Positions 1 to 43,880 of a stretch of DNA of 43,880 nucleotides are shown here, one piece after another. Below the pieces are notes generated by a model. The model ran no database searches. It worked only from the letters and a program-made list of their open reading frames with translations, and was not told where the DNA came from. This stretch comes from Candidatus Odinarchaeota archaeon. GTDB taxonomy: Archaea; Asgardarchaeota; Lokiarchaeia; Sigyniarchaeales; SOKP01. Numbering within the stretch: position 1 is the stretch's first letter; every line of letters begins with the position of its first letter. Location of the stretch: assembly GCA_048885325.1 (NCBI GenBank), contig JBHLPZ010000004.1, forward strand, positions 1 to 43,880, in the 5' to 3' direction. Made by a program: the position numbers and the translations under genes.

Positions 1-2
1 AC

Positions 3-68
3 AAAGACAGTCTTAGGGAAATCACTAAAGAAGATTATGAGGCACATCGAGGGATAATAAAAGAATAA
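3..68 (+). CDS. Probable 3' end of a gene entering from the left edge
   Basis: Open frame KDSLREITKEDYEAHRGIIKE* ending at TAA 66-68, convergent with the next gene; too short to identify. Confidence 0.35.
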   Translation, partial: KDSLREITKEDYEAHRGIIKE

Positions 69-118
69 ATCAATAAAACTATTAATATAGTATTATTGAA
101 TTATATTAAACTTCTATT

Positions 119-958
119 TTATATATTTATAGAAATCTCTCTATCTATTTCAGGTTTAATAACTTCAATATTAGGGTGTTTTTTTCCTACAACTTTTAGA
201 AATACGCTTATATCTTCAGTTCTACTAATTGGTGGATAAAAGTTGTCCCAATGTATAGGAATCACTATTTTTGGTTTGAGGATATCCACCATTTTTATAC
301 CTTTTTTAGCAAGATTTTTTTTACTATTGCCAGCTATAGGAGCAATGAAAATATCGCAATTTTGGTAATTATTTAGAATATCCTCATATTTATGCCACAA
401 ACTACCAAAAGATACTATTTTTTTTTCATTAAAGCATGTACAAAATCCGAATACTTTTCCTTTAGGCATACTTCGTCCTAATTTTGCCATACTTCTAGCT
501 TGTTTTAAAAAATCCCAAGAAAATAATCTAGTTAGTATTGTATTAGCATCAAATTTTATGTGTTCGGATTTTATAAGTTCTACTATGAGATTGTTAGTGA
601 TCTCTATCTTATCATAATAGTCACAAGTCTTAATATTATTTTTTCCTTTTTGCGTTATTGGAAATGAATGATCTTCAATTAGTTCACCTTCTGCCCATCT
701 TATCATGTTATCCTTTGCTGTTTCGGAGCAATATACAGGAATATTTAAATTCTCGGCAAACCATCCTGCATCAGTGATATGATCAAAATGGCCATGTGAA
801 ATAAACACCGCTGCAATATTTTTGATATCGTCTCTCTTAGTATTTAAGGCTGGTGTAGATCGTGGATTACGTTCAAAAAAGGGATCAAACATCAATCGGG
901 TACCATTTATATCTAAAAAATAACTAGCAGTACCTAACCAGGTAAATTTAAGAATCAT
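119..958 (-). CDS. Metallo-beta-lactamase-fold hydrolase (UlaG/UPF0173-like)
   Basis: WLGTAS N-terminus, FDPFF, SHGHFDH (HxHxDH), C-terminal VIPIHWD. Confidence 0.85.
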   Translation of the reverse strand: MILKFTWLGTASYFLDINGTRLMFDPFFERNPRSTPALNTKRDDIKNIAAVFISHGHFDHITDAGWFAENLNIPVYCSETAKDNMIRWAEGELIEDHSFPITQKGKNNIKTCDYYDKIEITNNLIVELIKSEHIKFDANTILTRLFSWDFLKQARSMAKLGRSMPKGKVFGFCTCFNEKKIVSFGSLWHKYEDILNNYQNCDIFIAPIAGNSKKNLAKKGIKMVDILKPKIVIPIHWDNFYPPISRTEDISVFLKVVGKKHPNIEVIKPEIDREISINI

Positions 959-1160
959 ATTTAAAACTCTTCAATAATTTAAACCATTTCTAATATAAAT
1001 AAAATAATAGAATTGTTATAAAACTCTGTTCTATTCAGATATTTTTTATATATTAAGAATGAAGAATTTTACAAATTAGTAATTTTATGTCCATTAGATA
1101 AAAAACTTATCTCCACCGATTAAAATGACTGATTTTGTTTATTCTTGAAATTTATGGAAC

Positions 1161-1994
1161 TTAATCCGCCCAAAAGTTTTTTGAAAGACTTCTTCTTTTT
1201 TCCCAAAATTCATTTTTTTTGGTGAAAGCAATAATCCCTAACCCTTGATCTGCATCTTTTATTTTCCACATACCGCTTACAGCACCAGTAAGACCGGCTG
1301 ATAAAACTTCAAATCCTTGAGCAGTATAAAGATCACATTCAATTCCTCGATTTATTATAAACTTTAATTGTCTTAAGCCCTGTTGATTTTTAGATTTAAG
1401 TACTTCTAGTAATTTATTTACTTCTGTATCAAGTTGGTCATTTGGAGCAACTCGATTCCAGAGATTCCACTCGACAGCACGTTTTGCAGAATGTAAAGCT
1501 CCAATAAAGTTAATTTCTTTTGCTCTACGTCTTCCAATTAAACGCGCAAGCCTAGTAGTGCCCCCCCAGCCCGGAGTAATTCCTACATCTACCTCAGGCA
1601 TTCCCCATCTTGCTCTTTCTGTGGCAATAACAAAATCACATGCCATAGTTATTTCTAAACCACCACCAACAGCATATCCATCTACAGCTGCAATCGTTAT
1701 TTTATCTAATTCTTCGAGTTGATTTGCCATATTTTGATAATACCTAGCTCTTCTAGTTATATCATTCGCATCGCCCCATTTTGCCATTTCAGTAATGTCA
1801 TCTCCTACACAAAAATTGTTTCCAGCTCCTTTAATCACTAGAAATTTTATTTTAATAGATTTACGTATTAATTCTATTACGTTTACTAATTCGTCAGAAA
1901 GTTTCATACTTAGCGCATTCAACACTTTAGGACGGTTTAAAGTAATAAATGCTACATTTTCTTTTTCTTCATAGATTAATTGTTCAAAATTCAT
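1161..1994 (-). CDS. Enoyl-CoA hydratase/isomerase (crotonase family), both catalytic Glu present
   Basis: ITLNRP..LNAL, FCVGDD, AVGGGLE, GMPEVDVGITPGWGG. Confidence 0.9.
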   Translation of the reverse strand: MNFEQLIYEEKENVAFITLNRPKVLNALSMKLSDELVNVIELIRKSIKIKFLVIKGAGNNFCVGDDITEMAKWGDANDITRRARYYQNMANQLEELDKITIAAVDGYAVGGGLEITMACDFVIATERARWGMPEVDVGITPGWGGTTRLARLIGRRRAKEINFIGALHSAKRAVEWNLWNRVAPNDQLDTEVNKLLEVLKSKNQQGLRQLKFIINRGIECDLYTAQGFEVLSAGLTGAVSGMWKIKDADQGLGIIAFTKKNEFWEKRRSLSKNFWAD

Positions 1995-2083
1995 GAAGTA
2001 AAATTGAATTTAGGTAAATATAAACATTTCTTTGTTCAGAATTAGTGTCATTAAAGAAAAAAAAGTGTTTTAAATTAAGTTAA

Positions 2084-2542
2084 TTATTCCTTTTTCCAAT
2101 CATACTTCTTTGGACCAGCAAACAAAAGTAAACAAGCGGGAACTATAATAAGTATACCTCCCCATCCCCAAAAACCAAAAATAGTAATGATGATGCCCCA
2201 AATTAACATCCATGGAATTCTAAGTTTCCCAAGATTTAGTACCCAATCATATAAAGCATCCCAATCTTTTGCACCACATTGATTTGAAAACTTTGGTTTA
2301 ATAATTACAACTGCCAAAATAATTAAAAATACTCCCCAGATTACCCATGCAAGAGGCCAAAACATTGGTACACGAAACATTGGATAGGTTATATTATATC
2401 GTATAATGGCAATTAAACCAGAAACTGGGCGTAAAAGATAATAAACAATTTCCAATATTCCGTTTATAAGTACAACAATCCAAGCCCATTTACCCATACC
2501 AGAGGTAAGCGATTCATGTTTCCAGCCAGTTGATTCTCCCAT
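2084..2542 (-). CDS. Trp-rich integral membrane protein of unknown function (~4 TM)
   Basis: 152-aa ORF with several hydrophobic segments; GAGGT RBS upstream. Confidence 0.75.
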   Translation of the reverse strand: MGESTGWKHESLTSGMGKWAWIVVLINGILEIVYYLLRPVSGLIAIIRYNITYPMFRVPMFWPLAWVIWGVFLIILAVVIIKPKFSNQCGAKDWDALYDWVLNLGKLRIPWMLIWGIIITIFGFWGWGGILIIVPACLLLFAGPKKYDWKKE

Positions 2543-2712
2543 ATCTTCTATTACCTCAATCCATCATTTTTAATTTAAAATTTATTTTAAATAATATTTA
2601 AGTTTTTTTTATTATAAGTTTTCACATATAATTTAAGTGTTAAATTGTTTATGAGATTAAAAAAAAAAATAAGTAAATTGAGTCAAATTATAAGAATTAT
2701 ATAATGATATTT

Positions 2713-4179
2713 CTAATCTGAATTAGGTTCGAGAATTTCTCCTACATAATAAAGCCCTACTAAATTTCCTCTACTTTGAAATTTTCTTGAAACTAGTAAG
2801 ATGATGACATGTTCATTTTCGTCCAAGTTTCCAGTTTCAACTCCATACTTAACAGATTGTTCTATTAAGCTTTCTGCATCTAAATTGAAGAAATCTATAT
2901 TTTCAATATGGATTGGTTGGACTCCCCATACTAAACGTAATTCTCTAGCAGTTTTTCTAAATGGCGTCATTGCGATTATTGGTAATGGTGGGCGGAATTT
3001 CGAAATCATACGTGCGCCATAACCTTGTCGAGTTATTACTAAAATCTTTCCTCGAAAATTTAATTCTTCCATTTCTTTAGCTAATGCATGGATTGCATGT
3101 CCAAGAGTTTGAGTATGTGTTAATCGATCAGAGTCATAATCATCTGGTGATCTTAAAGGAGTATGTTGGCTAGCTGTAGTAGCGATTTTATTCATATATT
3201 CAACAGAATTTATAGGAAATTTACCAACAGCAGTTTCTGCAGAGAGCATTACTGCATCAGTTCCATCTATCACAGCATTATAAATGTCATTAGCCTCAGC
3301 CCGAGTTGGGATAGGTGTATTTATCATTGATTCTAACATTTGGGTAGCTACAATAACAGGCTTTCCTTCTTTGTTACATTTATAAATAAGCTCTTTTTGT
3401 TTAATTGGGACTTGATCTGGAGATATTTCTACTCCTAGGTCTCCTCTAGCTACCATTATTCCATCAGATACTTCTAAAATTTGATCAAAATTATCTAATG
3501 CAACTGGACGTTCGATTTTTGAAATTAATTTTATTTCATTATTACCATAGTTTTCAAGAAGTTTCTTTACTGTGAGTACATCATCTCCTCCAGAAACAAA
3601 AGAAATTGCTACAAATTCAGGATTTAATTGGGAGATAAATTCTAGATCTTTTATATCCTTTTCAGTGGGAACTTTTGTTTCCAATTCACCATGGGGTATA
3701 TTTACTCCTTTATTGTTGCTTATTAAGCCCCCCGCAATTATTTCACCTATGAAGTGATTTTTTTCTTTACTTTTTATTTTGATCTTAATAATTCCATCAT
3801 TAACATAAAAAAAATCTCCTTTCTTCATAGATTTTAGAAATCCGACTAGTGGCACGGAAAATTGAGTTTGGTCTCCACCACCGTCTATTTCACATTCATA
3901 AATTTTTACTTCTTGACCAACATTTAAATTATAAGCCTCATCATTTTTGAATTTCCCAACCCTTATTTTTGGACCCTGAATATCTGCTAAAATTCCCACG
4001 TAATCATCAATTTCCCTAATTCTCCCAACCAATTCTCTTTTTTCGTCATGGGTCCCATGAGAAAAATTTAATCTGAAGATATCTACACCAGCATCTATTA
4101 GATTATTAATCATATTTTTGGAATTTGAAGCTGGACCTAAGGTAGCTATAATTTTAATAGTATTTTCACGGAAAGACAT
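2713..4179 (-). CDS. pyk: Pyruvate kinase
   Basis: KIIATLGPAS, FRLNFSHG, DIQGPKIR, KIE, MVARGDLGVE, ATQMLESM, PTRAE, DAVMLSAETA. Confidence 0.97.
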   Translation of the reverse strand: MSFRENTIKIIATLGPASNSKNMINNLIDAGVDIFRLNFSHGTHDEKRELVGRIREIDDYVGILADIQGPKIRVGKFKNDEAYNLNVGQEVKIYECEIDGGGDQTQFSVPLVGFLKSMKKGDFFYVNDGIIKIKIKSKEKNHFIGEIIAGGLISNNKGVNIPHGELETKVPTEKDIKDLEFISQLNPEFVAISFVSGGDDVLTVKKLLENYGNNEIKLISKIERPVALDNFDQILEVSDGIMVARGDLGVEISPDQVPIKQKELIYKCNKEGKPVIVATQMLESMINTPIPTRAEANDIYNAVIDGTDAVMLSAETAVGKFPINSVEYMNKIATTASQHTPLRSPDDYDSDRLTHTQTLGHAIHALAKEMEELNFRGKILVITRQGYGARMISKFRPPLPIIAMTPFRKTARELRLVWGVQPIHIENIDFFNLDAESLIEQSVKYGVETGNLDENEHVIILLVSRKFQSRGNLVGLYYVGEILEPNSD

Positions 4180-4217
4180 TTAAATCAATTTTATATTATT
4201 TCTTTTTTCTTTAAAAA

Positions 4218-4700
4218 TTATTTATTTTCTATTAGATTTTTTATATTATCTAATTTTTTTTTAAAGTTTATTCTTAAATCTTTCAAGATTTTAACTGAAT
4301 TCAAAAATTCATCCTTATTTCGAATTTCTTTTAATGATAATAAACTTATTCTAAAGTTTTTAGGATAAATTGAGAATTGAATTAGTTTTATATTACCAAT
4401 CTCTTTTACATGCTCTTTTATTATTGATACTAAGAAATCAGAGCTTTGAGATGCTAAAATTATTGCTAAAAAATGTCTAAATTTTGGCTCATTGTTATAA
4501 TTTTTGACTTTAATAAGATAGAAATTTTTAAATTCTTCTTTCATTTCATATAAATTTTTAATTTTTAAAATTCTTGGCGTTCCATCTACAATTTCTGAAA
4601 TAGAGGGATATCTGCCTTTTAATTCCTTTGCTTTTTTAATTATTTCAGTTTTAAGAAATGACACTAAAGATTCACTACTCGGTGATGACACGTCTTTCAA
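4218..4700 (-). CDS. Hypothetical basic protein
   Basis: 160-aa ORF (TTG start), co-oriented between aor and pyk with short gaps; no motif recognised. Confidence 0.65.
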   Translation of the reverse strand: MKDVSSPSSESLVSFLKTEIIKKAKELKGRYPSISEIVDGTPRILKIKNLYEMKEEFKNFYLIKVKNYNNEPKFRHFLAIILASQSSDFLVSIIKEHVKEIGNIKLIQFSIYPKNFRISLLSLKEIRNKDEFLNSVKILKDLRINFKKKLDNIKNLIENK

Positions 4701-4758
4701 GTTAATTTAACTCTATGCGAAGTTTTTTTATAAAGATTAATAATAGAAAAATTAGTAT

Positions 4759-6723
4759 TTAATATAAATCCTTTATAACAAAATTTAAATCAAGATCTTT
4801 TAGGGTTTTTTCTAATGGATACCCATTTTCTGGATTCCATCCCATTTTAGTACAATACCCTTTATAGAAATCTTTATACTCAACTGATATACCTTTAGTA
4901 GGCCCTTTTTGATCAGGAGGGTGACCCGTAATTCTACCGGGTAATTCATTTCTACTGATTTCTACACCCTCTCGTAAGGAAAACGCTTGTCTTAAAGTTT
5001 GAATTCTCTGTCCTATTTCAATAATATCATCCATATTAAGATTCCAACCCGTTAAGGAATTGATAAGATCTATGAATGGATATGGTCCAAATAGAGTTGA
5101 AAAAATACATAATCCTGTACTACATAACGTTTGATGAAAACAGGTTGTTACTTTCTGAGCTTTTTGCTTAATCTTATCATTTTTGCTCCAACCTTTCGGT
5201 AATTTAAATCCTTTTTGAAATTTGTCAATCGGGCCAATATCAATAAAATCTACGCTTGCTGCAGTATGCCTACCAGGAGTTGGGTCAAAGTTATACGTAA
5301 AAGCTAAGGAACGAAACGTTCTTGGATTATGCATGGCAACTTCAGAACCGAGGGATGTCATAGCATATTTTTGGCTATCTTTCCCTATTTTATTTGTTGC
5401 AATATTACAACCATCAGCTAAAAGATCTCCTATTCCTTCTCGATTAATAATTTTTTTTACTAACTCAACTATAGCTTTTGAATTTCCCCATGTTAAGTCT
5501 AAACCATTAGTATCTTCTAAGCTTAAAATATTGTTTTCAAAACATTCAATAGCAAAAGCAACCGTGGCTCCCGTTGAAATAGTGTCAATTGCCGCACGGT
5601 TGCACAAATCATTAATCTCCAATATTGACATTAAGTCATCATTTAATAATAGCGTTCCAAATGAGCAACAGGTCTCATATTCTGGTAGAAGTGTTTCTTC
5701 TAAATTTATTTCTGGAACTTTTAAAATTGCTCCGCACTGAATGGGACAACTAAAACACCCATAATCTCTAATTTTATAATTATGGATGTTAAGTGTAGAA
5801 ATATTTTTTGATTTTTTGAATGGGAAATCATACATACCAATTCCAGACCAATTTTTAACAGGAGAATCACCTGTTTCTGCAGCAAGAGTGTTTCCAATAC
5901 TAGTTCCAAATTTTCGATAAATATGTCTAATCATTCCTGCAGGACCTGAAAACTTTATATTAAATCTCCGTATTAATTTAGCAAAATTAGGAACTTTATT
6001 TAAAACAGACTTAATAAATTTTCCTGGTTCCTTTTCTAATCCCATTTTATTATAATTTTTAACTAAATTCATGAAGCGCTCTTTATCGTAGATATTTAAG
6101 CTTTGATTTCCTTTCAAAACAAGTGCTTTAAGGTTTTTCGATCCCATTATCGCCCCTAAACCTGATCTAGCAGCAATTCTGCCCCTATCGTTTGCAATTC
6201 CAGATATTTTAGATAATTTTTCACCTGCTTGTCCTATTCCTGCTACTTTAGCAGATTTCCCATATCTTTCTTTTAGAAGTTGTTCCGTCCGGATAAAATC
6301 TAACCCCCACAAACCCGAGGCGTCTAATATTTCTTTATTACCATTAATATCTGAGAAATATACTGGATTTTGTGCAATACCTTTTACCAAAATCGCATCA
6401 TAACCACATTTCTTTATCTCAGGTCCGAATGTTCCACCACTATTAGCATCACCCCAGGTTCCAGTTAAAGGAGATTTACCAACAACCATATATCTTCCAG
6501 ACAAAGGAGCAGGTGTGCTTGTAAGTATTCCCGGGAAAAATCCAAGAATTGATTCGGAGCTTAAAGGATCAATTCGAGATTCCATATTACTATATATCAT
6601 TTTACAACCTAAACCATATCCCCCCAAGAACTGTTGATACAATTTATCTGGTAAATTTTCTTCTTCAAATTTACCATTAGATAAATTTATCCATAATATT
6701 TTACCAAAAAATCCGTAAGACAT
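4759..6723 (-). CDS. aor: Tungsten-dependent aldehyde:ferredoxin oxidoreductase family protein
   Basis: GKILWINL, KSPLTG, GQAGE, AARSGLGAIMGSKNLKA, CxxCxxxC (CFSCPIQC), PEYET, DTIS, late Cys in GLCIF. Confidence 0.93.
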   Translation of the reverse strand: MSYGFFGKILWINLSNGKFEEENLPDKLYQQFLGGYGLGCKMIYSNMESRIDPLSSESILGFFPGILTSTPAPLSGRYMVVGKSPLTGTWGDANSGGTFGPEIKKCGYDAILVKGIAQNPVYFSDINGNKEILDASGLWGLDFIRTEQLLKERYGKSAKVAGIGQAGEKLSKISGIANDRGRIAARSGLGAIMGSKNLKALVLKGNQSLNIYDKERFMNLVKNYNKMGLEKEPGKFIKSVLNKVPNFAKLIRRFNIKFSGPAGMIRHIYRKFGTSIGNTLAAETGDSPVKNWSGIGMYDFPFKKSKNISTLNIHNYKIRDYGCFSCPIQCGAILKVPEINLEETLLPEYETCCSFGTLLLNDDLMSILEINDLCNRAAIDTISTGATVAFAIECFENNILSLEDTNGLDLTWGNSKAIVELVKKIINREGIGDLLADGCNIATNKIGKDSQKYAMTSLGSEVAMHNPRTFRSLAFTYNFDPTPGRHTAASVDFIDIGPIDKFQKGFKLPKGWSKNDKIKQKAQKVTTCFHQTLCSTGLCIFSTLFGPYPFIDLINSLTGWNLNMDDIIEIGQRIQTLRQAFSLREGVEISRNELPGRITGHPPDQKGPTKGISVEYKDFYKGYCTKMGWNPENGYPLEKTLKDLDLNFVIKDLY

Positions 6724-6848
6724 AAGTACATTTTACTTTTGAATTTTATTTAGATTTATAATTTAAAATTAAAAAATATTGTTTTAAATATTTCAAAATT
6801 TTAAACCAATATCAATAAAATTAAATTATTTTATATGATGTTGTTTTT

Positions 6849-7946
6849 ATGTTACCAGAAATTTACCATGAAAATGATGGAAATTTATCATTCTTAGATG
6901 GAAAAGTTATAGGAATGATTGGATATGGAAATCAGGGAAGATCACAAGCATTGAACATGAGAGATGCTGGATTAAAAGTAATTGTTGGTAACAGAGAGGA
7001 CGATTATAAGAAAAGAGCAAAAGATGATGGATTTGAAACTTATACAATTGCAAAAACTGTAAAACTTGCAGATTACTTATTTTTTCTAATTCCTGATGAA
7101 ATTATGAAAGATGTCTATAAAAGTGAAATTCTTCCAAATCTTAAAGAAAAGCAAGCAATAATTTTTGCAAGTGGTTATAATATTGCCTTTGACTTGTTAA
7201 AGCCTCCAGAAAACATTGATGTTTTATTAATCGCTCCAAGAATGATAGGGATTGGAGTTAGAGAACGGTTCTTAAACAAAAAGGGATATTTTAGCTTTGT
7301 AGGAGTGCATCAAGATGCTTCAGGTAAGGCAAAAGAAATTTTATTAGCTTTAGCAAAGGCAGTTGGTGCTCTTAGTAAAGCGGGAATTGAGACTAGTTTT
7401 AAACAAGAAACAGTTCTCGATCTTTTTACAGAACAAGCATATGGTCCTGGTTTTGGTCAAATTTTAATGAATTCTATAAATACACTAGTAGGAAAAGGAT
7501 ATCCTCCAGAAGCAGTGTTTGTAGAGTTAGTTTACTCTGGAGAAATGAGTTACACATATGAGAAAATGACGGAAGTTGGTTTGATAAATCAAATGAATTT
7601 CCATTCTCAAACATCCCAGTATGGATCAATAAGTCGTGCGATTAAATTTCGAAAAATATCTAAAGATATAAAAGAACTTCAAAAAGAAGTACTTGAGAAC
7701 ATAGAAAATGGGGAGTTTGCTAAAGAATGGGAGAGTAAATTAAGTAAAATTAAATTTAAGTTATATAAATTCTTTAGGACTAAAATACCATTTGCTAAAT
7801 TAGAAAAGAAGGCTCGAAAGAATCTTGATCTTCCTGAAGTCGATCTCTTCGAGGAAATACCTTACCCTGAAGAAGAAGATATTAAAAAGTTTGAAGAAAT
7901 AGAAAAAGAAATCGAAGGTTTTAAGGAATTTTACCAGGATTTCTAA
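6849..7946 (+). CDS. ilvC: Ketol-acid reductoisomerase family protein (divergent class I KARI)
   Basis: GYGNQGRSQALNMRDAG Rossmann motif, LIPDE, APRM, DLFTEQ, SQTSQYG. Confidence 0.8.
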   Translation: MLPEIYHENDGNLSFLDGKVIGMIGYGNQGRSQALNMRDAGLKVIVGNREDDYKKRAKDDGFETYTIAKTVKLADYLFFLIPDEIMKDVYKSEILPNLKEKQAIIFASGYNIAFDLLKPPENIDVLLIAPRMIGIGVRERFLNKKGYFSFVGVHQDASGKAKEILLALAKAVGALSKAGIETSFKQETVLDLFTEQAYGPGFGQILMNSINTLVGKGYPPEAVFVELVYSGEMSYTYEKMTEVGLINQMNFHSQTSQYGSISRAIKFRKISKDIKELQKEVLENIENGEFAKEWESKLSKIKFKLYKFFRTKIPFAKLEKKARKNLDLPEVDLFEEIPYPEEEDIKKFEEIEKEIEGFKEFYQDF

Positions 7947-8040
7947 TTTTTATAAAAAATCATTATGTAATTCTTTTTCAAGGCTGGTAAGCTAGAAATA
8001 TATTTTTTATTTAACAATTCTTTTAATCAAAAAGTCGAAA

Positions 8041-8217
8041 CTTATAAATATATCGTTTTGTATATAATAATGGTTTAGAGATTTATCAGAGATCTTTATT
8101 TGTTGCCATTAGCTTATTAGGATTTAATGGTTTAAGGGTAATCTTCGGAGAAATTGACCAAAAGAAGTAAAATGATAAACCAGAATCATATTTTCAAAAA
8201 AGCTTTGGAGGTATGAA
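8041..8217 (+). promoter_or_regulatory. TATA-like promoter, ~150-nt potentially structured leader and RBS
   Basis: CTTATAAATA at 8041-8050 after a purine-rich BRE-like run; several inverted repeats including a cUUCGg loop (8143-8148); GGAGGT at 8207-8212. Confidence 0.4.
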
Positions 8218-8433
8218 ATGTCTTTATTCCCAACTACAAAAAAAGAAGAGTTAATGTTAAGTAAATTTATTGATTGGGATAAGTTTGAAAATTGCTTTTA
8301 CAATAATATATATTTAGAAGATTATAAGATTGTAGTTAAAATGCCTTTAATTCCAAGAAAAAATTCCAAAAAAGATATAAAAATTAAGAAATTTGATTTA
8401 ACTAAATATACTTACCTTGTTTCTTATGATTAG
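8218..8433 (+). CDS. Small hypothetical protein (71 aa)
   Basis: Strong GGAGGT RBS 5 nt before the ATG; no family recognised. Confidence 0.65.
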   Translation: MSLFPTTKKEELMLSKFIDWDKFENCFYNNIYLEDYKIVVKMPLIPRKNSKKDIKIKKFDLTKYTYLVSYD

Positions 8434-8479
8434 TATACATTTAGAGCCCAATCTTATTAACAAGAAATTTTGAGTTATA

Positions 8480-8608
8480 TTATTTAATTAGTTTTTTCTC
8501 TCTAAGATATTTATTCCAACATGAGAAGCAGATAAAATCTCCGCCCTCAAATTTTACTAAATCTTTAATAGATCTAATCATTCCACACTTTTGGCATTTC
8601 TTTTTCAT
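8480..8608 (-). CDS. 42-aa zinc-finger micro-protein (not in the ORF track)
   Basis: Manual translation MKKKCQKCGMIRSIKDLVKFEGGDFICFSCWNKYLREKKLIK*; two CxxC motifs. Confidence 0.7.
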   Translation of the reverse strand: MKKKCQKCGMIRSIKDLVKFEGGDFICFSCWNKYLREKKLIK

Positions 8609-9050
8609 AAATAAAATGAATATTATTTTTAAATTAACTCTAAGATATCTAATGTCTAATATTTTATAACTTTTCCGAAATTAAATCTGTATAAATCTTA
8701 AGTTTTATAAAAAAAGCGTAAGGATCCATAGTCCAAGCAAAAATTTTTAAGGTTTAGAAATAATTAAGCATTTCTGCTTAATAGAGGGCGAAATCCAATG
8801 TTTAGCTCGAATTAATGGAATCCTTCCGTTTCTTAATAAGATCTCCGTTCGTAAATAGTTAAAGTTTATTTAAAAAAAATGTTTTTCGTGATGATAGAAC
8901 GGAATATTAGTTCCTTGCGACAAAAATCTAAAAAGAGTTTCAATTTTGGCAAAGAGCAGAATTGTAAAGTAAATGAAAAGGAATAGTATAATGTTTTTTA
9001 GGTGAACCTAGATTCTTTTTAAATATATATTGAACACAGGTTAAAATATT

Positions 9051-9593
9051 TTGAAAAAAGATGAGTGGCTGAATGAAAAAGCTGAAAGTATTTTAAAAGA
9101 AATTGGAATAAAACCAGGAATTAAAGTGTTAGATTTTGGATGTGGTTCAGGTATTTATACTATGGTTATTTCCAATATTGTAGGAAATAGAGGTAAAATC
9201 TATGCTCTTGATTATGATGAAGATAAACTGGAGGAATTAAACTCTAAGATTAAAATAAATAATAGAAAAAATATCGAAATATTTAAAACCTCAAAACAAG
9301 TATCTTTTCCCATTCAAGATAACCATTTGGATGTTATATTAATTTATGACGTATGGCATCTTTTAAGCGATAATGAGCGAAAAGATTTTTTAAAAGAAAG
9401 TAAAAGAACTTTGAAAAAAGGAGGATTTGTGTCTTATTTGGCAACTCATTTGCATGACTCCAATGTAAATTTGGAAGAAATTCATAATTTAATGAAGGAA
9501 AAACAATTAATATTGTTAGAAAAATTTTATAAACCAATGTTTCATTGGAGTTGGATTGAAGAATACCAAATTTTTAATTATTATAAAAAATGA
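9051..9593 (+). CDS. Class I SAM-dependent methyltransferase
   Basis: VLDFGCGSG motif I, IYALD, LDVILIYDVWH, LKKGG. Confidence 0.88.
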   Translation: MKKDEWLNEKAESILKEIGIKPGIKVLDFGCGSGIYTMVISNIVGNRGKIYALDYDEDKLEELNSKIKINNRKNIEIFKTSKQVSFPIQDNHLDVILIYDVWHLLSDNERKDFLKESKRTLKKGGFVSYLATHLHDSNVNLEEIHNLMKEKQLILLEKFYKPMFHWSWIEEYQIFNYYKK

Positions 9594-10672
9594 TATGAAC
9601 TCCAATAAATTTCATTCTCCCTTTTTAGTTTTGATACTTTTCCTAGTCTTTCTAACTCATTTAATATATTTAAATTTGACATCATTTCTGATGCCTCAGC
9701 AATAACTATTGTATCGCGTAATTCAGTGTTATGAAGAAACTTTTCAAATCTTTTAATGTATTCTTTAAATGTTTCGTTTGTAATTTGTTCAAGTGTTAAT
9801 TTACTTTTTTCTTGTAATAACTTCAATAACTGATTTTGCTTAGCTGTGATATCTTCATAGAAATCCAATAATCGCTTCTTTAAATTCTCAATTATAGGAT
9901 TTTTACCATGCCCAGATAATATTACTTTTACTATTCCACTTTCTACCAATTTTATGATCTTATTAATAGATGCTTTAAAATCTGATATATTAGTATAATT
10001 ACCTGAGAAATTTGGTCCAATACTACTCAAATGGATATCAGAAGAAAAAAGCAAATAATCTTCTTCTTTATATAGCATACACATTCCAGGAGTATGCCCT
10101 GGAGCATGAATCACTTTCAAATTTCCTGGTAAAATTTCTCCATCTTTAAATGTATTGGAAATTTTCCTACTTTTAACATTCCAGATGTCAAAAATCATTT
10201 TAAAACTCTGTTTAATTGGAATCGTAGAGTTAGGAGTAGAATAGTAATTTAATGCATCAATAAAGTCTTTGTATTTTTTATTGTTTTTTATTAGAGAAAT
10301 ATCAAAAAGCATATTATAATATTCTTTCGAGCTTTCAATGAATCTTTTATCTAACTTGTGAATGTATCCTTGCATATTTTCATTTTTTTTTTGAAGATAG
10401 TCAATTAATCCAACATGATCACTATGTCCATGAGTTATGTAAAAATGTTTTATTTCTGAGAATTTTATTTCATTTTGTTTCAAGGTCGTATTTAAATTTC
10501 TTTTCGAACAACCAGGATCTATTATAGCGTATTTATTATTATTAATCTTAATTAAATAACAATTGCATGAATTAAAATTCATGGTTGCCATTGAATCCTG
10601 ATGAATTAAAATAATATTCTCATTAATTTTTGTATATATTTTTTTATTGCTAGAAGGTTGATTAGATTTCAT
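9581..10672 (-). CDS. Metallo-beta-lactamase-fold hydrolase with C-terminal winged-helix domain
   Basis: IIDPG, THGHSDH, PGHTPG, SSD, SGHG; wHTH-like tail (LTLEQIT..LNELERLGKV). Start is either ATG 10672 or GTG 10729 overlapping the acdA stop. Confidence 0.82.
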   Translation of the reverse strand: MKSNQPSSNKKIYTKINENIILIHQDSMATMNFNSCNCYLIKINNNKYAIIDPGCSKRNLNTTLKQNEIKFSEIKHFYITHGHSDHVGLIDYLQKKNENMQGYIHKLDKRFIESSKEYYNMLFDISLIKNNKKYKDFIDALNYYSTPNSTIPIKQSFKMIFDIWNVKSRKISNTFKDGEILPGNLKVIHAPGHTPGMCMLYKEEDYLLFSSDIHLSSIGPNFSGNYTNISDFKASINKIIKLVESGIVKVILSGHGKNPIIENLKKRLLDFYEDITAKQNQLLKLLQEKSKLTLEQITNETFKEYIKRFEKFLHNTELRDTIVIAEASEMMSNLNILNELERLGKVSKLKRENEIYWSSYHFL

Positions 10673-10725
10673 TTGAAATGTAGGTGGTAAGTAATATACT
10701 ATATATTTTATTTGTAATTTTTTGT

Positions 10726-12198
10726 TCACTTTAATAAGTTTGTATTAGAATTAAGCATAAAATTTGAATAGTGCCACATACGTATTAAAACCCATACTCC
10801 TTCTTCTGGATAGTAAACTGGAATTCCATGATCTTGTAAATAAGCTACAAATTTTTCCTCTCTTGTATTATAGCAAGTTAAAATTATTGGTTTATTATAC
10901 TTTTCTTTAAAATCTACAAGTTCATCGAAAAGGGCCATAAAAAAGTCATCCATCATATCTCCAAAATTTTCCAAAGCGATTACACTTTCCAGATCCTTCA
11001 TATAATCTGGAACTTTAAGTATATTAGTAAAATATTGATTTCCCATCAACCCATAGAATATTAAAGAATCGATCTCATCACTTTTTAATAGAATTTCTGG
11101 TACAATGTTCAAGTAATTTTGCATATCATCACTGTAGGTAAGGTCAATAGGATTCATTGTTGAAGCGGTTGGTGGGAGCCATGGTTTTATCTTTTCTTGT
11201 AGCCCTTCGCTTAAAACAGGAACTCGCATTCCATTACTTTCAAACAAATCAGACATCAATGTACCCGGTCCGCCCCCCATAGTAAGTATCGCTACACGAT
11301 TTCCTTTTAAAAGAGGAAGTGAATCAAATCCATTTAACAAGTTTAGCATCTCAATACTATTTTTTACTTTAACTGCACCTGTTTGCTCGCATATTGAGTC
11401 AATAATATAACCCGGAGATGTAATAGCAGCAGTATGGGATTTGGCAGATCTTGTACCTGCTTCTGTTTGCCCTATTGGAATTATAACAATTGGTTTTTTA
11501 GTATTTATTCTATTAACTAATTCTATAAATTCTTTACCTCGCCTAACCGCTTCAAAATATAAACCAATACACGTAGTATCTTGATCTTCTTCTAGTACTC
11601 CTAGATAATCAACCAAATCTGTATTAACTTCATTTCCAACCGAAATTATTTTAGATATTCCGACACCTATCTTTGTACTTATCGCAATTAAAGGTTGTAC
11701 AGCATAAGTTCCCGATTGTGAGATAATTGAAACCCCTCCTTTTCTTGGTGGCCAAGGAACATGAGTGATGTTAATATTTGGAGCTACTACTTCTCCCGAA
11801 CAATTAGGACCCATAATTTTAATTTCATATTTCTGAGCTATCTCTTTCATTCGTTTTTGTTCTTCTTCATTACCGATTTCTGAAAAACCACCTGATACAA
11901 TGATAGCATATTTTACCCCTTTTTTGCCACAATCTTCTAAAATATTATTAATTATATCAGGACGAGTAGCTATTACAACTAAATCAATCTCTTCAGGTAC
12001 ATCGTTAATATTTTTATAAGCTTTAAAACCTAAGATTTTTTCTTCCTTTGGATGAATTGGTATTATTTTTCCTTGAAATCCTGCAGCTAATAAGTTAGTG
12101 AGATGCAGACTCCCAAATTTTTGCATCACATTAGAAGCACCATAAAAAGCAACAGTTTTTGGATTAAAAAATCCATTAAACTTTTCAGGTTTAGACAT
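10726..12198 (-). CDS. acdA: ADP-forming acetate/acyl-CoA synthetase alpha subunit
   Basis: FNPKTVAFYGAS CoA-binding fold, GPNC, ISQSG, SVGNE, phospho-His motif SHTA, GGPG, NPIDL. Confidence 0.92.
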   Translation of the reverse strand: MSKPEKFNGFFNPKTVAFYGASNVMQKFGSLHLTNLLAAGFQGKIIPIHPKEEKILGFKAYKNINDVPEEIDLVVIATRPDIINNILEDCGKKGVKYAIIVSGGFSEIGNEEEQKRMKEIAQKYEIKIMGPNCSGEVVAPNINITHVPWPPRKGGVSIISQSGTYAVQPLIAISTKIGVGISKIISVGNEVNTDLVDYLGVLEEDQDTTCIGLYFEAVRRGKEFIELVNRINTKKPIVIIPIGQTEAGTRSAKSHTAAITSPGYIIDSICEQTGAVKVKNSIEMLNLLNGFDSLPLLKGNRVAILTMGGGPGTLMSDLFESNGMRVPVLSEGLQEKIKPWLPPTASTMNPIDLTYSDDMQNYLNIVPEILLKSDEIDSLIFYGLMGNQYFTNILKVPDYMKDLESVIALENFGDMMDDFFMALFDELVDFKEKYNKPIILTCYNTREEKFVAYLQDHGIPVYYPEEGVWVLIRMWHYSNFMLNSNTNLLK

Positions 12199-12902
12199 TA
12201 TTCATCCTCCTTTAAAATAATTCTTGCATCAACAACCATTAGTCCTTTATCTTTTTCAAACACGATTACAGGATTTAAATCTAATTCTTCTATTTCTGGA
12301 TTTTCAATTAAAAGACGACAACATTTCAATAAAGTATCTATTATTTTTTCATTATCTGCTTTGGGTTGTCCTCGATATCCGTCCAATAGTGGAAAAGCTT
12401 TGATGCTTCTAATCATCTTATTAGCTTCGTCTTGAGAAATTGGACATACTCGATGTGACACGTCTTTAAATATCTCAACAAAAATACCACCTAATCCAAA
12501 CATAAGAACTGGTCCAAAATTAATATCTCTAATGCTTCCTATTATTATCTCAACGATGCCTTTTTCTACCATTTTCTGTATATTTACTCCTTCTAATTGA
12601 GCCTCAGAACTGTAGTGTTTGCCATTATTAATAACTTCTTTATAAGCTTTCCTAACTTCCTCATCAGAATTCAAATTTAACTTAATTGCTCCAGCTTCAG
12701 TTTTATGGATTATATCAGGGCTCATTAATTTTGCAACTACAGGATAGCCTATATTATTAGCAAATCTTACAGCTTCATCCTCATCTTTAACAACTTTATA
12801 TTCTCCAACTGGAATGTCATACTTAGCAATTAGATCTTTACTTTCATGTTCCATCAAAAATGTTCTATTCTTACTAAGGACATTTCTAATTATTGAATCC
12901 AC
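12198..12902 (-). CDS. acdB: ADP-forming acetate/acyl-CoA synthetase beta subunit (ATP-grasp)
   Basis: GYPVVAK, HKTEAG, FGPVLMFGLGGIFVE, ELDLNP, VDAR; TAATG stop/start overlap with acdA. Confidence 0.92.
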   Translation of the reverse strand: MDSIIRNVLSKNRTFLMEHESKDLIAKYDIPVGEYKVVKDEDEAVRFANNIGYPVVAKLMSPDIIHKTEAGAIKLNLNSDEEVRKAYKEVINNGKHYSSEAQLEGVNIQKMVEKGIVEIIIGSIRDINFGPVLMFGLGGIFVEIFKDVSHRVCPISQDEANKMIRSIKAFPLLDGYRGQPKADNEKIIDTLLKCCRLLIENPEIEELDLNPVIVFEKDKGLMVVDARIILKEDE

Positions 12903-12912
12903 TTTAGTTATC

Positions 12913-13347
12913 CTAATTCCCCCCGTCTTTTATATTTTTAAAAATGTTAAATGACAAACGTGAGATTTTAATGAAATATATAGTAAGTATAGCAAAAATT
13001 AAATCAATTAACCCGAATAAAAATAACCCGATACTAATCGCTGGTAAGATGAAAATATTTACGATGATAACTATTTGAATAGTAAAACGTAGAATAATTA
13101 TGAAAAGTATATTGTTTAAGAATTTTTTTACATTAAGTGCTGAGAAAAATAGTATGAAACCGAGGATTATTGCCAATAATCCAGCAGTATGAGCAAAAAT
13201 TGGATAATCTAATTGCACAATATTTAATCCCATTAAATTCAACAGTGGTACTATGAAAAATATCATCAAAATTCCAAAACTGATTTCATAAATACCCCCA
13301 ATCATTGATAAGATTTTCAATATTCTATTTGCCTTCTCTTTTTCCAT
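12913..13347 (-). CDS. Small integral membrane protein (~4 TM)
   Basis: Four hydrophobic segments; embedded in the operon with GGAG RBS. Confidence 0.75.
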   Translation of the reverse strand: MEKEKANRILKILSMIGGIYEISFGILMIFFIVPLLNLMGLNIVQLDYPIFAHTAGLLAIILGFILFFSALNVKKFLNNILFIIILRFTIQIVIIVNIFILPAISIGLFLFGLIDLIFAILTIYFIKISRLSFNIFKNIKDGGN

Positions 13348-13369
13348 CTTTTTCTCCCTTTCACTTTTC

Positions 13370-14188
13370 TTATCTTCCTAAAAAATCAGGTTCTCTTTTT
13401 TCAAAAAATGCTAATAACCCTTCAGTAAAATCTTCTGAATCAAACGCCTTAAATAAAGCTTCCGCTTCATTTTCAAGTGCTTGAATTGTCTTATCCTCTA
13501 ATACTTTATTTATAATCACTTTTGCCAATCCAATCGAATATGTAGGACCTTTTGCTAGTTTCTCAGCAATTTCCATGACCTTGTTCATGAAGTTATCAAC
13601 CGGAAAAACATCATTAATCAATCCCATCTTTAAAGCTTCTTGAGCACTGAATCTATCGCCAAAGAAGATGAGTTCTTTCGCCTTATGAATACCAACTACT
13701 CTTGGTAATATATATGTAGAAGACATTTCAGGGATAATTGCCCTCTTCATGAAAAAAGTACCGAGTTCAGCATTTTCTGCTGCATAAATCAAGTCGCAAT
13801 TTAAAGCAATATTTAACCCTCCTCCTAGAGCAAGTCCATTAATCGCAGCGATAATGGGTTTAGGAGTCCTCTGCAATTTTAATACTAATCTTTTTTGGGA
13901 AACATCTATTTCTACTTCTCCAGATTGCATTTTTCCTCCGTCTTCTACACTATCCACATCTCCTGCCATTCCTTGGCTTGCTTGATTGAAATCTCCGCCA
14001 GTGGAAAAAGCACGGCCCTTTCCTGTGATAACTGCTGCTCTAATTTCCTCGTTATTCGCAATTTCATCTAAAGCTTCATAAATCTCATCAAACATTCTGC
14101 CATTTATAGCATTTAATTTATATTCTCGATTAAATGTTATAATAGCAACATTATTTTTTACTTCAAATAATAGATATTTGAAATCCAT
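13370..14188 (-). CDS. Crotonase-family protein, PaaG/isomerase-like
   Basis: FSTGGD, ALGGGLNIALNCD (no first Glu), FFMKRAIIPE, EKREPDF; start moved to MDFKY behind a GAGGG RBS. Confidence 0.88.
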   Translation of the reverse strand: MDFKYLLFEVKNNVAIITFNREYKLNAINGRMFDEIYEALDEIANNEEIRAAVITGKGRAFSTGGDFNQASQGMAGDVDSVEDGGKMQSGEVEIDVSQKRLVLKLQRTPKPIIAAINGLALGGGLNIALNCDLIYAAENAELGTFFMKRAIIPEMSSTYILPRVVGIHKAKELIFFGDRFSAQEALKMGLINDVFPVDNFMNKVMEIAEKLAKGPTYSIGLAKVIINKVLEDKTIQALENEAEALFKAFDSEDFTEGLLAFFEKREPDFLGR

Positions 14189-14252
14189 TCTTTTACCCTC
14201 TTTTTTACTATTAAATATAAAATTAAAAAAAAAATTATACAAATTCAAATTT

Positions 14253-14582
14253 TTATTTCATTAGCATTTGCATTTTAAGCATATCTTTCATTGGACCCTT
14301 TGCTTTTAACTTTCCTCCCATAAATGCTTTTGTAGGACTTAACTCACCATCCATTATATCTATGATTACATCACTAGTTGTCGTAATAGTAATATCTGGA
14401 TCATCAATTTCACCATCTTTTATTTCACATTTAGCATCTTTAAAAACCAAATAGTAATTATTAGTATCTTTAAAGTTAAATTGTAAAATCCTATCAAATC
14501 CCTTAAATCTTTCTTGATAAGCAGGGTCATCCAATTTACTAACCATTTTCTTAATTCCTTCAACCAATTCTTCATCTGACAT
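14253..14582 (-). CDS. SCP2 sterol/lipid-carrier domain protein
   Basis: ILQFNF..DPDITIT..GELSPTKAFMGGKLKAKG SCP2 signature; GGAGG RBS before MSDEEL. Confidence 0.88.
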   Translation of the reverse strand: MSDEELVEGIKKMVSKLDDPAYQERFKGFDRILQFNFKDTNNYYLVFKDAKCEIKDGEIDDPDITITTTSDVIIDIMDGELSPTKAFMGGKLKAKGPMKDMLKMQMLMK

Positions 14583-14629
14583 AATTTTTCCTCCTATTAT
14601 TTTATTTTTAATATAATTTTTAAAAAAAT

Positions 14630-15430
14630 TTATTTTCCTTTCCATTTTGGTTCTCGATTACCTTCCATGAAAGCAGTAAAACCCTCAATAACATCTTCAG
14701 AGTGAAAAAGCTCTTGGAATGGTTCCCACAGGCTACCTATTGCTCTGGTTCTAGTATAATGGTATCCTTGCTGGAACCATTTTTTAGTCCACTTGTGACT
14801 TAGAGGAGCGACTTTTTTCATTTCTTCAGCCATTTCTTTAGTAACTTTCTTTAATTGATCATGGGGAACCACTCTGTTAATTAAACCCATTCTATAAGCT
14901 TCATCTGCAGAAATAATTTTCCCAGTTAATAAAAGCTCTTTTGTATGGCGCATTCCTATTATTTCGGGAAGCAATAAAAATGCAACACCGCTTGCTAATC
15001 CTCTTCGATTTTCCCAAAAGCCCATTTGAGCATCGTCCGCAGCAACAGCACAGTCACACCATAGAGTAAGCTCTAGACCTCCGGCATATGCATATCCATT
15101 AATCATTGCGATCAAAGGTTTAGGATAACGTGCCATTAATTCACATGGATCAAGCAAGATTCCTAGAAAATCACCAAGATTCTTAAATCCCGTTGTTGAC
15201 ATCTCTTTTATATCAAGTCCAGCTGAAAATGCCCGACCGCCTTTATATTCCTCGTCATTTCCTGTTAATATGATTACTCTTACATTAATATCATCCCAAG
15301 TATCTGATAATACTTGTCCTATACTTGCCCATACATCTCTAGATAATGCATTTCTTCTTTCAGGACGATCTATAGTAATCCACCCAATTTCATCTTCAAC
15401 TTCAAATTTAATTTCTTCGTATTTTGTCAT
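14630..15430 (-). CDS. Enoyl-CoA hydratase (crotonase family)
   Basis: DRPERRNAL, FSAGLD, AYAGGLE, FWE, REPKWKGK. Confidence 0.9.
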   Translation of the reverse strand: MTKYEEIKFEVEDEIGWITIDRPERRNALSRDVWASIGQVLSDTWDDINVRVIILTGNDEEYKGGRAFSAGLDIKEMSTTGFKNLGDFLGILLDPCELMARYPKPLIAMINGYAYAGGLELTLWCDCAVAADDAQMGFWENRRGLASGVAFLLLPEIIGMRHTKELLLTGKIISADEAYRMGLINRVVPHDQLKKVTKEMAEEMKKVAPLSHKWTKKWFQQGYHYTRTRAIGSLWEPFQELFHSEDVIEGFTAFMEGNREPKWKGK

Positions 15431-15448
15431 TTTTTATAACCTCGTTTC

Positions 15449-16696
15449 TTATAAGTCTTTAGCATCTGCCTCAGTTGGACCCCTCACTGATGGAGTTAAC
15501 ATGCGAGTATCAACCTCTTGCATAAATTCATTTCTTCCAATGAATAATTTTAAAATATCATTAGAACCTCCTGCAATTTGCATTAAAGCCGCGTTCTTGA
15601 GAATGCCCCCTACTCCTGTTTCTTGAAGATATCCATCTCCTCCACATATGAAAAGAGCATCTAAAGCCATTTCAGTTAAAGATTGTGTGCCAAATACCTT
15701 AGAAATTGAAGACTTAACCCCAAAACTGAACATATCAGCTTCACCTTTATCCAATAAATCAGCTAAATAATATAAAAAGACTCGGGTTAAATGCATTTTC
15801 ATTGAAATATTTGCCATTCTTAATTGAACCCCATTATATCTTGAAATTGGCATTCCAAATTGAACTCTTCTACGTCCATAAGCTCTCGCTGTTTCTAATA
15901 AATTTCTTGATGAACCTACGACTCCCGCTATTCCTAAGCGCTCAATGTTTAAGGCGCTAGTCATAACAGTCCAACCATCTCCAGGATCTAGAATCATATT
16001 TTCTTCTGGTACTCGAACATCCCTATATCTAATTACTGAATTAGCCATTTCAACATCACCTATTAATGTATTAATTTTTTCAAAAGAGATTCCATGAAGA
16101 TCAGTAGGGACAAAAAATGCCGTCAAATGTCTATATACTCTTCGCATATCGGGATCTGAATTAGCATAAAGCATATGATAATCACTTATTGGTCCTAAGG
16201 TGATAAAACGTTTCCAACCGTTCAGAACCCATTCATCTCCATCTTTTTCAGCACTTAATTGAATCCCAGCAGCATCATTACCTACGTCCGGTTCAGTAAC
16301 AGTAATAGAAGCCCATTTCTCGCCTTTTACTAGTGGAACCATATATTTTTGTTTTTGTTGTTCAGTCCCAAACAAATGTATCGGACCAGCTCCAAATACA
16401 CTTGTTAACAAGGGGTTTATGTTTATCATTGCCCTCCCAACTTCTTCGTTCAAAATAGTATAACCTGCATAACCTTGATCAACTCCACCATATTCTTCCT
16501 CAGCTAAAACCATTAAAGGATGGAATCCTTTATCAATACATAGTTTTGAAGCTTCCCATTGAATCGTCATCGGATCTTTATTCTGCTCAAGAAGTTTAAT
16601 AGCTCTAGGTTGGAGTTCTGTATCCATGAAATTCTCAACTTCATCTGCAAATTTTTTCGTTCTATCACTCCACCATGGCATATAATCAAATGTCAT
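15449..16696 (-). CDS. Acyl-CoA dehydrogenase
   Basis: TEPDVGND, WVLNGWKRFIT, LNIERL, RRVQFG, GGDGY, QIAGGSNDILK. Confidence 0.92.
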   Translation of the reverse strand: MTFDYMPWWSDRTKKFADEVENFMDTELQPRAIKLLEQNKDPMTIQWEASKLCIDKGFHPLMVLAEEEYGGVDQGYAGYTILNEEVGRAMININPLLTSVFGAGPIHLFGTEQQKQKYMVPLVKGEKWASITVTEPDVGNDAAGIQLSAEKDGDEWVLNGWKRFITLGPISDYHMLYANSDPDMRRVYRHLTAFFVPTDLHGISFEKINTLIGDVEMANSVIRYRDVRVPEENMILDPGDGWTVMTSALNIERLGIAGVVGSSRNLLETARAYGRRRVQFGMPISRYNGVQLRMANISMKMHLTRVFLYYLADLLDKGEADMFSFGVKSSISKVFGTQSLTEMALDALFICGGDGYLQETGVGGILKNAALMQIAGGSNDILKLFIGRNEFMQEVDTRMLTPSVRGPTEADAKDL

Positions 16697-16697
16697 T

Positions 16698-16997
16698 TTA
16701 TTCTAGTCCCTCTTTTTTATAATTAGCATATGCATCTTTTCCCATGCCAAATTTTAAATTAACATTGCCAATTTCATTTAAGCCTTGCCAAGATATCTTT
16801 GCTAACTTAATTTTGTCCCTTTCTTCATAAATACTGATAAGTTTAGCATCAGCTAGTGTTTTTAATACAGTTTGAATATCTTTTCTTTTCACATCTAATA
16901 ATTTCGCCATATCAACTGCTTCCATATGAAGCGCTTGGTTATATTCAAATTGCTTTGCTAATAGTTTAAGCGCTTTTAGCTCTAATTCTTCGTACAA
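16698..16997 (-). CDS. Small winged-helix protein
   Basis: MAKLLDVKRKDIQTVLKTLADAKLI HTH-like pattern; 1 nt from the acyl-CoA dehydrogenase start; GGTG RBS. Confidence 0.7.
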   Translation of the reverse strand: MYEELELKALKLLAKQFEYNQALHMEAVDMAKLLDVKRKDIQTVLKTLADAKLISIYEERDKIKLAKISWQGLNEIGNVNLKFGMGKDAYANYKKEGLE

Positions 16998-17207
16998 ATC
17001 TCACACCTTTTTAATAGTTTATTTTAAATTAAAAATTCTTAAATATTTTAGATTGCATTATATAATTGCTCTAGCAAATTTAAGAAAATCCTAAAATGAG
17101 TCTTAATTCTTTTAAAGTAAATTTAAGATGATAAAAATATTTTGAATAAAATTAAAATATTTAGAAGAATACTAATAATTTTAGTTGAATTTTAACTTTA
17201 TCGAAGT

Positions 17208-18029
17208 GTGTATTTCTTGAATTTGAATGAAATATTTCTCGAGTTCTCGAATGATAAGAGATTGATTGTCTTTAAAAACTTATATGGTAAAGAAAAGAGA
17301 CACAGTCAATTAGAAAAAGAGCTAAATTTCCCAGGATCGGAAATATCTCGACATCTAAAAAGATTACTAGAAAAAGATTTAATAATAAAGACTGTTGATA
17401 ATAAATATACTATTTCTAATATTGGAAGAATTTTTTATAGGATAATGGATATTTTTGAAGTGTCAATTAGTTTGAAAGATTTCTTCAATAAACATAATTT
17501 AACTTCAATTCCAGTGCACCTTATACTTCAATTGGGTAAATTAAAAACAATAGAAATTAAAAAAAAAACATTGCAAAATATTGAGCTTTGGTCTAACTTA
17601 GTAACTGATTCCCAAAAGTTTATTTTTGCAATTTCAGACCAACTACAAAATTCTCTTTTACCTATTGTTGAAAAAAAAATTAAAGATCAATCGCTAGATG
17701 TAAGAGCATTAATAAACCCTGCTCTCGCTAAATCTTATAAAATTCCTAATGAATGGTTAAAATTATTTAAAAATGCTCAGGAATTTTTTAAGAAATTAGA
17801 TATTTACCAAAATATTCGTTTATTAGATCAAATTAATTTCTCTTTAATAGTATCTGATAAAGGGGCCATACTTTTTTTAAATAAAGATGGTCAGATTGAT
17901 TATAGTCAATGTTTAATCGATTCGAATGATTCATTCATAAATTGGACAATAGATTTATTTGAATGGTATTGGAAGAAAGGAAAAAATCTGAAGCCTTTTA
18001 TTAAGAGCGAACTTAAGTCTGTTAGCTAG
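17208..18029 (+). CDS. Archaeal HTH transcriptional regulator (ArsR-like N-terminus, FilR1/DUF1724-like C-terminus)
   Basis: FSNDKRL..EISRHLKRLLEKDLI..YTISNIG; C-terminal DGQIDYSQCLI..FINWTIDLFEWYW; divergent from the lipid operon. Confidence 0.8.
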   Translation: MYFLNLNEIFLEFSNDKRLIVFKNLYGKEKRHSQLEKELNFPGSEISRHLKRLLEKDLIIKTVDNKYTISNIGRIFYRIMDIFEVSISLKDFFNKHNLTSIPVHLILQLGKLKTIEIKKKTLQNIELWSNLVTDSQKFIFAISDQLQNSLLPIVEKKIKDQSLDVRALINPALAKSYKIPNEWLKLFKNAQEFFKKLDIYQNIRLLDQINFSLIVSDKGAILFLNKDGQIDYSQCLIDSNDSFINWTIDLFEWYWKKGKNLKPFIKSELKSVS

Positions 18030-18257
18030 AAAGATGTCAATTTATCTAAATTAATACAAATAACATACTTTTATATATTCAAATGACAAATATTCCTTTT
18101 GCTTTTTATTACTTTCATATCCCCTTGGATTTGTAAACTATTTAAATTTGAAGAAAAAATTAGTTAAAAACGAATATCAAAATTAATTTTAATTTTTTTT
18201 ATTTATTTTAAATATCTCTCTAAAAAAGTTTTCCTAATCAGCTATATATTATTATTT

Positions 18258-18815
18258 ATGCCTAAAAATAAGAAGAAGCTTTTAAAAAAGATAATTGAAA
18301 TTGAATTTCAAATGTTTGAAAATGTTAGATCTAGTCAACCTTCTTTATGTCAAGAAAATCCTGGGGCATTTAAGTTAATGAGGGAAATGAATCATAGTGC
18401 ATTATCTTATGACACCCTTAAATCTTATCTTAAAGATTTAAAAACAGCAAAGTCAAAGGGAAGGAATCTAATGACTGAGAAATATGCAAGGATGAATAAT
18501 TTGATTCCTCCACTTAAAGTTAATCCTCTGATCCAAAAAATCGTATCAATAGAATCAGGCTGGATGGATGAATTATCGAATCAATATCCCCTAAGTGTAA
18601 ATCATAAGCCAAATTATTTTATTAAATATCTCTCATGTGAATTAGAAACTTATTCTAATAACTCAATTGAATTATATCTTAAAGATATTCAAATCGCAAA
18701 GGAAAACGGAGCAAATTTAGCAAAAAAAAGATTTGATCATCTTGCTAAGGAATTGGGATATTCATCGTTAAAAGAGTTAGAATTTAAAAGAAAAAATGAA
18801 TCAAGAAGTAACTAG
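18258..18815 (+). CDS. DUF4125 family protein
   Basis: IIEIEFQMF, CQE..F..MR, SYLKDL, GRNLMTEKYARM, YLSCELETYS. Confidence 0.78.
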   Translation: MPKNKKKLLKKIIEIEFQMFENVRSSQPSLCQENPGAFKLMREMNHSALSYDTLKSYLKDLKTAKSKGRNLMTEKYARMNNLIPPLKVNPLIQKIVSIESGWMDELSNQYPLSVNHKPNYFIKYLSCELETYSNNSIELYLKDIQIAKENGANLAKKRFDHLAKELGYSSLKELEFKRKNESRSN

Positions 18816-18873
18816 ATTTATAATGTGTTTCTAAAAATATAAGAAACGATTTAATTAAAATATTAAAAAAAAT

Positions 18874-19659
18874 CTAATTTGACTTTAACAAGGCATCTTC
18901 GATCGCCTTTCTAAGTATACTCTTCTCTATTTCTGGGCCTATTTCCATCATATTACCATTCACATAGATTCTTCGAGAAAGGCCATATTGTTGTAAAATT
19001 GATTGGTTAACCGCTGAAAACTCATTAAGAATAACATTATTTCCAAATTCTGAAACAACTTCTCGCACTCTTTGCGCCTCAACATCACTTGTTAAACAGA
19101 ATCTATTCCAAAATAAATCTACAATAACTTTTCCTTTCTCTGGTTTAAATTTATATTTTTCTTCTCGAAAATGAGGGGGTTCAGCTTTTTCATCAAATTT
19201 TTTCCAAACTATTGCTTCTTCGCCTCTTTTTTCTGCTACTTTGAAACCTAACTTAAGAAAAAAAGTAGCTGGCATAAACCAGAAATCCCAAAAGTAACCA
19301 ATTGTTGCAATTCCTCTTCGTTTCTGTTTATAAGTTTCTTCTTCTGCTGCCTTAATCAATGCTGTTCCTATACCTTTGTCAGAAAATTTCGAGTGCGACA
19401 CTAAGCATGGAAAAACCATTAAATCTTTACCTTGAATTTGCCAAGGATTTATCTCAATTGGCATAATATATAAAAATCCTGCATGTTTATCACCTAAAAG
19501 AGCAACTTTAACTTTTAATCCATACTTTTTCATATTTCTAAGCCAAGAGATGCGGCGTAGAGCAGAGATTTCATATTCATTATTATTTTCATTTATATGA
19601 GTACAGGTACCCACATAATCTTCATCATCCTTGGTCATATCTCGAACAATTATTTGCAT
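18874..19659 (-). CDS. GNAT N-acetyltransferase with C-terminal thioredoxin-like (YoaP-like) domain
   Basis: KGIGTALIKAAEE motif A, FFLKLGF motif B, C-terminal VDLFWNRFC..IYVNG. Confidence 0.8.
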   Translation of the reverse strand: MQIIVRDMTKDDEDYVGTCTHINENNNEYEISALRRISWLRNMKKYGLKVKVALLGDKHAGFLYIMPIEINPWQIQGKDLMVFPCLVSHSKFSDKGIGTALIKAAEEETYKQKRRGIATIGYFWDFWFMPATFFLKLGFKVAEKRGEEAIVWKKFDEKAEPPHFREEKYKFKPEKGKVIVDLFWNRFCLTSDVEAQRVREVVSEFGNNVILNEFSAVNQSILQQYGLSRRIYVNGNMMEIGPEIEKSILRKAIEDALLKSN

Positions 19660-19681
19660 TTTGAATGATCCCTACAAGTAT

Positions 19682-20668
19682 TTAAATGAGTTTCTTAACA
19701 TTTTCCTGAATTAATCCTGCATTTGGAACAACTTTTTTTTCTAATTTTGGAGAATATGGAATTGGAACATCTGGGGTGTTAATTCTTATAATCTTTTTCT
19801 TTAAATATTGAAAACCCTCTTCTGCAACAAATGCTGCAATTTCTGCACTAACTGAACAAGTTTTACAACCCTCATCAACAATAATCAACTTTCCTGTTTT
19901 TTCAACTGAATTTAGGATTGTTTTTTTATCCAATGGAACTAAAGTCCTTAGATCAATAACTTCACAGTGAATATTTTCTTCTTTCAATTTAGTAGCTGCT
20001 ATTACACTTTCTTGCACCATAGCGCCTGTAGCAACTATTGTCGCATCATCTCCTTCAGTGAAGAGCCTTGCTTGTCCAAATGGGATTGTGAAATTTTTAT
20101 CTAAAGGGACATCACCAGTAAGGTAATATGCTCTTTTATTTTCAAAAAATATTACTGGATCATCGTCTCGTATAGCAGTTTTCATTAAACCTTTAAAATC
20201 ACTTGCTTCCGATGGCAATACAACTTTTAAACCGGGCACATGCATAAACCATGATTCAAAAGATTGTGAGTGTTGTGCCGCTCCAATTATACCAGTTCCA
20301 AATGGAACTCTAATTGTAACGGGAACGGAAATTTGACCACCATACATATATCTTGCTTTTGCTGCTTGATTAACAATCATATCCATACATACAGTCAGGA
20401 AGTCTGCAAACATTATTTCTGCAATAGGGCGCATACCAGCCATAGCTGCTCCAATTGCACAACCCAAAATTGCATTTTCACTAATCGGTGTATCACGAAC
20501 TCTCTTAGGGCCAAATTTTTCTAACAGGCCTTCTGTTACAAAAAAAGCACCACCAAATTTCCCAATATCTTCTCCCATTATGAATACAGATTCATCACGT
20601 TCCATTTCTTCTTCAATAGCTAACCTTATGGCATCTAAGCCTCTCATTGTTTTAGTTTCTTCCACCAA
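19682..20668 (-). CDS. 2-oxoacid/acetoin dehydrogenase E1 beta subunit
   Basis: MGEDIG, DTPISE, AEIMFADF, AAQHSQ, DPVIFFE, IDLRTL; start placed just after the alpha-subunit stop. Confidence 0.93.
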   Translation of the reverse strand: MVEETKTMRGLDAIRLAIEEEMERDESVFIMGEDIGKFGGAFFVTEGLLEKFGPKRVRDTPISENAILGCAIGAAMAGMRPIAEIMFADFLTVCMDMIVNQAAKARYMYGGQISVPVTIRVPFGTGIIGAAQHSQSFESWFMHVPGLKVVLPSEASDFKGLMKTAIRDDDPVIFFENKRAYYLTGDVPLDKNFTIPFGQARLFTEGDDATIVATGAMVQESVIAATKLKEENIHCEVIDLRTLVPLDKKTILNSVEKTGKLIIVDEGCKTCSVSAEIAAFVAEEGFQYLKKKIIRINTPDVPIPYSPKLEKKVVPNAGLIQENVKKLI

Positions 20669-20669
20669 C

Positions 20670-21677
20670 TTAATTCCCTCCATGTTTAATTGGTTTTTTG
20701 TAGACATCATCTAGAACAGTGCTAGGATCTGGATTTTTACTTTTTCTAGCAAATTTAAAACTTTCATCTACTTTTGCTAAAGTTACTTCCTCAATTTCTT
20801 GAATCATAGCTTTATCAATGATCTCCCCCCTGATAAGTCTTGTTTTATAGGCTTTTATTGGACATCTATTTTTCCATTCCTCTTTTTCCTCAGCAGGGCG
20901 ATAATTATCAGAATCCATTATTGTTTGGCCTTGCCACCTATAAGTCTTACATTCAATCAATGTAGGTCCTCCCCCTTTTCTTGCAACTTCAACTGCTTCT
21001 TTTACGGTCTTATATACCTCGATTACATCATTACCATCAATAGTAAGACCTTTCATTCCGTATCCCTCTGCTCTGAGAGAAAAGTCTTCAATAGCCGTTA
21101 CATTTTGAGTATGGGTACTCCATCCATACAAGTTATTTTCTAAAATAAAAATTACAGGAAGTTTCCATGCAGCCGCAAGATTCATTGACTCATGGAGCAT
21201 TCCCTGATTTGCAGCCCCATCTCCAAAGAAAGTAAGAACAATCTTACCTTCATTTCTCATTTTTGAAGCCAAAGCGACTCCAAGGGCTAATGGAGGTCCT
21301 GCACCTACAATTCCATTGGCTCCTAGCATACTTTTAGAAAAATCAGCAACATGCATCGATCCACCACGTCCCTTGCAAATCCCACCTTCTTTTCCATATA
21401 TTTCTGCCATTAAAGAATTGACATCCCCACCTTTAGCAATAAAATGACCATGTCCTCTGTGTGTAGAAGTAATACAATCATCTTCATTAATCGCCATACA
21501 AGCTCCAACAGCAATAGCTTCTTCACCTGTATATGTGTGAACGAAAGGTGCTTTGATTTTACCAAAATCTTTGGTAATTCTAAGTTCAAATTCACGAATT
21601 AATAACATCTTCTTATATATATTAATCAACTCATCGGAACTCAATTCTTTAGGTAATTCATCACTATTCATTACCAT
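20670..21677 (-). CDS. 2-oxoacid/acetoin dehydrogenase E1 alpha subunit (TPP-dependent)
   Basis: GEEA, TSTHRGHGH, GRGGSMH, GDGAANQG..ENN TPP motif, ECKTYR. Confidence 0.93.
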   Translation of the reverse strand: MVMNSDELPKELSSDELINIYKKMLLIREFELRITKDFGKIKAPFVHTYTGEEAIAVGACMAINEDDCITSTHRGHGHFIAKGGDVNSLMAEIYGKEGGICKGRGGSMHVADFSKSMLGANGIVGAGPPLALGVALASKMRNEGKIVLTFFGDGAANQGMLHESMNLAAAWKLPVIFILENNLYGWSTHTQNVTAIEDFSLRAEGYGMKGLTIDGNDVIEVYKTVKEAVEVARKGGGPTLIECKTYRWQGQTIMDSDNYRPAEEKEEWKNRCPIKAYKTRLIRGEIIDKAMIQEIEEVTLAKVDESFKFARKSKNPDPSTVLDDVYKKPIKHGGN

Positions 21678-21880
21678 CCACCTAGATTTCTTATTTAAAT
21701 TATTGAATTATATTTTTAATATGATTAATTTCTTATTGTATTAAATTGGATTTGAAATATTTAATTCTTTCTTGGAATTATCTTATTCTAAAGAAAACAC
21801 ATGTAACTAATCAGCTTAAATTTTGAAACGTGGAATAAAGCATTTATTAAAATAAAAAAAAAAGGTTTAAGTTAAATAAT

Positions 21881-22660
21881 TTAATCTCTGAAACCATAAT
21901 ATACGTTAACAAGTAATAATAAGAGATTTCGAATTGTAATTTCATAATAAGGTAATGAATAGATTGTATAATCCCATCCTATTGTAAATGAGAGTAAAGA
22001 TATAAATACAGCAATAAAAACTAATATAGAAAAAATGCTTCTTCCTTTATTTAACCACCAACTAGGTTTCTGATTATCTATTTTTGCAAGAATTTCAAAT
22101 TTTGAGAGATTCTGATAATCTGGAATCGTTTCGATCTGCTTTTTTAATTTTCGTCTTTGTCTAGCTAGTCCAATTGCTCTGAAGAAAGTACCAACGAAAT
22201 ATAAACAAATTATAACGAGAATATCGAATAACGTATTTGTAGTTTCAAATGGAATATTTGGACCGAATGCATTTATGAGTATAATTAAAATAAGTATTAG
22301 TAGTAATGAAATTCTTACTGTATATTTAGGTAAATATAGAGGCTTTTTCTCTCTTCTTTTCTCTTCTTTAGTTTTTTCCGGATTTTTTACTTCTTTGATT
22401 AATTTTAATCTATCTTCACCACCCTTTCTTGCTTCAAAGTAAAATGCCACTAGAATAAAAATTGCGTTGGTTATAACTCCAGGAATTTCTTGATCTACCA
22501 ATAAGTAACTGAAAGGAAAAGATACGATCATCAAGGTAATTATAGCTCTAACTGTTCCCTTAGGCATTCCAAGTGGCTGGCCTTCAATTTTACCACCTTC
22601 TCTAAATCTTGCTACTAAACACCAAATAATTACGAGGGCACCTAAAATCCAAGTAATCAT
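21881..22660 (-). CDS. Integral membrane protein with an internal duplication
   Basis: About 7 hydrophobic helices; PLGMPKGTVR repeated as PLYLPKYTVR. Confidence 0.75.
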   Translation of the reverse strand: MITWILGALVIIWCLVARFREGGKIEGQPLGMPKGTVRAIITLMIVSFPFSYLLVDQEIPGVITNAIFILVAFYFEARKGGEDRLKLIKEVKNPEKTKEEKRREKKPLYLPKYTVRISLLLILILIILINAFGPNIPFETTNTLFDILVIICLYFVGTFFRAIGLARQRRKLKKQIETIPDYQNLSKFEILAKIDNQKPSWWLNKGRSIFSILVFIAVFISLLSFTIGWDYTIYSLPYYEITIRNLLLLLVNVYYGFRD

Positions 22661-22783
22661 AATTTTATCACTTCAACATAATTTGCAATATAATAATTAG
22701 TATCTCAATTTTAAAAAAAGTTAATCTATAGAGAATTAAAAATATTAATATTTTTCCCAAAATAACACATTAATAGAGTTGTA

Positions 22784-23779
22784 ATGAATAACGCAGAATT
22801 TAAAAAATATTTGAAAGAAAGAAAAGTTGAGAGTCAAGTCATTACAAAATTTATTGAACAAATTAAGAATTATGAAAGATTTCTCTCTAAAGAAAACCTA
22901 ACCCTCGAAATAAGTTTACCTGAAAAGATTATGGAATATTCTGAATATCTCGTCTCTCTTGATGAACAATTTGTTTTAGATTTCCTAAGAGCGATAATGT
23001 ACTACGCTAATTTTTCTAAGAGATATGAATTTATTACTAAAGTAATAGATATTAGTGAATCATATAATGCAATGGATAATTTGTACTCGAGAATAGCAGA
23101 ATTTTATGGCGAATCTTTAAGAGATGAAATCTTTGAAAATTTAATCATTCCACCACTCGGTATTCATCCTGAGAAGAAACCAGAATTTACAAAGATTATT
23201 TTAAAAAGACTGGAAAAGAAAATTGGGAAGGAAAAAATTGTTGATCTCCTTTCTCCATGCCTTCATGGACGACCTCCAGATGATATTGATGGTGATAAAA
23301 AACTCCTAAAAGAAAAAGGGATAGATGGTTTTTTAGAGAAAAAACATCAAGATCTAATAGCAAGACTTGAGAAACATAGAGATGAAGGGACTTTAGAATT
23401 TGCACAGAAGATAGACGATGAAATTGTCCAATATGTGAAAGAAAATCAGATGATTGCTGAAGGGATTAGAGATGGAAATATCATATATGTGTCAAAACTT
23501 CCTTACCAAATGAGGAAGTTTTTAGATGTTAAAGATGATAGAATGAAGAAATTTTTTATTTGTTATTGTCCTTGGATTAGAGGAGCAATAAAAAATGGTA
23601 CCGAAAAAGAAATTACAGAAGATTTCTGTCATTGTAGCGCGGGTTGGTACAAGCTTTATTGGGAACAACTTTTCGAGCAATCAATCAAGGTTGAACCTGT
23701 ACTAACCGTATTAAATGGTGCTTTTGAATGTAAATTCGCAATTCATATCCCTAAAAGTATACTTAATACGAATAGGTGA
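22784..23779 (+). CDS. DUF6144-like Cys-motif protein (V4R/H-NOX-like C-terminal fold)
   Basis: CYCPW, FCHCSAGW..WEQLF..VE..TVLNG..CKF pattern. Confidence 0.65.
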   Translation: MNNAEFKKYLKERKVESQVITKFIEQIKNYERFLSKENLTLEISLPEKIMEYSEYLVSLDEQFVLDFLRAIMYYANFSKRYEFITKVIDISESYNAMDNLYSRIAEFYGESLRDEIFENLIIPPLGIHPEKKPEFTKIILKRLEKKIGKEKIVDLLSPCLHGRPPDDIDGDKKLLKEKGIDGFLEKKHQDLIARLEKHRDEGTLEFAQKIDDEIVQYVKENQMIAEGIRDGNIIYVSKLPYQMRKFLDVKDDRMKKFFICYCPWIRGAIKNGTEKEITEDFCHCSAGWYKLYWEQLFEQSIKVEPVLTVLNGAFECKFAIHIPKSILNTNR

Positions 23780-23809
23780 AAAATATTTAGCGTTATATAG
23801 TATTTATTA

Positions 23810-23956
23810 TCAAATATTATTTCCTTCCCTAATTCTTTCTTTTAATTTTTTGAAAGCATATTTCCAAGCTTTTTCAAAGAAATTGCGAGCATCTTGCCAT
23901 TCTTGGGCTTTTCTCAACCCTGTAGATACGCCACAATTAAATTCTTCTTTAATCAT
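23810..23956 (-). pseudogene. Probable gene fragment resembling the C-terminal helix of SRPBCC/AHSA1-like proteins
   Basis: Manual translation MIKEEFNCGVSTGLRKAQEWQDARNFFEKAWKYAFKKLKERIREGNNI*; an in-frame stop lies shortly upstream. Confidence 0.35.
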
Positions 23957-24107
23957 AATGATATTTTCTATATTAAGCACCTTTAAATTATTATTTGCAT
24001 GTCTTCATTTTTGTTAATAGAGTATATCAACCTTAATAGTTAAAATATTTATTATATATTAGATTGATCTAAAAATTATTCTATCTACATCTTTAATTAA
24101 ATTTTAA

Positions 24108-24911
24108 GTGTCAGTTTTTATGAGTGAACAAAATTTAATTTTATATGAAATAAAAGGACGTATTGCTACGATTACAATTAATAGACCTGATAAGGCTAAT
24201 TCTTGTAATGTTGTAATGTTGAAAAAGATTCATGAGAGTTTAATTGATGCGGATAAAAATGAGAAAGTTAAATGTATATTAATTAAGTCTACAGGGAATA
24301 GGTTCTTTTCTGCGGGATATGACCTAAAAGAGATTCAAGGATCTCCTGAAAATGCTAAATTGATCCAAGTATGGGGAAGAAACGTTAATGAAACGATAGT
24401 TTTATTAAAGAAACCTGTGATTGTCCAAGTTCAAGGTATTGCAGTTGGTTTCGGAGTGTTAATAACCTTAGCATCAGACTTACGAGTATTTGCGGATAGA
24501 CCTAAAGATGAGTTGTATCTAAGGCTCCCAGAAATAGCAATATCGGCCTTTCCGCAAACAGGAGCTACCTTCCTTCCTTTAATAGCATTTGGATTAACGT
24601 ACGCAAAAAATCTTCTATTTACTACCGATAAAGCAGGGATACAAGAGTTGAAAAACATAAATTTCCCAACACGGGTATTTCCACTTGATAAACTTGAAGA
24701 AGAAACTCTTAAGTTCGTTAAAGAACTAACTAAATATCAAACAGAATTCTTATTCTTTATAAAATCAATGTTAGCAATCATGAATAAAAGATATATTAAA
24801 TCATTTTTCGATTTAGAAGATGAATGCGGGAAAGCTGCTTATGATAAAGAGAAAAAATCTATGAAGGAGCTTGATGATTTTATAAAAGGTTTACATGAAA
24901 AATATGCTTAA
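24108..24911 (+). CDS. Crotonase-family protein (one catalytic Glu; isomerase-like)
   Basis: INRPDKAN, FSAGYD, AVGFGVL, LPEI; alternative ATG at 24120. Confidence 0.85.
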   Translation: MSVFMSEQNLILYEIKGRIATITINRPDKANSCNVVMLKKIHESLIDADKNEKVKCILIKSTGNRFFSAGYDLKEIQGSPENAKLIQVWGRNVNETIVLLKKPVIVQVQGIAVGFGVLITLASDLRVFADRPKDELYLRLPEIAISAFPQTGATFLPLIAFGLTYAKNLLFTTDKAGIQELKNINFPTRVFPLDKLEEETLKFVKELTKYQTEFLFFIKSMLAIMNKRYIKSFFDLEDECGKAAYDKEKKSMKELDDFIKGLHEKYA

Positions 24912-24960
24912 TCTATTTTTTGAGTAATTAATAAACAATTTTTTTTATTTTTTTTCAAAT

Positions 24961-25335
24961 TTAGCTAGTATTTACAGTTTTAGCTAAACAATATGCTATT
25001 ATAAAAATTATTAAAGTAATAAGGGAAAGAAACCAGAAAGAGATATAAAATATATTTATTATCATGATACCTAATACAACAGGTATTGCTGTAAGTAATA
25101 AAATTTCTTTACGTTCGATTGGCTTACGATCAGCCCATATTAGGAGAATTGTCCATCCCAACATTAAAAAAGCTCCAGTTCCTGTTTGATATTTATAAGA
25201 TATATCTGTGACCACATTTGCTATTAAAGCTGAAAAATCAAATACTATTGACATAATCATATCAAGGAAAACCAATAGATCGAGAATCGCACCATACCAA
25301 TAAGTGAATCTTATAAACAAGATTTTTTTTTCCAT
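24961..25335 (-). CDS. Small integral membrane protein
   Basis: Four hydrophobic segments; LMLGWTILLIWADRKPIERK motif. Confidence 0.75.
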   Translation of the reverse strand: MEKKILFIRFTYWYGAILDLLVFLDMIMSIVFDFSALIANVVTDISYKYQTGTGAFLMLGWTILLIWADRKPIERKEILLLTAIPVVLGIMIINIFYISFWFLSLITLIIFIIAYCLAKTVNTS

Positions 25336-25377
25336 TTATACTGACCTTTTTAAAAATTAAAAAAAATAAGTTTAAAT

Positions 25378-25725
25378 TTATTTCAGATTTATTGTTAGTT
25401 TTTCTAGATTTAGCTTCCAAACTTTTTCAGGAGCTCTTTTACTTTCACTAGGCTTGTAATCTGCCTTAATAATACCAACGCTTTCTAATTCTCTAAGATG
25501 ATAATATAATGATGGTTTCTTTAAATCCTTAAAATCTCCTTTACCACACATACCATGGCATTGTATATTATTATTGATTTTTTCACTTACGCTTTTTAGA
25601 TGGCTAAAAATCTCATCAGAAGATTTTGGACCATCTCGTAAAATATCTATTAAAACCCATCTAATTTCACAATGTAGTACCTTTATATAATCACCTAAAT
25701 TTTCAAGATCTATTTCTTTCGTCAT
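25378..25725 (-). CDS. ArsR-like winged-helix regulator with a Cys/His insertion
   Basis: LHCEIRWVLIDILRDGPKS..SLYYHLRELESVGII..EKVWKL; CHGMCG loop between helices. Confidence 0.8.
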   Translation of the reverse strand: MTKEIDLENLGDYIKVLHCEIRWVLIDILRDGPKSSDEIFSHLKSVSEKINNNIQCHGMCGKGDFKDLKKPSLYYHLRELESVGIIKADYKPSESKRAPEKVWKLNLEKLTINLK

Positions 25726-25905
25726 ATCCTTAAACCATCAAAATCCTATGATATAAAACTTTTAGGAATATTTAAATATATGGTTTGATTAGTTTAATCT
25801 AATATTTAACTAATTAAAAAAATTATAAAAAACTCTATTGTGATAGTTCTACTTGTTCCAAGTATCAAGAAAAACCAAAAATAAAGAATTGGAGGTAAAT
25901 ACATA

Positions 25906-26064
25906 ATGAAAATAAAGGAAATTGAAGAATATGCTTGCGATAAACCTGAAATAAAAGATAAACATCCACAAGGGTGTACTCTAAATCAAATTATCAAATG
26001 CCATGGAGATCAACCTATCAACGAGCTTTTAAAGCACATTCAATTAGATGAAGAAGAGAAATAA
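25906..26064 (+). CDS. 52-aa Cys/His micro-protein, putative metal binder (not in the ORF track)
   Basis: GGAGGT RBS at 25891-25896; MKIKEIEEYACDKPEIKDKHPQGCTLNQIIKCHGDQPINELLKHIQLDEEEK*; 27 nt before the ABC gene. Confidence 0.75.
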   Translation: MKIKEIEEYACDKPEIKDKHPQGCTLNQIIKCHGDQPINELLKHIQLDEEEK

Positions 26065-26091
26065 AAAAAATCTTAGAATAGAGGTATTAAA

Positions 26092-27081
26092 ATGAGCGCT
26101 ATAATTGTAAATAATCTAGCCAAATATTTTGAATCCCCAAAAAAAGGGAAACTTGGGAAAATGGGACCAAATAGTCCGCAGAGAACGAAGAATATAATTC
26201 GTGCAGTTGATAATGTTAACTTTGAGGTGAAAAAGGGGGAAATCTTTGGATTTCTAGGTCCTAATGGTGCTGGAAAAACAACCACGATTCGTATGATGAC
26301 AGGGGTATTAAAACCTACTAAAGGAAATGTATCTATATTTGGGCATGATGTATGGAAAAATCAAATTCTCGTCAAGCAGATTACTGGAAATGTTCCTGAG
26401 GAGGCCAACGTATATTTTGAAATGTCAGGTTTACAAAATTTGATGTTTATTGGAGAAATATATGGTGTTCCTAAAAAAATCCGCTTAAAACGAGCAGAGG
26501 CTCTACTTAAGAAATTTGAATTATATGAAAAGCGTAATATGAAATCAATGAAATATTCAAAGGGAATGAAACAAAGATTATTGCTATGTATGGCATTAAT
26601 GAGTGATCCAGAAATCCTATTTCTTGATGAACCAACAAGTGGATTGGATGTACAATCTGCTCGCATTATTAAACAATTGATTAGAGAATATAATGAAAAA
26701 GGTGTGACGATCTTCCTAACGACTCATGATATGGAGGTAGCAAACGAGTTATGTCATAGGATCGCAATTATTCATCATGGTAAAATCATAAGTTTGGATA
26801 CTCCTAAAAACTTGAAAAATTTAACTCAAGAATATAAAGCAATCGATTTTTATTTTGCTAATGGAGTAAATAAAAATAAAATTGAAGAATTAAGCACAGT
26901 GAGAGAAGTTCAAGAGGTAAGAGAAGGTTTTCACATAATTGTAGAAGATGTCCATGAAAGTATATGTGAAATAATAGATTTCATAAAGCAGAATCATCTA
27001 ATTATAAAACAATTAAATACACATCAACCAAAATTAGAAGATGCATTTTTAAAAATCATTGAAAGGGGTGGTAAAAATTAA
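26092..27081 (+). CDS. ABC-2 type exporter ATP-binding subunit (DrrA-like)
   Basis: GPNGAGKTT Walker A, YSKGMKQR signature, ILFLDEPTSGLD, TTH, C-terminal LEDAF. Confidence 0.93.
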   Translation: MSAIIVNNLAKYFESPKKGKLGKMGPNSPQRTKNIIRAVDNVNFEVKKGEIFGFLGPNGAGKTTTIRMMTGVLKPTKGNVSIFGHDVWKNQILVKQITGNVPEEANVYFEMSGLQNLMFIGEIYGVPKKIRLKRAEALLKKFELYEKRNMKSMKYSKGMKQRLLLCMALMSDPEILFLDEPTSGLDVQSARIIKQLIREYNEKGVTIFLTTHDMEVANELCHRIAIIHHGKIISLDTPKNLKNLTQEYKAIDFYFANGVNKNKIEELSTVREVQEVREGFHIIVEDVHESICEIIDFIKQNHLIIKQLNTHQPKLEDAFLKIIERGGKN

Positions 27082-27865
27082 TAAGGAGTACTTAATTGCA
27101 AAAAAATCCAAATTTAGAAATTTTAAAACACAAATAAAGAGATCTTTTACAATAACTAAAAAAGATTTAAAAATTTATTACAATAAACCACCTGTATTAA
27201 TTCAAGGAATATTTTTTCCGATAATTCTATTTCTTGCTTTTACAATAGGAAGAACTATTTCACCAGTTTATCTTATTTCTGGAATAATAGCAATGGTTCT
27301 TTTCTTGACTTCAACATCATTGGGACCAATCATTTTTCCATGGGAGACTATGCGTGGTACTTTTGAGCGTTTAACTACTTGTCCAGTTTCAATTAAAACT
27401 ATATTAGTTGGTAGTATTTGGGGTTCATTTATATATGGCTTGTTATTCTCATCAATTCCTTTAGTCTTAGGAGTACTATTTCTGTCAAGTGGATTGCTTA
27501 TTAATTATTTTCTAATTATTACCGGTATGATTATTTCTGCACTAGTCTTTTCTAGTTTTAGTTTGATTATGTCTGCTCCACCAACAAAAAATCCTGGAAA
27601 TACAATGATTTTACAAATTTTCATTAAATTTCCATTACTATTTATTAGCCCGCTTTTTATGCCCATTGCTTCACTGCCAACTGCGATAATATCTCCACTT
27701 ACATATTCTCTTGATATAATAAATGTAGGGTTAGGAGAAGTTAGTGCATTCGGACCGTTTGGATTAATAATTGACATTTTAGTTTTATTAGGATTCGGAT
27801 TTGGTTTTCTATCTTTAGCTTTCGCTATACATCAAAAAACACTGGAAAAAAGATTTCAAGGTTAA
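27059..27865 (+). CDS. ABC-2 type exporter permease
   Basis: About 6 TM segments, E..GTFERLTTCPVS, SPLTY motifs; overlaps the ATPase end. Confidence 0.9.
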   Translation: MKGVVKINKEYLIAKKSKFRNFKTQIKRSFTITKKDLKIYYNKPPVLIQGIFFPIILFLAFTIGRTISPVYLISGIIAMVLFLTSTSLGPIIFPWETMRGTFERLTTCPVSIKTILVGSIWGSFIYGLLFSSIPLVLGVLFLSSGLLINYFLIITGMIISALVFSSFSLIMSAPPTKNPGNTMILQIFIKFPLLFISPLFMPIASLPTAIISPLTYSLDIINVGLGEVSAFGPFGLIIDILVLLGFGFGFLSLAFAIHQKTLEKRFQG

Positions 27866-27881
27866 CACATACTCTTAATCC

Positions 27882-27891
27882 TTTTTTTTTT
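27882..27891 (+). terminator. Poly-T archaeal-type terminator
   Basis: T10 run starting 17 nt after the permease stop. Confidence 0.5.
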
Positions 27892-27936
27892 AAAGTTTTG
27901 ATAAATGTACTATCCACTCTATCTTGGATGAAAACA

Positions 27937-27994
27937 TTTAAATATAAAGTTAACATATATTCTCATATGAGAATATTCTCAAATGAGAATATTC
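27937..27994 (+). promoter_or_regulatory. TATA box followed by a tandem palindromic operator (likely PadR site)
   Basis: TTTAAATA 27937-27944; perfect 20-bp palindrome ATATTCTCATATGAGAATAT 27957-27976; overlapping GAATATTCTCA-AA-TGAGAATATTC 27971-27994. Confidence 0.75.
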
Positions 27995-28019
27995 AATTTT
28001 TTAAAAAATTAAGATTAGG

Positions 28020-28601
28020 ATGTCTGAAAACTCAGAAAATGGATTAACTCATAAGCAATTTGTTTTACTAGGTTTAGTCGCAGAATTTCCTAGCCACGCT
28101 TATAATATAAATCAGAGAATAGAAGAGAGAGGTATGAGAGCTTGGACTGCAATTGGGAAGTCTTCAATTTACCGGGTTATAGGTGAATTGGAAGACGCCG
28201 AATTTGTAGAGTTTTATGAAGAAGAAGTAGATAATAGAGTTCGAAAGGTTTACACATTAACTGATCTTGGATTTAAAGTGTTAAAGAAAAAGATGATTAA
28301 TGTATTATCTGAATTTATGGGGAAAAAAGATGAGGATTTCTATGTTGCCTTTTCAATGCTTCCTTTATTATCAAGAGGAGAACAAATTAAAGCAATTAAT
28401 CATTCATTAGCCAAAATAAAAAAACATAAAAAAGGATTAGAGTGGATGTTAGAGCAGAATTCTCATATGCCATTGAATGTTAGAGGTCTTTTTGAACATC
28501 CTATTAGGATATTAGGAACTGATATTGAATTTTTGGAATGGGTTTTAGAAGAAATTAAGAAAGGGGGAGGCCAAATTGACTCAGAATCATATGGTAAATA
28601 A
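28020..28601 (+). CDS. PadR-family transcriptional regulator
   Basis: LLGLV..PSHAY.I..SSIYRVIGELE..RKVYTLTDLG, plus long C-terminal helices. Confidence 0.9.
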   Translation: MSENSENGLTHKQFVLLGLVAEFPSHAYNINQRIEERGMRAWTAIGKSSIYRVIGELEDAEFVEFYEEEVDNRVRKVYTLTDLGFKVLKKKMINVLSEFMGKKDEDFYVAFSMLPLLSRGEQIKAINHSLAKIKKHKKGLEWMLEQNSHMPLNVRGLFEHPIRILGTDIEFLEWVLEEIKKGGGQIDSESYGK

Positions 28602-29706
28602 CTTTATTCACAAGGTTGGCTCCCATTGTGAATCCTCCGCAATGAGAGATATGTTTGAATTTTACGGATTTCCCATGTCGGAACCCATGGCATTTGGACT
28701 TGATGGAACAATGGGATTTGCATATTTTGATAGCTCCACTAGATCAGCTGGATCAGAACCATCAGATATAGCTATTTTTGTTGGTGGAAAACAAGATACA
28801 ATTACACCAAATTCCTTAGCCTGTCGGCTTTTAGGTATTACTTTAAAAAAGCAATCATTTACAAGTGCAGATAAAGCATGGGAGGAATCTAAAAAGTTTC
28901 TCTTGCAGGGTATTCCATTATTAATTCAAGTTGATTTGGGCTTCTTGCCTTATTTTGAACAAGAAATACATTTTGGAGGGCATGCAATAACTCTTGCTGG
29001 ATACGATGATGAAAAATGTATTGCATACGTAGGAGATACCGAATTTGAAGGTTTTCAAGAAGTATTAATTGAAGATTTGAAAAAAGCACGAAGTTCTAAG
29101 CATGGTCCTAAATTTTTGCATCCGAGCAATACCCAATATTCAATGCAACGTCGCGTGGACGGAAAACATCCTCCAATTGCCGCGGGAATAAAGTTAGCAA
29201 TCCAAAAAGTCGTCAATCACATGTTAAGGCCGTCAATGAATAATATTGGAATTCAAGGTTTCAAGAGGTTTGCAAATGCAGTATTAAATTGGAATGAAAA
29301 CTTAAAGGGGAAAGTTATTAATCCCTATAGCGGTAAAGAAGAATCATGTGCTAGATTAACTTTTGAATTAATACACGGCTATATAGAAACTTGGGGAACC
29401 GGGGGAGCAAATTTTCGAAATTTGTACAAGTCCTTTCTTATAGAACTCTTAGATCATTCTGAGTTAAAAGAAGGTCAAAAAGCATGGAAAGTTGATGAAT
29501 TTAACATTTTAAAGGATTCTATTCCACATATTACAGCATCTGCTCAAAAATGGACATTGCTAGCAGAAACTCTAAAGAATGCTGCTGATGAATACAAAAA
29601 TGAATGTTTAAAGTACATAAATCTTAATGAACTACACGATCTTACTTTAGAAATGTTATTAGAAGAGGAACAACTCTTTAAAAAATTATCTAAAATTAAA
29701 ATTTAA
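28576..29706 (+). CDS. BtrH N-terminal / DUF4872 papain-like protein, paralog 1
   Basis: HCES (Cys), HFGGHAI (His), YVGD (Asp), GTGGANFRNLY; GGAGG RBS before the TTG. Confidence 0.8.
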   Translation: MTQNHMVNNFIHKVGSHCESSAMRDMFEFYGFPMSEPMAFGLDGTMGFAYFDSSTRSAGSEPSDIAIFVGGKQDTITPNSLACRLLGITLKKQSFTSADKAWEESKKFLLQGIPLLIQVDLGFLPYFEQEIHFGGHAITLAGYDDEKCIAYVGDTEFEGFQEVLIEDLKKARSSKHGPKFLHPSNTQYSMQRRVDGKHPPIAAGIKLAIQKVVNHMLRPSMNNIGIQGFKRFANAVLNWNENLKGKVINPYSGKEESCARLTFELIHGYIETWGTGGANFRNLYKSFLIELLDHSELKEGQKAWKVDEFNILKDSIPHITASAQKWTLLAETLKNAADEYKNECLKYINLNELHDLTLEMLLEEEQLFKKLSKIKI

Positions 29707-29738
29707 TTTATAGGAGATAGGTTATAGGTTATTAGATA

Positions 29739-30755
29739 ATGAGAAATTGGAAATCATATTTGAACTCAGATTCAATTGACTGGTTACTAGAAGAAAATAA
29801 TCCTTCAGTGCGATACTTTACGTTAACAGATATTTTGGATAAGGGTCAAAACGATGATGAGGTTAAAGAGGCACAAGAAAAAATTATGGCCGAAAGTCTT
29901 GTACCAAAAATTTTAAACAAGCAAAAATCGGAGGGATATTGGGAAACTGCTGAAAATTTTTACATTAGAACTAAATATAAAGGAACAGTATGGCAATTCA
30001 TAGTATTATCTGAACTTCATGCTGATGGAAACAATGAAAAGATTCAAAATACTTGTGAATTTATCCTTCAGAACTCTCAAGAGAAGTTAAGTGGAGGTTT
30101 TGCTGCTTGTGGTGGAGAAAATGGCGGTGATCGGAATCATGTTATCGCTTGTTTAACAGGTAATATGCTTTGGGGTCTGATTAGATTTGGATATTTGGAG
30201 GATCATAGAGTTCAAAAAGGGATAGATTGGATTGTTAAATATCAACGTTTTGATGATGGTATAACAAAAGCTCCAGAAGAATGGCCTTATAATGTAGGTT
30301 CTAAGAATGGTGAAGCTTGTTGGGGAACACACACATGTCATATGGCAGTTGTAAAAAATCTAAAGGCACTCTCGGAAATTCCTCCAGGCAAAAGATCAGA
30401 TGGGGTAATGGATATTATCAATAAAGCTGTTGAATATATGCTTCATCATCATGTTTATAAGCAAAGTCATAATTTGGATGCTGTTGCGAAGCAGGAATGG
30501 GTTGAATTTGGTTTTCCTTTATTTTGGAAAATCGATGCTTTAGAAGTTTCAGATATCTTAACAAAATTAGGCTGTAAAGACGATAGAATGAAAGAAGCCA
30601 TTGATTTAATTGTATCAAAGCAAAATGAGAACGGTCGATGGATATTAGAGAAATCTTTTAATGGGCGAATGCAAGCAAATATCGAACAAAAAGGAAAGGA
30701 AAGTAAATGGATTACATTATTCGCCTTAAGAGTGTTAAAACGATTTTATAGTTAA
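29739..30755 (+). CDS. Prenyltransferase/terpene-cyclase-like alpha/alpha-toroid protein
   Basis: WLLE..PSVRY, QW-like repeats KQKSEGYW and KQNENGRW, FGFP, SKWITLFALRVL. Confidence 0.75.
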   Translation: MRNWKSYLNSDSIDWLLEENNPSVRYFTLTDILDKGQNDDEVKEAQEKIMAESLVPKILNKQKSEGYWETAENFYIRTKYKGTVWQFIVLSELHADGNNEKIQNTCEFILQNSQEKLSGGFAACGGENGGDRNHVIACLTGNMLWGLIRFGYLEDHRVQKGIDWIVKYQRFDDGITKAPEEWPYNVGSKNGEACWGTHTCHMAVVKNLKALSEIPPGKRSDGVMDIINKAVEYMLHHHVYKQSHNLDAVAKQEWVEFGFPLFWKIDALEVSDILTKLGCKDDRMKEAIDLIVSKQNENGRWILEKSFNGRMQANIEQKGKESKWITLFALRVLKRFYS

Positions 30756-30772
30756 TATAAATTTATAAAAGT

Positions 30773-31216
30773 ATGAGTAGTGAAAAAATGGTTGATAATA
30801 ATTTAGCAGCACCCTGCGGTATATACTGTGGTGCTTGCAGACAGTATCTCCTCTGGAAAAAAGATTTATTAGAAGAAAGAGGGTATAAAATAGGTTGTAA
30901 AGGTTGTCGAATAAGAAATAAAAATTGTGTTTTTATAAGAAAAGATTGTACGGCATTAAGAAAAAAAGAATTTGAATTTTGTTATGAATGTGATAGCTTT
31001 CCTTGTCAAAAGCTACAAGAAATGGATAATCTTTATCAAGAAAGGTATTCCGTCAATATGGTTAATAATTTAAAAAGGATTGAAGAAATTGGAGTTGATT
31101 TGTGGCTCCAGGAGCAAGAAAAACTCTATACATGCCCTAAATGTAAGGGTGAAATTTGCATTCACGATGTGGAATGCTATGATTGTGGTAATAAAATTAA
31201 TCCAAATATAAAGTAG
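30773..31216 (+). CDS. DUF3795 Cys-rich (Fe-S/Zn) protein
   Basis: APCGIYCGAC, CKGC, FCYECDSFPC, CPKC..CYDC; 15 Cys. Confidence 0.82.
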   Translation: MSSEKMVDNNLAAPCGIYCGACRQYLLWKKDLLEERGYKIGCKGCRIRNKNCVFIRKDCTALRKKEFEFCYECDSFPCQKLQEMDNLYQERYSVNMVNNLKRIEEIGVDLWLQEQEKLYTCPKCKGEICIHDVECYDCGNKINPNIK

Positions 31217-31228
31217 AAGGAGAAAAAA

Positions 31229-32398
31229 TTGGTTAGATTAGTAATAGATGATTTTAAACATATGGCTGGTGCAAATTGCCAAACTTCAAGTTTAAGAAAA
31301 GTACTTGCGTATTATGGAATTGAGCTTTCTGAACCAATGATAATTGGATTGTGTTCAGGGTTGGGTTTTTTCTATTTTTACATGAAAAAAATGCCGTTTC
31401 CAATGGTTTTAGGATTGGCAGTTAAGAAAACCGAGGTTTTTGAAAGAGTTTTAAGCATTGTGGGAGGAAGTGTAAAAGTTACAGAAACAGCATCTGAAAA
31501 TGCTGCCCATAATAATTTAATTACATTATTAGAGAAAGGTCAACCCGCAATAACATTTGTTGATTTTGCATACTTACCTTTCTTTTTTGCAGAGGACACT
31601 CCCATCCCTAATGAACAATCGGGTCATTTTGGTGCCCATACATTTGTAACATATGGAATTGATGAGGAAAAAAATGAAGCTTACATCTCCGATCGATATG
31701 CTAATCCTCATGTAATGTCCTATGAGCAATTAAAGGCAGCAAGGGGTAGCAAATACGCACCTTTTCCAGCCAAGAATAAATTAGTTGAGTTAAACTTACC
31801 AAAAAAAGTTAAAAATTTAAAAGAAATTATTCCTACTGCTATAAAGGCTAATTTAAATTATATGTATAATCCTCCAATCCGCAATATGGGATTGGCTGGT
31901 TTTGAGAAATGGAGAAAGATGCTTCCGACGTGGGTTACCGACTTTAACGATGATAATCTATTGTTTGGTCTAATTTCTGTGTTTATTTACATGGAGACCG
32001 GAGGGACTGGTGGAGCAATGTTTCGAATTTTATATCGGGATTTCTTACAAGAAGCAGGAAATTTGTTGAATAATAATGGGCTTCTTAAAGCTTCAGATAT
32101 GTTTGATGAAATTGTTAATAAGATTCGAGTATTAGAAACTATAATCTTGCCGGATGACCTTCCTAACCTTAGAAAATTAAGAGAGTTATTCCTAAAAAGC
32201 AATAAGATTACGGAAAAAGGAGCGAGCGATTATCAAAAGCAATTGAAAAATCTTGATGATGAATTTGAAAAGCTAACAAATGGAGCCAAAAAGGAAATAG
32301 ATTCATGGAGAGAACGTATCCCCCATATGGATAAGGGAATTCATGAATGGGCAGAATTAGAAACTAAGGCATGGGAACAAATAAAAAAATCAATATAA
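31229..32398 (+). CDS. BtrH N-terminal / DUF4872 papain-like protein, paralog 2
   Basis: NCQT (Cys), HFGAHT (His), YISD (Asp), GTGGAMFRILY. Confidence 0.8.
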   Translation: MVRLVIDDFKHMAGANCQTSSLRKVLAYYGIELSEPMIIGLCSGLGFFYFYMKKMPFPMVLGLAVKKTEVFERVLSIVGGSVKVTETASENAAHNNLITLLEKGQPAITFVDFAYLPFFFAEDTPIPNEQSGHFGAHTFVTYGIDEEKNEAYISDRYANPHVMSYEQLKAARGSKYAPFPAKNKLVELNLPKKVKNLKEIIPTAIKANLNYMYNPPIRNMGLAGFEKWRKMLPTWVTDFNDDNLLFGLISVFIYMETGGTGGAMFRILYRDFLQEAGNLLNNNGLLKASDMFDEIVNKIRVLETIILPDDLPNLRKLRELFLKSNKITEKGASDYQKQLKNLDDEFEKLTNGAKKEIDSWRERIPHMDKGIHEWAELETKAWEQIKKSI

Positions 32399-32417
32399 GA
32401 AGAGAAAATGTGTTAAG

Positions 32418-33089
32418 ATGTCACTAGATATTTTGAAAGAATTGGATATTGAAAAAATGCGAGAGGTCTTTCTAAAATATACAAGAAAAGCATTTAAAAT
32501 TCTTCCAGTGATGAAAAATCCAAGTATTTTAGATATAGGTTGTGGGTCCGGTACCCCAACAATAGAATTAGCAAGGCTTAGCGCTGGAAAGATTACTGGA
32601 ATCGATATTGATCAGGCTGCTTTAGATAGATTTAAATCAAAAGTCGAAAAAGAAGGTCTTTCAAGTCGTATAAGAATATTAAATCGTTCCATATATAATA
32701 CAGATTTTTCAACAGAGAGTTTTAATCTTATTTGGGATGAAGGGGTATTACATATCCTAAATACGAAGAAGAGTTTAGTGGAATGTAATCGAATATTAAA
32801 AATAAATGGATTTTTGGTCGCAGGGGAATTAATAAAATGGATTAATAATAACTTAGAAGTCTTTCCTAAATGTGGTTTTAATCTCATAAATAAGTTTTTT
32901 TTACCAGAGGAATGTTGGTGGAGAGAATATTATTTACCAATGGAAAAAAAGATCAAGGAATTACGTAGTAAGTTTAAACAACCTAAAGAGCTAGAAAAAT
33001 TAAAATCATATGAGAGTGAAATCAACATGGTTAAGAAAAATCCTAAAGAGTTTGATTGCGCATTCTATATTTTTCAAAAAGTAACCTAA
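32418..33089 (+). CDS. Class I SAM-dependent methyltransferase
   Basis: ILDIGCGSG, ITGIDID, FNLIWDEG, LPEECWWREYY. Confidence 0.88.
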   Translation: MSLDILKELDIEKMREVFLKYTRKAFKILPVMKNPSILDIGCGSGTPTIELARLSAGKITGIDIDQAALDRFKSKVEKEGLSSRIRILNRSIYNTDFSTESFNLIWDEGVLHILNTKKSLVECNRILKINGFLVAGELIKWINNNLEVFPKCGFNLINKFFLPEECWWREYYLPMEKKIKELRSKFKQPKELEKLKSYESEINMVKKNPKEFDCAFYIFQKVT

Positions 33090-33109
33090 AAAAAGTGATG
33101 AATTAGAAT

Positions 33110-35614
33110 ATGGATGAAATAAAAGTTGTTGGAGCAAGAATCCATAATTTGAAGAACATAAATGTTAATATTCCCAAGAGAAAAATAATTCTTATCACGG
33201 GTGTATCAGGTTCAGGTAAATCGAGTTTAGCATTTGATATTCTATTTGATGAGGGGATGAATCGATACCTTCAATCCATCGGCTTTCCCCCTAAGTTTGA
33301 AGATGAGAAGCCTTTTGATTTGATCGAGGGGTTAAGTCCCACAGTAGCAGTGGAACAACGAACTACACGCATATTTAATCCACGATCTACAGTTGGAACT
33401 AAAACAGGAATTTATGGACTACTCAGAATGTTATATGCCACTGAAGGTATTTTGATATGCCCTATTTGCAAGGAACCAGTTAATAATAATCTAGAGTGTG
33501 ATTTGTGCGGGATGATCGTTGAAAGGAAACAAATTAAATATTTTTCATTTAATGAACCCTCAGGTATGTGCTTATCCTGTAAAGGTAGGGGGTATACCAT
33601 GCACATTACTGAGGATTTAATCGTTCAAGATAATAATAGAAACTTAGTTCAAATAACAAAAGCAGGGTCAGCTGTTTTTGCTGATCAAATTCGCTTTGTT
33701 GAACAATTACCCAGATTTTACGATTTTGATATTAAAACACCATATAAAGATTTACCGGATGATATAAAACAAGTGTTTTTATATGGTAGTGGTAAAAAAT
33801 TACCTTTTGAGTGGGACTCAAAGACATTTACAGGGATATTAGAAAGAGTGTTTGAAGGAATTATTCCCCATGTAAAACGTGCTCTCGCAGAGTCAAAGAG
33901 TGCTTATAGAAGACATAAGATTCATGAAAATTTCATGTCAATGAAAAAATGTGTAGAATGTGATGGTTACCGAATAAATCAACAAGCGAGAGAAGTTAAA
34001 ATCGCAGGAAAACATGTTGGTGAGTTAGCTATGATGACTATTGATGAATTGATTGTATTTTTAGAAAGTATAAGTGAAGAACATGTAAGAAGTCCACAAG
34101 GTAAATCAATGTTAGATAGTTTATTACAAGGATTAAAACGTATGATTAATGTTGGTCTTTCATATTTACATTTAAATCGTTCTTTACCTACATTAAGTGG
34201 TGGTGAACTTCAACGATTAACTCTTATGACCCATCTAGATTCTGGTCTTGATTCTCTTATCTATATATTAGATGAACCCAGCATGAGTTTACATGAAAAA
34301 GAGAAGGAATCCTTAATTGATATATTACAACAATTGAAAGATTTAGGAAATACGGTAATTATTGTTGAGCACGATAAACGTTTTATAGATATTGCTGATG
34401 AAATAATAGATATTGGTCCCGGAGCAGGTGTTAATGGGGGTGAGATAGTTTATCAAGGCTCGATTGATGGAATAATAGAAGTAGAAAATTCATACACAGG
34501 CCAATTTTTAGCTGGTAATATTAAATTACCTGAAAAACCTATTGAGGAACGCAATATTATTAATACAAATACGAAATTTCTTACAATTAGAAATGTACAA
34601 ACTAATAACCTAAAAAATATTACAGTTAAAATTCCATTGGGAATGATGGTAGGTATTGCTGGGGTCTCAGGGTCAGGGAAAAGTTCTCTAATATTAGATA
34701 CTCTGGTACCACTGATAAAACCATTTTTCAAAAGAGGTGTTGAAATAAAACAAATGAAAAAGGATAATGATGATGAAAATGAAGAAAATGATAAAGACCT
34801 GTTAGAGTACTCTGGAATTATAGAAGGATGGGAAAGTTTAGATGGAGTCATTGTTGTCAACCAAAAACCAATTTCTAGGGTAAGAACCTCCACACCATGT
34901 TCTTTTATCGGGATTTGGGAAAAAATTAGAAATTTATTTGCTAAAACTCCTGAGGCAAAAAAGAGAAAATATAAAGCAGGACATTTTTCTTATAATTCTG
35001 ATAATGGAAGATGTCCTGTTTGTAGAGGTAATGGTGTTCAGGATTTGCAAATTTCATTTCTTAGTAGCTACACAATCCCTTGTAAGGAATGTAAAGGTAT
35101 GAGATATAAGCCAGAAATCCTAGAAGTTAAATATAAAGACAAGACGATTTCAGAAGTGTTGAATATGACAGTAAGTGAAGCATTAGAATTATTTAAATCC
35201 CAAATAAATATTTCTAATGTTTTAAAAATCCTTGATAGGATCGGTATGGGATATATCACACTTGGACAACCAGCTCCGACATTGAGTGGAGGTGAGGCTC
35301 AGCGTATCAAACTAGCGAAAGAATTAGGAAAAACACGCAAAGGTAATTCACTGTATATATTAGATGAACCAACGGTTGGTTTATCATTCTATGATGCTGT
35401 AAAGTTAATGGAATTACTCGAACAACTTGTTAAAGGGGGAAATAGTGTCATTATAATAGAGCATGATCCTCAAATCCTTGCTTATACTGATTATATCATT
35501 GAATTAGGACCTGAGGGAGGACCAAAGGGTGGAAGAATTATTGCTAAAGGTAATCCAGAAGAAATAATAAAATCTAAGGAGTCTATAACAGCAGCTTATC
35601 TAAAAATGAGTTAA
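33110..35614 (+). CDS. UvrA-like ABC ATPase lacking the UvrB-binding domain (class II, DrrC/Ecm16/UvrA2-like)
   Basis: Two GVSGSGKSS Walker A motifs, two LSGGE signatures, two YILDEP, three Zn modules; 834 aa. Confidence 0.9.
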   Translation: MDEIKVVGARIHNLKNINVNIPKRKIILITGVSGSGKSSLAFDILFDEGMNRYLQSIGFPPKFEDEKPFDLIEGLSPTVAVEQRTTRIFNPRSTVGTKTGIYGLLRMLYATEGILICPICKEPVNNNLECDLCGMIVERKQIKYFSFNEPSGMCLSCKGRGYTMHITEDLIVQDNNRNLVQITKAGSAVFADQIRFVEQLPRFYDFDIKTPYKDLPDDIKQVFLYGSGKKLPFEWDSKTFTGILERVFEGIIPHVKRALAESKSAYRRHKIHENFMSMKKCVECDGYRINQQAREVKIAGKHVGELAMMTIDELIVFLESISEEHVRSPQGKSMLDSLLQGLKRMINVGLSYLHLNRSLPTLSGGELQRLTLMTHLDSGLDSLIYILDEPSMSLHEKEKESLIDILQQLKDLGNTVIIVEHDKRFIDIADEIIDIGPGAGVNGGEIVYQGSIDGIIEVENSYTGQFLAGNIKLPEKPIEERNIINTNTKFLTIRNVQTNNLKNITVKIPLGMMVGIAGVSGSGKSSLILDTLVPLIKPFFKRGVEIKQMKKDNDDENEENDKDLLEYSGIIEGWESLDGVIVVNQKPISRVRTSTPCSFIGIWEKIRNLFAKTPEAKKRKYKAGHFSYNSDNGRCPVCRGNGVQDLQISFLSSYTIPCKECKGMRYKPEILEVKYKDKTISEVLNMTVSEALELFKSQINISNVLKILDRIGMGYITLGQPAPTLSGGEAQRIKLAKELGKTRKGNSLYILDEPTVGLSFYDAVKLMELLEQLVKGGNSVIIIEHDPQILAYTDYIIELGPEGGPKGGRIIAKGNPEEIIKSKESITAAYLKMS

Positions 35615-35757
35615 TTTTTTTAACCTTTTGTACATATCTGTTCACATTGTGTAACTTAAGTTCATTTTGATATGATTATTGAGATAATAATTTAAAAAGC
35701 ATCCAATATATAATAGAATAATAAAATAACATATTTTTCTTAATCTGGGATTATCTT

Positions 35758-36882
35758 ATGAAATCTAAAAGACTTATATTATACTTTTTTATTTTTTCTT
35801 GTCTCTTTACAAATATCCAAATTACTAACATTAATAGTATCCATCCCCCTCATCCTGTTGCTCAATCCTGTACAATCTTTACAGTTACTGCGGATGATAA
35901 GGTCTTCTTTGGAAATAGTGAAGATTACGATATGGAAGGAGTATATATATGGCTTATTCCAAGTCAAAAAATTGACCCAGGAACCTCTGAGGGAAAGCAA
36001 ATTATGCATGGAATAATATTTTTTGGATTTTACAATAATTATTTTATAGGTGATGGAGTACCGCAGGGTGGGATGAATGATCAAGGCTTGTGTTATGATG
36101 CAAATGGATTACCAGTCGCTCCCCTGAATGACCACCCCGAACGAAATGCTACATACCCAGAAATACACGTTGGGTTTCAATGGTTATGGGAATTAAGTAA
36201 TGTTGAGGATGCAATTGATTTTTTTGAAAATTACTATTTTGGTACAGCAATTGCAGCACAGATCCACTATGCTGATGCTACAGGTGATGCCGTAGTTGTG
36301 AGTGCGGGAATTGATGGAGAATTCGCATATACGCGTATAAATGATTCAACTTATTTGGTTTCAACTAATTTTAACTTAGCAAATCCATCAAATGGATGGT
36401 ATCCATGTGAGCGCTATGATGCCGCATGTTCTATACTTGACGATGTTAATTCTGAAGAAGACCTCACCGTTGACATTTGTCGGGAGGTTTTAAATGCTGT
36501 AGCTATGTATCAAACATGGTATAGCAATATTTTTGATCCAGTTAATCGTGATGTTTATATTTATTATCATCACGATTTTAGCAAAGTTGTTAAACTGAAT
36601 TTAGATGAGGAATTAGCCAAAATTGTACCTGGGTCTCCTGGAGTTCAATATTTCGGATTTACACATGGTAGAATCTATCCCACTGGGAATGAAAGTGGAA
36701 TTATTGGCAAAATGATTCCAATTGCTGACTTATTTAAACCCGAGCCAATTTACAGAATCATTATCGATGAAAAGACCATTCTAATAATCTCTTTGGCGGC
36801 AATTGGAATTGTTGGTGCAAGTTCATTAATAATTTGGGTATCTGTTGATGAAAAAAAGAAAGCGCATGATAAAAGAAAGTGA
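35758..36882 (+). CDS. Exported, membrane-anchored Ntn-hydrolase (C45/C59-like amidase)
   Basis: Signal peptide, S|CTIF nucleophile Cys, GNSED, GGMNDQGL, STNF, CERY, C-terminal TM plus basic tail. Confidence 0.8.
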   Translation: MKSKRLILYFFIFSCLFTNIQITNINSIHPPHPVAQSCTIFTVTADDKVFFGNSEDYDMEGVYIWLIPSQKIDPGTSEGKQIMHGIIFFGFYNNYFIGDGVPQGGMNDQGLCYDANGLPVAPLNDHPERNATYPEIHVGFQWLWELSNVEDAIDFFENYYFGTAIAAQIHYADATGDAVVVSAGIDGEFAYTRINDSTYLVSTNFNLANPSNGWYPCERYDAACSILDDVNSEEDLTVDICREVLNAVAMYQTWYSNIFDPVNRDVYIYYHHDFSKVVKLNLDEELAKIVPGSPGVQYFGFTHGRIYPTGNESGIIGKMIPIADLFKPEPIYRIIIDEKTILIISLAAIGIVGASSLIIWVSVDEKKKAHDKRK

Positions 36883-36948
36883 AACTATTCTTAACTTTTT
36901 TTTAATTTCTTTTTATTAAAATTAAATTAAATGTTGTTGTGTTAAAAT

Positions 36949-37563
36949 ATGCAAAATCTAAATAAGAAAGATTTTGAACCTGAAAGCCTTACCAATGAAG
37001 CAATAGAAGATCCTAAAATATTAACTAAACTGATAAATAATCTTATAGCTAAAGCTGAAACCATTCGATATAATAGCCATAAAGTCTTATTAATTATAAG
37101 TCAGAATAAACCAGAAGTCCTTTATCCACATTGGGATTTTTTTGTTGATTTGCTAAAAAGTCAAAACAATTTCCATAAAGTTATTGGAATTCAGATTCTC
37201 GCCAACCTTACCAAAATTGATACTAAAAACAAGTTTGAAGATATTTTTGATAATTATTGTAATTTACTTGATGCTAAAAGTGTAATGACAGCTGGGCATT
37301 TAGCAGCGAATCTTGGTATAATTGCTAAAGTAAAACCGAACCTGAGAGATAAGCTAACTAAAGTATTATTAAGCATAGATGAGACCCATCACGAAATTAG
37401 CCGTAAAGACTTAATAAAAGCATACATTATTGAATCTTTCAATGAATTCTTTAATGAAATAGAAAATAAGGAAGAAGTCATTAAATTTATAAAAGCTCAA
37501 CTGAAATGTAAAAGCCCTAAAACTAGAAAATCAGCTGAAAAATTTCTTAAAAAATATAACTAA
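36949..37563 (+). CDS. ARM/HEAT-like alpha-solenoid protein
   Basis: Repeated amphipathic helices (LINNL..IRYNS..; FVDLL..; AANLGIIAK). Confidence 0.7.
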   Translation: MQNLNKKDFEPESLTNEAIEDPKILTKLINNLIAKAETIRYNSHKVLLIISQNKPEVLYPHWDFFVDLLKSQNNFHKVIGIQILANLTKIDTKNKFEDIFDNYCNLLDAKSVMTAGHLAANLGIIAKVKPNLRDKLTKVLLSIDETHHEISRKDLIKAYIIESFNEFFNEIENKEEVIKFIKAQLKCKSPKTRKSAEKFLKKYN

Positions 37564-37588
37564 ATTTGGTTTCTGAATAAATATTCAT

Positions 37589-37629
37589 TTGTCGCAATGA
37601 CATGACAATATTGTGACAATATTTAAATA
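37589..37629 (+). promoter_or_regulatory. Candidate operator abutting the actin TATA box
   Basis: TTGTCGCAAT-N11-ATTGTGACAA (9/10 inverted repeat); TGACAATATT direct repeat at 37603 and 37614; TTTAAATA 37622-37629. Confidence 0.55.
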
Positions 37630-37655
37630 GTTAAATTTATTTTATTATTTTATAA

Positions 37656-37769
37656 TTATATGCTGTAATTCATCAATAGATATTAAAATAGTTCTTGGAT
37701 TTAACTATAATTCAATTTATTTTTACATTCCATTATTTTAAGTTTTTATTGTGAAAAATTAGCATATAA
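37656..37769. repeat. Long imperfect inverted repeat in the predicted actin 5' UTR
   Basis: Arms 37656-37691 and 37733-37769 with collinear paired blocks TTATATGCT/AGCATATAA, TTCA/TGAA, CAATAGA/TTTATTG (one G-U) and TTAAAATA/TATTTTAA. Confidence 0.5.
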
Positions 37770-37801
37770 GTTTGATATAAAAATTGGTGGAGGAATAAAT
37801 T

Positions 37802-38938
37802 ATGGAAGAATTAAAATTTAATAGGGCCATTATTTTAGATAATGGAACAGGAATTTCTAAAAACGGTTTTGGTGGAGAAGATCAACCACGTTCGGTTTTT
37901 CCTACCATGATTGGAACCCCAAAATATGGAACTGTGATGCCAGATGTAAAACATTTTTCTAGAGACTATTATATTGGAGAAGAAGCAATGGAACTTAGAG
38001 GTCTTTTAAGTCTTAAATTTCCGATCGAACATGGTATTGTAGAAGATTGGCCTGCTATGGAAAAATTATGGCATTATACATATTATACTGACCTAAGAAT
38101 TGATCCTTCAGAACATCCGATACTCCTTACAGAAGCACCTTTGAATCCGCGACAAAATAGAGAGAAAATGGCAGAAATCATGTTTGAGACATTTAATGTA
38201 CCTGCATTGTATATTGCGATGCAAGCAGTGTTATCTTTATATGCTTCAGGAAGAACAACAGGAACTGTAATAGATATTGGCGATGGGGTGTCTCATATTG
38301 TTCCGATTTATGAAGGTTTTGCATTAAGTCATGCTATACAAAGAACAGATCTAGCAGGAAGGGACGTTACAAAATATTTACAAAGGTTGCTAAGACAAAA
38401 AGGTTACTCATTCACCTCAACTGCTGAAACTGAAATTGTAAGAGATATTAAAGAAAAGCTATGTTATGTGGCAATAGATCCAGAAAAAGAATTACTCCTT
38501 TCTAAGAAAGTTGATGGAATGGAAAAATTGTTTATGCTTCCGGATGGAGAAACTATTAGCTTAGGAATAGAAAGATTCTTAGCTCCTGAATGTTTTTTCA
38601 ATCCATCAGTGATAGGAAAAGAGTTAGACCCAATTGATGATCTTATAGTAAGCGCTATATCTGAATGTGATGTTGACCTTCGAAGAGACCTTTACAGTAA
38701 TATTGTATTGTCCGGTGGTTCTACTATGTTTCCAGGTATTAAGGAAAGGTTAACAAAAGAGATAAAAGAAATGATTTCTGAATCCGTGGAAGTAAGAATT
38801 ATCAGTCCACCAGAACGTATGTATTCAGTGTGGATTGGAGGTTCAATTTTAGGCTCATTAAAGACATTTCATAGGATGTGGATTACTCGACGCGAATATA
38901 AAGAATTTGGCCCTACAATAATACATAGGTGTTTTTAA
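37802..38938 (+). CDS. Asgard actin (Lokiactin-like)
   Basis: DNGTG phosphate-1, [77 protein letters not shown] end; GGAGG RBS. Confidence 0.97.
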
Positions 38939-38962
38939 TGATATGGTTTAAAATTTTCAATC

Positions 38963-38970
38963 TTTTTTTT
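38963..38970 (+). terminator. Possible leaky poly-T terminator between actin and the fusion gene
   Basis: T8 run inside the 54-bp spacer, followed by a GAGGGGGG RBS. Confidence 0.35.
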
Positions 38971-38992
38971 AGAAGAGGGGGGTTAATTAGAA

Positions 38993-40195
38993 TTGGAAAA
39001 AATTATCAACAAGTTAGATAAATTTCTTACATCTGAATCTAGAATTATTTCAACAATCATTATTGAAGGAAAGAGTAAAATTGTTTATTCTTCTGATAAC
39101 TGGGATATTGCTGATGATTTGGAAGAAATTAATTCTTTATGGGATTCACAAGAACTCAGTGAGCTTTTTATTGATAATATTAAGTACAAAATTATACAAA
39201 TCTCATCTGAAAAACTTGTTGCTATGAATTTAGAGAAAAGAGGTAATATCATTGGATTTAAGGATGATGAAAGAAGAATCATCTGTCGAATAGAACCTGG
39301 AGAACAAATTTTCTTAGGTTTAATAGATGCTTCGAGAACTTTAGGAGAGCTACGTAAAAGGGATCCTTATTTAGATCCGCAAGCAATTTTAGGTAAAATT
39401 AAAGAGATTAAATGGGCAACTCCAAAAGTATTACTTAATGATACTCAAAATTTACAGAGATTAGGATTGTTAAAAGTTGGATTGACCCTTGAAGAGGCAA
39501 AAGTATACTTGAGTCTTCTTCAAAGTGGCGAAAAAGGAGAAAAGGTGGGAACTCTTAATAAACAATTGGAAATTAAGAGAACGACAATATATCGGATCAT
39601 TGAGCGTTTAGTTAATAAACGATGGGTCGATAAGTTAATGGAGAGACCAACAGGTACGACTATTTATGTTGCTAGACCCATTAATGAGGTAATTGATAAT
39701 ATTATTAAAGAAAGGGAAGATGAATTAAAGATTCTTAAATCCTTTAGATATATAATGGGGGAAAGCTCGGAAAATGGCTGGATTGACGTTTCAAAAGAAT
39801 TTAACACTTTGGGGATAATTGGAGTGGATAAAGATTGTGGACTTATTATATTTGAATATGAAAAGGCTGTGAAAGAAGAGGTTCTCATTCAAGCAGCTTT
39901 ACAACTATCATATGAGAAATTAAAAGGACAATTGCAGCCTGATTCTGAAAAAGAAGAATTTATAAATGCGGATTTGAAGGATATCAAAATCACTCGAGTT
40001 AAAATTGATAATTATTTAGGGGCAATTATGTATTTAAAATTTAAGGATGGTTCTAAAACAGCAAATAATATCGGAACTGATTGGATCGTAGCGGCGAAGC
40101 ATCTCGCAATGCCTATAGAAGATAAAATTTATGTAATATGGGGTTCAGAAGAAAAATTTCCAATATTATTGAGTATAATTTTGAGACTAAAGTAA
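38993..40195 (+). CDS. Profilin-like domain fused to a TrmB-type winged-helix domain and an unknown C-terminal domain
   Basis: aa 1-120 match the Loki-profilin pattern (IVYSSDNWDI..W..IDNIKY.IIQ...KLVA.N..GNIIGFKDDERRII..EP); aa ~155-250 match TrmB (GLTLEEAKVYLSLL..KRTTIYRIIERLVNKRWV..YVARP). Confidence 0.75.
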   Translation: MEKIINKLDKFLTSESRIISTIIIEGKSKIVYSSDNWDIADDLEEINSLWDSQELSELFIDNIKYKIIQISSEKLVAMNLEKRGNIIGFKDDERRIICRIEPGEQIFLGLIDASRTLGELRKRDPYLDPQAILGKIKEIKWATPKVLLNDTQNLQRLGLLKVGLTLEEAKVYLSLLQSGEKGEKVGTLNKQLEIKRTTIYRIIERLVNKRWVDKLMERPTGTTIYVARPINEVIDNIIKEREDELKILKSFRYIMGESSENGWIDVSKEFNTLGIIGVDKDCGLIIFEYEKAVKEEVLIQAALQLSYEKLKGQLQPDSEKEEFINADLKDIKITRVKIDNYLGAIMYLKFKDGSKTANNIGTDWIVAAKHLAMPIEDKIYVIWGSEEKFPILLSIILRLK

Positions 40196-40660
40196 TTAGA
40201 AATATGGAATTTCGGAATGATTCTTTGCCTCCTCATAAATGGGGCCCTTAGCAATGAAACCTAGGGCTAAACCACTGCCTCTTCCAACTAGTAAATTGTC
40301 ATTAAGTTTAATATTAAAGGCTCTTAAAGTTTTTTGGGGAATTTCTATAATTCCACTCTTGTAGATTGTAATCCAACAGTAATTTTTTTCTTTTATTTTA
40401 AATAATTTTCCTTCTTCTAATTGGTGATTTAATAATTCAGGGAATCCTTCTAACATTTTTCCAATTGGACTATTTTTTAATAGACGACTTGAACTTAACC
40501 CAAAACCACCTGAACGTTTACTTCCAGACATTAATATACCTTTATCATCTTCATTAAGTCTATATTCAAGATAAGCTTCTTCTGGAATTATTAATTTACC
40601 ATTTTCCCCTACTTTTGACCATCCAAATATATACTTCCCACCTTTTACAAGTTGAGGCAT
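40196..40660 (-). CDS. Tandem AbrB/MraZ-like swapped-hairpin protein
   Basis: Two repeats: SKVGENGKLIIPEEA and ITIYKSGIIEIPQKT. Confidence 0.65.
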   Translation of the reverse strand: MPQLVKGGKYIFGWSKVGENGKLIIPEEAYLEYRLNEDDKGILMSGSKRSGGFGLSSSRLLKNSPIGKMLEGFPELLNHQLEEGKLFKIKEKNYCWITIYKSGIIEIPQKTLRAFNIKLNDNLLVGRGSGLALGFIAKGPIYEEAKNHSEIPYF

Positions 40661-40674
40661 ATTACCCTCCTTCT

Positions 40675-41250
40675 TTATTTCTCTCTTAAAATTTTTTTAT
40701 AAAAATTTGATATTATTCTTTCACGTTCATTAGCAATTTTCTTTGATACATCTAAATACATTCGGTTTCTCAATTTCATTATTTTAGTCTCTAGATGATG
40801 AATCACTTGTTCAATTCCACCCCTATTTTTAACTGTAAATCCTATTGTACGATATAAGCCAATAGCTCCTAATGCATCTAATTTATCTGCATCAGATAAA
40901 ATTTTTGCTTCTAGTGTTTTAGGCTTTATCTCATTTGAAAAAGAATGAGCCCTTATACAATGAATAATATTCTCAATATCCTCTTTAGGGAGTCCAATAT
41001 CCAAGTTAGTTAAAAAGTTAGTTGCTAATTCGGCAGAAATTTCAGCGTGATTTCTTTTTAAGGTATTTACTCCTTCATTAATTCTTCCAATATCATGAAG
41101 TAACGCCGCTATTTTTAATATTTTAATATCTGCATCTAATTTTTTTCCTATTTTAAGACATAAACTATATACTCTTTCAATATGAGGAAAACCATGAATA
41201 TCATCAGATTCAGAATTCTCTCTCGCAAATTTAAGAATTGTTTCCAACAT
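40675..41250 (-). CDS. HD-domain phosphohydrolase (YedJ-like)
   Basis: HGFPHIERV, AALLHDIG, HA, AHSFS, DADKLDALGAIG. Confidence 0.9.
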   Translation of the reverse strand: MLETILKFARENSESDDIHGFPHIERVYSLCLKIGKKLDADIKILKIAALLHDIGRINEGVNTLKRNHAEISAELATNFLTNLDIGLPKEDIENIIHCIRAHSFSNEIKPKTLEAKILSDADKLDALGAIGLYRTIGFTVKNRGGIEQVIHHLETKIMKLRNRMYLDVSKKIANERERIISNFYKKILREK

Positions 41251-41344
41251 AGATTATTTTATCATCGATATTATAATATAATAATTTCTATAAAGAGAAA
41301 ATGAATAATAAGAGTTGATAAAAAAAATTAGTTTTTTGAAAGGA

Positions 41345-43030
41345 TTAAACTTCTTCTCCCCTTCTTTTAGCCTCGATATCCTTAAGTTCTTTTCTTAGTA
41401 CTTTACCTACTAATGTTTCAGGTAGTTCTTTTTTAAATTCGATGATTTTTGGAACTTTATATGGAGCTACAGTTTGTCTGCAGAATTCTTTAATTTCACT
41501 TTTAATTTCTTCACTTTCTTTATATCCATCTTTTAATACAATATATGCTTTTACTTTTTCACTACCAGGGATATTTGGGTCAGGAATCCCTATAACGGCT
41601 GCGTTTTCTATGGATTCATATTCAAATAGTACATCTTCTATTTCTCTTGGATAAACTTTAAAACCGCTTACATTAATCATATCTTTCTTCCTATCGACAA
41701 TATAGAAGTAACCTTCTTCATCCATTATCCCAATATCACCAGTTAAAAGCCATCCGTCCTTCAACTGGTTATCAGTTTCTTCAGGCTTATTCCAATATCC
41801 TTTCATGACCTGCGGACCTTTTATCATTATTTCACCTTGTTCCCCCAAGGGCACAATGTTTGTATAATCATCAATTTCGACAATTTTTACTTCTGTATCT
41901 GGAATGGGCATTCCAACAGAACCAACTTTTCTTACTCCATTAACAGGATTGATATGAGTAACTGGTGATGTCTCTGTCATTCCATAACCTTCAAGTATTT
42001 TACCTCCAGTTCTTTCCTCAAATTCTTTAAGGACTTCAGGCGGCATGGGTGCAGCACCTGTATTACAGATTCTAATTGATTTAAGATCTTTAGCATAATC
42101 TTCAAGATCATCTCGTTCTAATAAACGCAAATACATAGTTGGAACACCGGGAAACATTGCAGGTTGGGTTGCTCGAATTATTTCAAATAAAGATTTTTGA
42201 TCTCTAGGATCAGGATTTAAAGCAATTGTAGTAGCACTAGAGATTAAAAAATTCATGCAAACAGTTTGACCATATATATGAAATAGTGGTAAATTAGTCA
42301 GACCTGTATCTTTGCCTTTTCGTAATTCTGAAGCATTCCATGTATAAATAGCAATACAATTGGATACAATATTGTAGTGAGTTAACATGGCACCCTTAGG
42401 TACTCCAGTTGTACCTCCTGTGTATTGAAGACATGCAATATCTTCTTTTGCATTTGTTTCATATTTAGGTGGATTAGGTTTTGTATTTTCGATTAAATTA
42501 ACAAATTGCAAAGTCCCTGCGATTTTCGGTGGATTTTTAGAAGCCATTGGACCATAATCCATTATGTTAGTTATAATTACGTGTCGAAGTCGTGTTCTTT
42601 CCTTGATTTTATTAATTTTTTCTATTTGATTATCCCAAGCAATTATTATTTCAGCTCCAGAATCATTTAATTGATAAGCTAATTCATGCTCGGTATGAAG
42701 AACACTACAGGCTGTAACAATACCACCAGCTTTCAAAATACCATAATAACTCATGATAAATTGCGGAAAATTTGGTATCATAATCGCTATAACATCACCT
42801 TTTTTAACACCTAAGTTAACAAGCGCAGTAGCAAGTCTCTCAGTTATTTCCTTTAACTTTTTATAGGATATTTTATTATTCATAAACCAAATAGCTGTTC
42901 GTCCACCAAAATCTTTAGCTGAATTATCTAGGAGTTTATAAATATTTATTTCCGGGTAATCAATATGAGGAGGGACACCCTTATCATAATTTTTTAACCA
43001 TATTTTTTCAGTATACGGATTTTCACTCAT
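41345..43030 (-). CDS. fadD: Long-chain fatty-acid--CoA ligase
   Basis: QYTGGTTGVPKGA AMP-binding motif, EGYGMTE, TGDIG, DRKKD, YKVP, VGKVLR. Confidence 0.93.
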   Translation of the reverse strand: MSENPYTEKIWLKNYDKGVPPHIDYPEINIYKLLDNSAKDFGGRTAIWFMNNKISYKKLKEITERLATALVNLGVKKGDVIAIMIPNFPQFIMSYYGILKAGGIVTACSVLHTEHELAYQLNDSGAEIIIAWDNQIEKINKIKERTRLRHVIITNIMDYGPMASKNPPKIAGTLQFVNLIENTKPNPPKYETNAKEDIACLQYTGGTTGVPKGAMLTHYNIVSNCIAIYTWNASELRKGKDTGLTNLPLFHIYGQTVCMNFLISSATTIALNPDPRDQKSLFEIIRATQPAMFPGVPTMYLRLLERDDLEDYAKDLKSIRICNTGAAPMPPEVLKEFEERTGGKILEGYGMTETSPVTHINPVNGVRKVGSVGMPIPDTEVKIVEIDDYTNIVPLGEQGEIMIKGPQVMKGYWNKPEETDNQLKDGWLLTGDIGIMDEEGYFYIVDRKKDMINVSGFKVYPREIEDVLFEYESIENAAVIGIPDPNIPGSEKVKAYIVLKDGYKESEEIKSEIKEFCRQTVAPYKVPKIIEFKKELPETLVGKVLRKELKDIEAKRRGEEV

Positions 43031-43196
43031 AATATCTCTTTATTAATAATTTATTTTAATTTAATTGAAATTTATAAATATTTTATTATTTTTAAAAACT
43101 CTTAATTCTTTAATTATTTTATTTCATTAAAATCTTCAATTATGAAATAAGTAGATATTTATATAGTTAATATAAAAAAAATATTTATTTTGTGTT

Positions 43197-43880
43197 TTAG
43201 TATTTTATTTCAGTTCCCTCAATTTTCTCTAAAGCCTCTAAAGCCGCACTTGCTACAAGATCGGACTTATCTTCAGATATAGTTTTTAATATCGGTACTA
43301 CATTAGGGTCATCTGGATTTATTTCTCCGAGAGCTTCTACTGCACGCCACCTTACATCAACTTTCTTATCTTTTAATAAATCGATTAATGTTGAACTTGC
43401 TTTAGATGCTGCATGTCCAATCTTTCCTAAAGCTATTGCCGATTCAATTCGAACTCTCTTATTTGGATCATTTAACGTCTCTATAAGAGTGGGTATTGCG
43501 TCTATTGCAATATTTCCCAACTTACCTAATGTTCTTGCAGTTTCAACTCGAATTGAGCTTTTAGGATCCTTTAACGCTTCAATTAATTTTGGAATGGCTT
43601 CAGCTGCTTCATCTCCAATTCCTCCAATAGCCCAAATTGCCAAACTCCTTACTTTTTTTTCAGGATCATCAATCGCTTGAATTAAAGTAGGTATTACTGG
43701 GTAACCGATATTACGGAGGGCATCGGCTGCTTTCCCTTGAATCCCTTTCTTTTTATCATGTAGTGCTATAGATAAATTTTTAATTATTTCAGGATATGGG
43801 AGTTTCATCTCACCAAAAGTCTCAATTATGCTCTTACGAACAATGGGATTATAATGTTCTAAATATTTCAAAAGGCTGGG
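43197..43880 (-). CDS. HEAT (PBS-lyase-type) repeat protein, 5' end outside the window
   Basis: 33-aa repeats such as PKLIEALKDPKSSIRVETARTLGKLGNIAIDAI; the frame stays open to the window edge. Confidence 0.88.
   Translation of the reverse strand, partial: PSLLKYLEHYNPIVRKSIIETFGEMKLPYPEIIKNLSIALHDKKKGIQGKAADALRNIGYPVIPTLIQAIDDPEKKVRSLAIWAIGGIGDEAAEAIPKLIEALKDPKSSIRVETARTLGKLGNIAIDAIPTLIETLNDPNKRVRIESAIALGKIGHAASKASSTLIDLLKDKKVDVRWRAVEALGEINPDDPNVVPILKTISEDKSDLVASAALEALEKIEGTEIKY

Follow-up and report, generated by a model that had tools for sequence, protein, structure and literature searches.

The window analysed here, a single stretch of 43,880 nucleotides from the genome of a Candidatus Odinarchaeota archaeon, contains an actin gene (its product hereafter the fusion-linked Lokiactin) followed on the same strand by a gene coding for a fusion protein in which a profilin fold precedes a DNA-binding domain of the TrmB type. 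The features of the locus are collected in Table 1. In public records the actin is variously entered as 'actin, cytoplasmic 2' or 'actin-related protein', and the fusion as 'sugar-specific transcriptional regulator TrmB'.

Table 1. Features of the actin–regulator locus (positions are those of the window)
Feature	Position	Strand	Details
Operator + TATA-like box	37590..37629	+	phylogenetic footprint, genera g1, g2, g5
Operator half-sites	TGTCGC 37590-37595; TGACAAT 37603-37609; GTGACAA 37613-37619	+	
TATA-like box TATTTAAATA	37620-37629	+	directly after GTGACAA half-site
Inferred 5' leader, ~150 nt	37630..37801	+	box-to-ATG distance; transcription start inferred
Shine-Dalgarno-like GGTGGAGG	37786-37793	+	in actin leader
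Actin paralog (fusion-linked Lokiactin)	37802..38938	+	378 aa, ATG start, TAA stop
D-loop region, aa 38-56	37913..37969	+	two residues longer than in eukaryotic actin; focus of paralog-specific substitutions
Spacer, 54 nt	38939..38992	+	T8 38963-38970; GAGGGGGG 38975-38982
Fusion regulator gene	38993..40195	+	400 aa, TTG start; profilin fold, TrmB winged helix and C-terminal domain
Profilin fold, aa 1-121	38993-39355	+	solved Asgard profilins, E 2e-7 to 4e-6
TrmB-type winged helix, aa 160-229	39470-39679	+	PF01978 TrmB, E 2.9e-11
C-terminal alpha/beta domain, aa 275-400	39815-40192	+	

Comparison of the actin reading frame with Pfam family PF00022 returned 437 bits (cut-off 27), residues 8–376 being aligned with profile positions 5–407 of 410, whereas the MreB_Mbl profile scored 21 bits, and on these profile scores the product is a true actin. 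The best relative among solved structures was 9wc4 ('HC1 actin', 597 bits), with eukaryotic actins at ~520 bits, and the combined evidence of bit scores, identities and tree places the protein with the eukaryote-like Asgard actins (Lokiactins), set apart from the Arp-like paralogs. Alignment with the 375-residue eukaryotic actins 4efh_A and 1yag_A revealed a 2-residue insertion in the D-loop, as the sequence-only reading had estimated, and a 1-residue deletion before the C-terminal CF, so that window residues correspond to actin numbers plus 2 before the D-loop, plus 4 after it, and plus 3 for the last two residues. Under this numbering every residue listed in that reading was duly located, eukaryotic names being given first: H73, Q137 and H161 as H77, Q141 and H165; Y166 and H173 as Y170 and H177 within the stretch of residues 168–177; position 169, a tyrosine in eukaryotes, as F173; D286, D288 and R290 as D290, D292 and R294 within CDVDLR (residues 289–294); and a C-terminus ending in RCF (residues 376–378). 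The nucleotide-binding and catalytic set D13, G15, K20, Q141, D158, D161, G162 and H165, equivalent to eukaryotic D11, G13, K18, Q137, D154, D157, G158 and H161, was present and invariant throughout 21 linked actins. The M44 equivalent (M46) and the residues of the hydrophobic cleft were likewise retained, and the paralog has the appearance of a polymerisation-competent protein.

Whether this gene codes for the main Lokiactin of the cell or for a dedicated paralog had been left open by eye, and was settled by copy number and phylogeny in favour of the latter. Four PF00022 matches were recorded in this genome, the top two being a gene on a separate contig (C26, positions 9431-10546; 440.9 bits) and the window copy (435.2 bits); the former, the canonical actin, is 84% identical to the window actin, and the remaining two actin-fold genes (on contigs C10 and C12) are 42% and 37% identical to it. 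Nearly all of the 101 genomes of the order that were searched contain one actin that is 83–84% identical to the window copy and has a near-constant score. A second actin of that grade (77–100% identity to the window copy) adjoins every fusion gene, the sole other extra copy being a member of a tandem pair in a genome (G081) that has no fusion gene. In the actin tree, which was computed in quick mode with two Arp-like outgroups whose long branches give no clean rooting, 26 linked actins formed one clade (SH-aLRT 100, stem 0.12), and the canonical copies formed a comb with branches of 0–0.03. The linked clade was confined to 28 of the 101 genomes, these being the ones with a fusion gene.

The two sets of copies have diverged at very different rates. 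Mean pairwise identity was 83.5% among linked copies as against 98.8% among canonical copies, and dN of the linked copies was 2.4–7.4 times that of the canonical ones, a ratio to be read as a lower bound since the NG86 dN values of the canonical copies (0.014–0.041) exceed what their protein identity suggests. Values of omega for the linked actin were 0.03–0.04, and are given for close relatives only because dS between genera was saturated (nan or >1.4). With a probability of about 0.95, the window gene is a dedicated, faster-evolving paralog within a conserved module, as distinct from the main Lokiactin of the cell.

The divergence of the paralog clusters, by alignment, in subdomain 2 and the D-loop, where filaments and partner proteins make contact, and leaves the face that meets profilin conserved. 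Linked and canonical copies showed near-fixed differences at residues 36, 39, 43, 44, 47, 50, 53, 64, 68, 72, 75 and 84, and included canonical-to-linked changes of Y39 to K or T, E43 to G, T47 to P, E50 to K and T84 to P; 74% of subdomain 2 columns were variable among linked copies, compared with 13% among canonical ones.

The N-terminal part of the downstream protein matched the solved profilin 5zza_P (E 2e-7), and an AlphaFold model of the whole fusion (mean pLDDT 66.8) retrieved by Foldseek both Loki and Odin profilins at E ~1e-7 (5zzb_A at 9.8e-8; TM to target 0.67–0.76), together with TrmBL2 at 9.5e-4. On the joint basis of sequence and model, this N-terminal domain is a profilin of the Asgard type. 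The genome also has a stand-alone profilin, on contig C22 at 12278-12649. The actin lies directly upstream of, and on the same strand as, the fusion gene in all 28 fusion-bearing loci, which are spread over genera g1, g2, g5 and g6. In a sample of the phylum, the fusion gene was recorded in 21 of 68 genomes of family f1, while 29 other families, represented by 232 genomes, gave none. Its distribution within the family is patchy, and in some lineages (G099, G088 and G051) paralog and regulator have both decayed.

The proposition that the actin retains a profilin-binding surface was upheld, although the surface proved to be no special mark of this copy. Among 20 contact positions of the bovine profilin–actin structure, 14 were invariant and six conservatively changed in 26 linked actins, but the contact face is kept in canonical actin too, with nearly the same residues in both copies. 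A complex prediction pairing the profilin domain with the window actin, the lack of such an interface having been named beforehand as a ground for refuting the idea, placed the domain onto that face with ipSAE values of 0.77, 0.77 and 0.78 against 0.00 for the best control, the mark applied being one that 116 of 157 solved complexes and 2 of 215 mismatched pairs attained; this outcome may represent memory of the solved Asgard profilin–actin complexes 5zza, 5zzb and 5yee. The runs agreed in at least 85% of contacts, with partner pLDDT of at least 79. Predicted contacts on the actin (103, 128–132, 152, 170–171, 173–177, 290, 292–293 and 355–378) take in Y170, F173, H177, D290 and D292, all of which had been named beforehand, and the most confident contacts in the model were made by two regulator residues, namely P125, which is invariant, and Y126, which is conserved in 90% or more. 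The prediction does not discriminate between paralog and canonical partner, because the two have almost identical contact residues; in this genome the differences at the predicted interface or beside it are Y170/F, F369/M and T372/Q. The actin probably binds the profilin domain of the regulator.

A search for repeats between 37540 and 39010 disclosed two occurrences of TGACAATATT, which provided the lead to the putative operator ~175 nt upstream of the actin; the remaining short repeats were AT-rich. The pattern GTGACAAN{1,2}ATTTAAATA occurred once each in 17 of the 101 genomes searched, in every case immediately upstream of a linked actin; genomes lacking a fusion gene gave none, and a reversed control pattern gave four matches. 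Half-sites numbered 27 in 5137 nt upstream of the actins compared with two in 4156 nt of actin–fusion intervals, corresponding to densities of 5.26 and 0.48 per kb, with 0.04 per kb in coding sequences, and a search of those intervals revealed no conserved operator or promoter motif ahead of the fusion gene. The only other match of GTGACA..TTTAAATA in this genome, at window positions 12455-12472, lies inside a minus-strand reading frame and was dismissed as due to chance. A scan for promoters and terminators of the bacterial type gave 26 sigma-70-like sites against 14.4 expected, and a lone hairpin terminator, which falls within the fusion gene but on the minus strand; both outcomes were set aside, since the host is an archaeon to which such a model is unsuited.

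The layout is thus one of an inverted-repeat operator beside a TATA-like box together with a regulator of the TrmB family, the binding of one to the other being a proposal. A similar disposition is described for TrmBL1/Tgr, the site TATCAC-N5-GTGATA of which also adjoins BRE/TATA (PMC4158304). The proximal half-site at the present locus sits where a BRE would be expected, so that repression and activation are both possible. It is reasonably likely that the regulator acts at the operator at 37590–37629.

A working scheme for the module, to which we attach about even odds as a complete chain from operator to read-through, would run as follows. Its parts are ordered as palindromic operator plus TATA-like box, long leader, actin paralog, T-tract and regulator, with a further small reading frame of 50–76 residues that would ancestrally have stood between actin and T-tract and would have been lost in this lineage: the small frame of the relatives was absent from this genome (best tblastn E 0.11), and matched no Pfam family (best E 0.0054, below cut-offs). 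A single operator-bearing promoter upstream of the actin would drive the whole module, with the winged helix of the regulator docked on that operator. The profilin domain of the regulator would bind the barbed-end face of monomeric actin, this being the paralog and possibly the main actin too, such that regulator activity would track the pool of actin monomers. The mRNA of the regulator would arise mainly by read-through of the T-tract, and its level would lie below that of the actin.

The sequence-only reading had described the spacer as a T8 tract and a ribosome-binding site ahead of a TTG codon, and the letters bear this out, the T8 beginning at the 25th nucleotide past the actin stop codon. 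The TTG can be taken as the real start, given that an in-frame TAA lies two codons upstream and that relatives have ATG at the homologous codon. The further idea that a partly terminating tract and a weak start would yield much actin and little regulator was weakened: the TTG does stand at this locus, but it starts just six of 25 fusion genes (ATG in the rest), and in 13 of 24 relatives the start codon of the linked actin is itself a weak one, ATT in 10 and TTG in three; with weak starts shifting between the two genes in this way, one fixed dosage design is unlikely to fit. Sense runs of at least eight Ts were recorded in 9.3% of 172 same-strand gaps of 40–70 nt in this genome (on crude gene calls), and by such counts the T8 exceeds chance. 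It may end most actin transcripts, and constitutes a terminator-like signal between the genes, where an operon would be expected to have none. On a doubtful alternative reading, termination of the actin transcript at the tract is all but complete, and the fusion gene is served by a separate constitutive promoter within the spacer or immediately ahead of it, for instance TTTAAAAT at 38947-38954 or even the T8A, the adjacency of the genes then reflecting regulation by, or interaction of, their products. Consistent with two such units, a tract of at least seven Ts separates the genes in 24 of the 28 loci (at least eight in 21), runs of T7, T6 and T9 lie within 60 nt past the stop of the canonical actin gene, and genome-wide such runs are about three times commoner after stops than before starts (10.7% vs 3.2%). 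The gap measures 36–128 nt in 14 two-gene loci, and in the other 14 it is 242–392 nt and contains another reading frame, the tract standing immediately ahead of the fusion gene in 11 of these, followed by A/T-rich TATA-like sequence. The T8A at −30 could belong to a separate promoter because exact TTTAWATA boxes in this genome show a small rise from 35–31 nt upstream of starts; however, their main rise is at 90–56 nt, and most TATA-like boxes, at 60–90 nt upstream, would here fall inside the actin coding sequence. TATA-like words are in any case of little weight either way in a genome of 29.6% G+C. Moreover, the Shine–Dalgarno sequence of the fusion gene needs a leader, leaving scant room in 54 nt for a TATA box and start site. 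Such motifs occur in this genome in 35% of tightly packed downstream genes as against 7–9% otherwise, in keeping with one unit. The want of an operator before the fusion gene favours a single regulated unit, and a transcript shared by actin and fusion gene is, on these features, slightly favoured.

The role of the paralog itself admits of other explanations. It may be a specialised structural isoform, with altered D-loop contacts, that is solely the regulated target, the profilin domain sensing instead the canonical actin pool, as would accord with contact faces so nearly identical that the domain should discriminate little between the copies, with paralog-specific changes located away from the profilin face in subdomain 2 and the D-loop, and with retention of M46 and the hydrophobic cleft. 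The three differences at or near the interface would nevertheless permit some specificity, and strict co-inheritance in 28 of 28 loci together with joint decay is typical of interacting partners; this explanation is considered unlikely. A far more improbable one is a partition system resembling the ParMRC of plasmids, in which filaments of the paralog would push or pull DNA through the fusion as adaptor, its winged helix being attached to the upstream repeats as a centromere and its profilin domain to the barbed end. The order of repeats, actin-fold ATPase and DNA-binding partner does match parC-parM-parR, and the predicted adaptor contact at the barbed-end groove and the patchy distribution would be in keeping. 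Yet the protein is a true actin by its profile scores, and just two to three half-sites are present, abutting a TATA-like box in the manner of an ordinary operator. Profilin, moreover, binds monomers and caps the barbed face, and does not ride on filaments. The flanking genes, coding for a UvrA-like ABC protein, an acyl-CoA ligase-like protein (both assigned by eye) and an HD-domain protein (by Pfam), also appear to be ordinary chromosomal ones, and the locus in G021 likewise follows the end of a uvrA-like gene, which favours vertical chromosomal inheritance. A partition system is accordingly regarded as very improbable.

The scheme of an actin-dependent regulator can be set beside several known systems. 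The window copy resembles the canonical Asgard actin and 9wc4 in family, length class, longer D-loop, and nucleotide-binding, catalytic and barbed-face residues, but differs in its faster evolution, its altered D-loop and subdomain 2, its linkage to a regulator and its private operator-bearing promoter. The fusion shares with the Asgard profilin–actin complexes its fold and predicted actin face, whereas here the fold is the first domain of a 400-residue DNA-binding protein, its binding is predicted, and a conserved extension after the fold, containing P125 and Y126, also contacts actin in the model. TrmBL1/Tgr of the Thermococcales, with its TGM operator, has the same TrmB winged helix and a similar inverted repeat by BRE/TATA; the module differs in its half-site (TGTCAC/GTGACA), its spacer of 5–6 nt, the one site found per genome as opposed to a regulon, and its sensor domain, which is a profilin fold here and a sugar-binding domain there. 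In animals, the MRTF(MAL)-SRF system controls transcription in response to the G-actin pool. Should the present proposal be true, the likeness would lie in a regulator dependent on monomeric actin feeding back on an actin gene; the two are nevertheless non-homologous, the DNA-binding part here being of prokaryotic type and there being no nucleus for shuttling, and no RPEL family was among the Pfam matches at E ≤ 0.01.

Asgard actin and profilin have so far been studied as structural forerunners of the eukaryotic cytoskeleton. The present locus associates a second actin with a DNA-binding protein by way of an actin-binding domain, and also with a private operator, the ties between actin and regulator being those of gene order, co-inheritance, co-decay and predicted interface. 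A literature search at the level of titles and abstract openings returned no report of an actin paralog tied to a profilin–TrmB fusion. The parts are small (a 40-nt operator, a 140-residue domain and two actins), and could therefore be tested in vitro though the organisms are uncultured. For this family, counts and phylogenies of Lokiactin must keep apart two paralogs of very different rates. As a tentative suggestion, to which we give clearly less than even odds, the module is an archaeal circuit that reads the actin-monomer pool, the paralog serving as ligand or co-regulator of a profilin–TrmB factor at its own operator. Were the link real, it would be the first case known to us of actin-dependent gene control in archaea; and if that circuit exists as proposed, it would be a prokaryotic-style counterpart of the control of MRTF-SRF by G-actin, evolved independently in one Asgard family, and actin would have taken on signalling in addition to structural work outside the eukaryotes.

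Whether the actin gene directly upstream of the fusion gene (the linked actin) is the main Lokiactin or a dedicated paralog had been left undecided by the sequence-only reading; an actin count and a phylogeny established that it is a paralog. The source genome (99.6% complete, 320 contigs) contains four actin-fold genes, with Pfam actin scores of 440.9 bits for the gene on contig C26, 435.2 bits for the window gene, and 294 and 215 bits for two distant genes; the C26 protein is 84% identical to the window actin. The distant genes on C10 and C12 (42% and 37% identical to the window actin) are presumably Arp-like paralogs, that on C12 sitting within a 510-aa frame. With the window actin as query against the 101 genomes of the order, 89 gave a match at E ≤ 1e-100, the other 12 being 71–99% complete. 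Nearly all matching genomes carry a single copy at 83–84% identity with a near-constant score (743.9 bits repeatedly), which is the near-invariant canonical actin, and throughout the 101 genomes a second actin, 77–100% identical to the window's, adjoins every fusion gene. The only other extra actin of this grade is in G081, which lacks the fusion gene and has two actins in tandem; these lie ~1.6 kb apart, share 83% and 80% identity with the window actin, and both cluster with canonical actins in the tree. More distant copies (45–52% identity) were recorded in five genomes; a 51–52% class occurs in a few genomes of family f1, and the copy in G062 (45%) contains two TAA stops.

A quick IQ-TREE phylogeny of 63 rows (26 linked, 23 canonical from the retrieved f1 loci, the 2 tandem actins of G081, 10 from the f2 and f4 families, and 2 Arp-like), from which a truncated copy (G099) and a degraded copy (G088) were omitted, grouped all 26 linked actins in one clade (SH-aLRT 100, stem 0.12), with the canonical copies forming a comb of branches 0–0.03 long. 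The Arp-like rows were long branches that gave no clean root. Mean pairwise identity was 83.5% (minimum 76.3%) among linked actins and 98.8% (minimum 91.9%) among canonical ones, and 164 of 371 columns were variable in the former as against 37 in the latter. The linked actin is still under strong purifying selection, omega being 0.03–0.04 when the window copy was compared with those of G034, G017 and G078. Divergence was greatest in subdomain 2, where 74% of columns vary in linked and 13% in canonical actins, the corresponding ranges for the other subdomains being 35–49% and 9–11%. Sixteen positions distinguish the paralogs, defined as those at which the canonical residue persists in ≤15% of linked copies; 13 fall within aa 12–84, and 12 of these at aa 36–84, a stretch covering subdomain 2, D-loop included. 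Canonical-to-linked changes in this stretch include Y39→K/T/E/Q, E43→G, S44→N/T, T47→P, T53→S, Q64→E and T84→P, together with E50→K, which reverses the charge.

The window protein, which matches Pfam Actin at 437 bits (cut-off 27), adds a new member to the Asgard actin family; its closest solved structure is 'HC1 actin' (9wc4, 597 bits), followed by eukaryotic actins at ~520 bits. Alignments to the 375-residue actins 4efh_A and 1yag_A, with residues named as in eukaryotic actin (H73, Q137, H161, Y166 etc.), located every residue that had been named by eye, and showed the supposed D-loop extension of about two residues to be an insertion of exactly two; one residue is missing before the terminal CF. 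The protein also has M46, equivalent to M44, and the cleft residues Y147, T152, L350, L353, F356 and F378, and nothing in its sequence argues against polymerisation.

Positions of features in the window, the source genome and related genomes
Feature	Position	Detail
Putative operator and TATA-like box, window copy	37590-37629	GTGACAATATTTAAATA at 37613-37629
Operator in relatives	upstream of linked actin	L014, L027-L033, L056-L062
Linked actin, window copy	37802..38938 (+)	ATG start, TAA stop, 378 aa
H73/Q137/H161 equivalents	H77/Q141/H165	window aa
Y166/position 169/H173 equivalents	Y170/F173/H177	window aa; position 169 is Y in eukaryotes
D286/D288/R290 equivalents	D290/D292/R294	window aa
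Actin C-terminus	C377-F378	window aa
T8 tract in actin-fusion spacer	38963-38970	
RBS-like motif in spacer	38975-38982	GAGGGGGG
Fusion gene	38993..40195 (+)	TTG at 38993
Abutting stops	40193-40198	
Convergent ORF	40196-40660 (-)	154 aa
Small-ORF loci	between actin and fusion gene	L015-L021, L023-L025, L057, L058, L061, L062
Loci of weak-start linked actins		L014-L021, L033, L056
Canonical actin, source genome	C26:9431-10543	
Distant actin-fold genes, source genome	G000:C10:9537-10619; G000:C12:10798-11748	L003, L004
Stand-alone profilin-like gene	G000:C22:12269-12649	L005
Tandem actins of G081	G081:C48:2100-7000	L063
51-52% actin class	G055:C32:426-1514; G051:C10:56063-57151; G021:C90:3839-4933; G082:C29:20476-21564	

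Retention of the profilin-binding surface was borne out: of 20 contact positions of the bovine profilin–actin structure, 14 are invariant in 26 linked actins and six change conservatively (F/Y, S/N, E/D/A, R/K/G, E/D, V/I). These positions are kept in linked and canonical actins alike, and the retained surface is therefore not the feature that sets the window copy apart. Prediction of a complex between the actin (21-row alignment) and regulator aa 1–140 (25-row alignment) yielded ipSAE values of 0.77, 0.77 and 0.78, the best of three controls giving 0.00; 116 of 157 solved complexes attain the mark applied, as do 2 of 215 mismatched pairs. At least 85% of contacts were common to the runs, and partner pLDDT was at least 79. 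An interface of the kind anticipated is thus predicted, although the pass may reflect memory, since Asgard profilin–actin complexes have already been solved. Confident actin contacts (103, 128–132, 152, 170–171, 173–177, 290, 292–293, 355, 358–359, 363–364, 366–370, 372, 375–376 and 378) would occupy the barbed-end face and include five residues named in the sequence-only reading. Three residues at or near this predicted face differ between the window and canonical actins of the source genome (Y170/F, F369/M, T372/Q), the model itself carrying no information on preference for either paralog. On the regulator side, the most confident predicted contacts involve residues 125–129, just past the profilin fold, P125 being the same in all 25 homologs and Y126 conserved in at least 90%. 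The linker at aa 122–135 is disordered in the structure model; in the complex model it makes the most confident contacts, with actin 366–370, which suggests that the profilin fold is supplemented by a further actin-binding element.

The regulator is a 400-aa protein whose TrmB winged helix spans aa 160–229 (E 2.9e-11). At the sequence level its first 150 residues matched Asgard profilins of solved structure, foremost 5zza_P (E 2e-7), followed by 7pbh, 5zzb and 5yed. Its AlphaFold model (mean pLDDT 66.8; three domains at 70–85, linkers <50) retrieved LokiProfilin2, OdinProfilin and LokiProfilin1 in Foldseek at E ~1e-7, eukaryotic profilins at 1e-4 to 1e-3 and TrmBL2 at 9.5e-4. A stand-alone profilin-like gene in the source genome is 35% identical to the fusion's N-terminal domain and scores 23.8 bits on Pfam Profilin, under the cut-off of 25. 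Full-length fusion homologs were found in 27 of the 101 genomes, together with one cut by a contig end (G093) and a remnant (G051); in a phylum-wide sample the fusion was present in 21 of 68 f1 genomes and in none of 232 genomes from 29 other families. Decay of the module was evident in three lineages: in G099 (L072) the actin is reduced to its C-terminal half upstream of an intact fusion gene, in G088 (L062) the linked copy is degraded, its alignment being gapped with 59% identity, and in G051 (L073) a C-terminal fragment of the fusion gene containing TAG has no adjoining actin.

Half of the 28 loci (14) have a small ORF between the two genes (13 detected by pattern, that in G066 by eye); it is 50–76 aa long and opens with the conserved sequence M(V/I)(R/K)IK(I/L)(I/L)DGIPCI. 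It belongs to no Pfam family and no homolog was found in the source genome; it has been lost from the window's lineage. In G031 (L060) the spacer contains a run of N flanked on both sides by a duplicated fusion-gene start, which looks like a scaffolding artefact of assembly. In the window, the fusion-gene stop abuts that of a convergent ORF without a Pfam match, leaving zero intergenic room for terminators.

Comparison by eye of the 300 nt upstream of linked actins revealed, in genera g1, g2 and g5, an inverted repeat, TGTCAC-N5-6-GTGACAA, followed directly by (N)ATTTAAATA, with a third half-site in some loci. The pattern GTGACAAN{1,2}ATTTAAATA matched 17 of the 101 genomes, once per genome and always just upstream of the linked actin on its contig and strand; none of the genomes lacking the fusion gave a match, and the reversed pattern, used as control, gave 4. 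Those fusion-bearing genomes examined that lacked an exact match had variants (G017, G088) or short upstream sequence. Upstream of the actins there were 27 half-sites in 5137 nt; the intervals between the genes had 2 in 4156 nt, and the 53046 nt of coding sequence likewise contained 2. The window repeat is likely to be the operator of the TrmB-type fusion regulator, and resembles the TrmBL1/Tgr motif TATCAC-N5-GTGATA, which, according to a review of the TrmB family (PMC4158304), precedes BRE/TATA where promoters are activated and follows it where they are repressed. Its proximal half-site abuts the TATA-like box at the expected BRE position, so that either activation or repression of the actin promoter would be possible. 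The distance from box to actin start (~175 nt in the window, 65–235 nt in relatives) would imply a long leader on the transcript.

The spacer had been described as 54 nt holding a T8 tract and a ribosome-binding site before a TTG, all of which is present as read. An in-frame TAA two codons upstream, and ATG at the same codon in relatives, mark this TTG as the true start. On sequence features, a transcript shared by actin and fusion gene is slightly favoured. For a single unit speak the following: the actin immediately precedes the fusion gene, on its strand, at 28 of 28 loci, gaps are 36–128 nt in the 14 two-gene loci, the half-site count gave no operator in front of the fusion gene in the actin–fusion intervals, and a Shine-Dalgarno motif precedes the fusion start, as it does the actin start. 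With genes called crudely, 35% of those overlapping or ≤10 nt from an upstream gene have such a motif, as against 7–9% of others. Against a single unit stands the sense T-run between the genes: 24 of 28 loci have one of 7 or more, and in 21 it reaches 8 or more. G034, G040 and G023 have T5-rich stretches only, and G092 has none; among 172 comparable gaps taken as background, 9.3% contain T≥8. Where two-gene loci have the run, it begins 6–25 nt past the actin stop; among three-gene loci, 11 have it after the small ORF and 3 (G038, G054, G088) after the actin. T7, T6 and T9 runs likewise lie ≤60 nt past the canonical actin stop, and sense T≥8 runs are ~3x commoner after stops (10.7%) than before starts (3.2%), being depleted ≤50 nt from starts. 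Oligo-T is an archaeal termination signal, and partial termination between the two genes would thus be the natural reading of the tract. T8A, at −30 from the TTG, may have a promoter role for the fusion gene: exact TTTAWATA boxes in the genome show a small secondary rise beginning 35–31 nt upstream of starts, their main rise lying at 90–56 nt.

Partial termination with a weak regulator start had been expected to give much actin and little regulator. Weak starts do recur in the module, but the fusion gene begins with TTG only in G000, G034, G040, G023, G065 and G017 (ATG at the other 19 of 25 loci), and among 24 linked actins the start is ATG in 11, TTG in 3 (G017, G021, G031) and ATT in 10, namely eight from genus g2 together with G092 and G093. 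The apparent ATT and TTG starts immediately precede S-V-N and have a Shine-Dalgarno motif 5–8 nt upstream; the ATT of G093 comes right after a TAA, and there the motif is correctly spaced. Canonical actins examined start with ATG (6 of 6 in f1, 2 of 2 in f2). Weak starts shift between the genes across relatives, which weakens the proposal in its fixed form; as judged from start codons, low translation would recur in the module, affecting now one gene and now the other.

Public records give both proteins generic names, and the full-text literature, viewed at abstract level, yielded no description of a fast-evolving actin paralog with a private TrmB-type operator and a profilin-sensor regulator. 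The likeness to ParMRC is superficial, the module lacking the features that define that family. With a probability of roughly 0.35, the module may be an archaeal transcription circuit sensing actin monomers, which would work like the MRTF–SRF circuit of animals with no relatedness to it.

Follow-up and report, generated by a model that had tools for sequence, protein, structure and literature searches.

A profilin–TrmB fusion encoded beside an actin paralogue in Lokiarchaeia, a candidate actin-responsive regulator of its own cassette

The regulators of Asgard actins described so far are, to our knowledge, profilins and gelsolins, and these act on filaments only. In Crenarchaeota, the crenactin-arcadin operon encodes an archaeal actin together with dedicated small partner proteins. 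Eukaryotes have in MRTF-SRF a system whose regulator, MRTF, binds monomeric actin at the barbed face through RPEL motifs, reads the G-actin pool and shuttles into and out of the nucleus, while in the ParMRC type II partition system ParR binds ParM in the corresponding cleft of the actin fold. Among archaeal transcription factors of the TrmB family, a site upstream of the TATA box goes with activation. According to the consulted text of PMC4158304, autoregulation is common in this family, its TGM motif reads TATCAC-N5-GTGATA, and TrmBL2 and TrmBL3 are members that have no sugar-binding domain. The consulted parts of two Lokiactin papers (PMC9834061, PMC13716822) make no mention of actin tied to DNA or to transcription.

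The window, that is, the whole 43,880-nucleotide stretch of Lokiarchaeia DNA analysed here, carries a gene cassette in which an actin gene is followed by a gene for a protein that joins a profilin domain to a TrmB-type DNA-binding domain. Its features are as follows.

37591 to 37629, forward strand: candidate operator and promoter, three half-sites followed by a TATA-like box
37591 to 37595 (GTCGC), 37602 to 37606 (ATGAC) and 37613 to 37618 (GTGAC(A)), forward strand: the half-sites, one helical turn apart
37622 to 37629, forward strand: TATA-like TTTAAATA, about 170 nt upstream of the actin ATG
37802 to 38938, forward strand: actin paralogue, 'Lokiactin-2', 378 aa, Pfam Actin E 7e-131
38939 to 38992, forward strand: 54-nt spacer between actin and fusion, with a T8 tract (38963 to 38970) and a ribosome-binding-like (Shine-Dalgarno-like) run GAGGGGGG (38975 to 38982)
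38993 to 40195, forward strand: fusion ORF, 400 aa, TTG start
38993 to 39352, forward strand: profilin domain, aa 1-120 of the fusion, from PDB sequence matches and Foldseek
39353 to 39469, forward strand: linker, aa 121-159, predicted disordered and highly conserved
39470 to 39754, forward strand: TrmB-type winged helix-turn-helix (wHTH) and long helix, aa 160-254, from PF01978 and the structure model
39836 to 40192, forward strand: C-terminal alpha/beta domain, aa 282-400, modelled as beta-alpha-beta-beta-alpha-beta-beta-alpha
40675 to 41250, reverse strand: convergent HD-domain gene, 191 aa, PF01966 E 5.5e-19

The first-pass annotation had described a protein of three parts, a profilin, a TrmB winged helix with its trailing helix and an alpha/beta domain, encoded 54 nt downstream of actin, and this description holds: the three parts are found by sequence and fold matches, and the ORF list and the Pfam Actin match place the stop codon of the 378-aa actin gene 54 nt before the fusion start, whose residue is the same in homologues. 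The three-part protein is real, being neither a chance product nor a misassembly. Of 7,999 candidates in a protein search, 175 scored at E <= 0.001, and in 116 of the best 120 of these 175 at least 96% of the query was covered at 44-91% identity; near-full-length fusion loci number 44 in species-representative genomes and come from many independent assemblies. An artefact, in which the separate genes of a profilin and a TrmB regulator had been misassembled or mis-called as one, could point to the stand-alone halves that do occur, ~205-aa long profilins and 283-308-aa wHTH-plus-C-domain proteins. Against this, the frame is single and unbroken in the 44 near-full-length loci and in those 116 proteins, and the linker is the best conserved segment of the protein (mean column majority 0.71-0.77 outside the profilin domain, which at 0.59 is the least conserved part); the locus survey refutes such an artefact, which we regard as extremely improbable and reject.

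The motifs by which the N-terminal domain had been recognized are all present, namely NWD (36-38), W50, IKY (63-65), LVAMN (75-79), GNIIG (84-88), KDDER (90-94) and EP (101-102). By phmmer, residues 18-120 match profilin chains in the PDB (5zza_P, E 1e-6; 7pbh_A, 3.7e-6; 5zzb_A, 1.4e-5; 5yed_A, 2.1e-5), and a 32-sequence profile of the family matches Asgard profilin structures at 1.3e-12 (5yed_A), 1.6e-11, 1.1e-9 and 6.3e-8. The model of the domain has the profilin alpha/beta fold (helix, two strands, helix, five strands, helix). When it was searched with Foldseek, the check that had been proposed for telling a profilin from a generic roadblock, GAF or PAS fold, profilins came out on top: Loki and Odin profilins (5zzb, 5yee, 5yed, 5zza) take ranks 1-5 (E 6e-8 to 4.5e-7, TM 0.72-0.76 on target), eukaryotic profilins come next, and the first Roadblock entry, a Roadblock2 dimer, stands at rank 20 (E 8.7e-4). 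The Pfam Profilin family PF00235 has no match to aa 1-135 at E <= 10, and the stand-alone profilins of the window's genome, at 18.9-23.1 bits, also fall below its 25-bit cut-off. The nearest kin of the domain is the ~205-aa 'long profilin' paralogue family rather than the 134-aa canonical type, and a 202-aa paralogue encoded by this genome, a profilin with a tail, shares 35% identity with it (E 5.8e-25). The fold and a detectable sequence likeness are common to the fusion and the known Asgard profilins (Loki profilin-1/-2 and Odin profilin; 5yed/5yee, 5zzb, 5zza). Unlike in those, the domain of the fusion opens a 400-aa protein with a DNA-binding domain and leads into a conserved Pro-Tyr linker.

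The proposed complex model of this domain with the neighbouring actin was also run, and placed it on the barbed face with an ipSAE of 0.77 (runs 0.76, 0.77 and 0.77; best of three controls 0.00), which passes a mark that 58 of 80 solved complexes attain, as do 2 of 110 mismatched pairs. Contacts agreed between runs at 89% or more, and the pLDDT of the partners was at least 79. The modelled contacts on actin are residues 128-132, 170-177, 290-293 and 355-378, which should correspond to the classical profilin-binding site of subdomains 1 and 3, and at 24 of the 30 contacted positions the paralogues and canonical copies all have the same residue. The model thus supports a contact of the fusion's profilin domain with the barbed face of the neighbouring actin, the face used by Asgard profilins; it may also be recall, since Loki and Odin profilin-actin complexes have been solved (5zzb, 5yee, 5zza) and the pass may reflect likeness to these rather than binding by this copy.

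The linker that follows is modelled with a pLDDT below 50 at 124-154 and has a mean column majority of 0.74 against 0.59 in the profilin domain. P125 is nearly invariant and Y126 invariant, followed by L133, G134, K135 and K140-W141-x-T143-P144, and in the complex model residues 125-134 touch actin 367-370. The linker motif is common to the stand-alone long profilins and to methyltransferase fusions, and the outputs joined to the profilin-plus-linker module in the same family include an LCM methyltransferase (PF04072, E 2.5e-31) and a 728-aa zinc-ribbon protein. Since a module joined to such unrelated outputs would suit a general sensor, the N-terminal domain could have kept the profilin fold and lost actin binding, so that it would act as a general-purpose sensing or oligomerization module whose partner is a lipid, a small GTPase or a proline-rich protein, and the regulator would control the neighbouring actin paralogue on that signal. 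Such a loss would fit the low conservation of the profilin domain, whose predicted actin-interface residues do not exceed its other residues in conservation (0.575 vs 0.605), and the Roadblock2 dimer among the fold matches. We nevertheless consider it unlikely, given that the sequence likeness is specifically to actin-binding Asgard profilins, that the complex model passes with its controls at zero and places P125 and Y126 on actin, and that synteny with actin is strict across cassettes whose fusions are only 39-47% identical.

The second part of the protein is a TrmB winged helix with its trailing helix, as had been claimed: PF01978 matches aa 160-229 at 43.5 bits (gathering cut-off 25.6), and in the structure model a helix, 230-254, comes directly after the wing. 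The recognition-helix residues K195, R196, T197, I199, Y200, R201 and I202 are invariant in the family. The winged helix and, in the model, the long helix after it are common to the fusion and the TrmB family (TrmB, TrmBL1/Tgr, TrmBL2), and TrmBL2 chains align over the wHTH plus the C-terminal region (Foldseek, E 1.3e-3). In contrast to TrmB, the fusion has no match to a sugar-binding effector domain, and it carries an added N-terminal profilin domain and a C-terminal domain of a distinct, very narrow family.

The C-terminal alpha/beta domain, which had been left unassigned, also stands: aa 282-400 are modelled confidently (pLDDT 83, pTM 0.77), and neither Pfam nor NCBIfam has a family for aa 255-400. 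A Foldseek search of the domain against the PDB gave nothing at E <= 1e-3, TrmB and TrmBL2 were missing from the fold-match lists of the isolated domain, and the ESM Atlas had no usable feature match for aa 262-400. Several candidate folds were rejected, namely PsbP (4rth_A; best Foldseek match, 3e-3, TM 0.37), Apa (5zxa; best VIA Z, 7.4) and the PsbP, Mog1, DcrB and class II aaRS/BirA cores (VIA Z 5-7); because all VIA matches lie beneath the noise guide of about 8, the domain is given no fold. The domain is lineage-specific: a search of 1.84 billion representatives at E <= 1e-3 gave only 30 relatives, and a TrmB wHTH precedes the domain in seven of the eight longer relatives scanned.

The window's genome has four actin-family genes, and the one beside the fusion is, judged by its sequence, an extra, dedicated and faster-evolving paralogue that fusion-bearing genomes carry, and not the canonical Lokiactin of contig C26, to which it is 84% identical. 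Canonical Lokiactin is near-invariant across 59 of 61 family genomes; the fusion-linked actins lie on long branches of the tree. V75I, V166I and V361I are found in 15 of 16 of the latter and Q64E in 14 of 16, and these shared derived residues argue for a single origin, for which a quick tree needs one change with a support of just 57. A further set of changes (E43G, T47P and E50K, in 12-13 of 15 paralogues) remodels region 36-53, presumably the D-loop, and suggests distinct filament properties for the paralogue.

The linkage of fusion and actin had been named as a point on which the proposal might fail in related genomes, and there it is kept. Actin lies directly upstream on the same strand in 12/12 full-length fusion loci of a 201-genome phylum sample, and upstream of the fusion in 4/4 further intact divergent paralogues. 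Across all species-representative genomes, a set that contains those earlier loci and is thus not independent of them, 42/44 near-full-length loci have actin directly upstream; the remaining two loci have just 756 nt and 3 nt of upstream sequence. Of 28 canonical-type Lokiactin loci, none has the fusion within 1.5 kb. The cassette is accessory, being found in roughly one quarter of the species sampled in one family, patchily even within a genus, and decayed remnants of the fusion occur (L016, L018/L128). An HD match is present in 27 of the 44 near-full-length loci, and HD also flanks the remnant at L018/L128. About half of the cassettes have a 47-83-aa ORF between actin and fusion, which recalls the crenactin-arcadin operon, although arcadins are not DNA-binding fusions. 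Four of these small ORFs gave nothing above cut-off in Pfam, and the spacer in the window has no small ORF; the best tblastn match in the window's genome (E 0.026, on C12) was treated as chance, since its translation reads like a purine-biosynthesis enzyme. In the other cassettes whose spacers were inspected, oligo-T tracts (T8-T13) come after the stop codon of actin, and with such a tract separating the two genes their transcription may be uncoupled. A search for RNA sequencing runs covering window positions 37500-40300 listed none.

The promoters of the cassettes share an inverted repeat, GTCAC-N6-GTGAC, that lies 3-4 nt upstream of TTTAWATA, the TTTAAATA box. Among the 40 loci with at least 450 nt of upstream sequence, a regular expression for [half-site]-N6-GTGAC(A)-N3-4-TTTAWATA matched upstream of the actin paralogue in 32, six further loci have variants recognizable by eye, and two have none. 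Each promoter has 2-4 half-sites, 11-12 bp apart, and the invariant recognition helix of the fusion parallels the conserved half-site across the family. In five of five other genomes (3.7-4.6 Mb), the perfect palindrome occurs once, at the cassette, against 0-1 copies of a reversed control pattern. The left half-sites are degenerate in the clade of the window itself, and perfect GTCRC-N6-GYGAC was not found in the window's genome. Allowing one mismatch gave 18 places there, three of them intergenic (the cassette promoter, C164:6857 and C269:1241), and no TATA-like box was seen beside the latter two. GTGACA-N2-5-TTTAWATA has two copies in this 3.32-Mb genome, one in the cassette promoter and one at window position 12455, inside a coding ORF. 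The element was not seen upstream of canonical Lokiactin, the actin-to-fusion spacers have neither a palindrome nor a TATA box with a palindrome, and the palindrome scan found no regulon in the window's genome.

The first-pass annotation had drawn on MRTF-SRF, and this part of its picture, read as control of the cell's main actin gene, is unsupported, with no regulon found, with no element seen upstream of canonical Lokiactin, and with a candidate operator unique to the cassette promoter. The idea of reading G-actin is common to MRTF-SRF and the role proposed below, but there is no homology; the fusion has profilin and DNA-binding domain in one polypeptide, and a spare-actin cassette is the sole target identified. 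Likewise, the palindromic candidate site beside BRE and TATA resembles the TGM of the TrmB family, whereas its apparent target is a single promoter and no metabolic regulon. Its overlap with the BRE position points to repression, yet the site lies upstream of the TATA box, the arrangement that goes with activation in TrmB proteins.

Based on these observations, we favour a reading, to which we give an even chance, of the fusion as a one-component, actin-responsive autoregulator of its own cassette, in which we infer its actin sensing, its DNA binding and the direction of its regulation. The fusion would dimerize through the helix after the wHTH, as TrmB does, and the dimer would bind the GTCAC-N6-GTGAC repeat, while the profilin domain and the Pro-Tyr motif of the linker would bind the barbed face of monomeric actin, the partner being the co-encoded paralogue, Lokiactin or both. 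Occupancy by actin would alter operator binding, and the pool of unpolymerized actin would thereby feed back on the expression of the paralogue and of the regulator. Weighing against the autoregulator are the low conservation of the profilin domain and of its predicted interface, the silence of PF00235, the degenerate left half-sites of the window's clade and the oligo-T tract, and a single site per genome would fit a centromere-like role equally well.

That role is the core of the main rival, in which the fusion is a ParR-like adaptor and the cassette an actin-based module for positioning or partitioning DNA: the unique repeat array would be centromere-like, the profilin domains would couple DNA to monomers or to filament barbed ends of the dedicated paralogue, and autoregulation would be a side effect, as in ParR/parC. 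As in ParMRC type II, an actin-like NTPase is encoded first and next a DNA-binding protein, one part of which would contact actin, the repeats sit in the promoter ahead of the actin gene, and there is a single locus per replicon; the phasing of the half-sites, the remodelled region 36-53 and the predicted contact at the barbed-face cleft also speak for such an adaptor. However, the cassette actin is eukaryote-like, the DNA-binding domain is a wHTH instead of the ribbon-helix-helix of ParR, 2-4 half-sites take the place of an array of about 10 iterons, and profilin normally binds monomers and leaves after their addition. The cassettes are chromosomal rather than placed on a plasmid or mobile replicon, lying among ordinary genes in large contigs (1.28 Mb and 1.05 Mb), where nothing typical of a plasmid or virus was seen, and being accessory, patchy and in places decayed they are ill-suited to an essential segregation machine. 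We therefore think a ParR-like adaptor improbable. Less probable still is a minimal actin-driven DNA-handling machine, in which the fusion, assembled into a multimer at the one palindromic locus, would feed paralogue monomers to a filament end, in the manner of a formin plus profilin, and so move or anchor that chromosomal site; such a machine, if real, would be a forerunner, in a prokaryote, of cytoskeleton-chromatin coupling.

The first-pass annotation knew of no description of this architecture, and in the consulted portions of the full-text literature, including PMC13716822, PMC9834061, PMC13734099, PMC4158304, 10.64898/2026.07.02.735847 and 10.1101/2020.10.19.343400, there is likewise none of a profilin-TrmB or profilin-wHTH fusion or of the actin paralogue cassette, although supplements, among them the asCOG tables and the Supplementary Discussion that PMC13716822 devotes to profilins, might list the family. 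The identity of the actin as a paralogue, the conserved promoter repeat and the small ORF in about half of the cassettes are new relative to that annotation. A second, fast-evolving Lokiactin lineage, altered at residues 36-53, is thereby identified, and in Lokiarchaeia the profilin domain appears as a portable module on different outputs. With one actin paralogue, one regulator and one candidate operator, the cassette is a compact, testable system and a candidate link between the archaeal cytoskeleton and DNA, in which it can be asked whether the monomer pool is read at the level of transcription or whether DNA is tied to actin, a question that bears on the pre-eukaryotic rise of cytoskeleton-to-nucleus signalling.

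The gene studied here lies in an AT-rich window (G+C about 30%), directly behind a gene for a divergent actin paralogue.

37802-38938, + strand: actin gene, 54 nt before the fusion, 378 aa, Pfam actin E 7e-131
38993-40195, + strand: fusion ORF, 400 aa, TTG start; profilin domain, TrmB winged helix and C-terminal alpha/beta domain

The TTG start is credible, since it is preceded, at 11-18 nt, by a GAGGGGGG run and homologues have the same first residue. Every motif quoted in the first-pass annotation is found in the translation, and its assignment of the N-terminal domain to profilin, not to a roadblock fold, is borne out by both sequence and fold searches. Among all PDB chains, phmmer matched aa 18-120 to four solved Asgard profilins (E 1e-6 to 2.1e-5), a match that rises to E 1.3e-12 with a family profile of 32 sequences. 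The whole-protein AlphaFold model has a mean pLDDT of 68 (70-85 in domains, below 50 in linkers), and the modelled N-terminal domain has the helix and strand order of profilin. Foldseek ranks Loki profilin-2, Loki profilin-1 and Odin profilin in its first five places (E 6e-8 to 4.5e-7; TM 0.72-0.76 on target), followed by eukaryotic profilins, with Roadblock first appearing at rank 20. The Pfam Profilin model does not match this domain at E <= 10, and its cut-off is also missed by the three stand-alone profilins of the same genome.

The TrmB winged helix-turn-helix (wHTH) with a trailing helix, likewise proposed at first pass, was recovered as a Pfam TrmB match over aa 160-229 (43.5 bits, cut-off 25.6) followed directly by a long modelled helix, 230-254; the corresponding helix of TrmB makes the dimer (PMC4158304). 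The C-terminal domain (aa 282-400), modelled in isolation, has a confident fold (pLDDT 83, pTM 0.77) for which fold searches gave no clear structural relative; of 1.84 billion representatives searched exhaustively with phmmer, only 30 matched. These 30 are fusions of the same kind or proteins of 283-302 aa, and a TrmB wHTH precedes the domain in 7 of the 8 relatives scanned. Judged from these relatives, the fusion consists of a profilin module attached to a TrmB-type regulator that already existed and is specific to this lineage.

With the fusion as query, 175 proteins among 7,999 candidates scored E <= 0.001; the best 120 of them carry no annotation beyond HTH or TrmB, and 116 of these align over at least 96% of the query (identity 44-91%). 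The full-length fusion occurs in 12 of 201 phylum genomes, all 12 in the window's family (41 genomes sampled), and the gene is present in 9 of the 16 genomes of its genus. A pattern scan covering every species-representative genome gave 48 loci, 44 of them near-full-length. Almost all of the 48 are from MAGs titled Promethearchaeota or Promethearchaeia, a few carry Hod-, Hermod- or Odinarchaeota labels, and one is a 2.7-kb contig that was binned as Dehalococcoidales; no record title names a cultured strain. Loss of the fusion by decay is indicated by stop-bearing remnants of its C-terminal part only, at L016 (G174:C4:86025-86372) and L018/L128 (G049:C1), the latter beside the HD gene that commonly accompanies the fusion and without an actin in the 3 kb upstream. 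A third locus, L074 (G208:C140), has a divergent actin paralogue with two in-frame stops (TGA, TAG) and no fusion, and together these remnants indicate repeated loss of the cassette (promoter, actin paralogue and fusion, with a small ORF in about half).

The first-pass proposal that the fusion is linked to actin extends to related genomes. A divergent actin is directly upstream in 16/16 loci of the first examination, and in the full survey, which includes those 16 and is not an independent sample, actin is upstream in 42 of 44 loci, the two exceptions being loci whose upstream sequence extends for just 756 nt and 3 nt. The fusion is beside the canonical Lokiactin in none of 28 loci. Four actin-family genes are present in the window's genome, whose canonical Lokiactin is at G000:C26:9431-10546. 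With the window's actin as query, actin was found at E <= 1e-80 in 59 of 61 family genomes, typically as a single copy that shares about 84% identity with the query and scores almost the same in every genome. The canonical Lokiactin is identical or nearly so between genera of the family, an extreme conservation compared with the paralogue (tree branch lengths about 0-0.01 vs 0.1-0.25). Paralogue departures from the canonical residue are concentrated at 36-53, which we take to be the DNase-I-binding loop with its longitudinal filament contacts (numbering offset 2 from rabbit actin), and at 64-84. They include E43G (13/15), T47P (12/15), E50K (12/15), Q64E (14/16) and T84P (13/16), while V75I, V166I and V361I are each found in 15/16 paralogues. 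These shared derived residues suggest that the fusion-linked actins stem from one ancient duplication, and a quick tree is compatible with a single origin without resolving it (support 57).

Between actin and fusion, about half of the loci, the window among them, have a spacer of 48-131 nt. In the remaining 22 it measures 228-656 nt and always contains a 47-83-aa ORF (two in one locus). Examples from the range L094-L126 are as follows.

L102:2735-2938: small spacer ORF
L108:2774-2971: small spacer ORF
L126:2466-2666 and L126:2676-2870: two small spacer ORFs

These ORFs have an N-terminal motif like IKIIDGIPCIIL ([IV]K[IV]IDGIPCI[IV]L), a central acidic stretch and a basic helix at the C-terminus, the ORF of L123 being divergent; the four that were scanned match no Pfam family above its cut-off. 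The window's spacer (38939-38992) lacks one, and no homologue was found in its genome. The product is a possible third cassette partner, perhaps an actin-binding peptide. Behind the actin stop comes an oligo-T tract (T8 in the window, as long as T13 in other cassettes), a possible attenuator of transcription entering the regulator gene. Downstream, a convergent HD-domain gene follows in 27/44 loci, and in one genome a stand-alone wHTH plus C-domain paralogue with a 297-aa open frame directly follows the fusion, ahead of the HD gene (L075:4557-5360, G171:C116). The remaining neighbours are ordinary genes (AMP-binding enzyme, HEAT-repeat proteins). Three features around the window's cassette are listed here.

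36949-37563, + strand: HEAT/ARM-repeat protein, 204 aa, weak PDS5 and Cnd1-type matches (E 9e-4), kept upstream of the cassette in the closest relatives only
40196-40660, - strand: 154-aa ORF convergent to the fusion, frames abutting without a gap, 83-88% conserved in the three closest relatives (L005-L007), no Pfam family
43197-43871, - strand: HEAT/ARM-repeat protein

Upstream of the paralogue is a conserved candidate operator, an inverted repeat GTCAC-N6-GTGAC(A) followed after 3-4 nt by TTTAAATA, often with additional half-sites 11-12 bp upstream.

37591-37629, + strand: the window's repeat array, GTCGC-N6-ATGAC-N6-GTGACA-ATA-TTTAAATA

Of 40 loci offering 450 nt or more upstream, 32 were matched by a regex for the proximal pair and TATA-like box; in six others a variant one step away was recognised by eye, and two have nothing. 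In each of five scanned genomes that have a perfect palindrome (3.7-4.6 Mb), the 16-mer occurs exactly once, at the cassette promoter, while a reversed control pattern has 0-1 copies. In the window's genome GTGACA-N2-5-TTTAWATA is found at two places, the cassette promoter and the interior of a coding ORF, and the relaxed palindrome is intergenic at only three; no such element was seen upstream of the canonical Lokiactin. The repeat is like the TrmB-family palindromic motif (TGM), TATCAC-N5-GTGATA (PMC4158304), in form. Recognition-helix residues K195, R196, T197, I199, Y200, R201 and I202 are invariant in the fusion family, which fits a half-site conserved between cassettes whose proteins share only about 40% identity. 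From this pairing of helix and half-site, with the element at the cassette promoter, the regulator appears to be dedicated to its own cassette. The main rival explanation is a ParR-like adaptor, which would link filaments of the dedicated actin paralogue to the one DNA site. The gene order, the occurrence of a single site in each genome and the changes at 36-53 of the paralogue are compatible with it, but the few repeats, chromosomal location and patchy distribution speak against it.

A complex prediction of the neighbouring actin (13-row alignment) with fusion aa 1-135 (32-row alignment) scored an ipSAE of 0.77 (three runs 0.76, 0.77, 0.77; best of three controls 0.00), passing a mark reached by 58/80 solved complexes and 2/110 mismatched pairs, with at least 89% of contacts in common between runs and partner pLDDT of at least 79. 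Solved structures of Loki and Odin profilin-actin complexes already exist, and for that reason this pass shows likeness, not binding by this copy. On the fusion the modelled interface comprises strands 66-80, helix 103-121 and linker 125-134, with P125 (nearly invariant) and Y126 (invariant) of the linker contacting actin 367-370. On actin it comprises residues 128-132, 170-177, 290-293 and 355-378, presumably the classical profilin site between subdomains 1 and 3. On the actin face 24/30 positions are invariant across paralogue and canonical Lokiactin, and with a contact face so nearly identical either could be the partner. Conservation counts against actin binding: of all parts of the fusion it is lowest in the profilin domain, and the predicted interface residues are no better conserved than the remainder of that domain (0.575 vs 0.605).

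A further possibility is that the profilin fold was recruited as a general sensor, which would fit its occurrence, with the Pro-Tyr linker, on other proteins of related genomes: an LCM-type SAM methyltransferase (PF04072, E 2.5e-31, 424 aa) and a protein of 728 aa carrying a zinc ribbon at its N-terminus. By sequence, the domain behaves as a portable module in the family. Its other fusions and the long profilins of the window's genome are listed here.

L133:443-1717 (G171:C13): profilin-module fusion
L131 (G174:C37): profilin-module fusion
L132:91-2277 (G189:C47): profilin-module fusion
G000:C22:12239-12847 (L002:1462-2070): long profilin, 202 aa
G000:C25:20167-20841 (L003:1474-2148): long profilin, 224 aa

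Both long profilins carry, after the profilin domain, a common helical tail at the C-terminus (SGYINYYLQQNN-like); matches to the 202-aa type, the closest relative of the fusion N-domain, occur in most of the family genomes listed. A canonical 134-aa profilin of this genome is on C100 (L004).

No description of the profilin-TrmB architecture or the actin paralogue cassette was found in the article main texts searched. The most economical reading is that the fusion is a one-component TrmB-type autoregulator, which would regulate its own cassette, with the profilin domain as the sensor that would read monomeric actin.
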